A DNA stretch of 64,000 bases. Source: Candidatus Heimdallarchaeum aukensis (GTDB lineage: Archaea > Asgardarchaeota > Heimdallarchaeia > Heimdallarchaeales > Heimdallarchaeaceae). The notes under the pieces were generated by a model. That model saw nothing but the letters and a program-made list of their open reading frames with translations, was not told the DNA's origin and searched no databases. A program made the translations under genes and the position numbers. Where the stretch lies: positions 352,001 to 416,000 of the forward strand of contig CP084166.1 in assembly GCA_021513695.1 (NCBI GenBank), in the 5' to 3' direction. Below are positions 1 to 64,000 of this stretch, piece by piece (positions within the stretch are counted from its first letter, which is position 1; each line of letters begins with the position of its first letter).

Positions 1-78
1 GTGAATATTGATGCTGGAGTAAGTGCTGGAGCTTTTGCTGCAAAGATTGCAAAAAGAGCAAGTAGGAAAAAAACTTAA
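1..78 (+). CDS. 3' end of an upstream CDS (C-terminal 25 codons, ...NIDAGVSAGAFAAKIAKRASRKKT*); product unknown
   Basis: Open frame running from the window edge to TAA at 76-78; no start in the window. Confidence 0.3.
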   Translation: MNIDAGVSAGAFAAKIAKRASRKKT

Positions 79-160
79 TGTTACAATAATTGTCTGTGAT
101 TAGTAGATCCTCTTTATTTTATTCAGATAAACTTAAATCCAATTTATTTTCTTTTTCATT

Positions 161-1717
161 ATGCCTTCATTGCGGACAGTAGAAGACAAGAACAATAAAA
201 ATCAACTAGACAAATCACGTTATTTTGATGTTATTATAACTGTAATTACAGCAATGCTAATTTTAGTCTTATCTTGTTATGTAAAAAACTTAATCAGTGA
301 AAAAATCAAATTTCTTAGTAAGACTTTTTACTATACTTATACAAATCAACAAGGAGATACTGTTACTTGGTATTTTGAAAGTTATGGTGATGCAAGTTAT
401 TATTATGAACCCTTCTTGCAAGCATTTCGCTTTGAAGGCTGGAATCCTTATAAAAGGTATGTAGGTTCAAAATTGGATTATTATATGTATGGACCAATTT
501 TTATCTATAGTAAGTACATAACCTCACTAATAATTGGATTGTTAAAACCTGATTTATCACAAATAGAACTAATTGAAGCTTCAATAAAGTGGTCAGCTAT
601 TATAATTGATTCTCTTTCTGTAATGATGATCTATATCGTAATAATAAATCTGAAATTCTTAAGAAAAAAACTTATAGTTAAACATGTTGTAGGTATTTCA
701 GCTTCTATTGTATTAATGCTAGCTCCTATAAATCTATACTATTCAGATACTTTATACCTAAACGGACCTCTAATGACTTTTTTTGCTTTAATAGGGATGC
801 TTTACTTTTTGAAAGAGAAATATACTCTCTCGGGCATTTTTCTTTCTTTTTCTTTCTTAAGTAAACAACTTTCTTTGTTTCTTGTTATTCAATTTTTCAT
901 ATTAATCTGGAAAAGTAAAGACCTAAAAACAGCTTTTACAAAATTTCTGAACCCATTTATGTTAACAAGCTTTCTTTTAAGTATTCCATGGTTATTTATC
1001 ACACCAATACTTTATATTGGGAGAATATTTGCAGCAGGACATCCACAGTTCTATCTAAATGAAGAATATAGTGTAGCTCAAACTTTAGCTAATTCTATAA
1101 CAAGTTTAGGATGTGAACTGTGCGCTCAAATATATTGGTACCTAAATTTTGTAATGTTACCCTTCCTTATTTTTTATGGAGGATGTCTAGTATTTGCCCA
1201 TTTTAATGCTCAAGAAATTATGAAAAATGAAGAAAATATTATTTTATATACAACTTGGTCTGTTCTCATACTACATACATTTATTTCTAGGGGGATTTAC
1301 AAGTATTATAATATCTATATTAATGTATTTTTAGTTCTTTCAATCATTGTTGTCTCTTATAGAATAATAAAATACATATTTAAGAGGGAAAAAGAATTCA
1401 GTGTAAAAGAAAAAATTATTCTTTCGTTTATTATATTTTTATGTTATATTCTTCTCACGAGCCTTTTTTGGGGAGAAAATTTACTAATTATGAAAACTCA
1501 AAGAGAAAGACATCCACTAATATTGTTATTAGTGACAATACTATTCTCTTTTAATTTCTCATTAAAAAATTATAGAAATCTCCTTATTAAGAAAAATTAC
1601 AAAGTTTTAGTTATAGATGTAAAAAGCTTCTTTATTTACATTTATTCATCAACAAAGATTAAAATCTCAAAAATGGGAAAAATAATTGATAAGATATTAA
1701 AAAAAGAAAGTGATTAA
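161..1717 (+). CDS. Polytopic integral membrane protein (about 12 predicted TM helices); possibly a GT-C-fold glycosyl/mannosyltransferase-like protein
   Basis: 518-aa ORF with many hydrophobic segments and an aromatic-rich first extracytoplasmic loop (YYYEPFLQAFRFEGWNPYKRY). I recognise no diagnostic catalytic motif, so the function is an inference. Confidence 0.3.
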   Translation: MPSLRTVEDKNNKNQLDKSRYFDVIITVITAMLILVLSCYVKNLISEKIKFLSKTFYYTYTNQQGDTVTWYFESYGDASYYYEPFLQAFRFEGWNPYKRYVGSKLDYYMYGPIFIYSKYITSLIIGLLKPDLSQIELIEASIKWSAIIIDSLSVMMIYIVIINLKFLRKKLIVKHVVGISASIVLMLAPINLYYSDTLYLNGPLMTFFALIGMLYFLKEKYTLSGIFLSFSFLSKQLSLFLVIQFFILIWKSKDLKTAFTKFLNPFMLTSFLLSIPWLFITPILYIGRIFAAGHPQFYLNEEYSVAQTLANSITSLGCELCAQIYWYLNFVMLPFLIFYGGCLVFAHFNAQEIMKNEENIILYTTWSVLILHTFISRGIYKYYNIYINVFLVLSIIVVSYRIIKYIFKREKEFSVKEKIILSFIIFLCYILLTSLFWGENLLIMKTQRERHPLILLLVTILFSFNFSLKNYRNLLIKKNYKVLVIDVKSFFIYIYSSTKIKISKMGKIIDKILKKESD

Positions 1718-2213
1718 TTTGCTATAATATTCTTCTTCAATCTTATAAAGGTCAAAAGGCTTTAATACTTATTTTACTTTCTTCCTTTGTCTTATTTTTC
1801 TTATAATTACTACTATTAGTAGAATTAAGTTTAAAACAAAAGCAATAGGAAAAGTGATAATAAATAAGAATACAGCACCACAACTCTCATTAGATGGACC
1901 AAACGAATCTTTCAAGATACTGTAAATCGCAGTGAGAGAAAAAAAAGCATCAATGCTTAGAAAAACCACTTTATTATTGTATAATAAATCGAATTTCCAC
2001 TACTTTCATTCTCATTAGTCATAATAATTAAAAAACTGGAGTTAGTTATATTTTTTTTCTAGCTAATTGCGTTTAGATTATTTTGAAAATGGTTTTTACA
2101 TCACATTTCTCTTTTTTTTCTGTCTTTCTTTTCTCATTTTTTCATTACCTAATCGGAAAAAAATAAATAGCTTTAATAGTAAATATTTTTGATTCTTTAT
2201 GAAATAGGGGGTA

Positions 2214-5200
2214 ATGATGAAAAAAAATGTCAAAGGATTTCACCAAAATAATTTTAGAAAAAAATATATGTTTCAAAGGATAAAGAGAATTCTTATTTTC
2301 AATATTTTCTTATTAATTCTATTATCACAATACTTATTTGTTTATTCTAGTTCAACTAGTTCACAGTCTAATAATTTTCAAGAACAAGAAATTCAAATTG
2401 AAAGAAGAATTATTAATAATAAAAATAATTTACAAGGACAAAAAAATTTTGAGTATATAATTAACGATGTAGAAGAAAAAATAGAAAGATTAACTCAGTC
2501 TTTAAATTCAAAGACAGAAAGAGTAATAACGAAGGCCAATCAGAAATTGGATAATCAAAAATTGTTCAATCCCTCCTTATCAATATTTGAACCTGAACCT
2601 TCTACTTTTCTATCCTACACTTCTCACTCTCCAATTGCAATAAATGGAAATGATGATTTTATTGCTCAAGCAATCTCTGAAGGGTGGGTAGGTAGCGGAA
2701 CAGAAAGTGATCCTTATATTATATCAGGATTGAATATTACGCCATCTGACACAGAGAAAGGAATTTCAGTTTATAACACAACTCTATTCTTTAATATTGA
2801 AAATTGTGTAATTACAGGAGGAACAGAAGGTATACATTTTAACCTTGTCTCGAATGCAAAAATAATTAATATATCAATTACAAATTCATTAGAAAATAGT
2901 ATTGGTCTTTATACTTCTTCAAAAATACTAATTGACAGTTGTTCAGTTTCTGGATCTAATGTAGGAATGAATATACAGTCATCGGAAGAGATAGAAATAA
3001 ATTCATGTAAAATATTTGATACTAATGACAATGGTGTTCAAATAGCTGAAAATTCAAGATACATAACTGGAATAGATAATGTTTTTCGAAATGTTCTTTT
3101 TGGATTTCATGTAATGCATAGGTGTTATAATATTACAATAACTGGAAACCAATTTTATGAAATGATATTTGATAATGCTGTTCTTTCTGATTGGGAAAGT
3201 TCATGGAATTTCACTATCTCAGAAAACATATTTTACAACAATTCTCTAATATCTATTTTTGATTATTCATACAATAACATAATCTTAAATAACACTTTCT
3301 ATGGAGGTTCATTATTTATTAGAGGAGATAATAATAAAGTATTCAATAATTTATTTATCGCCAACGGAGAAGTTTTTGGTCAAATAACCATTTGCGATGG
3401 AAGTTATAATGAAATTGAAGAAAACATAATGGAAGCAAATATTATTATCGCTAACTTAACAAATAGCGTTATTGAAAACAATATTATTAGCTCATTAGAA
3501 GCTTTTCGACATGGATTAAATATTGAAAGTTCAAGTTACATAACTGTAAAAAACAATACGATATATAACATTACCAAAGGAACTGGAATATGCATTTCAG
3601 AAAGCTTCAAAATAGAAATGATTGAAAACTCAATTGGTTTTTTAGGAACAGAAATTGATCAAAGAGAAGGTATCAACCTATATTTATCTTCTAATCTTTC
3701 GATTATTTATAATGAAATCTTTAATGCTACAAGAATGGGTATAGCTAGTTACAAAACTAATTCTACTACTATAGAAAGCAACTTTTTCTACAATATAAGT
3801 TTGTATGGTTTACACTTTCCTGCACCGAATTATAACATTATTATTCAAAACAACACTTTTGAAACTATGCTGGATCGGGCTATTGATATAGGAGGAACAA
3901 ATAGCATTATTCAAGATAATACAATAAGACATTGTTATTCTTCAGGAATATCGTTACCCTCTCTTTCATTTAGTAAGATAATAAACAATAATATTATAGA
4001 TATTGGAGGAAGTGCAATTTCCAGCTATTGGGGATGTCTGAATCTTGAAATCGCTAATAATTTTATTTCAAACTCGTCATATGGTCTTGGTTTATCAGAT
4101 TCTTTAGATCTAATAATTCAAAAAAATACAATAACAAATATTTTGGATGTATCCATTCATATTTCTTTCACTGGTGATTATCCAATAGATTCTTTCCATT
4201 CTGCCACAAATCAAATAATAATAAACAATAATGAACTTTCTTATTCTCGAGTGGGAATTTGTATAGGTGGCCGAAATATTGATTCTAACATTCTTAATTT
4301 ATTCATCTTTGGGAATACAATTAGTAATCATGCTGATAATGGAATACAATTGCACGAGTTTAGTGGATTATTTAACATATATGACAATTTTATTGACAAT
4401 TGTGGTTGGGCAGGAATTGAACTTTGGGGAGATGAAAATGGTATAGTAGAAAACAATTCCATTTACTATTGTGACAATACTGCAAGAGATACAAGAGCTA
4501 TACAATTAGATTTTTCTTACAATGTACAAATAACTGAAAATCACATTGAAAGTAATAATATAGGCATTTATATCTATGGAAGTAGAAATTCTTCGATTAC
4601 ACTGAATTCATTCATTTCCAATGCTAACGATGGAATAATAATAGATGAAAATAAAGATAGTATAACTGAAATAGTAGTTATGCATAATAACTTTATTAAT
4701 AACAATATTGGCGGAAAACAAGCTTCAGATTTCGGTTCAAATAATGTTTTCATCTTAAATTATTGGTCTGATCACACTAACACAGATGCTAATGGAGATG
4801 GAATAGCTGATGAACCTTATTATCTCGGAGGAAATACTGGAAATGCTGATAACTTTCCTTTAGTGGACTTGGTAACTGAACAATCACCTACACATGTTAT
4901 GACGATTCCTTCAATTATTTATCCAGTTTCAGGAATAACATTGTCAGGTGTAGAAGAAATAAAATGGAAAAAAGCTTATGATTCAATGGAACATGAAGTT
5001 TTTTATGATCTTTATTATTCAAAAGATGATGGAAATAGCTGGATAATGATTGCCAATACTATAAAAGGAAACTCATATAACTGGGATACAACTAGTGTCC
5101 CTGATGGCGATAACTATAAACTTAAGGTTGTAGCAGATGATAATCATGGATTAACTTCTGTAGCTATATCTAAAACTTTTAGAATCTTAAACACTCAAAA

Positions 5201-5321
5201 TTCAGATTCAACAGATACAAAACAAACAGTTGAAGTTTCAAGCTGGTCTATATTTATTTCTTTGTCAAGCTTTCTGTTTGTTATCTACACTTTACGAAAA
5301 AGATTATTCTTCAAAAGATAA
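2214..5321 (+). CDS. Large secreted surface protein with right-handed parallel beta-helix (PbH1/pectin-lyase-fold) repeats and a C-terminal TM anchor
   Basis: 1035 aa. N-terminal hydrophobic signal/anchor (ILIFNIFLLILLSQYLFVYSS). Dozens of about 22-residue repeats of the I-x-N-N-x-I / G-I-x-L type, typical of parallel beta-helix proteins. Many N-x-S/T sequons. C-terminal hydrophobic helix plus basic tail (WSIFISLSSFLFVIYTLRKRLFFKR). Confidence 0.6.
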   Translation: MMKKNVKGFHQNNFRKKYMFQRIKRILIFNIFLLILLSQYLFVYSSSTSSQSNNFQEQEIQIERRIINNKNNLQGQKNFEYIINDVEEKIERLTQSLNSKTERVITKANQKLDNQKLFNPSLSIFEPEPSTFLSYTSHSPIAINGNDDFIAQAISEGWVGSGTESDPYIISGLNITPSDTEKGISVYNTTLFFNIENCVITGGTEGIHFNLVSNAKIINISITNSLENSIGLYTSSKILIDSCSVSGSNVGMNIQSSEEIEINSCKIFDTNDNGVQIAENSRYITGIDNVFRNVLFGFHVMHRCYNITITGNQFYEMIFDNAVLSDWESSWNFTISENIFYNNSLISIFDYSYNNIILNNTFYGGSLFIRGDNNKVFNNLFIANGEVFGQITICDGSYNEIEENIMEANIIIANLTNSVIENNIISSLEAFRHGLNIESSSYITVKNNTIYNITKGTGICISESFKIEMIENSIGFLGTEIDQREGINLYLSSNLSIIYNEIFNATRMGIASYKTNSTTIESNFFYNISLYGLHFPAPNYNIIIQNNTFETMLDRAIDIGGTNSIIQDNTIRHCYSSGISLPSLSFSKIINNNIIDIGGSAISSYWGCLNLEIANNFISNSSYGLGLSDSLDLIIQKNTITNILDVSIHISFTGDYPIDSFHSATNQIIINNNELSYSRVGICIGGRNIDSNILNLFIFGNTISNHADNGIQLHEFSGLFNIYDNFIDNCGWAGIELWGDENGIVENNSIYYCDNTARDTRAIQLDFSYNVQITENHIESNNIGIYIYGSRNSSITLNSFISNANDGIIIDENKDSITEIVVMHNNFINNNIGGKQASDFGSNNVFILNYWSDHTNTDANGDGIADEPYYLGGNTGNADNFPLVDLVTEQSPTHVMTIPSIIYPVSGITLSGVEEIKWKKAYDSMEHEVFYDLYYSKDDGNSWIMIANTIKGNSYNWDTTSVPDGDNYKLKVVADDNHGLTSVAISKTFRILNTQNSDSTDTKQTVEVSSWSIFISLSSFLFVIYTLRKRLFFKR

Positions 5322-5350
5322 TTTTTAATCTTTATCCTTTTCTTTTTTTA
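5322..5350 (+). terminator. T-rich tract (archaeal-type oligo-T terminator candidate) after the beta-helix protein gene
   Basis: Run ttttaatctttatccttttctttttttat immediately 3' of the stop codon. Confidence 0.3.
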
Positions 5351-5443
5351 TATTCTGGCGAGAAAGGAGCACCTAGCACAATACTCAAAATTATTTTTTC
5401 TATACAAATCTGAATATTTTTTAAGTGTATTATTTTTCTTGAA

Positions 5444-6199
5444 ATGTTTATGTCGAAACTTATTCTAGAAACTGTCAATTTAACTCTTAAAATTGAAGAT
5501 AAGATAATATTTCAAAACATTAATTTAAAGATTGAAAAAGGTACAATTCACGCTTTGATTGGAGTAAATGGCTGTGGTAAGTCTTCTATTGCTAGTGTTC
5601 TTATGGGGTTGAAAAAGCCATCAAGTGGAGAAATACTTCTTGAGGGAGAAAGTATAGTTGATCTTTCAATAACTGAACGAGCGCAAAAAGGGTTAACACT
5701 AGCTTGGCAAGAACCAGTAAGGTTTGAAGGTCTTTCAGTTAAAGATTACTTATCCATTTCAAGAAAGACGAAGAATGAAAAATCTATTAAAGATGCTCTT
5801 GAATCTGTTGGGCTTATATCAGAGAAATACCTTGAACGGTTCGTTGATGATACTTTGTCTGGAGGAGAAAGAAAGAGAGTAGAACTTGCATCTATATTAC
5901 TTATGAAACCGAAAGTTGCTATTCTAGATGAAATTGATAGTGGAGTAGATTTCATTGGTATAGACAAAGTACTTGACACAATTAGAAAAATAGCTCAAAA
6001 TGGAAGCGTGCTTTTAATTACTCATCAAGATGAGTTTTTGAAAATAGCTGATAAGGCTACTTTGATTTGTAATGGAAATATCCTTAGAACAGGTGAACCT
6101 CAAGAAATTAGTAAATTTTACAGATATGAATGTACATATTGTGTAGATGAGAATAATCCTGATTTAGCTTTGGAGGAACTCTTAAATGTCAATAGATAG
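5444..6199 (+). CDS. sufC: Fe-S cluster assembly ATPase SufC (ABC-type ATPase)
   Basis: Walker A GVNGCGKSS, ABC signature LSGGERKRVE, Walker B ILDEIDSGVD, H-loop ITHQ. Length 251 aa. Overlaps the downstream sufB/D-like gene by 14 nt. Confidence 0.85.
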   Translation: MFMSKLILETVNLTLKIEDKIIFQNINLKIEKGTIHALIGVNGCGKSSIASVLMGLKKPSSGEILLEGESIVDLSITERAQKGLTLAWQEPVRFEGLSVKDYLSISRKTKNEKSIKDALESVGLISEKYLERFVDDTLSGGERKRVELASILLMKPKVAILDEIDSGVDFIGIDKVLDTIRKIAQNGSVLLITHQDEFLKIADKATLICNGNILRTGEPQEISKFYRYECTYCVDENNPDLALEELLNVNR

Positions 6200-7136
6200 A
6201 AAGAATGAATACGAAGCACTCCTTAAGCTATTAGAAAAAGGAGGAGGGAATGCTGAAGAAATCAAAAATAACATTGGAGCAAATATGATTCTTAATAAAG
6301 ATGAAGTTATTTCTGTCAATGAAACAGAGGGAATCAAGCTAAAAGCTACTAAAATACCTGATGGGGTTAAAGCTTCTATAATTATAAAAGAAGGATATAA
6401 AGAAACAAAACCTGTTCATCTTTGTTTTGGTATGTTACCTAAAGAAGGAAAACAAATAATTAAATCTGAAATTATAGCTGGAAAGAATTCTAAAGTTAAA
6501 ATTTTAAGTCATTGTATTTTTCCAAACGCTGTACATATTCAACACATCATGGAAGGAAAAATAATTTTGGAAGAGGGAGCAGAGTTAATTTATGAAGAAG
6601 AACATTATCATTCTGAAGAAGGATTAATAGAAGTTGTTCCTGTTCAAGAAGTTGTCGTAGAAAAAAATGCAAAATATTTCAATAATTTTAAAATGAAAAA
6701 CGGAAGAGCAGGGAAGATAAATATAGACTATCTAGTTACTCTGAAAGAAAAGGCAATTGCAGAACTTACAACAAAAATAGGCGCAAAATTCGATGATGAA
6801 ATAAAAATGAAAGAAAAAATAATATTAGAAGGAAAAGAATCTAGAGGATTAATACTTTCTCGAATTGTATTAAGAGATAATTCTACAAGTGAGTTTGTAG
6901 GTATAACTGTAGGAAAAGGTGCATATTCAAAAGCTCATGTTGATTGTAGTGAAATAGTAATGGATAATGCAAAAGCTTCTGCAATACCTGAAATACAAGC
7001 TTTTGATTCTACTGCCAAGCTAACACATGAGGCTGCAATTGGAAGAATTGATCAAAAACAATTATGCACTTTAATGGCAAAAGGATTAAGTGAGAAACAA
7101 GCAATAGAATATCTAGTAAATGGTTTACTAAATTAG
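6186..7136 (+). CDS. sufB: SufB/SufD-family Fe-S assembly scaffold protein (short archaeal form)
   Basis: C-terminal motif AAIGRIDQKQLCTLMAKGLSEKQAIEYLVNG matches the conserved SufB/SufD C-terminus (GRLDeeqlFYLmsRGl...). Translationally coupled to sufC. Confidence 0.7.
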   Translation: MSIDRKNEYEALLKLLEKGGGNAEEIKNNIGANMILNKDEVISVNETEGIKLKATKIPDGVKASIIIKEGYKETKPVHLCFGMLPKEGKQIIKSEIIAGKNSKVKILSHCIFPNAVHIQHIMEGKIILEEGAELIYEEEHYHSEEGLIEVVPVQEVVVEKNAKYFNNFKMKNGRAGKINIDYLVTLKEKAIAELTTKIGAKFDDEIKMKEKIILEGKESRGLILSRIVLRDNSTSEFVGITVGKGAYSKAHVDCSEIVMDNAKASAIPEIQAFDSTAKLTHEAAIGRIDQKQLCTLMAKGLSEKQAIEYLVNGLLN

Positions 7137-7270
7137 TAACTTATTATTTTAGATTTTTGAATATAATAAACTTAAAAACCATGATTCATAATTTAGCATA
7201 TCTTAAATGTTAATATTAAGTAACTCAAGATAAATTTTTAACTTCCATGGGTTCTTAATTTTGTAAAAAA

Positions 7271-9034
7271 ATGAAATGGCAATTTGACAATGATAACCTT
7301 TTGACTAAGTGGAGTAAAAATATCAATCCAAAGTTTCCTTTACCAGAGTATCCTCGTCCTAATTTCCAAAGAGAAAAATGGATAAACCTTAATGGATTAT
7401 GGGATTACGCTATAACAAAAAGAAATGACATCAGTACTTTCATAGATAAAGGTGAAATTCTTGTTCCTTTTCCAATAGAATCTGCTTTATCAGGAGTAAA
7501 ACGCACTTTAAATCCTTATGAAAATTTAATTTATGTAAGAGATTTTGAGATACCTTCCTCTTGGACTAATGGTAGAATAATTTTGCACTTTGGAGCTGTT
7601 GATTGGCAAGCAAGAGTATTTGTTAATTCGAATTATATTGGCGAGAATAAAGGTGGCTATATTCCTTTTAGTTTTGATGTAACAAAATTTGTTTGTATGA
7701 ATGATACTAACACTCTAGAGGTACATGTTTTTGATCCTACAAATAAGGGGAGACAAGAAAGAGGAAAACAAGTGTTAAAACCGTGGGCTGTATTCTATAC
7801 TGCTGTTTCAGGTATTTGGCAAACAGTATGGTTAGAATATGTGCCTGAAGTATATATAAAAAGCATGACTATAACCCCTAAAGTTGATTCTAATTCAGTA
7901 CTTATTACTAATTTCTGTACTAGTGCTAAGGTAACAGATTTTGAAATTCGTTATTCTATATTTTTCAAAGGAAAAAAAATTGAAGAAAGAACTAGCAAAA
8001 TTAATTCATCAGAAACTATTAAATTACCAAACATTCATCTGTGGTCTCCTAAGGAGCCAAATTTATATGATTTAGAAGTAGAATTAGTTAAGCGAAATGA
8101 AACTCTTGATAAAGTTAAGAGTTACTTTGGTGTAAGAAAAATCGAATATAAGAAAGATGAAAATGGACATTTAAGATTCTATCTTAATAATGAAAAAATA
8201 TTCATGTTCGGAGTTTTAGACCAAGGTTATTGGCCTGATGGTTTATATACAGCCCCAACAGATGAAGCTCTTTTATTTGACATTAAGAAAGCTAAAGAAC
8301 TAGGCTTTAATACTATAAGAAAGCACATCAAAGTTGAACCTCTCCGATGGTATTATCATTGTGATAGAGAAGGGATGTTAGTTTGGCAAGATTTTCCTAA
8401 TGGAGGTAGTTTATGGGCTGGGTTTCTAAGTATGTTTACTGGTAAAAAAATTAATTTTAAGTTTGGAAGGAAAAAAGAATCAATTAAATCTCAATTCTAT
8501 AAAGAATTAACTAATATTGTAAGAACTCTTTATAACTTTCCATCAATTGTCGTTTGGGTTCCATTTAATGAAGGTTGGGGGCAATTTGAAACACGAAAAG
8601 TGACAGATTATGTACGAACTTTAGATTTTACAAGATTAATAGATAGTGCTAGTGGATGGGTAGATAAAGGGAGTGGAGATATAGCAGATATTCACAAATA
8701 TTTAGGCCCTGGTATTCCAAAAAGAGACAAAAAAAGAGTATTAACTCTTGGTGAATTCGGAGGTCTAGGACTCGTTGTTGAAAATCATGTGTGGAAGAAT
8801 GTTAAACCATGGGCATATAAAATTATGAAAAATAAAGACGATTTGTTAAAAAAATATGAAGAAATTATTAATAAAACGTTAGAATTGACAAAAAAGGGTT
8901 TAAGTGCAGCAATTTATACCCAAATCACTGATGTAGAAAAAGAAGTTAATGGTTTACTTACTTATGACAGGTTACAAAAAGTTGAGACAGAAAAAATGAG
9001 AAAAATTAATGAAAAACTTTCCAATTTTTATTGA
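7271..9034 (+). CDS. Glycoside hydrolase family 2-like protein (beta-galactosidase/beta-mannosidase-type sugar-binding plus TIM-barrel domains)
   Basis: 587 aa. The N-terminal region (WDYAI...FPIESALSGV...NLIYVRDFEIP...GRIILHFGAVDWQARVFVNSNYIGENKGGYIPFSFDVT) matches the GH2 jelly-roll sugar-binding domain pattern. Family recognition is from memory, not a search. Confidence 0.6.
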   Translation: MKWQFDNDNLLTKWSKNINPKFPLPEYPRPNFQREKWINLNGLWDYAITKRNDISTFIDKGEILVPFPIESALSGVKRTLNPYENLIYVRDFEIPSSWTNGRIILHFGAVDWQARVFVNSNYIGENKGGYIPFSFDVTKFVCMNDTNTLEVHVFDPTNKGRQERGKQVLKPWAVFYTAVSGIWQTVWLEYVPEVYIKSMTITPKVDSNSVLITNFCTSAKVTDFEIRYSIFFKGKKIEERTSKINSSETIKLPNIHLWSPKEPNLYDLEVELVKRNETLDKVKSYFGVRKIEYKKDENGHLRFYLNNEKIFMFGVLDQGYWPDGLYTAPTDEALLFDIKKAKELGFNTIRKHIKVEPLRWYYHCDREGMLVWQDFPNGGSLWAGFLSMFTGKKINFKFGRKKESIKSQFYKELTNIVRTLYNFPSIVVWVPFNEGWGQFETRKVTDYVRTLDFTRLIDSASGWVDKGSGDIADIHKYLGPGIPKRDKKRVLTLGEFGGLGLVVENHVWKNVKPWAYKIMKNKDDLLKKYEEIINKTLELTKKGLSAAIYTQITDVEKEVNGLLTYDRLQKVETEKMRKINEKLSNFY

Positions 9035-9035
9035 T

Positions 9036-10292
9036 TCATTTGTTTTCTTCTTTTTTTTCATTTGCAAATAGTAAAGGAATAATGGCAGTTAAAACAAGTA
9101 TTCCTGCAACGATAAACATTAGTGGAGGAGGAATATAGCCTATTTGACCAAATTCATCAATAAAGGTTTTACCCGAAGTTTTTGCTATAGCACTTCCTAT
9201 AAAAGGTCCTATTCCCATTGCTGCAAGTACAGTGAATACAATATAATAGCCAGAAAATTGTCCTCTCTTATCTTCAGGATAGAGATCTCTTATCCAAGTT
9301 ACTGAAGAAATGTCCCACATTGCCATAGCAAACATCATTCCGACACCAGAAAGTCCCAGAAAAATTAACTTTTCTGATAATCCAAAGAAAATCAATGAAA
9401 TCGATTCTATAAAAACAGAAATTATTGCTATCTTCTTTCTTCCTATTTTGTCTACAATAAAACCGACAGGAATAGAAATGAGTATAGCAATTAAAATTGC
9501 TACAAATATTAAGAGAGACGATTCTTCTAAACCTAGTTCAAGATGTTTTTGCATGTAAATAATCAAGAATGGGAAAAAGACATTAAAAGCAATTCCCCAT
9601 AACATTGCAGCGCTTAAGGTGAGGAAAACATCTCTATTATTTCTTAATTCAGATATACTAAAAGTAGTTTTAATTGTTTCCCAATATTTTTTCTCTGGTT
9701 TTTTTATCTCTACTTCTGGTGCAATAATTGCTCCTATTATTCCTAATACACCCACAGAAGCTCCAATTATGTAAAAGAAATCATAATAACCTAAAGATTC
9801 TATAATAAAGCCTGAAGCCCCATAGACCACCAATGTAGCAAATAAAACAGTGAATTCCATTACTGCACTTATTCTTCCTCGATTTTTTAGTGTGGTTACA
9901 TCAGTAGCATAAGCTTTTAGTGCAGCATCATTTGACATGCTTCCAAAAAAAGTCATTATACAATCAAAAACAATTGCTAAACTAGCAGCTAAAATTACTG
10001 GACGAACAAGTCCTGCAAGAGGAAATATGGCAGTAGTTAAAGCCCAAAAGGGTAAACCAATAAGAAAGAAAATTTTTCTTTTACCAATTTTATCAGAAAG
10101 AGCCCCAAAAAAAATAGATGTAAAAGTTGCAGTAAGAGCACTAGCAGCAACCATTATTGAAATATATAATGGATCAGGAATGATAACATTATACAAAAAT
10201 ACATTGAAATATTGATTTTCAACTCCCCAAGCCAGTTCACCAGCGAAACTAAGTAAAGTTATAGCTATAGTTGTTTTAGCAGAAATTTTCAT
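9036..10292 (-). CDS. Major facilitator superfamily (MFS) transporter
   Basis: About 12 hydrophobic helices. MFS-like loop motifs (GALSDKIGKRK; GFIVDKIGRKK). The likely start is the internal Met (MKISAKTT) rather than the ORF-track start at 10316. Confidence 0.7.
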   Translation of the reverse strand: MKISAKTTIAITLLSFAGELAWGVENQYFNVFLYNVIIPDPLYISIMVAASALTATFTSIFFGALSDKIGKRKIFFLIGLPFWALTTAIFPLAGLVRPVILAASLAIVFDCIMTFFGSMSNDAALKAYATDVTTLKNRGRISAVMEFTVLFATLVVYGASGFIIESLGYYDFFYIIGASVGVLGIIGAIIAPEVEIKKPEKKYWETIKTTFSISELRNNRDVFLTLSAAMLWGIAFNVFFPFLIIYMQKHLELGLEESSLLIFVAILIAILISIPVGFIVDKIGRKKIAIISVFIESISLIFFGLSEKLIFLGLSGVGMMFAMAMWDISSVTWIRDLYPEDKRGQFSGYYIVFTVLAAMGIGPFIGSAIAKTSGKTFIDEFGQIGYIPPPLMFIVAGILVLTAIIPLLFANEKKEENK

Positions 10293-10342
10293 ATCAGAAA
10301 AAAAATAAAACAACAATTAAATTTTGTCACAAAAAAAGAGAT

Positions 10343-12343
10343 TTAGATTTTTTCATTTATCCAAATTTGCATCTCTGTTTTTCCTCTGTTTTCCCACAAA
10401 AAGTAAGGTGTCGCAATTATTTTTTCTCCAGATTGGTTTCTTGTTTCAATTATTTTTATATTACCAAAGTTTGGAAATAGAAAATCTTTAACTTCTATCT
10501 GTGAAGTATCTATTGTTTCAAAAGGAATCTTGGAATTAGGATTGTCGATTTTTTCAAAACAATAAACTAATGGACCATAACTCAAAGCTATTTTTCTTCT
10601 ATTTTCTTTTATTTTCTTATGTGAATAAAGTTTGGTTACATTCATTTGAAATTCTAAGTCTATTTCTGTTTTGTTAGAAAAGTTATCTTCAAGGGTAACA
10701 TATTCTGAAAGAAGAGGGTTGTATCCTGAAGCGGTAGTAATAGTTTCACTATTAGTTTGGTGATTAAATTCTTTGTTTTGACCATTAATACTAATCTTCA
10801 TTTTTTTTGTCCAAGAAGGAAAGCGAAAATGTAATTTAGAAAGTTTATAATTTGATTTTTTAAAATTGATAAACAACTTTACCTTTCCTTCCCAAGGAAA
10901 ATAAGAAACAAGAGAAAGATTGATTTCTTGGCCAATTTTTGAGCTGTTACTTATGTATTGATGTATCCATAATTCTGATTCTTTCATAGAGTAAATATAA
11001 TCTCCAACTTTAGCAATTGTTCTTGAATAGTTGGAAGGGCAACAAGCAGTTCGATACCAGTTTTGTCTTTCATAATTGCCATTTGAAATCATTGGATTGT
11101 AATAAAAATACTTTGTTCCATCGATTGAGGATGAAACTAAAATTGCATTGTATAATTGCCATTCAATCAAATCAGAATAACATGCTTTTCCAGTTAATTT
11201 TAACAACTCATTAGACCAGAAAACACTTCCAATGGCAGCACAAGTTTCACAATAGGCATATTTTTGAGGAAGTTCATAGGCTTTACCAAAACCTTCAAGC
11301 ATAGGTAGAGAACCTATTCCTCCTGTTGCATACATATATTTTGTAACCATTTCTTTCCAGATTCTCTCAAGTTGTTGTAGGTAAATTTTATTTTCTAATT
11401 CTTGTTGTAGTAGAGCAGCAGCTGTCATAAAATAAGTAAATCGCACACTATGACCTACAGGATGTTTCATTTTAAAAAAAGGTTTGTTATGTTGCATATA
11501 TTTACCTGTGAGAGCACTATAATAAAATCTAAATTTAAGAAAAGGAATATCATCAATTTTTAAGTCACTCATAACTTTTTTTTCATATTCCTTATTATGA
11601 GTTAATTTTTCTATCTGCTTGTTAACTTCTTTTGTTCGCTCTTCTACAGATAAAAATTCCTTTATCATTTGAATAAAGAATAGTTTTTTTCTTCCTCTGT
11701 TTTCAATAAATTTTTTAGCTAAATTTAGGTATCTCCTATCATTATTAACTCTAAATAACTTTATTAAAGCAATTTCAATTTCTTGATGCCCAGGAACTTC
11801 TATTTTTTTTGAATTAAAAAATTGGATATAGATCGCTTCAGCTAGTTTTTCAGCAATCTGGAGAAAAGTTTTTTCTCTTGTAGTTTGATAATGTTCAACT
11901 GCAGCTTCAATTAAATGTCCTGCAGTATATAGTTCGTGTTCAATTAAGAGATTCTTCCACTTTGTTTCAGGAAAGAAGAATTGATTGTATGTAAAAATAT
12001 ACCCATCTTCATCTTGAGCTTCTTGAAGGAGTTTAATATATAGATCTATTAATTCTTTTAATTTCGTGTTTTTTCTTGCTGAAGAGATCCTAATTGCAGC
12101 TTCTGACCACTTATGGGCGTCTGAGTCCCAGTAAGAAAGACCTTTTCTGTATCCCTCTTTGTTCTTTGCAATAATTCTGAAATTGTCAATACAACCACTT
12201 TTTTCTAACATTTTCCATTGGTGAAAAATAGCTTTTTCTGCATTGACATCCTGTTTATTTTTCCAAAAACCGTTGTTAATTTTAATTTGTGAATATGGAA
12301 TAGATATGAAAAAAATGTTAGGAGAATTAGTATTTTCGCTCAT
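10343..12343 (-). CDS. Glycoside hydrolase family 127-like (DUF1680 / beta-L-arabinofuranosidase-like) protein
   Basis: About 666 aa. N-terminal IPYSQIKINNGFWKNKQDVNAEKAIFHQWKMLEKSGCIDNFRIIAK resembles the DUF1680/GH127 N-terminus. Cys-rich C-terminal part (CETC, CCPSN). The start was moved to MSENT to avoid overlap with mtd. Assignment is from memory. Confidence 0.45.
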   Translation of the reverse strand: MSENTNSPNIFFISIPYSQIKINNGFWKNKQDVNAEKAIFHQWKMLEKSGCIDNFRIIAKNKEGYRKGLSYWDSDAHKWSEAAIRISSARKNTKLKELIDLYIKLLQEAQDEDGYIFTYNQFFFPETKWKNLLIEHELYTAGHLIEAAVEHYQTTREKTFLQIAEKLAEAIYIQFFNSKKIEVPGHQEIEIALIKLFRVNNDRRYLNLAKKFIENRGRKKLFFIQMIKEFLSVEERTKEVNKQIEKLTHNKEYEKKVMSDLKIDDIPFLKFRFYYSALTGKYMQHNKPFFKMKHPVGHSVRFTYFMTAAALLQQELENKIYLQQLERIWKEMVTKYMYATGGIGSLPMLEGFGKAYELPQKYAYCETCAAIGSVFWSNELLKLTGKACYSDLIEWQLYNAILVSSSIDGTKYFYYNPMISNGNYERQNWYRTACCPSNYSRTIAKVGDYIYSMKESELWIHQYISNSSKIGQEINLSLVSYFPWEGKVKLFINFKKSNYKLSKLHFRFPSWTKKMKISINGQNKEFNHQTNSETITTASGYNPLLSEYVTLEDNFSNKTEIDLEFQMNVTKLYSHKKIKENRRKIALSYGPLVYCFEKIDNPNSKIPFETIDTSQIEVKDFLFPNFGNIKIIETRNQSGEKIIATPYFLWENRGKTEMQIWINEKI

Positions 12344-12356
12344 TTTCTCCCCGATG

Positions 12357-13193
12357 TTATTTTGCTTCTTCAAAGAAGTTTTCTTTGTAAAGTCTTTTTC
12401 CATCTGCTTTATTATGTGGTTGCCTTACAAGCATATTTGTACTTTTTTCTAGTTCTCTTATCTCATCAGCAAGTAAACCAGCTTGTCTAACAATTTCATG
12501 TGCTGCTGCAAGGTATATTAATGATTTAGATTTATCTTTCTCTACATACAAACCTTTGATATCAAGTTTAGCTACTTTTGTTAACATTTCTAGAGCAGCG
12601 ACTGCTTTAGCTTTGGAGTAGTCGTTTTTGAAAGGATATGATTGAACAACTGTCATGCTTGATAGATTTCTTTTGGGTAACATCAGTTCTTTTCCTTCTT
12701 TTATTTGTTCAATTACATTATCTATTTCTTTGGTTATTAGTTCAAAAACACCAGCTGCACTAAGAACATTGATTACATAACCATTGAAAATTCCCATTTC
12801 TGTAGGATCTAGAAAATCTTTTTTTGCACCAATCATTGGATCAAAAGGAGCGATTAAATAACCTACACCTTCATTTCTCCATGATTCTCTTAGTTCTTTA
12901 TCAGCTTCGTCAGAGACAACAATGAGTGGATATTTTCCTTTTAATTCATTAACAAGCTTTTTGGGACCATCCAAATTAGCATTGGGAGAAACAACGACAA
13001 TTAAATCAGATTCTACATATTCTAGAAGTGAAAGGATTCGTTCTGCATCAGATGGAGAAAGCTTTGTAGAAGAGGATAAGACAGTTCCTTGAATGTCATC
13101 CCTACTTGCTCGTTCATCTAACATAATATCAACTAAAGTTGTTAGAGTAATATTTCCTATTTTTAAGAATGTGACCTTTACCATTTTTATCAC
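12357..13193 (-). CDS. mtd: F420-dependent methylenetetrahydromethanopterin dehydrogenase (Mtd) homolog
   Basis: 278 aa. Strong similarity over the full length to Mtd as I recall it: KIGNITLTTLVDIMLDERASR ... VVVSPNANLDGPKKL ... GYLIAPFDPMIGAKKDFLDPTEMGIFNGYVINVLSAAGVF ... ELEKSTNMLVRQPHNKADGK, against the Methanopyrus Mtd pattern (GNLGTSMMMDMLLDERADR ... PNPAAPGP ... FLDPVEM ... LAATGVF ... ELEKSND). Confidence 0.8.
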   Translation of the reverse strand: MIKMVKVTFLKIGNITLTTLVDIMLDERASRDDIQGTVLSSSTKLSPSDAERILSLLEYVESDLIVVVSPNANLDGPKKLVNELKGKYPLIVVSDEADKELRESWRNEGVGYLIAPFDPMIGAKKDFLDPTEMGIFNGYVINVLSAAGVFELITKEIDNVIEQIKEGKELMLPKRNLSSMTVVQSYPFKNDYSKAKAVAALEMLTKVAKLDIKGLYVEKDKSKSLIYLAAAHEIVRQAGLLADEIRELEKSTNMLVRQPHNKADGKRLYKENFFEEAK

Positions 13194-13290
13194 AAAGTGT
13201 CCTAAGCATTCTTATTAAAAAATCATTTTGTCAAATTTAAATAAATGAATAATTTTATAATGGTTAATATTTTTCAATCAATGTAGAAAG

Positions 13291-14040
13291 ATGAGAGATA
13301 AAGTACTAGTAGCAACTACTTCAGTCTTAATTATAGCATTTTCAATTTCATTGTTAAACATCTATGTCTTACCTGACATACGTTTTCAACTTAATGTTAA
13401 CAGAGAATACACTAATGACTCTCAATATGAAATTCTTCTAAATATGGAAAATATAGCTATTTCTTCTTCTTATTTTGAAGGTATAAACTTGAGCCACATA
13501 GTTTATGATATACCTGAACATTCTATTATGAATATTACTTACATGCTTGAACAAGTAAAAAAACATGAGTCTGCAGCTTATGATACTTTGAAGGATGTAT
13601 ATTTTGATACAAATGAAGTTATTCCTCAACCAAAACAAATCAAAATGTCATATAATGGTTCAATATCGTTTGTAACAAGTAATTCTACAAATTATATCAA
13701 AAAAATACTCTCTTTTTATAAAGAAGGAGGAAATAACGCAACTTATTTTGTTGTTCTAAACTCAAGTTCCTACATAACAAAATGTAATATTTCTGAAGTT
13801 GGATTAAGTCAGTTTGATATTTATGAATCAATTTTGCTACTAAACAATTTATTTGATGATGTGAATACAAAACCATTCTATGTTATTTATCAACATGTAT
13901 ATTATGAGGAAACAAGAGGTTTTCTACTTTCATATTCCACATCATTTACAAGAATGATTTTTCTGAATGTCTTTGGCGACTTACTTTATTTTATTACTAA
14001 CGAAGGATATTGGATAAAACCTCTAGATTTACTAATTTGA
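13291..14040 (+). CDS. Hypothetical membrane-anchored protein (N-terminal TM/signal, extracytoplasmic domain)
   Basis: 249-aa ORF. N-terminal hydrophobic segment VLVATTSVLIIAFSISLLNIYVL. No recognisable motif. Confidence 0.4.
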   Translation: MRDKVLVATTSVLIIAFSISLLNIYVLPDIRFQLNVNREYTNDSQYEILLNMENIAISSSYFEGINLSHIVYDIPEHSIMNITYMLEQVKKHESAAYDTLKDVYFDTNEVIPQPKQIKMSYNGSISFVTSNSTNYIKKILSFYKEGGNNATYFVVLNSSSYITKCNISEVGLSQFDIYESILLLNNLFDDVNTKPFYVIYQHVYYEETRGFLLSYSTSFTRMIFLNVFGDLLYFITNEGYWIKPLDLLI

Positions 14041-14098
14041 GTGTAAAATCAAGAATTTTTTGCAAAAAAAATATATACATTGATTACTAGTACATTTT

Positions 14099-14602
14099 AT
14101 GTCTCAAGAAATTAAACCAATGGGATTCAAAGTTCAACAAAAGATATTAGCTCTAGTTGCAACATATAATATCTATGATTTGGCAACAGATCAGCAAATA
14201 TTTCAAGCAAAAAGAAAAATGTTTTCATGGACACCAACAATTATAATAAAAGATATGGCAGAAAATGAAGTAGCAAAAATCGTTTCTAACTTCTTCTTCC
14301 AAAATAACTGGAAAATATACGCTCCAGACGGAGCATTGATAGGTGAAGTTAAGTTTCCTCTTATTCGTTTTTGTGGTATCAAATTTGATGTAATGCTGGC
14401 TGGAAACACATATACTGCTTCTGATATTTTTGGTTATTCATTCTCTGCTGTTGATGTTAATGGAAACTTAGGTTTTAAATTGGATAGAAAAGTATTTGCG
14501 ATAAGAGACACTTACAAAGTAGAAACCTATCCTCCTCTAGAACCTGTTTTTGCTTTAGCTGCTGCTTTAGCTATAGATTCAAAATACTTCCAAGGAAAAT
14601 AA
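14099..14602 (+). CDS. LURP-one-related / tubby C-terminal-like (DUF567, scramblase-fold) protein
   Basis: 167 aa. The beta-rich pattern F-x-V-x-Q-K ... Y-x-I-x-D ... K-x-K-x-F-S-W ... I-x-D ... G ... I resembles the LOR/tubby-like family. Assigned from memory. Confidence 0.45.
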   Translation: MSQEIKPMGFKVQQKILALVATYNIYDLATDQQIFQAKRKMFSWTPTIIIKDMAENEVAKIVSNFFFQNNWKIYAPDGALIGEVKFPLIRFCGIKFDVMLAGNTYTASDIFGYSFSAVDVNGNLGFKLDRKVFAIRDTYKVETYPPLEPVFALAAALAIDSKYFQGK

Positions 14603-14603
14603 A

Positions 14604-14636
14604 CGTTTTTTTCTTTTTTTTCTCTTTTTTTGGTAT
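14604..14636 (+). terminator. T-rich terminator-like tract
   Basis: acgtttttttcttttttttctctttttttgg directly after the stop codon of the LOR-like gene. Confidence 0.3.
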
Positions 14637-14676
14637 ATTCAATAAAAGTTAAAATATTAGATTTGAATCTCTTTTT

Positions 14677-15822
14677 GTGAGAGAAAAAATAGATGAGATT
14701 ATAGAGTTCTTAAAAAGTGAACTTGCAGAGGATTGCTCTTATTATTCTGGAAAAGTTTTTGGCAGTATGAGTAGTTATCCTGATGATGATGTAGTGAAAG
14801 TTTTCACTGAATTTATAGAAAAAAATGCTGGTGATGCAAATATCTTTGCTGGTACAGCTAAGATTGAAAACAAAGTAATTAACCTCTTAGGAACTTTTTT
14901 TAACAATCCTACAGCTGGTGGAAATTGTGTTAGTGGAGGAAGTGAAGCAAATGTAGTAGGGCTGTGGGCAGCAAGAAATTTTTTCAAAGAAAGGAAAAAC
15001 TTAGCTTTCCTCAATGGAGAATATGAAATAATTGCTCCTGAAACTAGACATACTTCAATTGCAAAAGCAGCTGATATATTGAATTTGAAATTAGTAGAAG
15101 TTCCTGTAAACAAAGATTTTGAAGTAGAAGCAAAAATTGTGGAAGAGAAAATATCTGAAAAAACTATTGCAATTGTGGGTATTGCAGGAAACACTGTTTA
15201 TGGAGCAATAGATAACATCGAAGATCTGTCTCTTATTGCATTAAATAATAATTGTTGGTTACATGTAGATGCAGCTTTTGGAGGGTTTGCAATACCTTTC
15301 TTAAAAAATCCACCAAGATTCGATTTTATTTTTGAAGGAGTAAAATCATTGGTAGCTGACCCTCATAAAAATTTAGGTAGCCCAATTCCAAATGGTTGTA
15401 TACTATTCAGAGACTTAGACCATTCAAAACATATTATTCATCACTTACCTTATTTTTCGGGGAAAAAAACTGAAAATCGAACAATTATAGGAACAAAATC
15501 AGGAGCTGCGATAATAGCTACTTATTATTTATTAAATTTTAAAGGGATTGATTGGTTAAAAAAACGAATGAAAAGTGCTTTTGAAAACAAAGATTACCTA
15601 AAACAAAGACTAGAAAAGTTAGGTTTTGAAATTTTTGGAAAAGCTCAACTGAACGTTCTTGCAGCTAAACCCCCTGATAGTATAAGAAAAAGAAGAAATG
15701 AGCTATTCAAAAAAGGTTGGAGAATAGGCAAATATGGAGATCTTTGGAGATTTGTTGTAATGCCTACTATAAGTAGAGAAAATATAAACGAATTAATATC
15801 TGTTTTAGAAGAAAATTGTTAG
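14677..15822 (+). CDS. mfnA: PLP-dependent L-tyrosine/L-aspartate decarboxylase MfnA (archaeal group II decarboxylase)
   Basis: 381 aa. Matches the MfnA pattern (GSMSSYPDD ... SGGSEANVVGLWAARN ... the PLP-lysine region HVDAAFGG...DPHKNLGSPIPNG). Confidence 0.8.
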   Translation: MREKIDEIIEFLKSELAEDCSYYSGKVFGSMSSYPDDDVVKVFTEFIEKNAGDANIFAGTAKIENKVINLLGTFFNNPTAGGNCVSGGSEANVVGLWAARNFFKERKNLAFLNGEYEIIAPETRHTSIAKAADILNLKLVEVPVNKDFEVEAKIVEEKISEKTIAIVGIAGNTVYGAIDNIEDLSLIALNNNCWLHVDAAFGGFAIPFLKNPPRFDFIFEGVKSLVADPHKNLGSPIPNGCILFRDLDHSKHIIHHLPYFSGKKTENRTIIGTKSGAAIIATYYLLNFKGIDWLKKRMKSAFENKDYLKQRLEKLGFEIFGKAQLNVLAAKPPDSIRKRRNELFKKGWRIGKYGDLWRFVVMPTISRENINELISVLEENC

Positions 15823-15891
15823 GCACTGAGATTAGGGTTTACAAATGTTATTCATTTGTAATAATTTTTTCCTCTTTCACATCATTTATAA

Positions 15892-17877
15892 ATGAAAAGT
15901 GACAAAGATATAATGGGGTGTTTCTGGATGAATAATAAGAAACTATCAGTATTATATATTATAACATTTTTAGTTGTTTCCATGGCTTTTGGAAACAATT
16001 ACGGAATAAATGTTCAATCTGAAACCAGTTTGAATTCTTATCAAGCACTTCAAGCAGGAGATACCCTGTTATATGAAGTTTATAACTGGTTTGAAGATGA
16101 ATACAATCATTTACTCTATTTAGAACAAGAAACTCCAGATGTTTTCTCAGATAAATCATATGACAATTTCTTCTTTGAACAGATTGAGCTTCACTCATTT
16201 GTAGTTACTGGAGCTGCTGATCCTACATACCTTACAGCAAATGAAACAATGTCATCATATCCAAAGACTAATTATAATTATCATGAATATTGGCACTACG
16301 ATTATAGTCAAAACAAATGGGTAAGTGATTGGGTAGATGAATATAGTTTTGAAGATCCTCCAAAGAGTGATGTATTTTTCGATATCAGTTTTGATGTATA
16401 TCAGGATACCTTGAACCTAGATTTAGGTTTTTGGTTTTATGAAGCAGTATATGTTGAAAATTACAATCAAACCTACATAATCAATGGTGTTCCATTTGAA
16501 ATAAATATTACTCACTACAGTGTTTATCATGAATATACTTCTTCTTGGGAAGACGGATTTTATGATCTTCCTCTGTATGTAGAGCAAAATAATACCAATC
16601 AAATTGATTATTACATTGACACTGATACAGGATTTTTGATCGAATATGAAGAGTTTAACACTTTTGAAGAAAAAAGATGGGTAGATGATTATAGCAGTGA
16701 ACTACAAACCCATGTAATATTAAATGATACATTGTACAATGAAAATTACTTTAATTGGAAATTGGTAGGAGCAAATTGTCAATATGCACCATTAGCAGAA
16801 GTAGATTTGCCTTATATAGTGAACTATTATGATGTTTCGTTTTTAACCATAGAAAATGATACAGACTATGTTGTATTACCTTTAGAGCTTTATACATCCT
16901 CCAATAATTTAACAGCAGAAATATCTCTTGTTAATTGGGACATGGATGGACCTAATGTTACATTGTATGACAGAGTAGAAAATCTAACAAATGGATATTG
17001 GGAATATTGGATACCAGTTACAGAGTTTGAATATGTTGGTCCATACTATTACTATGATGTTTTAGTAACTCTATATGATGGATACAATGTTTCACATAAT
17101 TCAACATGGCATATAGGACTACAAGACAATAGAGTAATCATACCTGATTGGCCATCTTGGTATGAAGGACCAGACTACATTGAAGTAGGAGAATGGGAGT
17201 TCTGGGATCAACCCTACGATGTTTATTCTGATACTTATTGGTTTGTTGATATTTACAGATATACAGATGACCCAATGTATCCAATGGAATTCATTGATCA
17301 CTGGGAAGGATATCAGAATGGAACATTTTGGCTACATCATCGTGAAGAACCTGAAGGAGAATATCAATATGAAATTGTATTCTGGGACCAAAGCGGTGCT
17401 TATATCAATATGACTGTTACAGTTAAAGTAGTTAGTGGTTCGACTTCTCCAGAAGATACCGATCCTCCTGTTATTACTGGTGAAGGGCCAGACATTTACA
17501 TCAAAGAAGGAGAAGATAAAACTCTAACTTATAAGATTACAGATGAAAACCCTGACCATGTTATGGTTAAGAGGAACGGTACTGTTATTATAGATGAAGA
17601 CATGACAAGTTCTCCATACTACATTGATATAGACCTCTCAACTTTAGGTGAAGGAACTTACATATTTAGTATTGATGCTTGGGATATTTATGACAATCAT
17701 AATATCTGGGACATTACTGTCTATGTTTCTTCCAGTTCTTCTGACACAAATGATACTTCACCCACAGATGATACTGGAACAAATACTTTCGATTTAGATG
17801 CTCCTAATGGATTAATTGTTGGTATAAGTCTATTTTCTGTTAGTGCTTTAGTAGTTTTACTAAAGAAAAAACGCTAA
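15892..17877 (+). CDS. Secreted, extremely acidic and aromatic-rich (D/E/Y/W) cell-surface protein with a C-terminal TM anchor
   Basis: 661 aa. Signal-like segment (LSVLYIITFLVVSMAFG). Very Tyr/Trp/Asp/Glu-rich. Ig-like segment (PPVITGEGPDIYIKEGEDKTLTYKITDENPDHVMVKRNGTV). Ser/Thr/Asp-rich stalk, then a hydrophobic helix plus KKKR. Confidence 0.55.
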   Translation: MKSDKDIMGCFWMNNKKLSVLYIITFLVVSMAFGNNYGINVQSETSLNSYQALQAGDTLLYEVYNWFEDEYNHLLYLEQETPDVFSDKSYDNFFFEQIELHSFVVTGAADPTYLTANETMSSYPKTNYNYHEYWHYDYSQNKWVSDWVDEYSFEDPPKSDVFFDISFDVYQDTLNLDLGFWFYEAVYVENYNQTYIINGVPFEINITHYSVYHEYTSSWEDGFYDLPLYVEQNNTNQIDYYIDTDTGFLIEYEEFNTFEEKRWVDDYSSELQTHVILNDTLYNENYFNWKLVGANCQYAPLAEVDLPYIVNYYDVSFLTIENDTDYVVLPLELYTSSNNLTAEISLVNWDMDGPNVTLYDRVENLTNGYWEYWIPVTEFEYVGPYYYYDVLVTLYDGYNVSHNSTWHIGLQDNRVIIPDWPSWYEGPDYIEVGEWEFWDQPYDVYSDTYWFVDIYRYTDDPMYPMEFIDHWEGYQNGTFWLHHREEPEGEYQYEIVFWDQSGAYINMTVTVKVVSGSTSPEDTDPPVITGEGPDIYIKEGEDKTLTYKITDENPDHVMVKRNGTVIIDEDMTSSPYYIDIDLSTLGEGTYIFSIDAWDIYDNHNIWDITVYVSSSSSDTNDTSPTDDTGTNTFDLDAPNGLIVGISLFSVSALVVLLKKKR

Positions 17878-17889
17878 TTTATTCCTTTT

Positions 17890-18954
17890 TTATTTTTTTA
17901 TTACCTTTTTTAATTGATCAAGAGTTAAAACTCCTTCACTAGTGATATAACCCTTTATTAGCTCTGCTGGAGTGATGTCAAAAGCATAATTTAATACTGG
18001 AGATTTTTCATTAGAAATAAGAATTCTTTTCTCCATTGATGTTACAAACTTTACTTCTTCTTCGTCTCTTTCTTCAATAACTATATCACTAGCTTTTCTT
18101 CCTGATAAGTCAATTGTGGACCACGGTAAAGCTACAAAGAAATCTATTCCAAAATATTTTGCTGAAATAGCTAAAGATAATGTACCTATTTTATTAGCAA
18201 TTGTCCCATCTTGTAAACATCTATCAGCTCCAACGATTATCTTATCAATTTCTCCTTTTGACATAAGAAAAGCTGCAGAATTATCAGTAATAATTGAATG
18301 TTCAATTCCTGCTTCATAAAGTTCCCAAGCAGTTATTCTAGCTCCTTGAAGTCTTGGACGAGTTTCATCTACAATCACTCTTACTTTTTTATTTTTGGAA
18401 TGAGCAACATAAATAGGTGCTAGAGCAGTGCCATAATCCACTGTGGCAGGAGCTCCTGCATTACAATGAGTTAAGATTGTATCTCCATTCTTAATTATTT
18501 TTTCTCCTTGTATTCCAATATTTTTACATTCATCTATTACTTTTTCTCTTAAAGAATGAGCTTTGTTCAAAACATTTTCTACTGATAAATTTGTATTTAT
18601 TGCTTCTTCTAGAATTATTCGTGCAAAATTTTCTAAATCTACTGCTGTAGGACGGGAAGAAATTAAAGTGCTGTAACTTGCTTTAAGAAATTCTATCTGT
18701 TTTTCTTGTCGCTTGAATTTACTTAATGCTTGAATTGCAGCAAATACCATACCATAAGCAGCAGTAACACCTATTGCTGGAGCTCCTCTGACTACCATGT
18801 TTTTAATAGCTTCGCTAACATCTTTCACACTATGGTATTCATTGAATTTTACATCCCAAGGTAATAACCTTTGATCTAGTAAGACCAATGAATTATTTTG
18901 ACTATTCCAAAAAACACTTGTCACATTTTTCAACTTTCTACTCTTTATCTGCAT
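17890..18954 (-). CDS. mtnA: eIF-2B alpha/beta/delta-like isomerase: methylthioribose-1-phosphate isomerase (MtnA) or ribose-1,5-bisphosphate isomerase
   Basis: N-terminal LLDQRLLPW ... VRGAPAIGVTAAYGM and the Rossmann-like C-terminal part are typical of the MtnA/e2b2 family. The start is probably the internal Met (MQIKSRK) rather than the track start at 18993. Confidence 0.75.
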   Translation of the reverse strand: MQIKSRKLKNVTSVFWNSQNNSLVLLDQRLLPWDVKFNEYHSVKDVSEAIKNMVVRGAPAIGVTAAYGMVFAAIQALSKFKRQEKQIEFLKASYSTLISSRPTAVDLENFARIILEEAINTNLSVENVLNKAHSLREKVIDECKNIGIQGEKIIKNGDTILTHCNAGAPATVDYGTALAPIYVAHSKNKKVRVIVDETRPRLQGARITAWELYEAGIEHSIITDNSAAFLMSKGEIDKIIVGADRCLQDGTIANKIGTLSLAISAKYFGIDFFVALPWSTIDLSGRKASDIVIEERDEEEVKFVTSMEKRILISNEKSPVLNYAFDITPAELIKGYITSEGVLTLDQLKKVIKK

Positions 18955-19005
18955 ACTTAGAAAAAAGAAAGAAAGCAATAAAAATCTATGCAAAAAAAAT
19001 CGGAA

Positions 19006-19869
19006 TTATTTTTCTCTTTCTTTAATATATTCTCTTAAAGCTTGAACTACGGGTAAAGAGTGAGTGTTTTTATTGTTTCCTAAATTTTTATAGGTTGAAT
19101 TCTTTATTAATTTGGCTATTTCTTTAGTTATTTTCGCATCATGCATTTTATCTGCTTCTGCAGCTATTAATAGAACTTCACTTTTTACATTAGCATAAGT
19201 ATCCCACCATTTAGGAAGAGCTAAAGGTTTGCCAAATTTTTTCCATTTTCTACCTTGAGCTTCATTTAAGACTCTGATATACTTTGCTGCTTGCTCTGGT
19301 GATTCAGATTTTGCTCTTTTAATCCAAATTTTAAGAAGAGGTTTTAAAACATTAAAACTCCAGAAAGGGACAATTGGCACAATATATCTCGTTAAAGGAG
19401 GTAAATCAAATCTTGCAGGAGGAGCAATCAAGACAGAAAATAATGGGTTATATTTGTTATTAGCTAATCCATGTGCAATTACAGTAGCACCAAAACAAGA
19501 GCCAAAAAGGATAGTTTTGTTTTGATCAAGTTCTTTAAGATTAATGATCTCTTTTAGATCATCACTCATTCTATCCATTCCTGTCTGAGACTTCTTTGGA
19601 ATGATACTAGACCCTTTTTCTCTGCTTTCTATGTATAAAACATTAAAGTCTTTACTGAGTTCCATTAAAACTTCATCCCAACCTAAGACTACAGAACCCC
19701 ATCCAGCAAAAAGAACTATATTGTAAGTTTTTTCTGTTTCATTGTCAACTTTAGTAGATAGAACTCTTAATTGGGCTCCGTCTGACATTGTTAGGTATTC
19801 TTCTGTTGCGAATTTCTCATATTCTGCTTGTTGTAGCTCCAGAAAATTTTTCACACTTTCAGCTGCCAT
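19006..19869 (-). CDS. Alpha/beta-hydrolase-fold protein with a Cys nucleophile (G-S-C-F-G elbow); paralog 1 of 3
   Basis: 287 aa. Nucleophile elbow FGSCFGATVIAHG. Candidate acid/His in EADKMHD and THSLP. Clear paralogy with 30349..31278 and 31445..32329 (shared Y-x-E-x-x-M-S-D-G-A-x-L N-terminus). Lies 50 nt upstream of mtnA on the same strand. Confidence 0.6.
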   Translation of the reverse strand: MAAESVKNFLELQQAEYEKFATEEYLTMSDGAQLRVLSTKVDNETEKTYNIVLFAGWGSVVLGWDEVLMELSKDFNVLYIESREKGSSIIPKKSQTGMDRMSDDLKEIINLKELDQNKTILFGSCFGATVIAHGLANNKYNPLFSVLIAPPARFDLPPLTRYIVPIVPFWSFNVLKPLLKIWIKRAKSESPEQAAKYIRVLNEAQGRKWKKFGKPLALPKWWDTYANVKSEVLLIAAEADKMHDAKITKEIAKLIKNSTYKNLGNNKNTHSLPVVQALREYIKEREK

Positions 19870-19955
19870 TGTTTTAAAAAAAAATAGCTTATTTAAAAAA
19901 GTAACTAAAATTCAAAAAAGAAATAAATAGGAAAAATGCAAGAAATAGTACTCGA

Positions 19956-20675
19956 TTAATTAGGAAGAAAAAGATTAGCAATCCAAATATAAATCAAAAC
20001 AAAAGAAATTGAAAACCAAATAATAATTCTAAACCAATTTTCTTTTCTAAATTCAACCTTTTTATAATGTGATCTTTTAGATAATCCAAAACCCTTGAAA
20101 TATAAAGCTTGAGCCAAAAATTCAGAACGATAAAGAACAGAGGCTATAAAAATAGCTAGAATTTTAGGTAACCATTTGAAAATTGTTCCCTTTGTTTCTC
20201 TTAATCTTATTGTTTCAAAAGTTTCTTCTGCGTCTTTAATTATTCGTGGAGAAAGAGTTAACACTAAAGAAGGAAGTAAAGCAATCTTAGAGGGAAAATG
20301 TAAATTTTCTAGTGCTCTTGTTAATTCTGAAGGATTAGTTTTGGAAAAAAAGAAAACAAAACTTAATCCCCCATTTAGAATTCTAGTTATTGTTAAAATA
20401 CTGAAATACAATCCTGAAAAAATATAGGTCATTCCTCCTAAAAGAATTAATAGAGGAAATATAGCAATAATAATATTAAAAGCGCCGATACTATTTCCAA
20501 AAATGATGTTTTCGAACACGATTATTGCCAACATTATTACTTGAACAGCAATATTTGAAGAGAAAACGAATGAAAACTGAATTATTAAAATAATTATGCT
20601 TAGTATAGGGTTGAATATAATACCTTCAGATTGAAAAATTATTCCGCTGTAAATTCTGTTTAATAAGTAAGACAT
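19956..20675 (-). CDS. ecfT: ECF transporter transmembrane (T) component, EcfT/CbiQ family
   Basis: 239 aa, multi-TM. Immediately downstream of the duplicated ECF ATPase on the same strand. Confidence 0.55.
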   Translation of the reverse strand: MSYLLNRIYSGIIFQSEGIIFNPILSIIILIIQFSFVFSSNIAVQVIMLAIIVFENIIFGNSIGAFNIIIAIFPLLILLGGMTYIFSGLYFSILTITRILNGGLSFVFFFSKTNPSELTRALENLHFPSKIALLPSLVLTLSPRIIKDAEETFETIRLRETKGTIFKWLPKILAIFIASVLYRSEFLAQALYFKGFGLSKRSHYKKVEFRKENWFRIIIWFSISFVLIYIWIANLFLPN

Positions 20676-22397
20676 CTAGTTTCCTCCTTGATCAAAAACC
20701 CCATTAAGAGCTAATTCTGAAATTTCTTCAACAGTAATGATATGGGGAAGTTCAGCTTTGAAACTTTCTTCTAATTCTAAAATAAACCTAACTAACTGAT
20801 TAGGAACGAGTTTTGTTTTTTTCTCTAATTCGTATAAAATTTTCTGTGGAGTTCCCTTTAGTGCGATTTTTCTCTCTTCAATTACAACTAATTTATCAAA
20901 AAAAGGTAGAATACGTTGATCGTTTGTAGCAATAATTACAATCTTTCCTTCTTTTTTAGCTCTTTCAATACAAGTGTATAATAGATTTCTCCCTTCTTCG
21001 TCTAATCCAATTGTAGGTTCATCCAGAAGGATGAATCGTTTGTCAGATAGAAAAGCTGTATATATTGCCAGTATTCTTCTTTCTCCTTCACTCATATGAT
21101 AAAGCTTTCTAGAGATTAAGTGCCAAAAACCGAATTTAGATAACTCTTCTTTAACAATATCCAAATCTACTTTTGTTTTCTTTATATCATCTAGAGGAGT
21201 AGGGCCCATTAAAAATAATTTAGCATTTTCAGGAACATAAGCTACATACTTACTTGTGTGTCTTAAACCCTTTATCTTGTTTCCAAATAGGAGTACTTTA
21301 CCTTTATTTGGTTTGAGAATACCAGAAATCAACCGAAGTAGAGTACTCTTCCCACTTCCATTTATTCCGAGCAACCCTATAATGTTTCCAGGATAGATTT
21401 CGAAATTTATATTTTCCAAAATAGGTCTCCTGTTATACCTAAACGAAACATCTTCAACGTTTAGAACGATTTCATGTTTATCTTTTTTTAATTCTTCTTT
21501 CTTCTCTTGAAATCTATTTTTTAGCTTTAGAATCTTCTCCACTAGTTCTTTTTTCCCTTCTTCTTTTTCTAAACTTTGTTCAACTTTAAGCTTTTCTGCA
21601 AGCAAATAAATTTCTGGTAAGTCAACTCCAGTTAGTTCAGATATTAATTCATGTGATTTTCCTGATTTAATAATTGTCCCATTCTCTATGAAATATATCT
21701 TATCTGCTAAAGAAAACAAATAATCTAATCTATGCTCAAAAACTATAACAAGATGGCCCTTTTCTGCTAGTTTCTTTAATGTTTCTGCAATTTTTATCTC
21801 TGAAGCGGGGTCTATTCTAGCCATTGGCTCATCCAATACTAGAATTTTGGGATAGCAAATTAAAGATAAACAGAGTTCAACTCTTTGAATTTCTCCAGAA
21901 CTAAGTTCAGTCATTATTCTATTTTTTAGATGATCAACTTCTGTGACTTTTACAGTTTCTGAAATTCTTTCGTGAATGATTTCACGCGGAAAAGATAGAT
22001 TTTCCAAAGGAAAAGCTATTTCTTCTTCTACAAGCATGTTAGTTATAAAATCTGAAGGATACTGTGGAATGTAGCCTACAGTTCTGATAAGTTCAAATCT
22101 TGTTAAATTTTCAGTTGGTACTCCATTAATTAGTATTTTTCCTTTAATTTCTGCAGGAATAAACTTAGGAATCAGACCCAAAATAGCTTGTGCAAGAGTG
22201 CTCTTTCCACTTCCACTTTTACCAGCGAAAACAACAAGCTGTCCCTTCTCTAAACTAAAACTAATATTTTTAAGATTCCACTTGCTACTTGTTTTATATT
22301 TAACTGAAAGATTTTCTAACTCTAGCACTCGCACCAACCCAATAAATAAAGAAAGAAAAAAAAAGATTTGTATAGGGCTAGATTTCGTCTTCTTCAT
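20676..22397 (-). CDS. ecfA: Fused tandem ABC ATPase (EcfA-EcfA') of an ECF-type transporter
   Basis: Two complete ABC cassettes: Walker A GKSGSGKST and GINGSGKST, signatures LSSGEIQRV and MSEGERRIL, Walker B LVLDEP and ILLDEP. The start was set to the internal Met (MKKTKSS) to reduce overlap with the upstream S component; the ORF-track start is 22457. Confidence 0.85.
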   Translation of the reverse strand: MKKTKSSPIQIFFFLSLFIGLVRVLELENLSVKYKTSSKWNLKNISFSLEKGQLVVFAGKSGSGKSTLAQAILGLIPKFIPAEIKGKILINGVPTENLTRFELIRTVGYIPQYPSDFITNMLVEEEIAFPLENLSFPREIIHERISETVKVTEVDHLKNRIMTELSSGEIQRVELCLSLICYPKILVLDEPMARIDPASEIKIAETLKKLAEKGHLVIVFEHRLDYLFSLADKIYFIENGTIIKSGKSHELISELTGVDLPEIYLLAEKLKVEQSLEKEEGKKELVEKILKLKNRFQEKKEELKKDKHEIVLNVEDVSFRYNRRPILENINFEIYPGNIIGLLGINGSGKSTLLRLISGILKPNKGKVLLFGNKIKGLRHTSKYVAYVPENAKLFLMGPTPLDDIKKTKVDLDIVKEELSKFGFWHLISRKLYHMSEGERRILAIYTAFLSDKRFILLDEPTIGLDEEGRNLLYTCIERAKKEGKIVIIATNDQRILPFFDKLVVIEERKIALKGTPQKILYELEKKTKLVPNQLVRFILELEESFKAELPHIITVEEISELALNGVFDQGGN

Positions 22398-23145
22398 TTG
22401 AGAGGAAGCCAATTTTATGTAGGTAAGAAACAATTGGAATTGCAATTGCTGTTCCAAAAACTACTTGTCCAAAGTTAAATGGGATCTCTACTAAAGCAGC
22501 GCCTATACCAAAAAGTAACCACTCATAAAGGAAATAACCTACAACGATGATTAATCCACCAGAAACGCAAGAAATAATCATCTTTCCTTTCTCTCCCCAC
22601 AATAGGGTTGAAACCCAGATGAGGGTTATTAACAGTAAAGAAATAATTAATATTACATATCCAGGAAATGTAAAAGTTAATTCCAGTCCTCCAAGTCCAA
22701 GAAGAGAAAGACCTCCCTCGATATTATTGTTAAACAACAATGCGGATGCAGTTATCATAAGAGCTGAAATTATAGAAACAAATGTTATCTGAATCTTTTT
22801 TGAAAATTTGCGTAAGAGCATAAATAGTAACCCAACAGTAAAACCTTCAGCTGATTTTAAAACGAATGTTGCCGGAGCAAAGATAGCATATCCTAAAACT
22901 ATATCCGCAAGAGCAGCTCCTACTCCTCCAGCGATCATCCCTACTATGGGCCCACCTACTAATGCTGCTACGTAGATAAATGCTTCTCCTAAATTAAAAA
23001 AACCTTCAGAAGTTAATGCTAAATAGAAAATAGATGTTGCTAGAAATACTAATGTTGTAAAAGAAGCTGTTGTTGCTAACCCTCTTAAACTCGCTATTTC
23101 TGCAAAATCTTTTTTTATTGAATACCTCTCTATCATTTTTATCAC
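22378..23145 (-). CDS. ECF transporter substrate-specific (S) component-like membrane protein
   Basis: 255 aa. About 6 TM helices rich in Gly/Ala. First gene of the ECF operon. Substrate unknown. Confidence 0.5.
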   Translation of the reverse strand: MIKMIERYSIKKDFAEIASLRGLATTASFTTLVFLATSIFYLALTSEGFFNLGEAFIYVAALVGGPIVGMIAGGVGAALADIVLGYAIFAPATFVLKSAEGFTVGLLFMLLRKFSKKIQITFVSIISALMITASALLFNNNIEGGLSLLGLGGLELTFTFPGYVILIISLLLITLIWVSTLLWGEKGKMIISCVSGGLIIVVGYFLYEWLLFGIGAALVEIPFNFGQVVFGTAIAIPIVSYLHKIGFLSNEEDEI

Positions 23146-23227
23146 TATTCAAGTTTCAACTTTAATATTCAAGATTCAACTTGTATACTCCTTTAAAAAA
23201 TTTGTGGTATATCGTTAATGAGAAAAA

Positions 23228-24031
23228 CTAATCATATCGTTGTTTTTCAGTAGGAAAAGAGCCACTTTTCACTTCTTCATGATATTTTTTTACAGCATTA
23301 GAAATTATTTCCTTGATGTCAACATATTGCTTAATAAACTTGGGTTTAACTTGAAAATTCAACCCTAAAATATCATCAATTACTAAAACTTGACCGTCAC
23401 AATATTCTCCTGCTCCAATTCCAATAGTAGGTATGGTTAAACTTTCAGTTATTTTCTTTGCAAGTTTCCATGGAATGGATTCCAAAACTATAGCAAAAAC
23501 TCCGGCTTCTTCTAGTAGTTGTGCATCTTCAAGAAGAATCTGTGCTTGTTTTTCTTCTCTTCCTTGAACTTTGAATCCACCAAAAATATTAACATACGTA
23601 GGAGTAAGTCCAATATGTCCTAACACAGGGATACCAATTCGAATAATTTTTTTAATATCTTCAATTCTTTCCCTTCCCCCTTCAAGTTTTACTGCTTCTG
23701 CATTTCCCTCTTTAACTAGTTTATGGGCATTTCTAGCTGTTTCAGAGGGATTAATACCATATGTTCCAAAAGGGAGATCTCCAATCAGTAAAGCTCTATT
23801 TACTGCTCTTGATACAGCTTGAGTGAGCATAATAGTATTTTCTAAAGTTACTTTCAAGGTGTTATTATGACCTAAAATTGTCATTCCTAGCGAATCTCCA
23901 ACAAGAATAGAATCAATTCCTGCATCATCAACAATTTTAGCTATTGGATATGTATAAGATGTAAGCATAGTTATCTTTTCTTTGTCTTCTTTCATTCTCT
24001 GAAAATCTTTTACTGTAACTTTATCTTGCAT
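23228..24031 (-). CDS. panB: 3-methyl-2-oxobutanoate hydroxymethyltransferase (ketopantoate hydroxymethyltransferase)
   Basis: 267 aa. PanB motifs: LTSYTYPIAKIVDDAGIDSILVGDSLGMT ... HIGLTPT ... GGFKVQGR. Confidence 0.85.
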   Translation of the reverse strand: MQDKVTVKDFQRMKEDKEKITMLTSYTYPIAKIVDDAGIDSILVGDSLGMTILGHNNTLKVTLENTIMLTQAVSRAVNRALLIGDLPFGTYGINPSETARNAHKLVKEGNAEAVKLEGGRERIEDIKKIIRIGIPVLGHIGLTPTYVNIFGGFKVQGREEKQAQILLEDAQLLEEAGVFAIVLESIPWKLAKKITESLTIPTIGIGAGEYCDGQVLVIDDILGLNFQVKPKFIKQYVDIKEIISNAVKKYHEEVKSGSFPTEKQRYD

Positions 24032-24100
24032 TATTATCAGTCTACGATTTGAATTCTACTATAAATTTTTTCGCTGTATCGAGAAATTTATAGAAAAAAA

Positions 24101-24817
24101 CTATTGTCTCTCTTTACTAAGAAGTAGATAGTTTATTATCATTAGAAACAAAGCAAAAGCTTGATATCCAAGGATATAAGGTAAAATAATAAAATCCTCT
24201 GCAATGATTATTCCAGTAGTAAAAAGAGCCATTGCTAAAATCAAAAATAGAAAAAACCACAGAATGATATTTCTATTTTCTTTCTTTAAACCCATTGCTA
24301 TCCAAAGCATGAGAAAAGAAAGAATAAAGGGTTGGTAAAAACCATTAATTGGCGAAATGGCTAAACTAGGAGCAAAGATAGCAACTAAATAAAAAAGAGA
24401 ACTAAAGAAGAATAAAAGAATAAGAGAGAGTTTTCTTACAATTCTAGGATAGGTATTTAGTTTTTTTTTCCAATTGACTTTTCTTGAAAATTTGTGAATT
24501 ATCTTGTTACTATCCTTAAAAAAACTGTATTTTTCTATGTTATTCATTTTTAAATTATTAATTATAGACAAAATTAAAGGAAGAATAAAAAGAGTGTAAG
24601 GTACATAAATAAGATAAGGGAACCAGTAAATCGCTGGGTCTTTTATTTCTTGGTCAACAGTATCCAAGTGAGATAACACATAACCAGATTGAACAATTGT
24701 ACCAATGGTTATTAATATTAAACTCACAAACATAAAGTAAAGCAAGCTTATCCATATTTTATAACGTTGTTCAGTGAAGAGAACTTTTATTCCAGACCTT
24801 TTTCTTTCCAGATTCAT
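24101..24817 (-). CDS. Hypothetical integral membrane protein
   Basis: 238 aa with 6-7 hydrophobic helices. Lies between the PPS gene and panB on the same strand. Confidence 0.5.
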   Translation of the reverse strand: MNLERKRSGIKVLFTEQRYKIWISLLYFMFVSLILITIGTIVQSGYVLSHLDTVDQEIKDPAIYWFPYLIYVPYTLFILPLILSIINNLKMNNIEKYSFFKDSNKIIHKFSRKVNWKKKLNTYPRIVRKLSLILLFFFSSLFYLVAIFAPSLAISPINGFYQPFILSFLMLWIAMGLKKENRNIILWFFLFLILAMALFTTGIIIAEDFIILPYILGYQAFALFLMIINYLLLSKERQ

Positions 24818-24861
24818 TATTTTACTTTACTTTTTTAAATATATATAGTTTCTTAATTTTT

Positions 24862-25647
24862 TTACTTTGAATCTTTGAATTTTTTTAATTTCTCAGCATC
24901 GAAACTCTTTAATCTTTCACTTATAAAAGTAAGCGATGTGTGTAATGAATCAAAATTTTCAAAATTGCTGATTATTTCTTGAAGATTTAGAGAATCTTCT
25001 TTTTTCATCTCTTGAGCCATTTTTATCATTTCAGGAATTGCTCTAATCACATTATTTACAATAGTTATATTTGACCATAAAGAAGTGCGAGAAAGAGGAT
25101 TTAGATCAATACTTATTACAGTTTTACTTAACTTTCTTAGAGCCATGGTTCTATCTCCATCTTCCAATGGTACCATTACAACATCAGCAGAAAAGATACC
25201 TCTTTTATCTACAATTCTTCTTAAATGTGAAAGTTCTTTTATTTCTGTTTGATAATTAGGATCTAAACCGTATATTTTTTCTGCACCGTTTTCTCTTAAT
25301 ACTTTTTCTAACGCTTTCATCCTTTTTTCGCTGCGATAGAATAAATTAACCTCTAACTTTGAATTTGTTTCTTCTGCTAGTTTTATTATTTCTCTTGGAC
25401 ATAAAGCTGCGACATTTCCATTAACGCTAATAACAGGATTTTTCGCTAAAAGAAGGCTTGCGACTGCAGCTTTTTCCTGTTCTAAAGCAAAAGAAGGAGT
25501 TTTTTCTCCTATTAAGTAATCAAATGCTTCTCCTCTACCATGTGCAATTAATCCAGCTTCTGCGACAATGTTAGAGTGCATTCCATCAATAATTAATTCT
25601 CTGACTCTAAGTGATTCTGCTCTCGGATGATCTTCAGGAATCTTCAT
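24862..25647 (-). CDS. Archaeal 4-phosphopantoate--beta-alanine ligase (phosphopantothenate synthetase, DUF137 family)
   Basis: 261 aa. The N-terminus IPEDHPRAESLRVRELIIDGMHSNIVAEAGLIAHGRGEAFDYLIGEKT matches the conserved start of archaeal PPS (MJ0209/TK1686 family) as I recall it. Adjacent to panB. Confidence 0.65.
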   Translation of the reverse strand: MKIPEDHPRAESLRVRELIIDGMHSNIVAEAGLIAHGRGEAFDYLIGEKTPSFALEQEKAAVASLLLAKNPVISVNGNVAALCPREIIKLAEETNSKLEVNLFYRSEKRMKALEKVLRENGAEKIYGLDPNYQTEIKELSHLRRIVDKRGIFSADVVMVPLEDGDRTMALRKLSKTVISIDLNPLSRTSLWSNITIVNNVIRAIPEMIKMAQEMKKEDSLNLQEIISNFENFDSLHTSLTFISERLKSFDAEKLKKFKDSK

Positions 25648-25738
25648 TAAAATAAGGACTTTTTTTCATATTTATATTGATTTAGATAAAATAAGAAAAT
25701 AGAAAAAGAAAATAAAAAGAAAATAAAAAAAGGAGAAT

Positions 25739-27916
25739 TTAATTTTTTCTTCTTCTGAATAAGAAAGTTGTCATAAATACAGTACTCAAAACAATGAATG
25801 CTCCAAAACCAGGAGTATTAGTAGGTTGAGTGTCAGTTGGTTCTGTTGGTTCTGTTGGTTCTGTAGGCTCTGTAGGCTCTATGGGTTGAGGATTAGGTTC
25901 AAAGTATGTTTTGAATTCTGGATCGTGGTTTATTTCTTTTCCATCCCAAACAGGATAGTTGATTATAATCAAATCTTTTCTGTATAACCAGTTTAGAGTA
26001 GTTTCTTGCTTTTCTGAATCTGTCATTACTTGACCTATATCATCGCTTTCACTTTCAAATTCTCCTACTTCTGTTGAATTAGAAAATGTTTTCTGTCCTG
26101 TTAAATAAACCAAATTTAGCACTGTAGTATTTGTATTATGTGTTGAACCTTCTATCGAATATTCTAGTTTCGAACCACCTAAACTAATGTCAATAAGCGC
26201 TGTGTCATCACTGTATTCTATTGATACCTCTGTTGTGGTTGTTGGAACAGAAGAACCTATTCCTTCTTCATCAGTTTTAGCCGTTACATCTTCTACTGTT
26301 AGCATTTCACTTACTTGATAAGTCGCAAGTGACAGACCCTCCATGCTATTCTTAAGTGTGGAATCTGTTATTCCTCCAAAGACACTTGTTGTAGCTAAAC
26401 TTGCTTCTCCAGTATCTAAGTTAACTGTATAAGAATAATCATAACTTATATCCATTGGATCTGTTGTTACTGTAGTATCTGAAGTGTTATACCATAAAAC
26501 TGGATAATCATTATAATCAATACCCCAACTAAAAGTAACACTACCATCATCGTTTTCTACAGGATCAGTCCATCTAGGAGTATAGTTAATTTCAGCGTCT
26601 ATATCTCCTACTTCTTCCACCACATACTTTTCTCCAACTTCAGTATTGTTAATGTTGATATTGTTATATATTCCTGCACCAGGAGCATAAACAATACTAG
26701 TGTAATTGTTGGTAATGTTATAAGTTACAAAGTATTCATTCTTGTGAGCTTCTGGAAAACCGATATACTTAACCCAATCAATAGGATCATGCTTTACATT
26801 TCCACTATCGTCCAAATATACATCAAGTTGATTGTTGTAATTTCCATCATAGTAAGCTATCATTCTAGAAGGATTAAGTGTTCCCCATACAGCAAAATGG
26901 TCAATAGTTGCATTAGTTGATCTGCTAACAAAAGCTTGTACAACAGCTTGAGCTGTAGATCTACTTTGTAATCGCCCATAAGCTGTAAATTCAAAGCTTT
27001 GGTGACCTTGATCTGCAATTAGTTTAGGTAACATATTTCTTGGATAATAATTATAAGGTACATTTCCTCCATAGTCGTTAAATTCTGGGTCATCTGAAGT
27101 TATTGTAACATTGTGGAGATAAAATCTAAAGAACCCTATTTCCATCTTAAAGACTTCTGCATATTCAATACTAGATTTAATACAACCAAAGTAATTTAGA
27201 GCGATATTACTTCCATCCGTTATAATTACATTATAACCAGTCATTGTTGCATTATATTCAAAACCATAGGCCATATATCCACCTATTATATTTCTTGCAT
27301 AAAAAGTAGAGTTCACTGTTACTTGGAAAGTCTGTGTTGTTATCTGAATAAACATTGCTACAGGTATAATAGCTACTAAATGATAAAACTTGAATAGACC
27401 ATATTCGTCAACACTGTCGATAAATTCTATAAGAGTGCTGTTTACAAAGGATTGGCCAAGATACTCTTTTTCAGTTGATAGAAAAAGTACTTCATTTGGT
27501 AGATCTGAAGTTACATTTAGACTAACATTATAATGCGCACTTCTAGCCCAAATGCGTGGCATAAGATCGTTGTTAACGTAATCTACCATAGTTTCATTAT
27601 TTACTAAAACCTTAAACTCTGATTCACTTCCATTTCCCCAAACACGGAAGTCAACTATTAAATAAATAGCATCTACTAACTCATAACCAGTCACTAAATC
27701 TAAAGGACCAGTATACATCGTAGTTTCTTTATATTCTTCATCTACAAGCATATAATCAAAATAACTATAAGAGCCTGATTCACTGAAAGTTTTTACTTCG
27801 TGAGAATAGTAGATACCATTAATTTCATTAGTTTCTCCCACTGAAGGGGGAGTTAGCGAAACAACCGAGAAAATAACCAAAGATATAACTAAAAAAGTTA
27901 ATTTCTGTTTGTTCAT
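25739..27916 (-). CDS. Secreted surface protein with a (PTE)n linker and a PGF-CTERM archaeosortase (ArtA) sorting signal
   Basis: 725 aa. N-terminal signal peptide. The C-terminus reads ...PTEPTEPTEPTEPTDTQPTNTPGFGAFIVLSTVFMTTFLFRRRKN: PGF, then a hydrophobic helix, then a basic tail. Confidence 0.7.
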   Translation of the reverse strand: MNKQKLTFLVISLVIFSVVSLTPPSVGETNEINGIYYSHEVKTFSESGSYSYFDYMLVDEEYKETTMYTGPLDLVTGYELVDAIYLIVDFRVWGNGSESEFKVLVNNETMVDYVNNDLMPRIWARSAHYNVSLNVTSDLPNEVLFLSTEKEYLGQSFVNSTLIEFIDSVDEYGLFKFYHLVAIIPVAMFIQITTQTFQVTVNSTFYARNIIGGYMAYGFEYNATMTGYNVIITDGSNIALNYFGCIKSSIEYAEVFKMEIGFFRFYLHNVTITSDDPEFNDYGGNVPYNYYPRNMLPKLIADQGHQSFEFTAYGRLQSRSTAQAVVQAFVSRSTNATIDHFAVWGTLNPSRMIAYYDGNYNNQLDVYLDDSGNVKHDPIDWVKYIGFPEAHKNEYFVTYNITNNYTSIVYAPGAGIYNNININNTEVGEKYVVEEVGDIDAEINYTPRWTDPVENDDGSVTFSWGIDYNDYPVLWYNTSDTTVTTDPMDISYDYSYTVNLDTGEASLATTSVFGGITDSTLKNSMEGLSLATYQVSEMLTVEDVTAKTDEEGIGSSVPTTTTEVSIEYSDDTALIDISLGGSKLEYSIEGSTHNTNTTVLNLVYLTGQKTFSNSTEVGEFESESDDIGQVMTDSEKQETTLNWLYRKDLIIINYPVWDGKEINHDPEFKTYFEPNPQPIEPTEPTEPTEPTEPTDTQPTNTPGFGAFIVLSTVFMTTFLFRRRKN
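25838..25880 (-). repeat. Tandem 9-nt repeats (ggttctgtt/ggctctgta) encoding the PTEPTEPTEPT linker
   Basis: Direct reading: ggttctgttggttctgttggttctgtaggctctgtaggctct. Confidence 0.8.
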
Positions 27917-28112
27917 ATATTATTATTTGCATCAAAATATAAAAGTATATTTTTCGAATTTTCTCGAATAATTTAAAATCATTGTTTTTTCTTTTATAAC
28001 CAATCTAACAATTTCTAAATAGAATGTAGATATTTTGTTAAAAAAAATTAATAACTTTCTTGTACTATTTATATTTCTTAAAATTTATATAACATAATGT
28101 TTGTTCTTTCCC

Positions 28113-29696
28113 ATGAGTAATGAAAAAGGCAGTAAAATTAATCATTTGGTCGGAATAATACTTTACATTGGCATATTTACTTATTTTATCACTTCCTTAG
28201 TTTCTCTTATATTGCATTTTTCTGATTTAAAAGTTCATGGTTTTATCTTAAATCTATTTGCCTTACTTTTTGAAACACTTGGTCCTTTATATGCTGTTTA
28301 TTTTATGATACAATTAATTGACGGTATTCTAAATGTTGGAGAAATTAGTTATAATATTGATAAGATGACAGAATTTCCTAAAGTAACAGTTATTGTACCT
28401 ATTCACAATGTGAATCCTGCTGTTTTAAGGGATACATTATTGGGTTTCAAAAACCAAGATTACCCCAATTTTGAACTGTGGGTTGGTGATGACAGTACAG
28501 ATGTTAAATTACGTGAAGAATGTGAAAAAATTACAAAGGAAACAGGTTTTATTTACTTTTATAGAGAAAATGATCGTTTCAAAGCACATATGGTTAATAT
28601 GATTTTGGAACAACCTCAAGTCAAAGAGTCAAAATATGTTGCCTTTTTCGATGTCGATCACATTCCTGAACCAAATATTTTGAAAAAATTTGTAGCTATA
28701 TTAGAAGAGCATCCTGAATTCGTTTTTGTTCAAGGTAAATTCGGCTTTAGGAATGCGAAGAACTATCTTCATGTGTGGGAAGCTATGTCTCTCACACAGA
28801 TGTTTGCTAGCCAGAATGCAAGAAGAAAAACTGGTAATGTTCTCTTCTGTGGGAGTACAGCTTGTTTTAGAAGGGATATACTCAAAGGTTTACCAGAAGG
28901 GACTTTAACAGAGGATTATGATTTAACTATTAGACTCGCTTCTGAAGGTTACAGAGGATATTGGCTAGATGAGATAAGTTCAATGAGTTTGGTACCGGAA
29001 AATATAGGACATCAAATGTCACAGCTTAATAGATGGATGACTGGGCAAGCTGGAGCATTATCAGACCATGTTGGTAAGTTATTTAGAAGCAAAATGACTT
29101 TCAAACAAGCAATTGACTTTGTAGTTTCTTCTACTGTTGTGCTTGTAGCTACTTCATTCTATTTTTTAGGTATCTTTTATGCTCTGATTTATGCATTTAA
29201 AATACCTATCTATCGTGCATTAGGACTAGATGCTTTTTCGCTAGTAATAATGCCTATATTGACCTTTATTATTTACATCTCCACTCTAACAGCGACAACA
29301 ATATATACTGCAAAATCTGGTACTTATCCTTTAAGATGGTGGCACGTACCCTTCTTTTTGGCTTTTGGAGGGATGACAGCTCCTTTCTTAGTTTTTCCAG
29401 TAATTAAAGGACTATTTAGAAAAAATAAAATAGTTCCAGGAAAAACAAAATGGAATAAACAAGTACCTCTGATTCCATTGTCTATCTTCTTTTCATTACT
29501 TGGAATGGTTTTTATAGGTCTAACAACATCTTCAGTTTTAGATTTCTTATCAATTACAAATTGGTACGGATATAATTATTTCTTTATTTTATTTGGAGTA
29601 ATAGGCATTACGCTCGTGTTTGCTTTTCCATTTATAGTGATTTCTAAAATGATGTTTAAATCACAACACTATGAAGAAGTAATGATATATCATTAA
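28113..29696 (+). CDS. Processive family-2 glycosyltransferase (cellulose/chitin/hyaluronan-synthase-like) with an integrated membrane domain
   Basis: GT2 motifs: TVIVPIHNV, DDS, FDVDHIP (DxD), TEDYDLTIR, QLNRW (the Q-x-x-R-W motif of processive beta-glycosyltransferases). Two N-terminal and about six C-terminal TM helices. The ORF track used a TTG at 28101; I prefer the ATG at 28113. Confidence 0.8.
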   Translation: MSNEKGSKINHLVGIILYIGIFTYFITSLVSLILHFSDLKVHGFILNLFALLFETLGPLYAVYFMIQLIDGILNVGEISYNIDKMTEFPKVTVIVPIHNVNPAVLRDTLLGFKNQDYPNFELWVGDDSTDVKLREECEKITKETGFIYFYRENDRFKAHMVNMILEQPQVKESKYVAFFDVDHIPEPNILKKFVAILEEHPEFVFVQGKFGFRNAKNYLHVWEAMSLTQMFASQNARRKTGNVLFCGSTACFRRDILKGLPEGTLTEDYDLTIRLASEGYRGYWLDEISSMSLVPENIGHQMSQLNRWMTGQAGALSDHVGKLFRSKMTFKQAIDFVVSSTVVLVATSFYFLGIFYALIYAFKIPIYRALGLDAFSLVIMPILTFIIYISTLTATTIYTAKSGTYPLRWWHVPFFLAFGGMTAPFLVFPVIKGLFRKNKIVPGKTKWNKQVPLIPLSIFFSLLGMVFIGLTTSSVLDFLSITNWYGYNYFFILFGVIGITLVFAFPFIVISKMMFKSQHYEEVMIYH

Positions 29697-29707
29697 TTAA
29701 AAAAAAA

Positions 29708-30277
29708 TTATCTTCTTCTTTTTCTTTTACTCTTTTTACTCTTTTTAATAGTTCTAAAAGCAATAATTAAAGACAGAATAGTAAAGATCAATCCAACAAT
29801 GGCATAAATAGGAAAGTTAGTGTCATAGTCACTTCCATATCGATCAATAAAGGTAAGATAAGAGACAAAACCCATAATGGTTGTACCTAAAATAAGTATG
29901 TCTGCAATGAATGCACCAATAGCTCCATGAATGAATAATAAAAGTAAAGCAGCTAGCAATAAATAAGGAATGATCAAAGTAAGTAATCCTTCTGTAGATA
30001 AATTGTTGTCGATATCTAAGAAACTTATTTCAACATCACTCACATAAAGAATGGCAAATAACTTTGTTCTATCAGTTAAAGCATCTCCTGCATATTCCCA
30101 TCTTCCATCTTCACTAAACCAGTTAAAGTTGTAAAAAGCTATTTCAAATTCATTATCATGAACAGATACTGCTCCTAGAGGAGTCATCATATATGTTGTA
30201 TCAAAACTATCAACATGATGAATACCAATAGGCATAATAAAAAGTATCAAAATAAAAACTACATTAAGAGCTTTCAT
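29708..30277 (-). CDS. Hypothetical membrane protein with a highly basic C-terminal tail
   Basis: 189 aa. N-terminal signal/anchor, then an extracytoplasmic segment, then two TM helices, ending KKSKKSKRKRRR. Confidence 0.45.
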   Translation of the reverse strand: MKALNVVFILILFIMPIGIHHVDSFDTTYMMTPLGAVSVHDNEFEIAFYNFNWFSEDGRWEYAGDALTDRTKLFAILYVSDVEISFLDIDNNLSTEGLLTLIIPYLLLAALLLLFIHGAIGAFIADILILGTTIMGFVSYLTFIDRYGSDYDTNFPIYAIVGLIFTILSLIIAFRTIKKSKKSKRKRRR

Positions 30278-30348
30278 ACGGGAAGGAAAGTGACATCATT
30301 CTTATTTTTTTCTAGAAACGTGAAACTAAACAAAAAAAGATAATAAAA

Positions 30349-31278
30349 TTAGTGAGAAATAGATTGTTCTACCTCAATCATTCCTGCAAGCTCTTCGACA
30401 TTTTCGATTATTTTCTTTGCAAATTCTTTTGAACCTGGATTGTGATGCATAAAGTAATAATTGGGAACTTCTACATAGGTACCGTTTTTCATATTTTCAG
30501 CTATTTTAACTGCATCTCCTCCTTTATGCATCCTATCCTTCATTGTACCATATAGCCATGAGCGTACATCAACCCTAATGTAATCATCGTAACAATTGTG
30601 ATTTATTATTGGGAAGCTCTTTTTCCAGTTTGAACCTTTTCCATTATCAAAGAGTTCAAAATAGGTTTTTCTCTGAATACCTTTAGGGATAGTCATCTTT
30701 ATCCATAATTTAAGTAAGGGTTTTGCTATGAAATTGTAAGTAAAGTCTGCTGGAAAATAAGCAAGAGGGATAAGTTGTCTAGGTATTGGAAAGCGTATTG
30801 TTGGGCTCATAAAAATAGACCCTCTAGGTTTAACAAATCCTTCTGCAATAGCGTGGGCATTAACTGCTGCACCAAAACAAGGACCTAACAAAACAGTTTT
30901 TTCAAGATCTAAACCATAATAGTCTATAGCTTCTTTTACATCAAGAGCATGTCTATCCATCGTTCCAGTGTGTTTCTTGTTCATTTTAGAAAAACGTTTT
31001 TCTCTAGTTTCTAGAACATATAAATCAAAATATTTGTACAATTCATCCCACGTGTCATTCCAACTGTAAGGAGCTGTTGACCAACCTGGAACAAAAAACA
31101 AACTAAACTTGGATGGATGCTTACCTTTTTTTGTATAATAAGAATAAAGTTCTGCTCCATCACTCATTGTGATAAATTCTTTTTTAGCTTCATTGTAGAA
31201 GAGTGCTTTTTGTGTATAATTTTTTGAAAAACTACTGTATATGTTCTCCTCCTCTTCTTCATCAATGGTATCATTCAT
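30349..31278 (-). CDS. Alpha/beta-hydrolase-fold protein with a Cys nucleophile (G-P-C-F-G); paralog 2 of 3
   Basis: 309 aa. Elbow LLGPCFGAAVNAHA. DRMH and MHHNPG motifs. Paralogous to 19006..19869 and 31445..32329. Confidence 0.6.
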   Translation of the reverse strand: MNDTIDEEEEENIYSSFSKNYTQKALFYNEAKKEFITMSDGAELYSYYTKKGKHPSKFSLFFVPGWSTAPYSWNDTWDELYKYFDLYVLETREKRFSKMNKKHTGTMDRHALDVKEAIDYYGLDLEKTVLLGPCFGAAVNAHAIAEGFVKPRGSIFMSPTIRFPIPRQLIPLAYFPADFTYNFIAKPLLKLWIKMTIPKGIQRKTYFELFDNGKGSNWKKSFPIINHNCYDDYIRVDVRSWLYGTMKDRMHKGGDAVKIAENMKNGTYVEVPNYYFMHHNPGSKEFAKKIIENVEELAGMIEVEQSISH

Positions 31279-31444
31279 TTTAGTCTGTTTGTAAAAAAAA
31301 CAGTTGCTTAAAAATTTTATCGGTAGTACAAAAATAAAATTACAATATTTTATAAATGTGTTTAGAAATTCATAAAAAAAGAAAACTTAGTCTATGTCTG
31401 TTCTAATTTAGAAAAGAAAAAGTAGAAAACAAAAATAAACAAGA

Positions 31445-32329
31445 TTAATTAGCTGTAGAAATTATTTTTTCAATGAAATCTTTAATAATTTGAGCATATT
31501 CTTTAGCTCCAGGATTATAATGAGCAAAATAGTATGAAGGAGTATCAACATATTCACCTTTAGGAATCATTTCAGCAACTTGTTTAGCTATAACTGCTTC
31601 ATGCATTCTGTCTTCAGTAGCTCCTGTAATCAAAGCAGGACAGTCAACATGAGGATAGTCAACAAAGGAGTCGTGCCAAGCAACAGCTAAAAACTTTTTC
31701 CAACGCATTCCAGTAGCGTTTCTAATATTGTTGATGTAAATATCTCTCTGCTTTCCTTTAGGCATGGACAAACTCAACCAAATAACAAGTAAAGGTTTAC
31801 CGATAATACCCATAAAAAATGCAGGGAGAACATAAGCTAAAGGAAGCAAAGCTTTGGGAAGGAAAAATTTCTTAGGGGGACCATTTAGAATAACACCTAA
31901 AGGTTCTATCTTTTTAGTTGCTACAGCATGTGAAATAATAGAAGCTCCAATACATGGCCCCATAAGAAAAGTCTTTTTTTCATCAAGATTGAAATAATCC
32001 ATAGCTTCTTTAACATCTAAAGATAAACGATCCATATTTGCTTTGTGTCCCCACTTAACTTTAGCACTTTTCGTCTCTCTTTTCTCTTGTACATAAAGAT
32101 TGTAGTCTTTATAGAGATGACTCCAAAGATCATTCCAAGAAAAAGGACCGGTGTTAAATCCAGGAACGAAAAAAATAGTGTAATCTTTATTCTTGTTAGT
32201 GTAATAGTGGAGTAACTCAGCACCATCAGACATTGGAACATATTCTTTTTTTGCTTCATCATAAAAGGATGTATCTTGAATATAATCTTCTGGAAATTTG
32301 TGCATGTTAATCAAGAGTAAATGAAGCAA
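31445..32329 (-). CDS. Alpha/beta-hydrolase-fold protein with a Cys nucleophile (G-P-C-I-G); paralog 3 of 3
   Basis: 294 aa. Elbow LMGPCIGASIISHA. EDRMHE and AHYNPG motifs. Tandem to paralog 2. Confidence 0.6.
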   Translation of the reverse strand: MLHLLLINMHKFPEDYIQDTSFYDEAKKEYVPMSDGAELLHYYTNKNKDYTIFFVPGFNTGPFSWNDLWSHLYKDYNLYVQEKRETKSAKVKWGHKANMDRLSLDVKEAMDYFNLDEKKTFLMGPCIGASIISHAVATKKIEPLGVILNGPPKKFFLPKALLPLAYVLPAFFMGIIGKPLLVIWLSLSMPKGKQRDIYINNIRNATGMRWKKFLAVAWHDSFVDYPHVDCPALITGATEDRMHEAVIAKQVAEMIPKGEYVDTPSYYFAHYNPGAKEYAQIIKDFIEKIISTAN

Positions 32330-32552
32330 TGAGTATTTATTTTTTTGCTTGAAAAGTTGCTAATTTGTTTGAAACAATGCAACAAACTTCTCAATAATTG
32401 GCTAATTTAGTATTGTAAGTTTATCAGGTTAAAAATTGTAAAAATAAAAAAATGAAAAATAATTAATAAAAATAAGAGATTTTTTGCTTTAAATGCTTGA
32501 TCTTTTATTTAGGCACTATTTATTTAACGAAGAACCTTGATTTTTTTATTAT

Positions 32553-32900
32553 TCATTGTGGCCAAGTTATTCTTATTATAAACTTTTTAGCTCTAGCACG
32601 ATAAAATTTCATTAAAATTGAATATTCGTTGATTTTTTCTCTAGAGATAAATATTAAATTATGCTTCAGCAAATCAGTAATATGCCTCTTTATTGTTCCA
32701 GGGTTCATTCCTGTTTTATTTTTTATGTCTATAATTGTCATTTCTTTATCTATTAACATTTTTAGAATAAAACCTTTTTTTTCGTGAAACAAAATGGGTA
32801 CTACTTCAGGATTAGAAATAATTATCTCCTCTTGTTGTTCATTTCTTTCTTTTTCTTCTCTTGTTTTGCCCATTTTTTCAACTTCCATCTCTTTATTCAT
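32553..32900 (-). CDS. ArsR/SmtB-like winged-helix transcription regulator
   Basis: 115 aa. HTH region ILKMLIDKEMTIIDIKNKTGMNPGTIKRHITDLLKHNLIF. Last gene of the ABC operon, overlapping the upstream membrane-protein gene by 8 nt. Confidence 0.5.
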   Translation of the reverse strand: MNKEMEVEKMGKTREEKERNEQQEEIIISNPEVVPILFHEKKGFILKMLIDKEMTIIDIKNKTGMNPGTIKRHITDLLKHNLIFISREKINEYSILMKFYRARAKKFIIRITWPQ

Positions 32901-33837
32901 TCTGTTCTTTTTTCTTGTTCATAATTTCTTTCTTTTCCGTTTCTCCTTCTGTTTTTTGAACATTTGCAAAAATCAAACTATTATAAATTCTAGTTGCCAG
33001 CAATGCTCTCATTGGCATTCCAATAAATATAATTAGCAAGTATGATAAAACTACAAAAACTAACATTATTCTTATTAAAATTATATCTATTCCTGCTACA
33101 GTTAATGAAATGGTTAGAAGTGAGAATACCAGCAAGGGTAGCTGAAAGACTAAGAAATATACTCCCCATGTAGTTATCAAACGTTTAGGATTTTCTTTTA
33201 ATATTTTAAATGACTCATCAAAACTTTTAGTAAAACTTCCTTGTGCTGTAACGCTAGGTAAAGTAATACTAAATATAACTAAAAATATCCAAGATAAAAC
33301 AAACTGTAGAATTCTGAGTGTAATTACAAGAGTTATCTCGACAGAGGTAATAGAAGTTATTTTTACAGGATGAATAAACCTCCTATCAGGAATAAACATA
33401 CTTATTCCCATAATAAAAGTGAGTAAAACATATTTCCACCAATGTTTTCTGAAATAGCTAAAAGAACTCTTAAACTCTGCAAACATATCTCCAGAAGAAA
33501 AAATATCATAAGCTAGTCCATATTGGCAGTTCAAAAAACCAACTAACACAATGTATGATAATAAGGTTATTAAAGCAACAAATAATCTTGAAGAATTGTA
33601 ATTTTGCTTTATTGAAACAAAAAGATCACTTACAGATAAATTAGGAAGAATAATATAAATTAGAGATAATATTGAAAATAGAACCATATAAGTAATTAAG
33701 AAAGCAACAATAGCAAATAATTCTGTTGCAATAAAAGCTTTATAATTCTCCTTTAACATAGTAAAACTAACTTTAAAATCAGTTTTTGTACTCTCACCAA
33801 TTGTTTTTTTCTGCGTTTTTTGGTTCATTACTATCAC
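32893..33837 (-). CDS. Hypothetical polytopic membrane protein
   Basis: 314 aa with about 8 TM helices, inside the ABC-2/ArsR operon. Confidence 0.45.
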   Translation of the reverse strand: MIVMNQKTQKKTIGESTKTDFKVSFTMLKENYKAFIATELFAIVAFLITYMVLFSILSLIYIILPNLSVSDLFVSIKQNYNSSRLFVALITLLSYIVLVGFLNCQYGLAYDIFSSGDMFAEFKSSFSYFRKHWWKYVLLTFIMGISMFIPDRRFIHPVKITSITSVEITLVITLRILQFVLSWIFLVIFSITLPSVTAQGSFTKSFDESFKILKENPKRLITTWGVYFLVFQLPLLVFSLLTISLTVAGIDIILIRIMLVFVVLSYLLIIFIGMPMRALLATRIYNSLIFANVQKTEGETEKKEIMNKKKEQNE

Positions 33838-34001
33838 TGTAAGTTTTCATTATTTATTTGTTGTGTGATTCTTTTCTTAACTTACTTTATTTTTCTAATT
33901 AACTTCCTAACGAAATTACTATTGGTTCATTGTGCTAAAGGAAAACAAAAGAAAATAAAGAAAACGAAAGAATAGAGAAAAAGCTTACTCTCTTTGTTCA
34001 T

Positions 34002-34883
34002 CTATCCTTGTTTTTGTTGCCTTCTTCTGAAGAAATAGTAAGCAAAGCCAAGTAATATCGCAGAATATACTAACATTCCAATTATTGCTCCTGTAACACT
34101 TGGAGTGATCCAACTCATATAAGTTGGTCCAGTACCTGTTCGAGACCTTAGTGCTCTTTCTACATATCTTTCTTCTGGCATAGCAAAGGATTCTGTGATA
34201 ATTGAACTATAATAAGTCAGTATAAAGAATGGCTCCCATGTTACTCCAGTAAACATAAGTATTGAGTTTACCAAATTGAATACCATTAAAATCATAAGTA
34301 TGCTTGTGACTACTGTTGCACTAGTACTTTTCATAAAACTACTAAAGAATGCTACAAAAGACAATACCAGAAAAGTATATAATAGAGCCCATAGCATTGA
34401 AATCCAAATAGTTCCAGGTAAAGAATTGTATTTTATTGCTGTTGTTATACCAACTAACAAATAGTAGATTATAACTGAAAGCGCTGAAAGTAGGTATCGA
34501 GCTAGCATTCTACCAGTAAAAAGTCGTCCTTTTGTAATTTTGGGGAAAATCAAGTTTCCTGTATGACTGTTATAATCTTCTGCAATTATTGAACCACCAA
34601 AAGTTGTCGCTATAATCATTATTAGAAAGTCAATTAGTATAAGATAACTTTTAATGTAGTCTACGGGATCCTCAGGGGCATCAGCTCCTCTACCTTCTTG
34701 AATAAGATTGATAGCCATTGACATCAAATAAATTAAAAGTAAAGCAATAAACATCATAAAGAAATTCTTTAGATTACGCTTAATTTCAAAATTTACTGTA
34801 GATTTTATCTGAACAAAACCTCTCCTTAACCCAGTTTTTGTTCTTTCTATTTCTAGATTTTCATTTTTATTGATTGTTATCAT
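34002..34883 (-). CDS. ABC-2-type transporter permease
   Basis: 293 aa. N-terminal cytoplasmic segment followed by 6 TM helices. Directly downstream of the ABC ATPase. Confidence 0.55.
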   Translation of the reverse strand: MITINKNENLEIERTKTGLRRGFVQIKSTVNFEIKRNLKNFFMMFIALLLIYLMSMAINLIQEGRGADAPEDPVDYIKSYLILIDFLIMIIATTFGGSIIAEDYNSHTGNLIFPKITKGRLFTGRMLARYLLSALSVIIYYLLVGITTAIKYNSLPGTIWISMLWALLYTFLVLSFVAFFSSFMKSTSATVVTSILMILMVFNLVNSILMFTGVTWEPFFILTYYSSIITESFAMPEERYVERALRSRTGTGPTYMSWITPSVTGAIIGMLVYSAILLGFAYYFFRRRQQKQG

Positions 34884-34917
34884 TTTTTTTACCTCATATG
34901 TATTTTAATTCGTTTGT

Positions 34918-35994
34918 TTAATTCGCTACAGAGACAGCTACCCTTGTTTTTTCAATTTCGCCGTTTTCATGCTCAAAACCCAAGTCAGTTTGTGAAATGT
35001 ATTTAAGATACAAATCTTCCAACAAGTTAGTTCTTGGAACCGAAACTCCCAAAACTTTTAATCCGCTGTGAGCAAGAGCATCAAAAATAACTTGCTGTTT
35101 TTCAGGACTTCCATCAAATGTAACTTCAAACAGTTTTAAATCAGTGTTATAAGTAACTGCTTCTTTACCTAAATTACTTAAACCATTTATTTTACCTATA
35201 ATATCGTTTAAAACAACCAAAGTTTTTTCAGTATCATATGGTTGCAATATCTCTATTTGTAAGACACTTCTCTTTGACATCTTTTCGAGGTTTTCTAAAG
35301 TATCAAAAGCAATTAACTGACCATTATAAATAATACCTATCCTGTCAGCAAGCTCACTAATCTCATATAATAAATGACTACTAATGAAAACAGTCTTACC
35401 TTTGGCTTTTAGGCCTTTTATAAATGCCCGCACCTCTTTCCTCGCTTTAGGATCCAAACCAGTCTGGGGTTCATCAAGAATAACAACTTCAGGATCATGA
35501 ACTATGGCAGAAACAATACCTATTTTCTGTCTCATACCCTTAGAAAAAGTACCAAGCTTTTTGTCAATCCAATCAGACATACCAATTATCTCAACAACCT
35601 CTTCAACTCTGCTATTGATCAACTTTTTAGGATAACCCTTTAACTCAGCAAAATAACTTAAAACCTGTCTAGGAGTCATATGCTTATAAAAAGCAGGATT
35701 TTCAATGAGAAAACCAACATTGTCTAAAAGATAGTCTTTGGACTTATGAGTTAATTTCTGCAAAGAACCATTACCCTTTATCCAAATTTCACCATCGTCA
35801 GGAATTAATAACCTGGCAATCATTTTCATTGTAGTAGATTTTCCTGCTCCATTAGGACCCAAAAAACCTATTATCTCTCCCTTCTTTATGTCCAAGGAGA
35901 TATTATTAACTGCAATAAAACTTCCAAATGTCTTAGTGACATTCCTTAAGCTTATCACAATATCTTCATCATTTTTCAAACTAGCATTGTTCAT
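34918..35994 (-). CDS. ABC transporter ATP-binding protein (ABC-2 subfamily, with a C-terminal regulatory extension)
   Basis: Walker A GPNGAGKST, Q-loop, signature FSKGMRQKIG, Walker B VILDEPQTGLD, H-loop SSHLL. Confidence 0.85.
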   Translation of the reverse strand: MNNASLKNDEDIVISLRNVTKTFGSFIAVNNISLDIKKGEIIGFLGPNGAGKSTTMKMIARLLIPDDGEIWIKGNGSLQKLTHKSKDYLLDNVGFLIENPAFYKHMTPRQVLSYFAELKGYPKKLINSRVEEVVEIIGMSDWIDKKLGTFSKGMRQKIGIVSAIVHDPEVVILDEPQTGLDPKARKEVRAFIKGLKAKGKTVFISSHLLYEISELADRIGIIYNGQLIAFDTLENLEKMSKRSVLQIEILQPYDTEKTLVVLNDIIGKINGLSNLGKEAVTYNTDLKLFEVTFDGSPEKQQVIFDALAHSGLKVLGVSVPRTNLLEDLYLKYISQTDLGFEHENGEIEKTRVAVSVAN

Positions 35995-36042
35995 TTAATC
36001 ACCTTTCTATCTAAGAATAGAACAATTTTCAAGATATAAAAA

Positions 36043-36063
36043 CGTTTGCATTTTTCGCAAACG
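36043..36063. promoter_or_regulatory. Perfect 7-bp inverted repeat, CGTTTGC-N7-GCAAACG (operator candidate), in the divergent promoter region
   Basis: Direct reading of aaacgtttgcatttttcgcaaacgctt. It lies about 50 nt upstream of the ABC-ATPase start (35994, minus strand) and in the 350-nt gap before the plus-strand gene at 36348. Confidence 0.4.
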
Positions 36064-36347
36064 CTTGACAAATATGAAAAAGGTGGAATAATCAGTGAAT
36101 ATCATTCATAAACTTAAACAACTTTAATCAGATAGTAACTGTTGATAAAGACAATGGGGTTATTCGTTTTCTTAACAAATATAATAATTTATGAAACAGT
36201 GGACGAAGATAAAAAGAAAAGATAGTTGGAAAACATTTTTTTCCTGTAAATTTGTGATTTATTGTTTAAATAGAAATATATTCGAGAATAATCTCTTTTA
36301 TGAATTTTCTAAAAATGCTTTTATGCTAGAACCCTAAGTTTGTTTAT

Positions 36348-36998
36348 ATGAAAAAGTCTTCTGAAAAAATAATTTTGACTATTTGTTATAATAACGAGGA
36401 AACATGTGATAGTTGTTCTCTTTTTGGTAATTTAATGTGTAAGTTAGATCACAAAGACTCGATTATATTTATTTGGCCATTTTTAACAATGATTGGCCTT
36501 TTAACTGCAGGTATTGTAATAACAAGAGTAAAGGTTGGTACTCCTTGGTGGGCAATAATTACTTTCATAGGGGTATATTTTCTGTATATGCTTTTTTTCT
36601 TTAACATCTGGGAAAGTAAGATTCTCTGCAGTCATTGTCCTTTCTATATTATCGACGATTCAAAGATTCTAAAATGTTATGCGAATTATGGTTTCTTAAA
36701 AACAGCTAAATACAACCCTGCACCCATTTCTAAATCTGAGCAAATACAGTTTTTAATAGGAGCTTTGTTGCTTTTTTTTATTCCGATAACTTTTCTTTTG
36801 ATTATTCAGAACTTTCTTTTTGCAGGGTTAGTTTCTTTAAGCACAATAATCTTTTTTGTTAATACTATGAATACTTCTTGTAAGAAATGTCCTAATTTCT
36901 CTTGTATCCTAAATAGGGTTCCTGAAGAGTGGAAAGAAGAATATTTTAAAAAGAATGAACTTATGAAAAAAGCATGGGAAGAAAGCAAACAAAAGTAA
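36348..36998 (+). CDS. Cys-rich integral membrane protein (putative metal-binding; CxxC-type pairs)
   Basis: 216 aa. Cys clusters TCDSCSLFGNLMC, CSHCPFY and CKKCPNFSC flank four hydrophobic helices. Confidence 0.45.
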   Translation: MKKSSEKIILTICYNNEETCDSCSLFGNLMCKLDHKDSIIFIWPFLTMIGLLTAGIVITRVKVGTPWWAIITFIGVYFLYMLFFFNIWESKILCSHCPFYIIDDSKILKCYANYGFLKTAKYNPAPISKSEQIQFLIGALLLFFIPITFLLIIQNFLFAGLVSLSTIIFFVNTMNTSCKKCPNFSCILNRVPEEWKEEYFKKNELMKKAWEESKQK

Positions 36999-37082
36999 TT
37001 TTTATTAACATTTTTTCTTCAATTTCTCTTTTTTGTAAATAAAATTAAAAAAATTTAAAAACAACTGACTATTTTAGAAACC

Positions 37083-38525
37083 ATGAGCATTGTAAAAAAA
37101 ACAAATAAAAAGAATGTTTTTCTATTTAGTTTCTACGACATTGCTAATACAGTTTATTCACAAGTTATACAAAGTACAATTATTTTGCGTTATATTCAAA
37201 TTATAGGTCAAGTAGAGAATGGAATGACTAAAGATCAAGCCTATTTTGTTTTTACCACAATTCAAGCTTTGAGTCAAATTTTAGTTGTTGCTCTCATTCC
37301 TCTTTTTGGAGCAATGATGGATAGAGCTGGTAGAAAAAAACCTTTTGTACTTACTATCACTGGAATTACTTTAATTAGCACTTCCCTTTTCTGGATTAAG
37401 AAGAGTATAGCTGTTGTGATGACGCTTTTTATTTTAGCGAACCTCGCTTATTGGGCTGCTCTTGCCGCTTATGATGCGATGATACCTTCTTTGGCTGCAG
37501 AAAAAGATATTGGTAAGACTTCAGGGATAGCAATGGGTTTAGGTTGGGTTTCTATAATTCCCGCTATAGGAATAACTATACTTGCTAATTCTCTTTGGGG
37601 ACAACCAAACGCTGACCCCAATCAAGGACCAGTTGTTTATGGTTATTATGCTAACCCTTGGACATATATTATGACTGTAGGTTTGTTTATTCTATTCTTA
37701 ATACCATTCTTGTTCACAAAAGAAAAAGCTAAACCTGGCGAGTTTCCTAAATTTAAGGAGTTACTAAATGATTCATTTGGAGAACTCTATCGTACCTTTA
37801 GAGATATTAGAAAACATAAAGAGATGTTCAAATTCATAATTGGCTACTTCTTCATTGTTGACATGGCCAACACAGCAAATATCATCCTCTTAGATGTTCT
37901 TAGAGATGCAATAGGTTTTCCTGAAAGTCAAAGTCTAATACTCCAGCTTCCTGTAGTCTTTGCAGCTATATTTGTTATTCCTATAATTGGTTGGATGGGT
38001 GATAAATTTGGTGCTAAAGCAACAGTATGGACTGTAGGAGCACTATATATTACAGGACTTATTTCAGGAATATTTGCTATATGGTATGGTAAGAAATCTG
38101 TCTCTCCTGGACTAACATTAATGTTCATTCTTACTTTCGTTATGATGATCTGTGTAGGTATAGGTTTAGGTTCAACGTGGGTAGTTCAAAGGGTAATGAT
38201 ACTAAAACTTGCTCCACCAGAAAAAGTAGGTGAATACGTGGGTTTCTCTTACATTGCAGGGAGATTGAACGCTTCTGTGGCGATTTTTATCTGGGGAGGA
38301 ATAATTAAGGTGTTCTATCCTATTTTCAATGCTAAAGGGTATGATTATCGAACTTATTCTGTAGGACTACTATTCTTGCTCTTTTTACTAGTTGTAGGAA
38401 TGGTAATAACATTCTTCGTTAAAATACCCACAGATGAAGAAAGAAAGAAGTGGGCAGAGGATTATATAAATAAAGGAATGAAAACACAAACTGAACTAGA
38501 AAAAGAGCAGATGAAGAAATCTTGA
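37083..38525 (+). CDS. MFS transporter
   Basis: 480 aa, about 12 TM helices. Motif MDRAGRKKPF after TM2. Confidence 0.7.
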   Translation: MSIVKKTNKKNVFLFSFYDIANTVYSQVIQSTIILRYIQIIGQVENGMTKDQAYFVFTTIQALSQILVVALIPLFGAMMDRAGRKKPFVLTITGITLISTSLFWIKKSIAVVMTLFILANLAYWAALAAYDAMIPSLAAEKDIGKTSGIAMGLGWVSIIPAIGITILANSLWGQPNADPNQGPVVYGYYANPWTYIMTVGLFILFLIPFLFTKEKAKPGEFPKFKELLNDSFGELYRTFRDIRKHKEMFKFIIGYFFIVDMANTANIILLDVLRDAIGFPESQSLILQLPVVFAAIFVIPIIGWMGDKFGAKATVWTVGALYITGLISGIFAIWYGKKSVSPGLTLMFILTFVMMICVGIGLGSTWVVQRVMILKLAPPEKVGEYVGFSYIAGRLNASVAIFIWGGIIKVFYPIFNAKGYDYRTYSVGLLFLLFLLVVGMVITFFVKIPTDEERKKWAEDYINKGMKTQTELEKEQMKKS

Positions 38526-38651
38526 TCCCTCTTTTACTCATAATTTTTTAAAAGAAATCTTAATTTCTCTTTTTTTATCATTTTTTTATCTATAAGAATC
38601 ATTTAAAGCTGAATAAGAAGATTTTTTTATTACGCTTCTATTGTTGTTTTA

Positions 38652-39692
38652 ATGAGGATTCTACAGAATAAAAAAAATAAAATCCTAGTTATCTTTACTT
38701 TTACGGTCTTTTGTTTAATGTTTGCTTACAACATTGTGGGAAAACCCACAAAAGATGAAAATGCAATGCTTTATTCTTATCAGAACATGTTAATCGTTCG
38801 ATATCACGATATAAGAGTAGATATTAGTTCTGTAGATGAGATTTTATGTAAGGAATCTTTTATTATTGAAAACTTTGAAAATAGTAGTCTTGACACAATT
38901 CCTTTGTGGTTCAATTATTCTATTAGTTCAATTAAAATTAAAGACATTAACGGTTCTCTTCTCTATAATTGGAAAGTTGTTGAAACTAATTCTAACTTTG
39001 TAGAAGTTTATTTAAGGAAAAACATAACATTACATGAAATTGCTTCCTTTTCGGTAGAATATGAACTGTTAAAAGATATTCCTCTGATACCAGCAGAAAA
39101 AAATTATTACTTATTTGAGTTTTATACATCTATTACCTATTCAACATCTGTATTAAATGTGGAGTTTTCTCTACCTGAAAATAGTTTTATTCATCAGAGT
39201 GATGAATCAATTTATCCAAACAATGGAGTACAGAAAATAAATTATAATAGAATAACTGTTTCATGGCAAAGCAATAATGTAAGTGCTTTCTCTAATCCCT
39301 TATTTTATGCTAAGTTTAACGAGCCCATAACTGTTGAAGAAAAACAAGGTTTTTTTGAAAAAGCTCTTAATCTTTTTCTTTCTGGTTTATTACTTGGCTT
39401 TTTCTTGGGTATAAGTTTTCTTTCTTGGTTTGCAAGATATAAAGAAAAAAGAGCAAAGAAGCAACTAGGTTTAACTCTTCTAGATGAAAATCAAAAAGAA
39501 TTGATTAAAATAGTTTATGAACACAATGGAAAAATAAGTCAGAAAGAAATGTGTACAGTTACAGGTTTTTCTAAATCAAAGATTAGCAGAAATTTGATTC
39601 CTTTAGAAAAAAGAGGGCTGATTTACAGAGAAAAATGGGGAAGAACATATGTTATCCACCTTACTAAAGAAGGAAAAACAGTTATTGAGTAA
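38652..39692 (+). CDS. Membrane-anchored transcription regulator: extracytoplasmic domain, then a TM helix, then a C-terminal cytoplasmic winged HTH (MarR/TrmB-like)
   Basis: 346 aa. N-terminal anchor ILVIFTFTVFCLMFAYNIV. About 200-aa extracytoplasmic region. Second TM LFLSGLLLGFFLGISFLSWF followed by RYKEKRAKKQ. wHTH region LTLLDENQKELIKIVYEHNGKISQKEMCTVTGFSKSKISRNLIPLEKRGLIYREKWGRTYVIHLTKEG. Confidence 0.55.
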   Translation: MRILQNKKNKILVIFTFTVFCLMFAYNIVGKPTKDENAMLYSYQNMLIVRYHDIRVDISSVDEILCKESFIIENFENSSLDTIPLWFNYSISSIKIKDINGSLLYNWKVVETNSNFVEVYLRKNITLHEIASFSVEYELLKDIPLIPAEKNYYLFEFYTSITYSTSVLNVEFSLPENSFIHQSDESIYPNNGVQKINYNRITVSWQSNNVSAFSNPLFYAKFNEPITVEEKQGFFEKALNLFLSGLLLGFFLGISFLSWFARYKEKRAKKQLGLTLLDENQKELIKIVYEHNGKISQKEMCTVTGFSKSKISRNLIPLEKRGLIYREKWGRTYVIHLTKEGKTVIE

Positions 39693-39821
39693 AACAAATG
39701 AAATTATAGATAGCAAATTCTTGTAGACTAGTTACTTTTTCAATTTTAGTTTCTAATTTCCTTTATTTGTTTATTTGTTTATTATAGGCCGTGATTTTAT
39801 ATGATTGTAAGTTTTTCAAAT

Positions 39822-39876
39822 CGTTTCACTTTTGTTTCACAAGTCATGCAACCGTTTCTATACTGTTTCACTTTTG
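39822..39876 (+). promoter_or_regulatory. Two direct repeats of GTTTCACTTTTG (plus a degenerate third copy, CGTTTCTATAC) about 45-100 nt upstream of the surface-protein gene
   Basis: Direct reading: tcgtttcacttttgtttcac ... accgtttctatactgtttcacttttgatg. The repeats are spaced 42 bp apart, centre to centre. Confidence 0.4.
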
Positions 39877-39920
39877 ATGAATCCAACTTTTAATAAATCA
39901 TCATTTCAACATTTAATCAG

Positions 39921-41000
39921 GTGAAAAAAATGAACAAGAAACTAACCACATATTTGGCTATTACAGGAGTATTATTTTTAGTACTTATGAGTTCTTTACC
40001 ACTAACTTCTTTGGCTTACAAAGAAGATAATGTAAATGTAGGTAAAGATAATGGATCTTTTATTATTGATACTCCACTATTAAAAGTAAAGCTAATGGAC
40101 AATAAACCTGATATTATGTTCTGGATTGCAAACGATACTGATTCGAATAAAAGAAACCCTGTACCTGCTTATCACGTAGGATTCAACTATGTAACAGAGC
40201 TATTTGGAGATGATTTAGTAGTAGATAACAGAACTGAACTCGGTGGAAAATCATACAATTTAGCAGCAATTGATTGGACTTTAACAACTGAAAATTATAC
40301 TAACGAAATTGTTTCAACTTTAACTTCTGAGATTTTATCTAATGGTGCAACAATTAGTTTTATTTTCCATGTTTTCACAGAAGATACAACTGTTACAAGA
40401 GTATTAAATGATAGCACTACTGTGACCTATGATGTAAAAGCTCTCTCTGAAGTCAAATTTGATATTGTTGTTTCAAATTGGACCTTCACAGAAGGAGCAG
40501 TAGGATTAACTTTTATTACAACTATACATGAACTTGCATATAGACACAGAGTAAGGGCAGGAAATGCTACACATACCCAAGGTGAAACAGAAAATAGAAA
40601 CAGTACTGAAACCTATCCAAGCGATAAAAGAAATAATGACCCTGAAAGATGGGGTGTAGAATTTACTGATGAAAAAGGAAATCTACAAAGCTATTTTGCT
40701 TGGACACCAGAAGCTGATGTTTTTGATGCAGACGACAATTACTTAAAAACGGTAAACGTAACTGCCACTACAGCTGAGAAAGGTTTCAAAGAAACAGATC
40801 ACTTTAACAAAAGATTTGGAATTGATTACTTATTCCTCTACCTTACTTATCCAAATTACGGAGACAATTTAAAACTTGTACACGACCCAACAATTGGAGT
40901 AGTTGAAAGTACAGGCGGTATTTCATGGTCAACAACTGCATCAATAGTCTTACCTTTAGTAATCGTAGGTTTAATAGTAATAAATAGAAGAAGAAAATAA
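39921..41000 (+). CDS. Secreted surface protein with a C-terminal TM anchor and RRRK tail
   Basis: 359 aa. Signal peptide LAITGVLFLVLMSSLPLTSLA. C-terminus IVLPLVIVGLIVINRRRK. Confidence 0.55.
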   Translation: MKKMNKKLTTYLAITGVLFLVLMSSLPLTSLAYKEDNVNVGKDNGSFIIDTPLLKVKLMDNKPDIMFWIANDTDSNKRNPVPAYHVGFNYVTELFGDDLVVDNRTELGGKSYNLAAIDWTLTTENYTNEIVSTLTSEILSNGATISFIFHVFTEDTTVTRVLNDSTTVTYDVKALSEVKFDIVVSNWTFTEGAVGLTFITTIHELAYRHRVRAGNATHTQGETENRNSTETYPSDKRNNDPERWGVEFTDEKGNLQSYFAWTPEADVFDADDNYLKTVNVTATTAEKGFKETDHFNKRFGIDYLFLYLTYPNYGDNLKLVHDPTIGVVESTGGISWSTTASIVLPLVIVGLIVINRRRK

Positions 41001-41819
41001 TTATCCTTTTTCTTTCTTTTTACTTTTTTTCATTTTACTTAAACTTTTAGCGTATTCTAAAGCTTCTTTGTATCTTTCTATAGTCTCAACTTGTAATTCG
41101 TCATCTGAATCTAAATTGGAAATTTTTTCTCTTAAAGTTCTTATAAAGAGTTTGAGTTCATCATCAGGAAGTTCTTCAATTATTGTCTTCGCCAAAGAAA
41201 TATTAGCTGTATCGACATTCGGAATGTCTAATTCTAAAGGGTTTTTTTCCCATTCTTCTATAGAATAAGCTAATTGTTCTGTTCCTAAAAGATCTATTAT
41301 TTGATCAATCTTGAAAGGAACAAGTTCTTTAAATCTTTTAAAGGCATTAGCATATTTTTCACTTTCTGCAATCCTAGTTGCAAAAAATCTGTCTGTTGGA
41401 AACAGAATTTTGACAGCACTTAATACAAAAGTACCTGACTGAAAAATCAAAACTAATGAGTTTGCTTCTGTTGAGTTTTCATTTGGTGAGGATAGAAAAG
41501 CCTTTTCCAATCTCTCTTTGTTGGTTAGTTTCCATATTCTTCTTAATAACTTTATTTCAAAAGCTCCTTTTACCTTCTTATTTTTACTTTCAATGAATAT
41601 TATGTAATCTTTTTTTCTAATTGTTCCAGTGTAATTTTTCCTTAATTGAGTTAGATCTACTTCTTCTCCTTCTTCTTTCTTCTCTCTATAATAAAAAATA
41701 ATTTTCTTCTCACTACTAATGAAAGATTTTTTACTTTCAGTTACCTCTCTGTCTGTGTCTCTAAGAAGTAAAATCTTCTCAAGAATAAAAGGAAGATTTT
41801 CTTCAGAAACATCAATCAT
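41001..41819 (-). CDS. Hypothetical acidic cytoplasmic protein
   Basis: 272-aa ORF with no recognisable motif. Its stop abuts the stop of the convergent surface-protein gene. Confidence 0.4.
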   Translation of the reverse strand: MIDVSEENLPFILEKILLLRDTDREVTESKKSFISSEKKIIFYYREKKEEGEEVDLTQLRKNYTGTIRKKDYIIFIESKNKKVKGAFEIKLLRRIWKLTNKERLEKAFLSSPNENSTEANSLVLIFQSGTFVLSAVKILFPTDRFFATRIAESEKYANAFKRFKELVPFKIDQIIDLLGTEQLAYSIEEWEKNPLELDIPNVDTANISLAKTIIEELPDDELKLFIRTLREKISNLDSDDELQVETIERYKEALEYAKSLSKMKKSKKKEKG

Positions 41820-41855
41820 AAAAGAACTATATGAAAATAAGTTTTTAACCTTTGC

Positions 41856-43205
41856 TCAATTTTGACAATATTTTTTAAAAACTTTAAATAGGTATAATTG
41901 TTTGATGTACCAGTCGTGATAAGGTTTAGGATCGTATTCTTTAGGAATTTTAGTATAGTGGTTGAAAATGTAGTTAATTTTTCTCAAACCTTTCAAAAAT
42001 CTATAAGTAGTTTTTATGTCTGTCAGTCCCTTGAAGAATTTAACTAAAAAATCGAAAAATGTCTGTTTGGGATATTTATTAAGAAACATCCTGTGTATTT
42101 CTGCTTTACTAATTAATCCTTTGCTGAATAAAAAGTATAACTTTTCTTTATCAAAACTCAAAATAAGGCTTCTAAAAGCTTCTAAAGCTGCAAGATGTCT
42201 TCCAGCTATTTTGAAAAATTCTACATGATATTTCCATAATCGATAGATTGATACTTCTTTTTTCTGTAAGGCATCTAAAATTACTTCAGATAGAATGTTT
42301 AAAGCAATAAGAGATAAATTCTTCCCTTCAACAGTGAAAGGATTTGTCTGAAATGCTGCTTCTCCAATTGAAAGAAAACCATACCAAGCTAGAGTTATTG
42401 GTCTTCTTACAACAACTTTTTCTGAAAAGGAATTTATAGGTGAAAGGTTTATTCCTTTAGATCTGTTAATTATTTCATTAGTTACAGCTTTTGCTTTTCT
42501 TTTTGTGAGATTCTTGTTAACAACAGTGAAAAAAGATAGAGTATTATTTTCTTTTTCTACATTAGTTACAAACTCTCTATCGAATAAACAGTAGAAAGAA
42601 TCACCTTCTAGCTGGATTTGGTTGAGTATCTTTTCACTTTTCTCGATTTTATTTCTGGAATAAAAAGTATCAACATATTCTTTAGAGGAAATTTTTATGT
42701 TTAGGTCAAGTATTTCGATGTTTTTAGTCAAAATTCGTTCTGTTCCTGAACAGTCGACAATGATTTTTCCATTAACTATTTTCCCTTCTTTTGTTTTTAC
42801 ACCAATAACCCATTGCCCTCTTCCTACAGGGTCAGTAATTTCTGTTTCAAAATTGAACTTTGCTCCCGCTTTAATCGCACTTTCAACCATGTAATTGATA
42901 TATTCCTTAAGGTTGAACCTAACATATTCTCTTTTTTGTAAGGAAATAGAGAAATTTAAATCACTAGAATAAAAGAAAGTTTTTCTAACAACATTTTCTA
43001 TGTCCTTGTAGGTTTGAAGAAGTTTAGAAGAGTTGAAAATTTTTTTATCTAAATATATGATTTGATCTTGTCCAATTTCTTCTCTTTTCTTCTTATCAAA
43101 TACAATCACTTTTTTTCCAGTAATAGCTAAACTAAAAGCTAGAGTTGCTCCTGTGAAACCAGTACCTACAATTATTACATCATATTGTTCTTCTTTCTTT
43201 GACAT
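41856..43205 (-). CDS. FAD-dependent oxidoreductase, geranylgeranyl-reductase-like
   Basis: N-terminal dinucleotide-binding motif YDVIIVGTGFTGATLAFSLAITGKKVIVFDKK. 449 aa, longer than a typical GGR, with an extra C-terminal helical domain. Confidence 0.5.
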   Translation of the reverse strand: MSKKEEQYDVIIVGTGFTGATLAFSLAITGKKVIVFDKKKREEIGQDQIIYLDKKIFNSSKLLQTYKDIENVVRKTFFYSSDLNFSISLQKREYVRFNLKEYINYMVESAIKAGAKFNFETEITDPVGRGQWVIGVKTKEGKIVNGKIIVDCSGTERILTKNIEILDLNIKISSKEYVDTFYSRNKIEKSEKILNQIQLEGDSFYCLFDREFVTNVEKENNTLSFFTVVNKNLTKRKAKAVTNEIINRSKGINLSPINSFSEKVVVRRPITLAWYGFLSIGEAAFQTNPFTVEGKNLSLIALNILSEVILDALQKKEVSIYRLWKYHVEFFKIAGRHLAALEAFRSLILSFDKEKLYFLFSKGLISKAEIHRMFLNKYPKQTFFDFLVKFFKGLTDIKTTYRFLKGLRKINYIFNHYTKIPKEYDPKPYHDWYIKQLYLFKVFKKYCQN

Positions 43206-43266
43206 TAAGTAAGCTTTCAGAATGAATTATTTGAACATTTTCTATTGCTTTGTTAGAGAGTGGATT

Positions 43267-43896
43267 TTACCCTGTTCCTCCAGTCACTAGTTCAAGCAAA
43301 AATGTTAGTAATGCAAGAATTATAATTGCTGGGAGAATTTTTAATGCGTAGATAATCTTATTTTCTTTTGAAATTGCTCCTAAAAGCATCCCCAGAATCA
43401 CTACTTCTACGACTATTAGAGAAATAGATATAATGTATCCCACTTGCATATTAAAAGCTTTAACTAGAACTAATAGAAACGGTGAAATTGAAATCGTGGC
43501 AAAGAGAAAGGGAGACAATCCATCTACAGCTGAAATGATCCAAGAGACCTTTAAATTTGCTTTGGCGAGCCTGGTGTTATTTAAGTTTGTAATCATATCT
43601 GCTTCCAAATCTTTAATTTCTTTAGTTCTTTCTGCTCGTTCAGTAAGATAAGCTATCCAAAAGCCTGAGATGCCCATAGCCATAGAAGCACTTATTCCAA
43701 GGATCAGCAATGTTTTAGCAGCAACCATGTCTTGTTCAGGGGTGCCAGACTTGAAACCGTGAGCTATCATCGATCCTATTATTAACCCTAAAGCTGTTAA
43801 AGCTCCATCAAAACCATTCATCACAAAATACCTGCGAAGGATATTTTCTCCTCCAGTTAAGGTGAGAATTTTACCTATGTCATTATCACTTTTCAA
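43267..43896 (-). CDS. VIT1/CCC1-family (DUF125) membrane protein, putative Fe/Mn transporter
   Basis: 209 aa. NGFDGALTALGLIIGS motif. Two blocks of hydrophobic helices separated by a charged loop. Confidence 0.45.
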   Translation of the reverse strand: MKSDNDIGKILTLTGGENILRRYFVMNGFDGALTALGLIIGSMIAHGFKSGTPEQDMVAAKTLLILGISASMAMGISGFWIAYLTERAERTKEIKDLEADMITNLNNTRLAKANLKVSWIISAVDGLSPFLFATISISPFLLVLVKAFNMQVGYIISISLIVVEVVILGMLLGAISKENKIIYALKILPAIIILALLTFLLELVTGGTG

Positions 43897-44016
43897 TTTT
43901 GTATTCCCAAAGAAAACTTCTAAAATATTTTTTTTTGAATTCTTTAAAGATTTTTCGGAATGAATGTTTTTTTAAATAAGTTACTTTTTCACTTTCAAAC
44001 AAGTGTCTAAAAAAGA

Positions 44017-44030
44017 TTTTAAATAGTATA
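44017..44030 (+). promoter_or_regulatory. TATA-box-like element (ttttaaatagtata) about 20-30 nt upstream of the nurA start, pointing to a near-leaderless operon start
   Basis: Direct reading. Position relative to the nurA ATG at 44049. Confidence 0.3.
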
Positions 44031-44048
44031 AGATTTAGAAAAATAAAG

Positions 44049-45362
44049 ATGCAAACTTTCTTTGACTCAGCTTTAGAAGCAGAATTTAATAAAATATACG
44101 AAAAATTGAAAAAACTTGAACGAAAAAACGATGACGAGTATCAAAGTGACTTGTCTTTCCTACTTGAACATTTTAGGATTTTTGAACCACTTGATACTAC
44201 TTGTCAAAGAGAAGACTTTAGCGTTTCTGCAATAGATGGGAGTGGAGCCAGCGATTTAATTAAATTGAATAATATTTCAGTACACCTTATCACTGCAGGC
44301 TTTTCTGCAGATCAAACAGATTTTAAAAAAGGAACCACAACAGAATTAGATATTAGACCTGAAATTAGTACATATCCCAACGGTGTAACTAAACTTGTTT
44401 TAATAAGAGAAGATGAAGAACTAGAAGTATGGGAAGAAATTACCAATTTTGTAAGAGAAAATTATGGTAAAGAACCAAAAGAAATAGTTTTTGATGTTCT
44501 TAGGACCATGATTTTAAGAAAAATGGAAAATGAAGGTAAAGATATTTCCAAAATACGAATAAAAAACACTTTCGAATTATTACATCAAGCTAAACTTGCA
44601 GGTTTTACTCTTTATAATAAACCATTAGAAAAATTTCATGAATGGATGATAAGTCCGAGACCACAGACTGGATGGTATGACCAGTTTAGAGAAATATTAG
44701 AATATTCTCTGGCATTTTCTATTTTGAAAACTAATAAAAAAATAAAATATTTATTCATTGATGGTTCAATGAACATGCTAATCTCAAAGAATCATAATCA
44801 ACCAAGATTAATTTCTAATTACCTTTTACGTGATTTATGTACAGAAGCTCTAAAGCGAGACACATGTGTAGTAGCTGTAAGTAAAACAACTACTTTTCCT
44901 TTTATTTACAAAATAGCTCAAGATGTTAGAAATCATCTTAAAGGAGAAAAAAAATGGTTTTTCCGTGTTCCTTCTAAGGAATTAGGAGAGACTCCTCTTC
45001 GTCTGTTAGAAGGAAAAAGTATTCCTCCAGAGAATGCTATTACTTATCTTTTCCATTTTTCTGCAGATTTACCTGTTTTAAGGATAGACTTCGATTTAGA
45101 TTGGTGGAAGAAGAATATTCATTCAGAAGATAAAGAAAAAGAGAAAGAGAGAGAAGTTGAGATGTTTAAAGAAATTGATTGGTTGTCTCGAGATGTAAGA
45201 TATCATGGTTATCTTTTTGATCTTGCTTTCTCTCATTTTAATGCTCTAATAACTTTCAAAGAGAGAGATTTAATTGCGGATAGATTAATTGATTTCTTTA
45301 CTGAAAAAGGTGAAGATCCAAGGAGATATATACACCCAAGAAAAAGATTAGGATTAATGTAA
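44049..45362 (+). CDS. nurA: NurA-family 5'-3' nuclease (HerA partner)
   Basis: 437 aa. N-terminal VSAIDGSGAS (the NurA motif-I Asp in an IDGS context), plus a second FIDGSMN. Immediately upstream of herA with a 12-nt gap. The operon context supports the call. Confidence 0.55.
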   Translation: MQTFFDSALEAEFNKIYEKLKKLERKNDDEYQSDLSFLLEHFRIFEPLDTTCQREDFSVSAIDGSGASDLIKLNNISVHLITAGFSADQTDFKKGTTTELDIRPEISTYPNGVTKLVLIREDEELEVWEEITNFVRENYGKEPKEIVFDVLRTMILRKMENEGKDISKIRIKNTFELLHQAKLAGFTLYNKPLEKFHEWMISPRPQTGWYDQFREILEYSLAFSILKTNKKIKYLFIDGSMNMLISKNHNQPRLISNYLLRDLCTEALKRDTCVVAVSKTTTFPFIYKIAQDVRNHLKGEKKWFFRVPSKELGETPLRLLEGKSIPPENAITYLFHFSADLPVLRIDFDLDWWKKNIHSEDKEKEKEREVEMFKEIDWLSRDVRYHGYLFDLAFSHFNALITFKERDLIADRLIDFFTEKGEDPRRYIHPRKRLGLM

Positions 45363-45374
45363 AAAGGTGAAAAA

Positions 45375-47255
45375 ATGGTAAAATTAGAATTAACAGAACC
45401 AATAGGAATATTAGCAGAAGGAGATATCTCATCGTTAAAAGTGATATCAAAGGATATTAGATATCAAGTTGGTGAAATATTAATTATCACCCATCCTGAA
45501 ACTCCGGAAATCTATTTGTTTCGGGTGATGAATTATGAAAATATTCTCCGATCAAGTTCTGATATGAGCTATGTTGCTTCAAATATTTTGAAAAACAGAA
45601 CAGCATATATTGCGAGGGTAGAAAATGAGAAAATGGTAAAAGTATCTGGAATCTTGATGGGTTACTCTCTTTATGATGAAAATAAGAAAAAGTGGATTCT
45701 ACATAAACCTCGCTCTCTCCCTCCTCATTTTTCATATGTTTATCGAGGGTCTGAGTGTAAAGCAGCCTTACAAGATCTCTTATGGTCAGAATTTGGTAAT
45801 GATATAGAAATAGGAAAATTACAAGTAGGTGCTACAACCTTAGATATCCCAATTAAACTAGATGTAGAAGCTCTTCCAATGCATGTACAAGTAGCAGGAA
45901 CAACAGGAGCAGGAAAATCTTTCTTCATGTTGACAATGATTACTTCAAGTCTTAAAAATAATGTAATTAACGCTTTAAAACCTTCAAAGGCAGATACTAT
46001 TAACAAGAAAATTTCTTTCTTCATGGTAGACGTACATGATGAATACATGAGAGGAATGAAAGAACCTGAAACAAATGCAAGATATGGTATAAAAGATATA
46101 GCTGAAGCAAGCTTAAAGCAAGATAAAGATATTTACAACCTTCTATTTGGAAAGAATTTCTATCTTACTTCTGATATGGAAAGTGTAGAAAAAGATATGC
46201 AAAAATATGCTAAAGCCTTACGTTTCAGACTTGAAGATATAGAGGTAAGTGATATCATTTCAGTAATGGAAGTCACAGATCAAATGGCTTCATTCATGTA
46301 TTGGATTAAATCTCATAATGAAAATTGGATTTCAACTATTTTAGAATTAGGAGAAGAAGATGATCAAGGAGGATTTTCTAAAGGGACAGTAAATGCAGTA
46401 AAAAGAAGGCTCAGGAGTATATACAACTCTCCTATTTTCAGAGAGTCGAGAACTATCACAACTTCTGATGAAAAAAATCAAGAACAATCAAGCGTTAGTT
46501 TTAGTGATTTAGCAGAAATAGTTTACAATTTAGAACAAGGACATTTCTATAATTTTAGTTCAGCACTATTAAGTTCGACAGAACAATTTATCGTTTTAAC
46601 TATGTTAGCAAGAACAATCTTTGCTTTAAGACAATCTTTAATGTCTTCTACAAGATGGTCTCAGTTTGAAAAACAAGTAGAGTCAAGATTACCAAGACAA
46701 ATAAGTAACGAATTGCTAGGAAAAACAAATTCTTCTTTTTCGATAAAGGATCTCTATATTAAAAATAAAGAAGGAAACGACTATATTCTTAAAAAAGTGA
46801 ATGAACTTCCTGTAATTCTTCTCACAATTGAAGAAGCTCCAAGTATTTTGGGAGTACAGATGTCTAAACAAGGAAATGTGTTCGTTGACATTAGTAGACA
46901 AGGAAGAAAGTTTGGAATAGGCATGTTACTTATTACTCAAAATATTTCAGCGATGGAACCTTTGATTTTAGCCAATACAAACACAGAAATAAACATGATG
47001 CTAGGAAATGAGATAGAGATAAAACAAGCAATCATCAACGCCAGTAACAACATTACAGGATACGAACATGAGTTTAGAGTATTAAACAGAGGTGAAGCTA
47101 TAGTTACTAACTCTTTACGCAATATTCCCATGCCTGTGAAGATACACAATGCACCAGTTTTAATTAAAGAAAATTTGTCTTTCTTTGAAAATCCTTATGA
47201 TAGTTTGAAAATAAAAAAAGAAAAAAGGATATCTAAAGATATTCCTCTTCTTTAA
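45375..47255 (+). CDS. herA: HerA-family (FtsK/HerA superfamily) hexameric DNA translocase/helicase
   Basis: 626 aa. Walker A VAGTTGAGKS. Candidate Walker B FFMVDVHDEY. Conserved C-terminal RQGRKFGIGMLLITQNIS (the HerA arginine-finger region). The N-terminal region before the ATPase core is consistent with a HAS barrel. Confidence 0.75.
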   Translation: MVKLELTEPIGILAEGDISSLKVISKDIRYQVGEILIITHPETPEIYLFRVMNYENILRSSSDMSYVASNILKNRTAYIARVENEKMVKVSGILMGYSLYDENKKKWILHKPRSLPPHFSYVYRGSECKAALQDLLWSEFGNDIEIGKLQVGATTLDIPIKLDVEALPMHVQVAGTTGAGKSFFMLTMITSSLKNNVINALKPSKADTINKKISFFMVDVHDEYMRGMKEPETNARYGIKDIAEASLKQDKDIYNLLFGKNFYLTSDMESVEKDMQKYAKALRFRLEDIEVSDIISVMEVTDQMASFMYWIKSHNENWISTILELGEEDDQGGFSKGTVNAVKRRLRSIYNSPIFRESRTITTSDEKNQEQSSVSFSDLAEIVYNLEQGHFYNFSSALLSSTEQFIVLTMLARTIFALRQSLMSSTRWSQFEKQVESRLPRQISNELLGKTNSSFSIKDLYIKNKEGNDYILKKVNELPVILLTIEEAPSILGVQMSKQGNVFVDISRQGRKFGIGMLLITQNISAMEPLILANTNTEINMMLGNEIEIKQAIINASNNITGYEHEFRVLNRGEAIVTNSLRNIPMPVKIHNAPVLIKENLSFFENPYDSLKIKKEKRISKDIPLL

Positions 47256-47288
47256 TAATAGAATCAAAAATAATTTGAATGAAAGAAG

Positions 47289-48570
47289 GTGAAATTAGTG
47301 GTAAAAATAGCTCATATGTCTGATACTCATTTATCACATAGAAGAGTAAGAAATGTTAGAGATAGTTGGAAAGAAAGATATAGAGTAAGTTGGATAGAGA
47401 ATGACTTTTCATTAGCTTTTCAAAGAGCTTTAGATGCAGCTATTGAAACTAAATGTGATTTTCTAGTTCATTCAGGAGATTTGTTTGATGTTCCTGTAAA
47501 AAGAAATACAACTTCACCTTCTGAATATGCAAGAGCTATTGCAATAAGTGAAATAAGAAGATTTTTGGAAGCTACACATTTTAAAGTACCTATAATTATA
47601 ATTGATGGAAATCATGGAACTTATCTTTACAGGAATAATAGTACTATAGAATTCATAAAATCAGCTTTCCCTGAAAATGTGTTTATAGCCACAAATTATG
47701 ACCTTAAACGAGCAATAGTAAAAAATGAACCTTTGAAAGTAGAGTTTGAAGAGATTAACTTTTATCTGTTTCCTTATTTAGAATTCAAATCTATGGCTAA
47801 TTATGAAGAACTCTATGATGAATGGATAAGTAAATGCCAAGAGCCTGAAGACGGAAAAATTAATGTTGCAGTAGCTCACGGAATGTTTAGGAATTTGGAT
47901 TTGCATGAAAAATTATTCTCTTTTCCTTATGATTATGTAGCTTTAGGACACGATCACCAACAAAGAAAATATGCTCCAAACGCTTGGCAAGCAGGAAGTA
48001 CAGAAAAATATACCTTTGCTGAAAGAGGACAAGAAAAGTATTTTAGAAGTTATTATTGAGAAAGGAAAAAATTTACACATTAATCCAATAAAGGTTGTTA
48101 GCCAAAGAGAAATGAAACAATTCGAAGTAGAATTAAGTTCAGACATGAGTGCATTAACTGTAGAAGAAAAAATAAGAGAACTTGTAGCAAGTTATAGAAA
48201 GAACTTTGATGGAAACACAGCTGCGAGAATAAAAGTTAAGTTACAAGGAAAAACTTCTCTCTCCTACTGGTGGACAATAGAAGATCGTTTAGTAGAAATA
48301 CAGAAAAATGTTCTAACTGAAGAATATAACATCCTAGAATTTAGATGGGATGAAGAAGAGTTAAAGAAATCTATACCTCAAAGCCTAGCCAAAACACCAC
48401 AAATGGATCAATACCTAATTGAAGATCCAGTCAGGGATTTTGTAAATTATTTGAAAAACTTAGAAATAGATGATGAAGTAAAATTTGAACAATATGCAAA
48501 ACTAGGACCAGAAATAATTAAAGAGGTTTTTAGTGAAGGATTTATTTCTTCAAAGGAGGAGTTAGAATGA
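47289..48570 (+). pseudogene. mre11: mre11 copy 1, disrupted by a frameshift (split into ORFs 47289..48059 and 47971..48570)
   Basis: All Mre11 phosphoesterase motifs are present (DTHLS, GDLFD, GNHG, VAHG, GHDHQ). The reading frame changes at caagaaaag|tatttt (about 48036). Copy 2 has caagaaaaaggtatttt and a single 427-aa ORF. Confidence 0.8.
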
Positions 48571-50699
48571 AAATTCTTTGGATACACATGGAGAATTTTA
48601 AATGCTACCGCAATGAGAGGATTCCAGAAACAGGTATCCTTCCAAAAGGATTGATTTTTGTAGAGGGAGAGAATTCGGTAGGAAAAACTTCTTTGTTTGA
48701 TGCAATATATTACGCTCTTTTTTACGAACCTACAAAGGACAAAGCCATTTTAGGTACAAAAGATATGCTAGTAAAAAGAGGAGAAAAAGAGACTATCGTA
48801 GAAGTTGCTTTTGAAATAATGAATAAATACTTTGTAGTACAAAAGCAACATGGAATATCAACTCCTCTAAAAGTAGTTTTACTTCAAATTGATAGAGAGA
48901 TGGCTGAAAAAGGAGAATTAAAAAATCCCATTAAAATAGCAGAAGGACTAGAGGATGTAAACAAGAAATTGTTTGAACTATTAAATATCACAAGCGAAAG
49001 CGTGTTGAGCACTCTAATAGTAAATCAAGGAGAAGTGCAAAAACTAGCAGAAGCTAAAGGAGCAGAACTTAGAGATATAATTTACAAACTTTTTCATTTA
49101 GATGATATAAGAGAAAAGTTGAAACGTGTGATTAATAGAAAAATGGAGATTTTAGATGAAGAATGGGAAAAATACAAAATTGAGCGCACAACAGAGAATA
49201 TTCTTGAAGAAATTAAAGAAATAGAGATAGAGAAAGAAACGAAAGAGAAAGAGTTAGTAAAAGCAAAAAATGAACTGGAAAAAATAGAAGAGAAAATCTC
49301 TCAATATCCTAAACATGAAGATATTCAATCAATAAGCAATATTTTAACTCAAATACAGCAAACCAAAGAAACTATTTCTAAGCAAGAAAGAATAATTAAA
49401 CAAAAATCTGAAACTTTAGAAATCAAGGAACTAACACAAGAAGAAATAAAGGATAAAATCTTAGAAATAGAGAAGATTATTCAGAAAACTAACAATAACA
49501 TAGAAAATTTAAGAAACAAAAGAGATAAAGTCCAGAAAAAGTTGCATAGTCTCCAAAGAGATCTTGCTGAAATAAAAGAAAAAATCAAGAAACTAGAAAG
49601 TCATGAAGTAGGACATGAAGAAGATTTTACTTGCGAATTATGCGAACAAACGATGCCCTACTCGAAATTTAAGGAATTAGTAGAGAGTAAAAAACAATCA
49701 ATTACAAATATTGAATTAGGGATTAAGAAAAGAACTGCAGAAAAAAGAGAAGTAGAGAAACAAATTGAAAAAGAAAGCAATTATATTAATAAGCTAAAAG
49801 AACAAATTTTTTCACTTAATAATGTCAAAGATAGGCTAGATAATCTAGAGAATAACAAGAAAGAATTGGATAAAAAACAAAATAATTTAATAACACAACT
49901 TAAAAAATTCAAAGTCCAGACAGTTGATCAGCTTTCAAAGAAATATAATGTCGAAAACTTTGAGGAATTCTTTTCAATTATAAGTCAACTGAAATCTGAT
50001 AAAGCTAGTCTAAATGCATCAATAAGTCATCTAAATAAAACTATTGAAAAACTAAAACAAAGGAAAAATCAATTAGAAAAAGAAATAGACAAAAATAAGG
50101 AAAAGGAAGAGAAACAAGAGAGTATTCTTCAAGAACAAGCTGCACTAAAAGATGTAGAAGGTGTAGTTTCAAGTTTTATAGCTGAGGAGCTAATCTCCAA
50201 TAGATTGCTTGCAGGAATACAGCAGACAACTAATCCTAATATAAACTTGTTTACGAGAGGAAAATACTCAGAGATATATCTAGAAGCAACTACAAAGAAA
50301 ACTTTAAGGTTAAGCGTTTTAGACAAAGAAGAAGAATTCGTAAAAAATCAAGAGTTCCTTTCAGGAGGAGATAAAGCAGCTATAGGACTAGGATTGAGAT
50401 TAGGTATAAGCGAATTACTAAAACAAATTAGACCATTCAAAGATTCTCCTCATAATCCTCCAAGGATGGATATAATGATACTTGATGAGCCTTTGGGTTC
50501 ACTTGATAGTGAAAGAAGGAAAAAAGTTCTAGAAGGATTGTTGATACAGAAGAAATTCAGTCAAATATTTCTGATTACACATACAAATGTTAGAGAAGAA
50601 CTTCGAGCTCCTTCAATTCGAGTAAGTAGAACAGAAAAAGGTAGCTCTACAGCCTATTACCCTGCTCCAAGTAAAATAGAGTTAGAATCTGAAGAATGA
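48567..50699 (+). CDS. rad50: Rad50-family SMC-like ATPase (copy 1)
   Basis: 710 aa. Walker A GENSVGKTSLFDAI. Long central coiled coil with a CxxC zinc hook (CELC) near the mid-point (about residue 354). Signature LSGGDKAAIGLGLRL. Walker B IMILDEP. H-loop LITHT. The start overlaps the mre11 stop (ATGA). Confidence 0.8.
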   Translation: MKILWIHMENFKCYRNERIPETGILPKGLIFVEGENSVGKTSLFDAIYYALFYEPTKDKAILGTKDMLVKRGEKETIVEVAFEIMNKYFVVQKQHGISTPLKVVLLQIDREMAEKGELKNPIKIAEGLEDVNKKLFELLNITSESVLSTLIVNQGEVQKLAEAKGAELRDIIYKLFHLDDIREKLKRVINRKMEILDEEWEKYKIERTTENILEEIKEIEIEKETKEKELVKAKNELEKIEEKISQYPKHEDIQSISNILTQIQQTKETISKQERIIKQKSETLEIKELTQEEIKDKILEIEKIIQKTNNNIENLRNKRDKVQKKLHSLQRDLAEIKEKIKKLESHEVGHEEDFTCELCEQTMPYSKFKELVESKKQSITNIELGIKKRTAEKREVEKQIEKESNYINKLKEQIFSLNNVKDRLDNLENNKKELDKKQNNLITQLKKFKVQTVDQLSKKYNVENFEEFFSIISQLKSDKASLNASISHLNKTIEKLKQRKNQLEKEIDKNKEKEEKQESILQEQAALKDVEGVVSSFIAEELISNRLLAGIQQTTNPNINLFTRGKYSEIYLEATTKKTLRLSVLDKEEEFVKNQEFLSGGDKAAIGLGLRLGISELLKQIRPFKDSPHNPPRMDIMILDEPLGSLDSERRKKVLEGLLIQKKFSQIFLITHTNVREELRAPSIRVSRTEKGSSTAYYPAPSKIELESEE

Positions 50700-50775
50700 T
50701 TCTTTTTTCATTATCTTTATCTTTTTTGAGAATAATATTTATATCTAAAAATGGAAATGTTCTCTAGGGTTTGAA

Positions 50776-52146
50776 ATGATACCTGGAACACTTAGACCTT
50801 TACCAAAAAGATTAGCTAAAGTAAAAACAGAAGCTGAAAGGCTTTTTAGAGCAGTGGACTATGATTACGAGACTATTAAAGAAATACTAAAATCTAGTAA
50901 AAATTTTGAATTTGAAGAAATAAGAAGACAATATATTAATTGTATAAATCATCACATAAGAATAGTTCCACTCGTAAAAGAAGCAGATAAATTGTTAGTT
51001 AAATATTCAAGAGATCCACTTCTAAAAGAAATGGTTTTCAAACTATTTGATAAGTTGGAAAAATATGAATACAGATTGAATGGTGATATTCAACGACTTG
51101 ATACTATTTTAATGTCGAAAAGAAAAGAATACATCAATAAAACAATTCCACTAGTGAAATCAGAAATAAGAAGCAAGTTATCTTTCTTAAGAGACCTAGA
51201 TTTTGAGCAATTACTCGCTGACAGTGAAAAATATTCTGCTATTATTTCAGGCATCGTAGATCGTGTAAATATATTAAAAGACGAGTATCAAAAATTAATC
51301 GAAAATGCTCTTGAAAGCGCAGTAGAAGCTTATAAAGAGTTAAAAGAAAAACTAGACGAACTTGAAGATGAACTAAAAGAGTATGTTCTTATTCTTGCTA
51401 CTTGTAAGATGGAATTGCTAATTAACGATTCAAAAACTTTGCTTGAAGAAGGAGTTAAAATATTCGAACGTTTTGAATTAGAACAAACAACTGAACTCAT
51501 AGAAGAAGCACAAGAGTACCTAGAAAAAGCAAAACCAACTCTAAAAGAGATGAATGAATTAAAGGTAGATATTCCTAAAAAAGCAATGAAAAAGAGCTTT
51601 GAAACAAAATTCCGAGAATTAAGAAATAAATTCGAAGAAAATAAATTTACTCTAGATGAATTGATAAACAACATCGAAACTAGAAATAGGTTACTATCGA
51701 CAAATATTGAAAGAATTGATGCATTAAAAGAGCTAGCAAAATCAATGTCGAGTGACATCAAAGAAACAGGAGAAATATTAAAAATAAAAAGAATGGGTAC
51801 ATTTAAACTATACTTGAAAGAAAATCTTATTCCACACATGGAGTTGCAAGAAAATGGTATAGTAAAAATACCAAAGGCAGAAGAACTCACGGCAACTTTT
51901 ATAGATGAAATAATCTTGACTCTTGAAGATGTAGATAATAAAAATATAGTTAAGGACTGGTTCAATGCTTTTAGAGCAACAAAAGTAGGTAAGTGGATAT
52001 ATGAAACTTCAATCAAAATTAAAAATAAAATAGTAGACATAACAAAGAAGATTGTAAAAAAAACTAAAAAATGGATCCAAGAAATGAAAGAAAAAAGAGA
52101 ACAGAAAAAATCGCAAGAAAATCAACAAAAAGAAGAGAAGAAATAG
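50776..52146 (+). CDS. Uncharacterised 456-aa coiled-coil protein (copy 1), co-oriented immediately after rad50
   Basis: Highly charged sequence with heptad-like K/E/L content throughout. No enzymatic motif. Lysine-rich C-terminal tail. Duplicated with mre11-rad50. Confidence 0.6.
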   Translation: MIPGTLRPLPKRLAKVKTEAERLFRAVDYDYETIKEILKSSKNFEFEEIRRQYINCINHHIRIVPLVKEADKLLVKYSRDPLLKEMVFKLFDKLEKYEYRLNGDIQRLDTILMSKRKEYINKTIPLVKSEIRSKLSFLRDLDFEQLLADSEKYSAIISGIVDRVNILKDEYQKLIENALESAVEAYKELKEKLDELEDELKEYVLILATCKMELLINDSKTLLEEGVKIFERFELEQTTELIEEAQEYLEKAKPTLKEMNELKVDIPKKAMKKSFETKFRELRNKFEENKFTLDELINNIETRNRLLSTNIERIDALKELAKSMSSDIKETGEILKIKRMGTFKLYLKENLIPHMELQENGIVKIPKAEELTATFIDEIILTLEDVDNKNIVKDWFNAFRATKVGKWIYETSIKIKNKIVDITKKIVKKTKKWIQEMKEKREQKKSQENQQKEEKK

Positions 52147-52311
52147 CAACATTATGTGATTTTGTGTTTTTGTGTAAAAATTCTCTATTTTTTTGTTAAA
52201 TTTATTACTATATAATAATGAATACAAAAAGAAATTAGGTTGAAATTATATCATTCATTGAATTTTTGAAAAAATTTTTGCCAAAAAAAATAAATATTTA
52301 GTTATATATAT

Positions 52312-52542
52312 GTGGTATGTATTAAAATGACTTCAGATTCATCTTGTTATTGTATTGTAAGAATAACTTGGCCTAAATGGATAGTTGCAACTGGACAGAT
52401 AGCTTTAGGTATTGGAATACTCTTATTGATCATTTTTTCGATCTTTTACACAAAGACAAGTTGGGAAAATTTTTCGCTATACGGAATCTACGTGGGAGCA
52501 GGTTTTTTGCTACTTGGGGCACTAATTAGCTATAGTTACTAA
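52312..52542 (+). CDS. Small 2-TM membrane protein (copy 1). The last 5 codons are replaced by the duplication junction, so it ends ...LISYSY instead of ...LILSSNDW
   Basis: 76 aa, two hydrophobic helices. Its C-terminus reads into the herA 3' fragment at 52528. Confidence 0.4.
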   Translation: MVCIKMTSDSSCYCIVRITWPKWIVATGQIALGIGILLLIIFSIFYTKTSWENFSLYGIYVGAGFLLLGALISYSY

Positions 52543-52687
52543 CTCTTTACGCAATATTCCCATGCCTGTGAAGATACACAATGCACCAGTTTTAATTAAA
52601 GAAAATTTGTCTTTCTTTGAAAATCCTTATGATAGTTTGAAAATAAAAAAAGAAAAAAGGATATCTAAAGATATTCCTCTTCTTTAA
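52528..52687 (+). pseudogene. herA: Orphan herA 3' fragment (last 53 codons plus stop) created by the tandem duplication
   Basis: Identical to 47096..47255. No start codon and no upstream herA body. Confidence 0.8.
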
Positions 52688-52720
52688 TAATAGAATCAAA
52701 AATAATTTGAATGAAAGAAG

Positions 52721-54004
52721 GTGAAATTAGTGGTAAAAATAGCTCATATGTCTGATACTCATTTATCACATAGAAGAGTAAGAAATGTTAGAGATAGTTG
52801 GAAAGAAAGATATAGAGTAAGTTGGATAGAGAATGACTTTTCATTAGCTTTTCAAAGAGCTTTAGATGCAGCTATTGAAACTAAATGTGATTTTCTAGTT
52901 CATTCAGGAGATTTGTTTGATGTTCCTGTAAAAAGAAATACAACTTCACCTTCTGAATATGCAAGAGCTATTGCAATAAGTGAAATAAGAAGATTTTTGG
53001 AAGCTACACATTTTAAAGTACCTATAATTATAATTGATGGAAATCATGGAACTTATCTTTACAGGAATAATAGTACTATAGAATTCATAAAATCAGCTTT
53101 CCCTGAAAATGTGTTTATAGCCACAAATTATGACCTTAAACGAGCAATAGTAAAAAATGAACCTTTGAAAGTAGAGTTTGAAGAGATTAACTTTTATCTG
53201 TTTCCTTATTTAGAATTCAAATCTATGGCTAATTATGAAGAACTCTATGATGAATGGATAAGTAAATGCCAAGAGCCTGAAGACGGAAAAATTAATGTTG
53301 CAGTAGCTCACGGAATGTTTAGGAATTTGGATTTGCATGAAAAATTATTCTCTTTTCCTTATGATTATGTAGCTTTAGGACACGATCACCAACAAAGAAA
53401 ATATGCTCCAAACGCTTGGCAAGCAGGAAGTACAGAAAAATATACCTTTGCTGAAAGAGGACAAGAAAAAGGTATTTTAGAAGTTATTATTGAGAAAGGA
53501 AAAAATTTACACATTAATCCAATAAAGGTTGTTAGCCAAAGAGAAATGAAACAATTCGAAGTAGAATTAAGTTCAGACATGAGTGCATTAACTGTAGAAG
53601 AAAAAATAAGAGAACTTGTAGCAAGTTATAGAAAGAACTTTGATGGAAACACAGCTGCGAGAATAAAAGTTAAGTTACAAGGAAAAACTTCTCTCTCCTA
53701 CTGGTGGACAATAGAAGATCGTTTAGTAGAAATACAGAAAAATGTTCTAACTGAAGAATATAACATCCTAGAATTTAGATGGGATGAAGAAGAGTTAAAG
53801 AAATCTATACCTCAAAGCCTAGCCAAAACACCACAAATGGATCAATACCTAATTGAAGATCCAGTCAGGGATTTTGTAAATTATTTGAAAAACTTAGAAA
53901 TAGATGATGAAGTAAAATTTGAACAATATGCAAAACTAGGACCAGAAATAATTAAAGAGGTTTTTAGTGAAGGATTTATTTCTTCAAAGGAGGAGTTAGA
54001 ATGA
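52721..54004 (+). CDS. mre11: Mre11 nuclease (calcineurin-like phosphoesterase), intact copy
   Basis: 427 aa, uninterrupted. Motifs I-V: HMSDTHLSH, DFLVHSGDLFD, IIDGNHG, VAVAHG, ALGHDHQ. The C-terminal capping/DNA-binding domain is present. Confidence 0.85.
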   Translation: MKLVVKIAHMSDTHLSHRRVRNVRDSWKERYRVSWIENDFSLAFQRALDAAIETKCDFLVHSGDLFDVPVKRNTTSPSEYARAIAISEIRRFLEATHFKVPIIIIDGNHGTYLYRNNSTIEFIKSAFPENVFIATNYDLKRAIVKNEPLKVEFEEINFYLFPYLEFKSMANYEELYDEWISKCQEPEDGKINVAVAHGMFRNLDLHEKLFSFPYDYVALGHDHQQRKYAPNAWQAGSTEKYTFAERGQEKGILEVIIEKGKNLHINPIKVVSQREMKQFEVELSSDMSALTVEEKIRELVASYRKNFDGNTAARIKVKLQGKTSLSYWWTIEDRLVEIQKNVLTEEYNILEFRWDEEELKKSIPQSLAKTPQMDQYLIEDPVRDFVNYLKNLEIDDEVKFEQYAKLGPEIIKEVFSEGFISSKEELE

Positions 54005-56130
54005 AAATTCTTTGGATACACATGGAGAATTTTAAATGCTACCGCAATGAGAGGATTCCAGAAACAGGTATCCTTCCAAAAGGATTGATTTTTGTAGAGG
54101 GAGAGAATTCGGTAGGAAAAACTTCTTTGTTTGATGCAATATATTACGCTCTTTTTTACGAACCTACAAAGGACAAAGCCATTTTAGGTACAAAAGATAT
54201 GCTAGTAAAAAGAGGAGAAAAAGAGACTATCGTAGAAGTTGCTTTTGAAATAATGAATAAATACTTTGTAGTACAAAAGCAACATGGAATATCAACTCCT
54301 CTAAAAGTAGTTTTACTTCAAATTGATAGAGAGATGGCTGAAAAAGGAGAATTAAAAAATCCCATTAAAATAGCAGAAGGACTAGAGGATGTAAACAAGA
54401 AATTGTTTGAACTATTAAATATCACAAGCGAAAGCGTGTTGAGCACTCTAATAGTAAATCAAGGAGAAGTGCAAAAACTAGCAGAAGCTAAAGGAGCAGA
54501 ACTTAGAGATATAATTTACAAACTTTTTCATTTAGATATAAGAGAAAAGTTGAAACGTGTGATTAATAGAAAAATGGAGATTTTAGATGAAGAATGGGAA
54601 AAATACAAAATTGAGCGCACAACAGAGAATATTCTTGAAGAAATTAAAGAAATAGAGATAGAGAAAGAAACGAAAGAGAAAGAGTTAGTAAAAGCAAAAA
54701 ATGAACTGGAAAAAATAGAAGAGAAAATCTCTCAATATCCTAAACATGAAGATATTCAATCAATAAGCAATATTTTAACTCAAATACAGCAAACCAAAGA
54801 AACTATTTCTAAGCAAGAAAGAATAATTAAACAAAAATCTGAAACTTTAGAAATCAAGGAACTAACACAAGAAGAAATAAAGGATAAAATCTTAGAAATA
54901 GAGAAGATTATTCAGAAAACTAACAATAACATAGAAAATTTAAGAAACAAAAGAGATAAAGTCCAGAAAAAGTTGCATAGTCTCCAAAGAGATCTTGCTG
55001 AAATAAAAGAAAAAATCAAGAAACTAGAAAGTCATGAAGTAGGACATGAAGAAGATTTTACTTGCGAATTATGCGAACAAACGATGCCCTACTCGAAATT
55101 TAAGGAATTAGTAGAGAGTAAAAAACAATCAATTACAAATATTGAATTAGGGATTAAGAAAAGAACTGCAGAAAAAAGAGAAGTAGAGAAACAAATTGAA
55201 AAAGAAAGCAATTATATTAATAAGCTAAAAGAACAAATTTTTTCACTTAATAATGTCAAAGATAGGCTAGATAATCTAGAGAATAACAAGAAAGAATTGG
55301 ATAAAAAACAAAATAATTTAATAACACAACTTAAAAAATTCAAAGTCCAGACAGTTGATCAGCTTTCAAAGAAATATAATGTCGAAAACTTTGAGGAATT
55401 CTTTTCAATTATAAGTCAACTGAAATCTGATAAAGCTAGTCTAAATGCATCAATAAGTCATCTAAATAAAACTATTGAAAAACTAAAACAAAGGAAAAAT
55501 CAATTAGAAAAAGAAATAGACAAAAATAAGGAAAAGGAAGAGAAACAAGAGAGTATTCTTCAAGAACAAGCTGCACTAAAAGATGTAGAAGGTGTAGTTT
55601 CAAGTTTTATAGCTGAGGAGCTAATCTCCAATAGATTGCTTGCAGGAATACAGCAGACAACTAATCCTAATATAAACTTGTTTACGAGAGGAAAATACTC
55701 AGAGATATATCTAGAAGCAACTACAAAGAAAACTTTAAGGTTAAGCGTTTTAGACAAAGAAGAAGAATTCGTAAAAAATCAAGAGTTCCTTTCAGGAGGA
55801 GATAAAGCAGCTATAGGACTAGGATTGAGATTAGGTATAAGCGAATTACTAAAACAAATTAGACCATTCAAAGATTCTCCTCATAATCCTCCAAGGATGG
55901 ATATAATGATACTTGATGAGCCTTTGGGTTCACTTGATAGTGAAAGAAGGAAAAAAGTTCTAGAAGGATTGTTGATACAGAAGAAATTCAGTCAAATATT
56001 TCTGATTACACATACAAATGTTAGAGAAGAACTTCGAGCTCCTTCAATTCGAGTAAGTAGAACAGAAAAAGGTAGCTCTACAGCCTATTACCCTGCTCCA
56101 AGTAAAATAGAGTTAGAATCTGAAGAATGA
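54001..56130 (+). CDS. rad50: Rad50-family ATPase (copy 2; one Asp codon shorter, HLDIREK instead of HLDDIREK)
   Basis: 709 aa. Identical to copy 1 except for the in-frame 3-nt deletion. Confidence 0.8.
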   Translation: MKILWIHMENFKCYRNERIPETGILPKGLIFVEGENSVGKTSLFDAIYYALFYEPTKDKAILGTKDMLVKRGEKETIVEVAFEIMNKYFVVQKQHGISTPLKVVLLQIDREMAEKGELKNPIKIAEGLEDVNKKLFELLNITSESVLSTLIVNQGEVQKLAEAKGAELRDIIYKLFHLDIREKLKRVINRKMEILDEEWEKYKIERTTENILEEIKEIEIEKETKEKELVKAKNELEKIEEKISQYPKHEDIQSISNILTQIQQTKETISKQERIIKQKSETLEIKELTQEEIKDKILEIEKIIQKTNNNIENLRNKRDKVQKKLHSLQRDLAEIKEKIKKLESHEVGHEEDFTCELCEQTMPYSKFKELVESKKQSITNIELGIKKRTAEKREVEKQIEKESNYINKLKEQIFSLNNVKDRLDNLENNKKELDKKQNNLITQLKKFKVQTVDQLSKKYNVENFEEFFSIISQLKSDKASLNASISHLNKTIEKLKQRKNQLEKEIDKNKEKEEKQESILQEQAALKDVEGVVSSFIAEELISNRLLAGIQQTTNPNINLFTRGKYSEIYLEATTKKTLRLSVLDKEEEFVKNQEFLSGGDKAAIGLGLRLGISELLKQIRPFKDSPHNPPRMDIMILDEPLGSLDSERRKKVLEGLLIQKKFSQIFLITHTNVREELRAPSIRVSRTEKGSSTAYYPAPSKIELESEE

Positions 56131-56206
56131 TTCTTTTTTCATTATCTTTATCTTTTTTGAGAATAATATTTATATCTAAAAATGGAAATGTTCTCTAGGG
56201 TTTGAA

Positions 56207-57577
56207 ATGATACCTGGAACACTTAGACCTTTACCAAAAAGATTAGCTAAAGTAAAAACAGAAGCTGAAAGGCTTTTTAGAGCAGTGGACTATGATTACG
56301 AGACTATTAAAGAAATACTAAAATCTAGTAAAAATTTTGAATTTGAAGAAATAAGAAGACAATATATTAATTGTATAAATCATCACATAAGAATAGTTCC
56401 ACTCGTAAAAGAAGCAGATAAATTGTTAGTTAAATATTCAAGAGATCCACTTCTAAAAGAAATGGTTTTCAAACTATTTGATAAGTTGGAAAAATATGAA
56501 TACAGATTGAATGGTGATATTCAACGACTTGATACTATTTTAATGTCGAAAAGAAAAGAATACATCAATAAAACAATTCCACTAGTGAAATCAGAAATAA
56601 GAAGCAAGTTATCTTTCTTAAGAGACCTAGATTTTGAGCAATTACTCGCTGACAGTGAAAAATATTCTGCTATTATTTCAGGCATCGTAGATCGTGTAAA
56701 TATATTAAAAGACGAGTATCAAAAATTAATCGAAAATGCTCTTGAAAGCGCAGTAGAAGCTTATAAAGAGTTAAAAGAAAAACTAGACGAACTTGAAGAT
56801 GAACTAAAAGAGTATGTTCTTATTCTTGCTACTTGTAAGATGGAATTGCTAATTAACGATTCAAAAACTTTGCTTGAAGAAGGAGTTAAAATATTCGAAC
56901 GTTTTGAATTAGAACAAACAACTGAACTCATAGAAGAAGCACAAGAGTACCTAGAAAAAGCAAAACCAACTCTAAAAGAGATGAATGAATTAAAGGTAGA
57001 TATTCCTAAAAAAGCAATGAAAAAGAGCTTTGAAACAAAATTCCGAGAATTAAGAAATAAATTCGAAGAAAATAAATTTACTCTAGATGAATTGATAAAC
57101 AACATCGAAACTAGAAATAGGTTACTATCGACAAATATTGAAAGAATTGATGCATTAAAAGAGCTAGCAAAATCAATGTCGAGTGACATCAAAGAAACAG
57201 GAGAAATATTAAAAATAAAAAGAATGGGTACATTTAAACTATACTTGAAAGAAAATCTTATTCCACACATGGAGTTGCAAGAAAATGGTATAGTAAAAAT
57301 ACCAAAGGCAGAAGAACTCACGGCAACTTTTATAGATGAAATAATCTTGACTCTTGAAGATGTAGATAATAAAAATATAGTTAAGGACTGGTTCAATGCT
57401 TTTAGAGCAACAAAAGTAGGTAAGTGGATATATGAAACTTCAATCAAAATTAAAAATAAAATAGTAGACATAACAAAGAAGATTGTAAAAAAAACTAAAA
57501 AATGGATCCAAGAAATGAAAGAAAAAAGAGAACAGAAAAAATCGCAAGAAAATCAACAAAAAGAAGAGAAGAAATAG
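56207..57577 (+). CDS. Uncharacterised 456-aa coiled-coil protein (copy 2)
   Basis: Identical to 50776..52146. Confidence 0.6.
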   Translation: MIPGTLRPLPKRLAKVKTEAERLFRAVDYDYETIKEILKSSKNFEFEEIRRQYINCINHHIRIVPLVKEADKLLVKYSRDPLLKEMVFKLFDKLEKYEYRLNGDIQRLDTILMSKRKEYINKTIPLVKSEIRSKLSFLRDLDFEQLLADSEKYSAIISGIVDRVNILKDEYQKLIENALESAVEAYKELKEKLDELEDELKEYVLILATCKMELLINDSKTLLEEGVKIFERFELEQTTELIEEAQEYLEKAKPTLKEMNELKVDIPKKAMKKSFETKFRELRNKFEENKFTLDELINNIETRNRLLSTNIERIDALKELAKSMSSDIKETGEILKIKRMGTFKLYLKENLIPHMELQENGIVKIPKAEELTATFIDEIILTLEDVDNKNIVKDWFNAFRATKVGKWIYETSIKIKNKIVDITKKIVKKTKKWIQEMKEKREQKKSQENQQKEEKK

Positions 57578-57742
57578 CAACATTATGTGATTTTGTGTTT
57601 TTGTGTAAAAATTCTCTATTTTTTTGTTAAATTTATTACTATATAATAATGAATACAAAAAGAAATTAGGTTGAAATTATATCATTCATTGAATTTTTGA
57701 AAAAATTTTTGCCAAAAAAAATAAATATTTAGTTATATATAT

Positions 57743-57979
57743 GTGGTATGTATTAAAATGACTTCAGATTCATCTTGTTATTGTATTGTAAGAATAACTT
57801 GGCCTAAATGGATAGTTGCAACTGGACAGATAGCTTTAGGTATTGGAATACTCTTATTGATCATTTTTTCGATCTTTTACACAAAGACAAGTTGGGAAAA
57901 TTTTTCGCTATACGGAATCTACGTGGGAGCAGGTTTTTTGCTACTTGGGGCACTAATTCTATCAAGTAATGACTGGTAG
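57743..57979 (+). CDS. Small 2-TM membrane protein (copy 2, presumed original C-terminus)
   Basis: 78 aa. Identical to copy 1 up to residue 71. Confidence 0.4.
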   Translation: MVCIKMTSDSSCYCIVRITWPKWIVATGQIALGIGILLLIIFSIFYTKTSWENFSLYGIYVGAGFLLLGALILSSNDW

Positions 57980-58014
57980 GTAGAAGAAAGAAAAAGAAAA
58001 GGAAAAAAGAAACT

Positions 58015-60051
58015 TTAGAAAAATGCAAACGTGATAAACAAAGGAAGAAGAGTGATTGAAAGTATATTTTGGAGTTTGATTAAAATATGTAGAGAAGGTC
58101 CGGCAGTATCTTTTAGAGGATCACCTACTGTGTCTCCTATTACTGCCGCATCATGCGTTTCTGTTCCTTTACCTCCAAAATGTCCAAGTTCTATGTATTT
58201 CTTAGCGTTATCCCATGCTCCACCAGCGTTAAACATAAACATCGCTAATATTCCAGAAACCACCTTAACTGCAACAAGATAAGCTGCTAGGTACCATACA
58301 CCAACAAGGAAACCCATTATTATTGGTGCCAAAATAGCTATGAAAGTGGGTACAATCATTTCTTTTAAAGCATTTGTTGTGCTTATTCCCACACATCGAG
58401 AATAATCTGCATTGGATTCTCCCTTCAAAATACCAGGGTTTTCTCTAAATTGTCTTCTTACTTCATCAGCCATTTTGAAAGAAGCTCTTCCAACAGCTTT
58501 GATGATTAATGCAGAGAAAAGAAAAGGCATCGTTGCTCCAATGAATATAGCAGCAATACCAATGGGACTTGCAATGTTAACAACAAGATTAGATAAATCA
58601 GAAGCATCCATTCCGAGTAAATCAGCTGCTTGTGTAAGAAAAGCAAACAAGATAACTACAGAAGTTAATATACAAGTGGACATGGCATAACCTTTGGTTA
58701 TTGCTTTAGTTACGTTTCCCACACCATCTAATTCTTCTAAAGCAGAGCCTACTTCATCATTTATACCAGACATTGTAGCTATTCCTTCTGCATTATCTGC
58801 AATTGGCCCAAAAGTATCTGAACTCATTATTATTCCTGTAGAAGCGAGAACACCCATAGTAGCAGCAGCTACTCCGAAAACTCCAAGCATTCCTCCTCCC
58901 ATAATGAAATATGAAGCTACAGAGACTCCAGCAACAACAATTAAGGGAATAACAGGACTTTCAAGACCATAAGCTAAACCTATTATTATGTTTAAAGCTG
59001 GCCCACTCTGAGAACTTTTAGCAATTTCTTTTGTTACTCTCCCTCCAGTAATTGTGTAATAATTTACAAGCATAGAAACTACAAGAGTAAGCACTAAACC
59101 TAAGCCTAAAGTATAAAATAATCGAATATCCTTCATTAACCAGAAAGCAATAGCAAAAAATCCAGCCAATGAAATGAGACCAGAGACCAAAAATGACATG
59201 TAAACATTAGTACTTGTTTTACTTTTTGTTGCACGAACAAAGAAGACTCCTACGATTGAGCTTATTATTCCCACAGATTCAATTAAAAGAGGAAATATAA
59301 GCGCATTGTAGCCATAAACAGGAATAAAAACTAAACCAAGTATCATTGTTGCGATAATATTGTCTGAAAATGATTCAAAGAGATCAGCTCCTCTGCCTGC
59401 GCAATCTCCTACATTATCTCCTACTTGGTCTGCTATAGCTGCTGGATTTCTAGGGTCATCTTCAGGAATCTTGTTTTCGACTTTACCAACGAGATCAGCT
59501 CCAACATCTGCTGCTTTTGTATATATTCCTCCTCCAATCTGAGCAAATAAAGCGGCCAAACTCGCTCCAAAACCATATCCTACAAGAACAGTAGGATCTT
59601 CGCCGAATATCATAAACAAAATACCAATTCCCAGTAAACTTAAACCAACGATTGAAATACCTGTAACAGCTCCTCCTCTAAAAGCTACAACTACAGCTTT
59701 TCGACTATCAGTTCGAGCTTTATTTGCGGTACGAACATTAGCTCTAACAGCAATGCTCATTCCAATATACGCTGCAACAAGAGAAGAAATTGAACCAATA
59801 ACAAAGCTTAAAGCCACTTCCCACTGTAAAACTAACCACAACAGTATAGCAAGCAGTACTATAAACACTCCTATAGTAATGAATTCTCTCTTAAGAAAGG
59901 CTTTGGCCCCTTCGCGTATGAAACCTGCAATTTCTTTCATTCTATCTGTTCCTTCATCTTCTTTCATTACTAGATAAATCAAAAGGAAGACTACTAAAAT
60001 AGCAACAGAGCCAACTATTATACTTATGTACGCCAAATCCACCGTTTTCAC
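58015..60051 (-). CDS. hppA: Membrane-bound proton-translocating pyrophosphatase (H+-PPase), probably the K+-independent type
   Basis: 678 aa, about 16 TM helices. Hallmark motifs GGGIYTKAADVGADLVGKVE, DNVGDCAGRGADLFES and GDTVGDPLKDTAGPSL. The GNVTKAITKG motif carries the Lys that established work associates with K+ independence. Confidence 0.9.
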   Translation of the reverse strand: MKTVDLAYISIIVGSVAILVVFLLIYLVMKEDEGTDRMKEIAGFIREGAKAFLKREFITIGVFIVLLAILLWLVLQWEVALSFVIGSISSLVAAYIGMSIAVRANVRTANKARTDSRKAVVVAFRGGAVTGISIVGLSLLGIGILFMIFGEDPTVLVGYGFGASLAALFAQIGGGIYTKAADVGADLVGKVENKIPEDDPRNPAAIADQVGDNVGDCAGRGADLFESFSDNIIATMILGLVFIPVYGYNALIFPLLIESVGIISSIVGVFFVRATKSKTSTNVYMSFLVSGLISLAGFFAIAFWLMKDIRLFYTLGLGLVLTLVVSMLVNYYTITGGRVTKEIAKSSQSGPALNIIIGLAYGLESPVIPLIVVAGVSVASYFIMGGGMLGVFGVAAATMGVLASTGIIMSSDTFGPIADNAEGIATMSGINDEVGSALEELDGVGNVTKAITKGYAMSTCILTSVVILFAFLTQAADLLGMDASDLSNLVVNIASPIGIAAIFIGATMPFLFSALIIKAVGRASFKMADEVRRQFRENPGILKGESNADYSRCVGISTTNALKEMIVPTFIAILAPIIMGFLVGVWYLAAYLVAVKVVSGILAMFMFNAGGAWDNAKKYIELGHFGGKGTETHDAAVIGDTVGDPLKDTAGPSLHILIKLQNILSITLLPLFITFAFF

Positions 60052-60350
60052 CTTAATATTTTCTTTTCAATATTTTACAAAAAACCAAAAAACATTACTT
60101 TCTTTTAAATGTATTGCTAATTTTTGTACAGAAATGTTAATTAATTAACTATTATAATAGTTGTCTATGATGCTTTATAGACATAAACCGTTAATAAACG
60201 TTAAAAGCTAATAAGAATTGAAAAACGATAATAAAAATAGAATAATACATATTGTTATTAAAACAATTTTAAGGTTAATAAAACAAAGATTGTGTTATAG
60301 AGCAAAGAAAAAAGTTAAATGTAATTATATGAAATAAATTTGTTAATAGT

Positions 60351-61121
60351 GTGGATAAAATGGTTGAAAATAACTTTTTAAACAATCTAAATAGCTTTTT
60401 GAAAGAGTTTAGTTTGGAAAGTTCTAAGATTATGGAGAATATTAATTTCTTCTTTTTATTCTTCAATGATCTAAATGTAGAGATAGAAAAAAGCAATTTT
60501 TCTGAAATTGATAAAAAACTTGTTTCTTATTCTTTTGAAGCTTTTGATTTAACCTTAAAAAAAACCTATAGATTTATTCAAGATAACTGTTTGTATATTT
60601 TTGAAAAAAAACAAGATTACAATAATGATGTGAAAAAACTAGACATGTATGAAACAATCGTAAAAGAGATTTATTATGCCTTAGGAGATTTTTATTTAGA
60701 GAAATATGCTGGGTTAGTTTCATTTATTAAGGATAATGATATTAAAATAAATCTCAAATTATACTCTAAATTTAGGACTATTTTTCTCAGATTACTAAAT
60801 CAAATCCAATCTTTGAAACAATATATAATCAAAGATGAAGAACTAAACAAATTAACTAATTGGAGAAAAAGTAAATTACAAGAATTGATTCACTCTTCAA
60901 CTTCAATTAATCTTGAAAAATTATCTGAACAACTACATTTTGATAACTCTATTGAACTTGAGCAGTGGATAATACAGATTTCTTCAGACATTTTTCTTAT
61001 TGATGATAATATTCTCAAAATATCAAGGTCTGTTACTGATGACGAAATAGCTGAATCTATAGATTCTTTGCTAAACGAGTTTAAGAAATATGAAACATTA
61101 GGTTTAGGAAAAAAAATCTGA
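60351..61121 (+). CDS. Hypothetical alpha-helical protein with a C-terminal winged-helix-like module shared with the next gene
   Basis: 256 aa. C-terminal LSEQLHFDNSIELEQWIIQISSDIFLIDDNILKI aligns with [33 protein letters not shown] of the downstream LRR protein. Confidence 0.45.
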   Translation: MDKMVENNFLNNLNSFLKEFSLESSKIMENINFFFLFFNDLNVEIEKSNFSEIDKKLVSYSFEAFDLTLKKTYRFIQDNCLYIFEKKQDYNNDVKKLDMYETIVKEIYYALGDFYLEKYAGLVSFIKDNDIKINLKLYSKFRTIFLRLLNQIQSLKQYIIKDEELNKLTNWRKSKLQELIHSSTSINLEKLSEQLHFDNSIELEQWIIQISSDIFLIDDNILKISRSVTDDEIAESIDSLLNEFKKYETLGLGKKI

Positions 61122-61130
61122 GGAGTTAAA

Positions 61131-61931
61131 ATGGATTTAGTAGAAATTAATTTCATAGTAGACGATAGGAATGAAATTATAACTGTAGAATCATCAGTTG
61201 AAGAATTAGATTTATCGAATAGAAACATCAAGGACATCAATTTAGCAGGGGTAGAAAGACTTCCTTTTCTCAAAAAGATTGATCTTTCAAACAATAGTAT
61301 TGAAAAAATATATGAAAAACCTTTGAAATATTGTCCAAGCTTACAAATAGTTAACTTGTCAAATAATGAATTAGATGAAATAGATCTATCTTTCTGTTAT
61401 TATTTACCTGACTTAAGAGTTTTAGATTTATCAAAAAACAAATTAAGAAAAGTAAACCTTTATCACCTTCTTTTGTGCAACTTTCTAAATACATTAGATT
61501 TACAAGAAAATAATTTCGAAGAAATTGATTTAACTCCACTTATTTCTTTGCCTTCTCTTAATCATCTTTCACTCTCTGAAAAAGAAAAGAAAGTGATGAA
61601 GTTAGAAGGAATGCTATCTTCTTATTTAAAATCCAACTCTCCTATAAAAACCCAACTAGTTGAACTAAAAAAGCTATATACACAGAATAATAGGATGCTG
61701 CTAATTAAACAAATAGTCAAAACCTACAAAAAAATAAGGAAATCTAAAATAGCTCAGTTTCTTTCTTTTGAAAGTGAAATTGAGTTTGAGAATTGGTTAC
61801 TTACTGAATATGGAGATATAAAAGCTTTTGAAATGACTGAAGAGTATCTTATTATTCACAAAGAAGCAGTAAATGAGTTAGACGAGATGCTCTCAAAATT
61901 AGAGAAATCGTTTGAATCTCTACGTAGATGA
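61131..61931 (+). CDS. Leucine-rich-repeat (LRR) protein with the same C-terminal winged-helix-like module
   Basis: Five to six LRRs of the LxxLxLSxNxIxxI type ([65 protein letters not shown]). A 10-nt gap from the upstream gene. Confidence 0.7.
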
Positions 61932-62369
61932 CAATCTATTGTTTTCTTTCACTTTTTTTTCAAATTTTAAAGACGTTGAATTAATACAATAGCGTAAACC
62001 TGTTTTATCTTTAGGCCCATCGTCAAAAACGTGTCCTAAATGACCTCCACAATTACTACAGACTATTTCTGTTCTAATCATTCCGTGAGAAGTATCTAAT
62101 TGTTCTTTTACGGCGTTTGGATCGACTGGTTCAAAAAAACTAGGCCATCCACAACCTGATTTGAATTTTGCAGATGATCTAAATAATTGTTGACCGCAAC
62201 CAGCACAACTGTAAATTCCACTTTCAAAATGGTCGTAATATTCTCCAGAAAAAGGTCTCTCTGTTCCCTTTAACCTTAAGATGTAATATTGGTCTTTGGT
62301 CAGCTTTTTTTTCCAATATTCATCTGTTGAATTTCCATTTTTAAATTTATTCACATTATAAAGTAGCAA
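61920..62369 (-). CDS. msrB: Peptide-methionine (R)-S-oxide reductase MsrB
   Basis: 149 aa. Zn-binding CxxC pairs (CAGCGQQLF; [16 protein letters not shown]). Catalytic RYCINS motif. Confidence 0.85.
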
Positions 62370-62408
62370 TCGAGCTTTAAATCAATATTGATTTCACAAA
62401 TTTAAAAA

Positions 62409-62930
62409 ATGAATAAAAAGTTTAAACAAATAATAGGTGACAATATGCACTTTGAAATTGGTGACAATATGCACTTTGAAATTAAACAAATTGGAATAAT
62501 TCATTCTCCTTTTAAAAAAATGGAAGAAGCTCCTATTCAACCTCGTTTTTCAGATAAGCCTGGCAAAATAGAAGTTTTTCCTGAATACAAAGAAGGATTA
62601 AAAGATCTTGAAGGTTTTTCTCATATAATCTTGCTTTATTACTTCCATCTAGTAAAAGAAGAACAGTTAACTATTCGACCTTTTATGGAGCCAGATAAAC
62701 CAAAAGGTGTTTTTGCAACGCGGTACAATAAAAGACCCAATAAAATAGGTTTATCCATTTGCGAAATTGATAGAATTGAGGATAATATAATTTATGTTAA
62801 ATATATAGACGTGCTGGATAATACTCCTCTAATTGATATTAAACCTCTTGTTCCTTTATTTGATTTCAGAAATATTGAAAACATAAAAGTAGGTTGGTTA
62901 TCTAATAAAAAAGAAAGACCTAAAGAGTAA
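62409..62930 (+). CDS. tsaA: TsaA/TrmO (YaeB, UPF0066) family tRNA methyltransferase-like protein
   Basis: 173 aa. IGIIHSPFK...EAPIQPRF N-terminal beta-barrel motif. FSHIILLYYFH and RPNKIGLSICEI are conserved TsaA blocks. The N-terminus carries an 8-residue tandem duplication (GDNMHFEI x2). Confidence 0.7.
   Translation: MNKKFKQIIGDNMHFEIGDNMHFEIKQIGIIHSPFKKMEEAPIQPRFSDKPGKIEVFPEYKEGLKDLEGFSHIILLYYFHLVKEEQLTIRPFMEPDKPKGVFATRYNKRPNKIGLSICEIDRIEDNIIYVKYIDVLDNTPLIDIKPLVPLFDFRNIENIKVGWLSNKKERPKE
62436..62483 (+). repeat. Perfect 24-bp tandem duplication (ggtgacaatatgcactttgaaatt x2) inside the tsaA 5' coding region
   Basis: Direct reading; in frame. Confidence 0.9.
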
Positions 62931-63051
62931 TATTTCTTTTCCAAATTTCAGCTCTTTTGTACAATGTTTTAAACAGACAAAAATAATTAATTTCAATTTT
63001 TGAAATATGTGTTTCAAGATAGCTATTTATTATATTTCTTAAGGTATTAAA

Positions 63052-63483
63052 TTGAGAAAAATGGCTACACTTGAAGCAATGAAAATAATTCCTGACAGAA
63101 CTGTTGAAGAGTTAGAAAAAATTGATGTTGAAATTGGTAAGATTTTAACTAAAATACTTAATGAAGATGGAAATAATTTAGATTTTATAGAAAAACAAAT
63201 TTATGCTATTCTTCTAATCTCAAAAGCTGGATTACCAATGTATTCAAACGTAAATGCTGATTTTAAAGTAAATGAACTTTTGCTGTCAGGATTGCTAGGG
63301 GCTTTACAAATAGTAGGAAATTCAATTTTCAGAGACGATACAGTTATATGTTCGATAAATTATAAAGGTTTCACGATTTTATTTGAAGAAATGTCGTTTG
63401 GAAGTTTGGTTTTAATTGTTTCAGAAAATAATCAATTAACAAGAAAAATAATTAAGATAATTAAAGAAACTTTAACTGAATAA
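63052..63483 (+). CDS. Hypothetical protein, possibly roadblock/LC7 (longin-like) fold
   Basis: 143 aa. The alternation of hydrophobic beta-like segments (AILLISKAGLPMY, FTILFEEMSFGSLVLIVSEN) with helices loosely resembles roadblock-domain proteins. The assignment is weak. Confidence 0.3.
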   Translation: MRKMATLEAMKIIPDRTVEELEKIDVEIGKILTKILNEDGNNLDFIEKQIYAILLISKAGLPMYSNVNADFKVNELLLSGLLGALQIVGNSIFRDDTVICSINYKGFTILFEEMSFGSLVLIVSENNQLTRKIIKIIKETLTE

Positions 63484-63621
63484 TGTCTGCTTCGATAATT
63501 CAATTAATCTGATAACATTATTGGGGTTATTTCTTACAAGGATAACATCTGCACTTTCTATTGCAACATCAGTTCCTGCCTTAAGCACAATTTTTGAAAA
63601 AATTAAAGAGTTTGCAAAACA

Positions 63622-63981
63622 TTAATTGAGAAAAGAATCCCAAAAAATATTAAGTTTACAAAACTCAAAAAAAAAACCAATAAAGAATATTGACCAAGCT
63701 ATATTAGTTCTTTTTTTATCTATTTTTGATTTTCGTGATTTATCTTTTTGAAATGTGAATTCTATTAATGGATAAGCTTCTATTAACATTCCTGAGACCA
63801 TAATAATTATACTTATTACAAGAATAAGTATATATACTGTATACTTGATAGTCCAGGATAATTCTATAAGAATGTTATCAATAAATGATGCTAGTAATAA
63901 AGATCCAAAGATTCCTATTATGGAAAGAAAAGATTGAATCTGTAGATTTTTTACATCAAAGTTAATATTTGTTTCATTCAT
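63622..63981 (-). CDS. Small hypothetical membrane protein (3 TM helices)
   Basis: 119-aa ORF with hydrophobic segments. No motif. Confidence 0.35.
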   Translation of the reverse strand: MNETNINFDVKNLQIQSFLSIIGIFGSLLLASFIDNILIELSWTIKYTVYILILVISIIIMVSGMLIEAYPLIEFTFQKDKSRKSKIDKKRTNIAWSIFFIGFFFEFCKLNIFWDSFLN

Positions 63982-64000
63982 TAATACTACCTACCTTATT

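Follow-up and report, generated by a model that had tools for sequence, protein, structure and literature searches.

The gene that follows rad50 in the Asgard archaeon Candidatus Heimdallarchaeum aukensis raises the question of whether an archaeal Mre11-Rad50 complex might have acquired a non-enzymatic partner of its own. In the window (the whole 64,000-nt stretch analysed here, positions 352,001 to 416,000 of contig CP084166.1) this gene, which we term gene X, is an ATG-to-stop ORF on the forward strand at 50776..52146 that encodes a protein of 456 aa, predicted to be all-alpha, and starts 76 nt past the stop codon of rad50 (48567-50699) on the same strand. A second copy at 56207..57577 on the forward strand, in the second unit of a tandem repeat, encodes the identical protein. 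An earlier note, made from the sequence alone, had described the ORF, its distance from rad50 and the second copy in just these terms, and had surmised an Asgard host; a database search bears this out, the product being 100% identical to K9W45_01580 of Ca. H. aukensis.

By comparative criteria gene X is a real gene under strong purifying selection. Its homologues fall into 31 clusters at 90% identity, which are 38-88% identical, and its dN/dS against the orthologue of Ca. H. endolithica is 0.09, beside 0.092 for Rad50 and 0.05-0.06 for Mre11, HerA and the first gene of the adjoining operon. In a genome of about 30% G+C, where long ORFs can arise by chance and where a 236-aa ORF overlaps each copy of the gene on the reverse strand (51330-52040 and 56761-57471), gene X could itself have been a spurious frame and its two copies meaningless. 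This reading is refuted by the orthologous clusters, with their invariant start and conserved motifs, and by the dN/dS ratio, to which a confident AlphaFold2 model may be added, and we give it practically no weight. The antisense ORF is the artefact, and was rejected as a gene because K/E-rich codons, read from the other strand, yield just such an F/L-rich translation.

Alignment of the 31 family sequences, whose overall identity is just 38-42%, revealed an invariant, basic N-terminal peptide (MIPGTLRPLPK), an invariant K115-R116-K117 triplet and conserved blocks of the form RLDTILMSKRK..IP, SKLSFL.DL and LIL.TCKM. Orthologues differ from one another in the sequence and length of the C-terminal K/E/Q tail. 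Several features of the alignment (A1, orthologues P0005-P0031) are clade-specific and have no counterpart in the window protein: several orthologues have 23 extra residues inserted behind the position of residue 338, the proline motif (I/L)PxPP forms the extreme C-terminus of about a third, and in one clade the C-terminal helices are amphipathic and rich in W/F/K. Separately, on a contig (L034) of JGI metagenome 3300033150 from a strain about 98.6% identical, gene X has suffered a 77-nt frameshifting deletion between short repeats, at about position 12330, corresponding to 50903-50979 of the window, which truncates it after 41 codons. Either the strain is a natural knockout or the assembly is in error here; a genuine deletion would hint that gene X is dispensable.

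The family was encountered only in Heimdallarchaeaceae in database and profile searches, the named sources of its members being Heimdallarchaeaceae or Heimdallarchaeota MAGs, with the exception of one deposited as 'Asgard group archaeon'. An exhaustive search of 1.84 billion representative proteins with a profile of the 31 sequences matched 13 representatives, all of them full-length or fragmentary members of the family, and recovered nothing outside it. The protein has no match in Pfam, NCBIfam or PHROGs, and a single weak one in PADLOC (RT_UG33, E 0.002), and it belongs to no known, unrelated family in these collections. A Pfam scan of all 31 members gave sub-threshold coiled-coil noise, for example Fzo_mitofusin in 16 of 31, with a best E of 7e-5, and sequence searches of the PDB, whether started from the protein alone or from the profile, returned no match. 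We found nothing relevant in the literature on this family or on partners of Asgard Mre11-Rad50.

An AlphaFold2 model (pLDDT 85, pTM 0.60) predicts an all-alpha protein with a short extended N-terminal peptide, helices of 28-59 residues arranged in consecutive bundles, a small mixed segment at about residues 323-372 and a lower-confidence C-terminal helix; three very short strands are the only beta elements. In this model the helices fold back on one another as bundles and do not make up a single long coiled coil, and the protein is best described as a predicted rod of consecutive three-helix bundles. Hence the designation 'coiled-coil protein' in the earlier note gives way, and of its description as entirely charged and alpha-helical the second half is upheld by the model and the first is not, the protein being 39% charged and about 40% hydrophobic. 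That it has no catalytic motif agrees with our findings: we detected no P-loop (GxxxxGK[ST]), no CxxC and no other catalytic or nucleotide-binding motif. Further, transmembrane segments, a signal peptide and a recognisable DNA-binding domain are all absent, and hhalign detected no internal sequence repeats (probability < 1%). Gene X is thus, as modelled, an orphan, non-enzymatic helical-bundle rod, and a scaffold role fits such a confident all-alpha model with neither catalytic nor nucleotide-binding motif. We picture it as a Heimdallarchaeaceae-specific rod that would present an invariant N-terminal peptide, a few invariant patches and, at the C-terminus, a charged tail that varies between orthologues and is probably flexible.

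The basic character of the protein might instead point to a structural protein associated with DNA or chromatin. With its basic patches and K-rich tail it would bind nucleic acid, and its action on DNA ends or on the nucleoid would not involve Mre11-Rad50. The pI of 8.6, the net charge of +12 on the last 57 residues of the window protein, the invariant KRK triplet and the proximity of DNA-repair genes are in keeping with this. Across the orthologues, the charge of the same segment ranges from -1 to +16, and since it varies in sequence and length as well, a conserved basic tail for binding nucleic acid is unsupported; what had been read as a poly-Lys/Gln tail is a low-complexity segment of mixed K/E/Q composition. 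We regard a DNA-bound role of this kind as quite improbable.

Comparisons with known partners of Mre11, Rad50 and SMC proteins yielded no relatives, neither CtIP/Sae2 and Nbs1 nor kleisin/KITE and SMC-like proteins showing any sequence or fold similarity to the gene X product. It has no Pfam match at E <= 1 to FHA, BRCT, Nbs1_C, SAE2 or CtIP_N and no sequence or fold match in the PDB to Nbs1/Xrs2 or CtIP/Sae2/Ctp1; its all-alpha model contains neither the beta-sandwich nor the BRCT fold of Nbs1/Xrs2, and it has neither the SAE2/CtIP domain nor the CtIP_N region of the CtIP/Sae2/Ctp1 group. What it has in common with these eukaryotic factors is the concept alone, that of a non-catalytic protein which possibly works with Mre11-Rad50, and common descent with them is unsupported because the family is confined to a single archaeal family. 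Likewise, no Pfam kleisin, ScpA or ScpB domain was found, the model has no winged-helix domain, and no kleisin is among the fold matches. As a comparison of the gene X profile with the profile of the family's own Rad50 proteins in hhalign gave a probability of 1%, derivation from a Rad50 coiled coil was rejected; this value and the missing Walker A motif also set the protein apart from SMC/Rad50/SbcC-like proteins, including the SbcE type.

Foldseek matches of the model are to generic three-helix bundles, and the best of them include the repeats of spectrin, plakin and alpha-actinin. Spectrin repeats are three-helix bundles of about 106 residues that follow one another in tandem, and the fold class of these rods agrees with that of the model; however, the matches to them are weak (E at least 0.02, TM at most 0.26), and gene X differs from them in having no Pfam Spectrin domain (PF00435), no internal repeats and no actin-binding CH domain, which makes the likeness of the modelled protein more probably a resemblance in fold class than membership. 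Helical rods of the CATCHR type (Munc13 MUN domain, ZW10/Dsl1, RINT1/Tip20) are also among the closest known systems. The matches to spectrin-type repeats and generic bundles would be in keeping with a lineage-specific helical scaffold, for instance of the cytoskeleton, the membrane or the envelope, that is an unrelated neighbour of the repair genes kept in place by synteny alone. The amphipathic W/F/K-rich helices and the proline motif of some orthologues would suit such a protein too. Against this, even the best Foldseek matches are not significant (E at least 0.003, TM at most 0.26), the protein lacks a membrane-spanning or secretory segment, and the amphipathic and proline motifs are restricted to certain clades.

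The genes preceding gene X form an operon of four, all on the forward strand. The first (44049..45362, 437 aa) encodes a NurA-like nuclease recognised by fold only, with the RNase-H-like NurA fold, the motifs AIDGSG and F.DGSMN, of which the DGS type is characteristic, and a position adjoining the gene for the HerA helicase/translocase (45375..47255, 626 aa). Mre11 is encoded twice, at 47289..48570, where a 2-nt deficit after 48037 breaks the frame into ORFs 47289-48059 and 47971-48570, and in intact form at 52721..54004 (427 aa). Rad50 likewise has two copies, at 48567..50699 (710 aa), a form also present in independent assemblies, and at 54001..56130 (709 aa), which is 3 nt shorter. The identity of Rad50 is established by an FTCELCEQ zinc hook (CxxC), an LSGGDK signature, an ILDEP Walker B motif and the adjoining mre11, and NCBIfam Rad50 models match both copies at E 1e-28 to 1e-34, below their curated cut-offs. 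It is nevertheless a very diverged Rad50: when 5.8 billion proteins were searched by word index, with scoring confined to the 8,000 candidates that had the most words in common, only family members stood above E 1e-13. Its coiled-coil arms are short, and so, unusually, is the protein, with 709-710 aa versus 840-853 aa in outgroup loci. The PADLOC model for Lamassu LmuB scores about as well on this Rad50 as do the NCBIfam Rad50 models, and HerA resembles defence-type HerA in the same collection. We rejected a defence system because the cluster occupies a fixed syntenic position in all genomes of the family and because a hook-bearing Rad50 stands together with Mre11 and NurA; the cluster is a genuine repair module.

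A NurA-HerA-Mre11-Rad50 gene cluster for end resection is known from Sulfolobales and Thermococcales, and that of the Heimdallarchaeaceae is a five-gene variant of this archaeal system. It differs from the Sulfolobales and Thermococcales cluster in that a fifth gene with its own candidate promoter is always added, in that NurA and Rad50 have diverged to a point where sequence models barely see them or fail to, and in that Rad50, at about 710 aa, is short and bears an extra acidic tail. To our knowledge, no fifth partner of NurA-HerA-Mre11-Rad50 is established in other archaea, and our search of the literature for one found none.

The two copies of gene X belong to a head-to-tail repeat at 47096..57958, whose units, 47096-52527 (5432 nt) and 52528-57958 (5431 nt), are joined at 52527|52528 and differ from each other by 0 mismatches and 2 indels. 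The repeat runs from inside the 3' end of herA to a point inside an ORF for a small membrane protein of 78 aa (57743..57979, forward strand) located 3' of gene X, which is 83% identical in Ca. H. endolithica and absent from that position in other genera; a chimeric small ORF (52312-52542, forward strand) spans the junction. The first indel, at 48037/48038 in an A/G homopolymer context, leaves copy 1 shorter by 2 nt and frameshifts mre11; the second, at 49101-49103, is an extra GAT/ATG triplet in the rad50 of copy 1. Only one copy of this segment is present in the sister species Ca. H. endolithica, whose genome is complete (L005), and the duplication is absent from three short-read assemblies made independently from the same strain or from nearly identical ones. 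Perfect repeats are collapsed by short-read assemblers, which bears on the single-copy state in these assemblies. One of the assemblies, a contig of 115.9 kb (L032), matches the window with 0 mismatches and has the intact version at both indel sites: the 2-nt indel in mre11 is all that separates it from copy 1, and the 3-nt indel in rad50 all that separates it from copy 2. Measured against this independent consensus, each copy in the closed genome thus has a single private indel. For the genome of Ca. H. aukensis, Illumina contigs were scaffolded by LRScaf with Nanopore reads of MDA-amplified DNA, and the result was polished with pilon (PMC8813620). In light of this mode of assembly, the private indels and the absence of the repeat from the sister genome and from the three assemblies, the 5.43-kb duplication is probably a scaffolding artefact, and the idea that gene X was copied together with mre11-rad50 falls with it. 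Real or artefactual, the duplication says nothing about the function of gene X. The apparent mre11-rad50 duplication and the 'frameshifted' mre11 in the published closed genome should not be taken for biology pending a check of both read depth and spanning reads.

The gene order NurA-like, HerA, Mre11, Rad50, X is conserved in 25/25 species-representative loci with upstream DNA, and gene X also lies directly 3' of rad50 on the same strand in the window, in a further locus (L035) and on additional metagenome contigs. Thus its orthologues are never scattered over genomes away from rad50, an outcome that would have told against an accessory factor. The gene is not embedded in the repair unit, as had been supposed, and is instead the last gene, placed after the four-gene operon beyond a spacer of 47-165 nt. 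About 20 kb of synteny around it is kept across the Heimdallarchaeaceae, with a FAD oxidoreductase and VIT1 upstream and, in all genera but Heimdallarchaeum, a HAD hydrolase, a luciferase-like protein, a nitroreductase and an ABC transporter downstream. Because the family is confined to Heimdallarchaeaceae and the flanks are syntenic over about 20 kb on both sides, the conserved adjacency is not independent evidence of a functional tie, and synteny of this extent is also what would keep an unrelated scaffold gene in place. A counterpoint comes from Heimdallarchaeum, where the downstream synteny was broken and gene X stayed beside the operon, with X and rad50 never split by rearrangement.

Outgroups speak to the same issue. 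One outgroup contig has the same gene order with a NurA that Pfam recognises, and a locus obtained by scanning metagenomes with Mre11 (L036; Mre11 41% identical) has the same four-gene order without gene X, an overlapping membrane-protein gene coming after rad50. Two more distant loci also have no gene X, one encoding an HtrA-type protease 640 nt 3' of rad50 and the other an oppositely oriented esterase. The absence of the gene from the three nearest outgroup operons examined favours a neighbour without functional connection to the repair genes.

The spacer between rad50 and gene X has a composition suggestive of separate transcription. At a median of 61 nt (range 47-165, n=26), the gap is several-fold longer than those within the four-gene operon, whose medians are 13, 11 and 1 nt. 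In the window, two T6 runs read from the sequence at 50700..50729 directly follow the rad50 stop codon and are possible archaeal oligo-T terminators for the operon; similar runs occur in several orthologous loci, not in all. They are followed by a TATA-like box (ATAATATTTATATC) at 50732..50745, 31-44 nt 5' of the gene X ATG, and an equivalent A/T box is kept in all orthologous gene X loci. When 23 distinct upstream sequences were anchored on the ATG, positions -31 to -27 were all A/T and position -30 was an invariant T, and none of the 23 contained a Shine-Dalgarno-like motif ahead of the gene. Given the long spacer, the conserved TATA-like box and the absence of a Shine-Dalgarno sequence, gene X very likely has a promoter of its own and a leaderless or short-leader mRNA, and appears to be an at least partly independent transcription unit. 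The first operon gene is unlike gene X in having a conserved BRE/TATA-like element together with GGAGG. The operon promoter region (about 43950-44048) and its counterparts in orthologous loci are strongly conserved, with a CCAAAAATATTTTAATA-like element and then GGAGG ahead of the ATG, and a second conserved element, CACTTTYAAYACTTTTAA, lies farther 5' and probably serves as promoter for VIT1, which is transcribed in the opposite direction. A TTTCAATA-like motif common to the operon and gene X promoters was considered and rejected: located between divergently oriented genes, the upstream element is more readily accounted for as the VIT1 promoter.

A separate promoter-like box, the absence of a Shine-Dalgarno motif and the long spacer are, like the flanking synteny and the outgroup operons, features expected of an unrelated neighbour. 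Weighing them with the points against it set out above, we consider the chief rival reading, that gene X is a helical scaffold with no bearing on the repair genes beside it, rather unlikely, though only slightly less likely than the adaptor model given below. As to the proposal of the earlier note that it is an accessory factor of Mre11-Rad50, adjacency speaks for it, while the promoter-like box, the synteny, the outgroups without the gene and the lack of similarity to known partners speak against it; with orthologues that are never scattered and no known unrelated family to claim the protein, it survives the refutation tests that were run and gains little from them. Such a role would draw its support from position, which is the sole link of gene X to Mre11-Rad50.

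A further feature of the locus concerns Rad50 itself. All Rad50 proteins of the family (C-termini P0071-P0096) end, past the ATPase domain, in a conserved acidic peptide of the form (F/Y)YPSPTEIEEEAEE, encoded in the window at 50655-50696 and 56086-56127 on the forward strand. This tail is absent from four outgroup Rad50s, all of them from loci without gene X, and hence the acidic tail and gene X co-occur, the tail being found only in the clade that has the gene; this co-occurrence amounts to a single phylogenetic event. In view of the acidic nature of the tail and of the conserved basic residues of the gene X protein, namely K115-R116-K117 and the N-terminal peptide, the tail could be a docking site for a partner, and gene X is the candidate.

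Together these observations suggest a model in which gene X would be transcribed from its own promoter immediately 3' of the NurA-like/HerA/Mre11/Rad50 end-resection operon, and its product would serve as a lineage-specific adaptor or scaffold that binds the repair machinery through protein-protein contacts, with the acidic Rad50 tail as a candidate site of attachment. We consider this the single most likely specific role of the gene, at a probability of roughly 35%; the binding, the identity of the partner and the effect on resection are what we infer in it. The more explicit proposition that gene X is a fifth subunit or regulator of NurA-HerA-Mre11-Rad50, which arose in the Heimdallarchaeaceae, docks on the Rad50 tail and constitutes an independent analogue of Nbs1 or CtIP, we hold to be doubtful, and the leftover probability falls to roles that were not foreseen in this analysis.

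If the gene X protein does not bind the repair machinery, it would be one more lineage-specific orphan protein. If it does, archaea near the eukaryotic stem would have gained non-enzymatic adaptors of Mre11-Rad50 independently of Nbs1 and CtIP, and gene X would offer a simple system for understanding how such adaptors tune resection. As a fifth subunit or regulator, its product would be the first accessory factor for Mre11-Rad50 in archaea.
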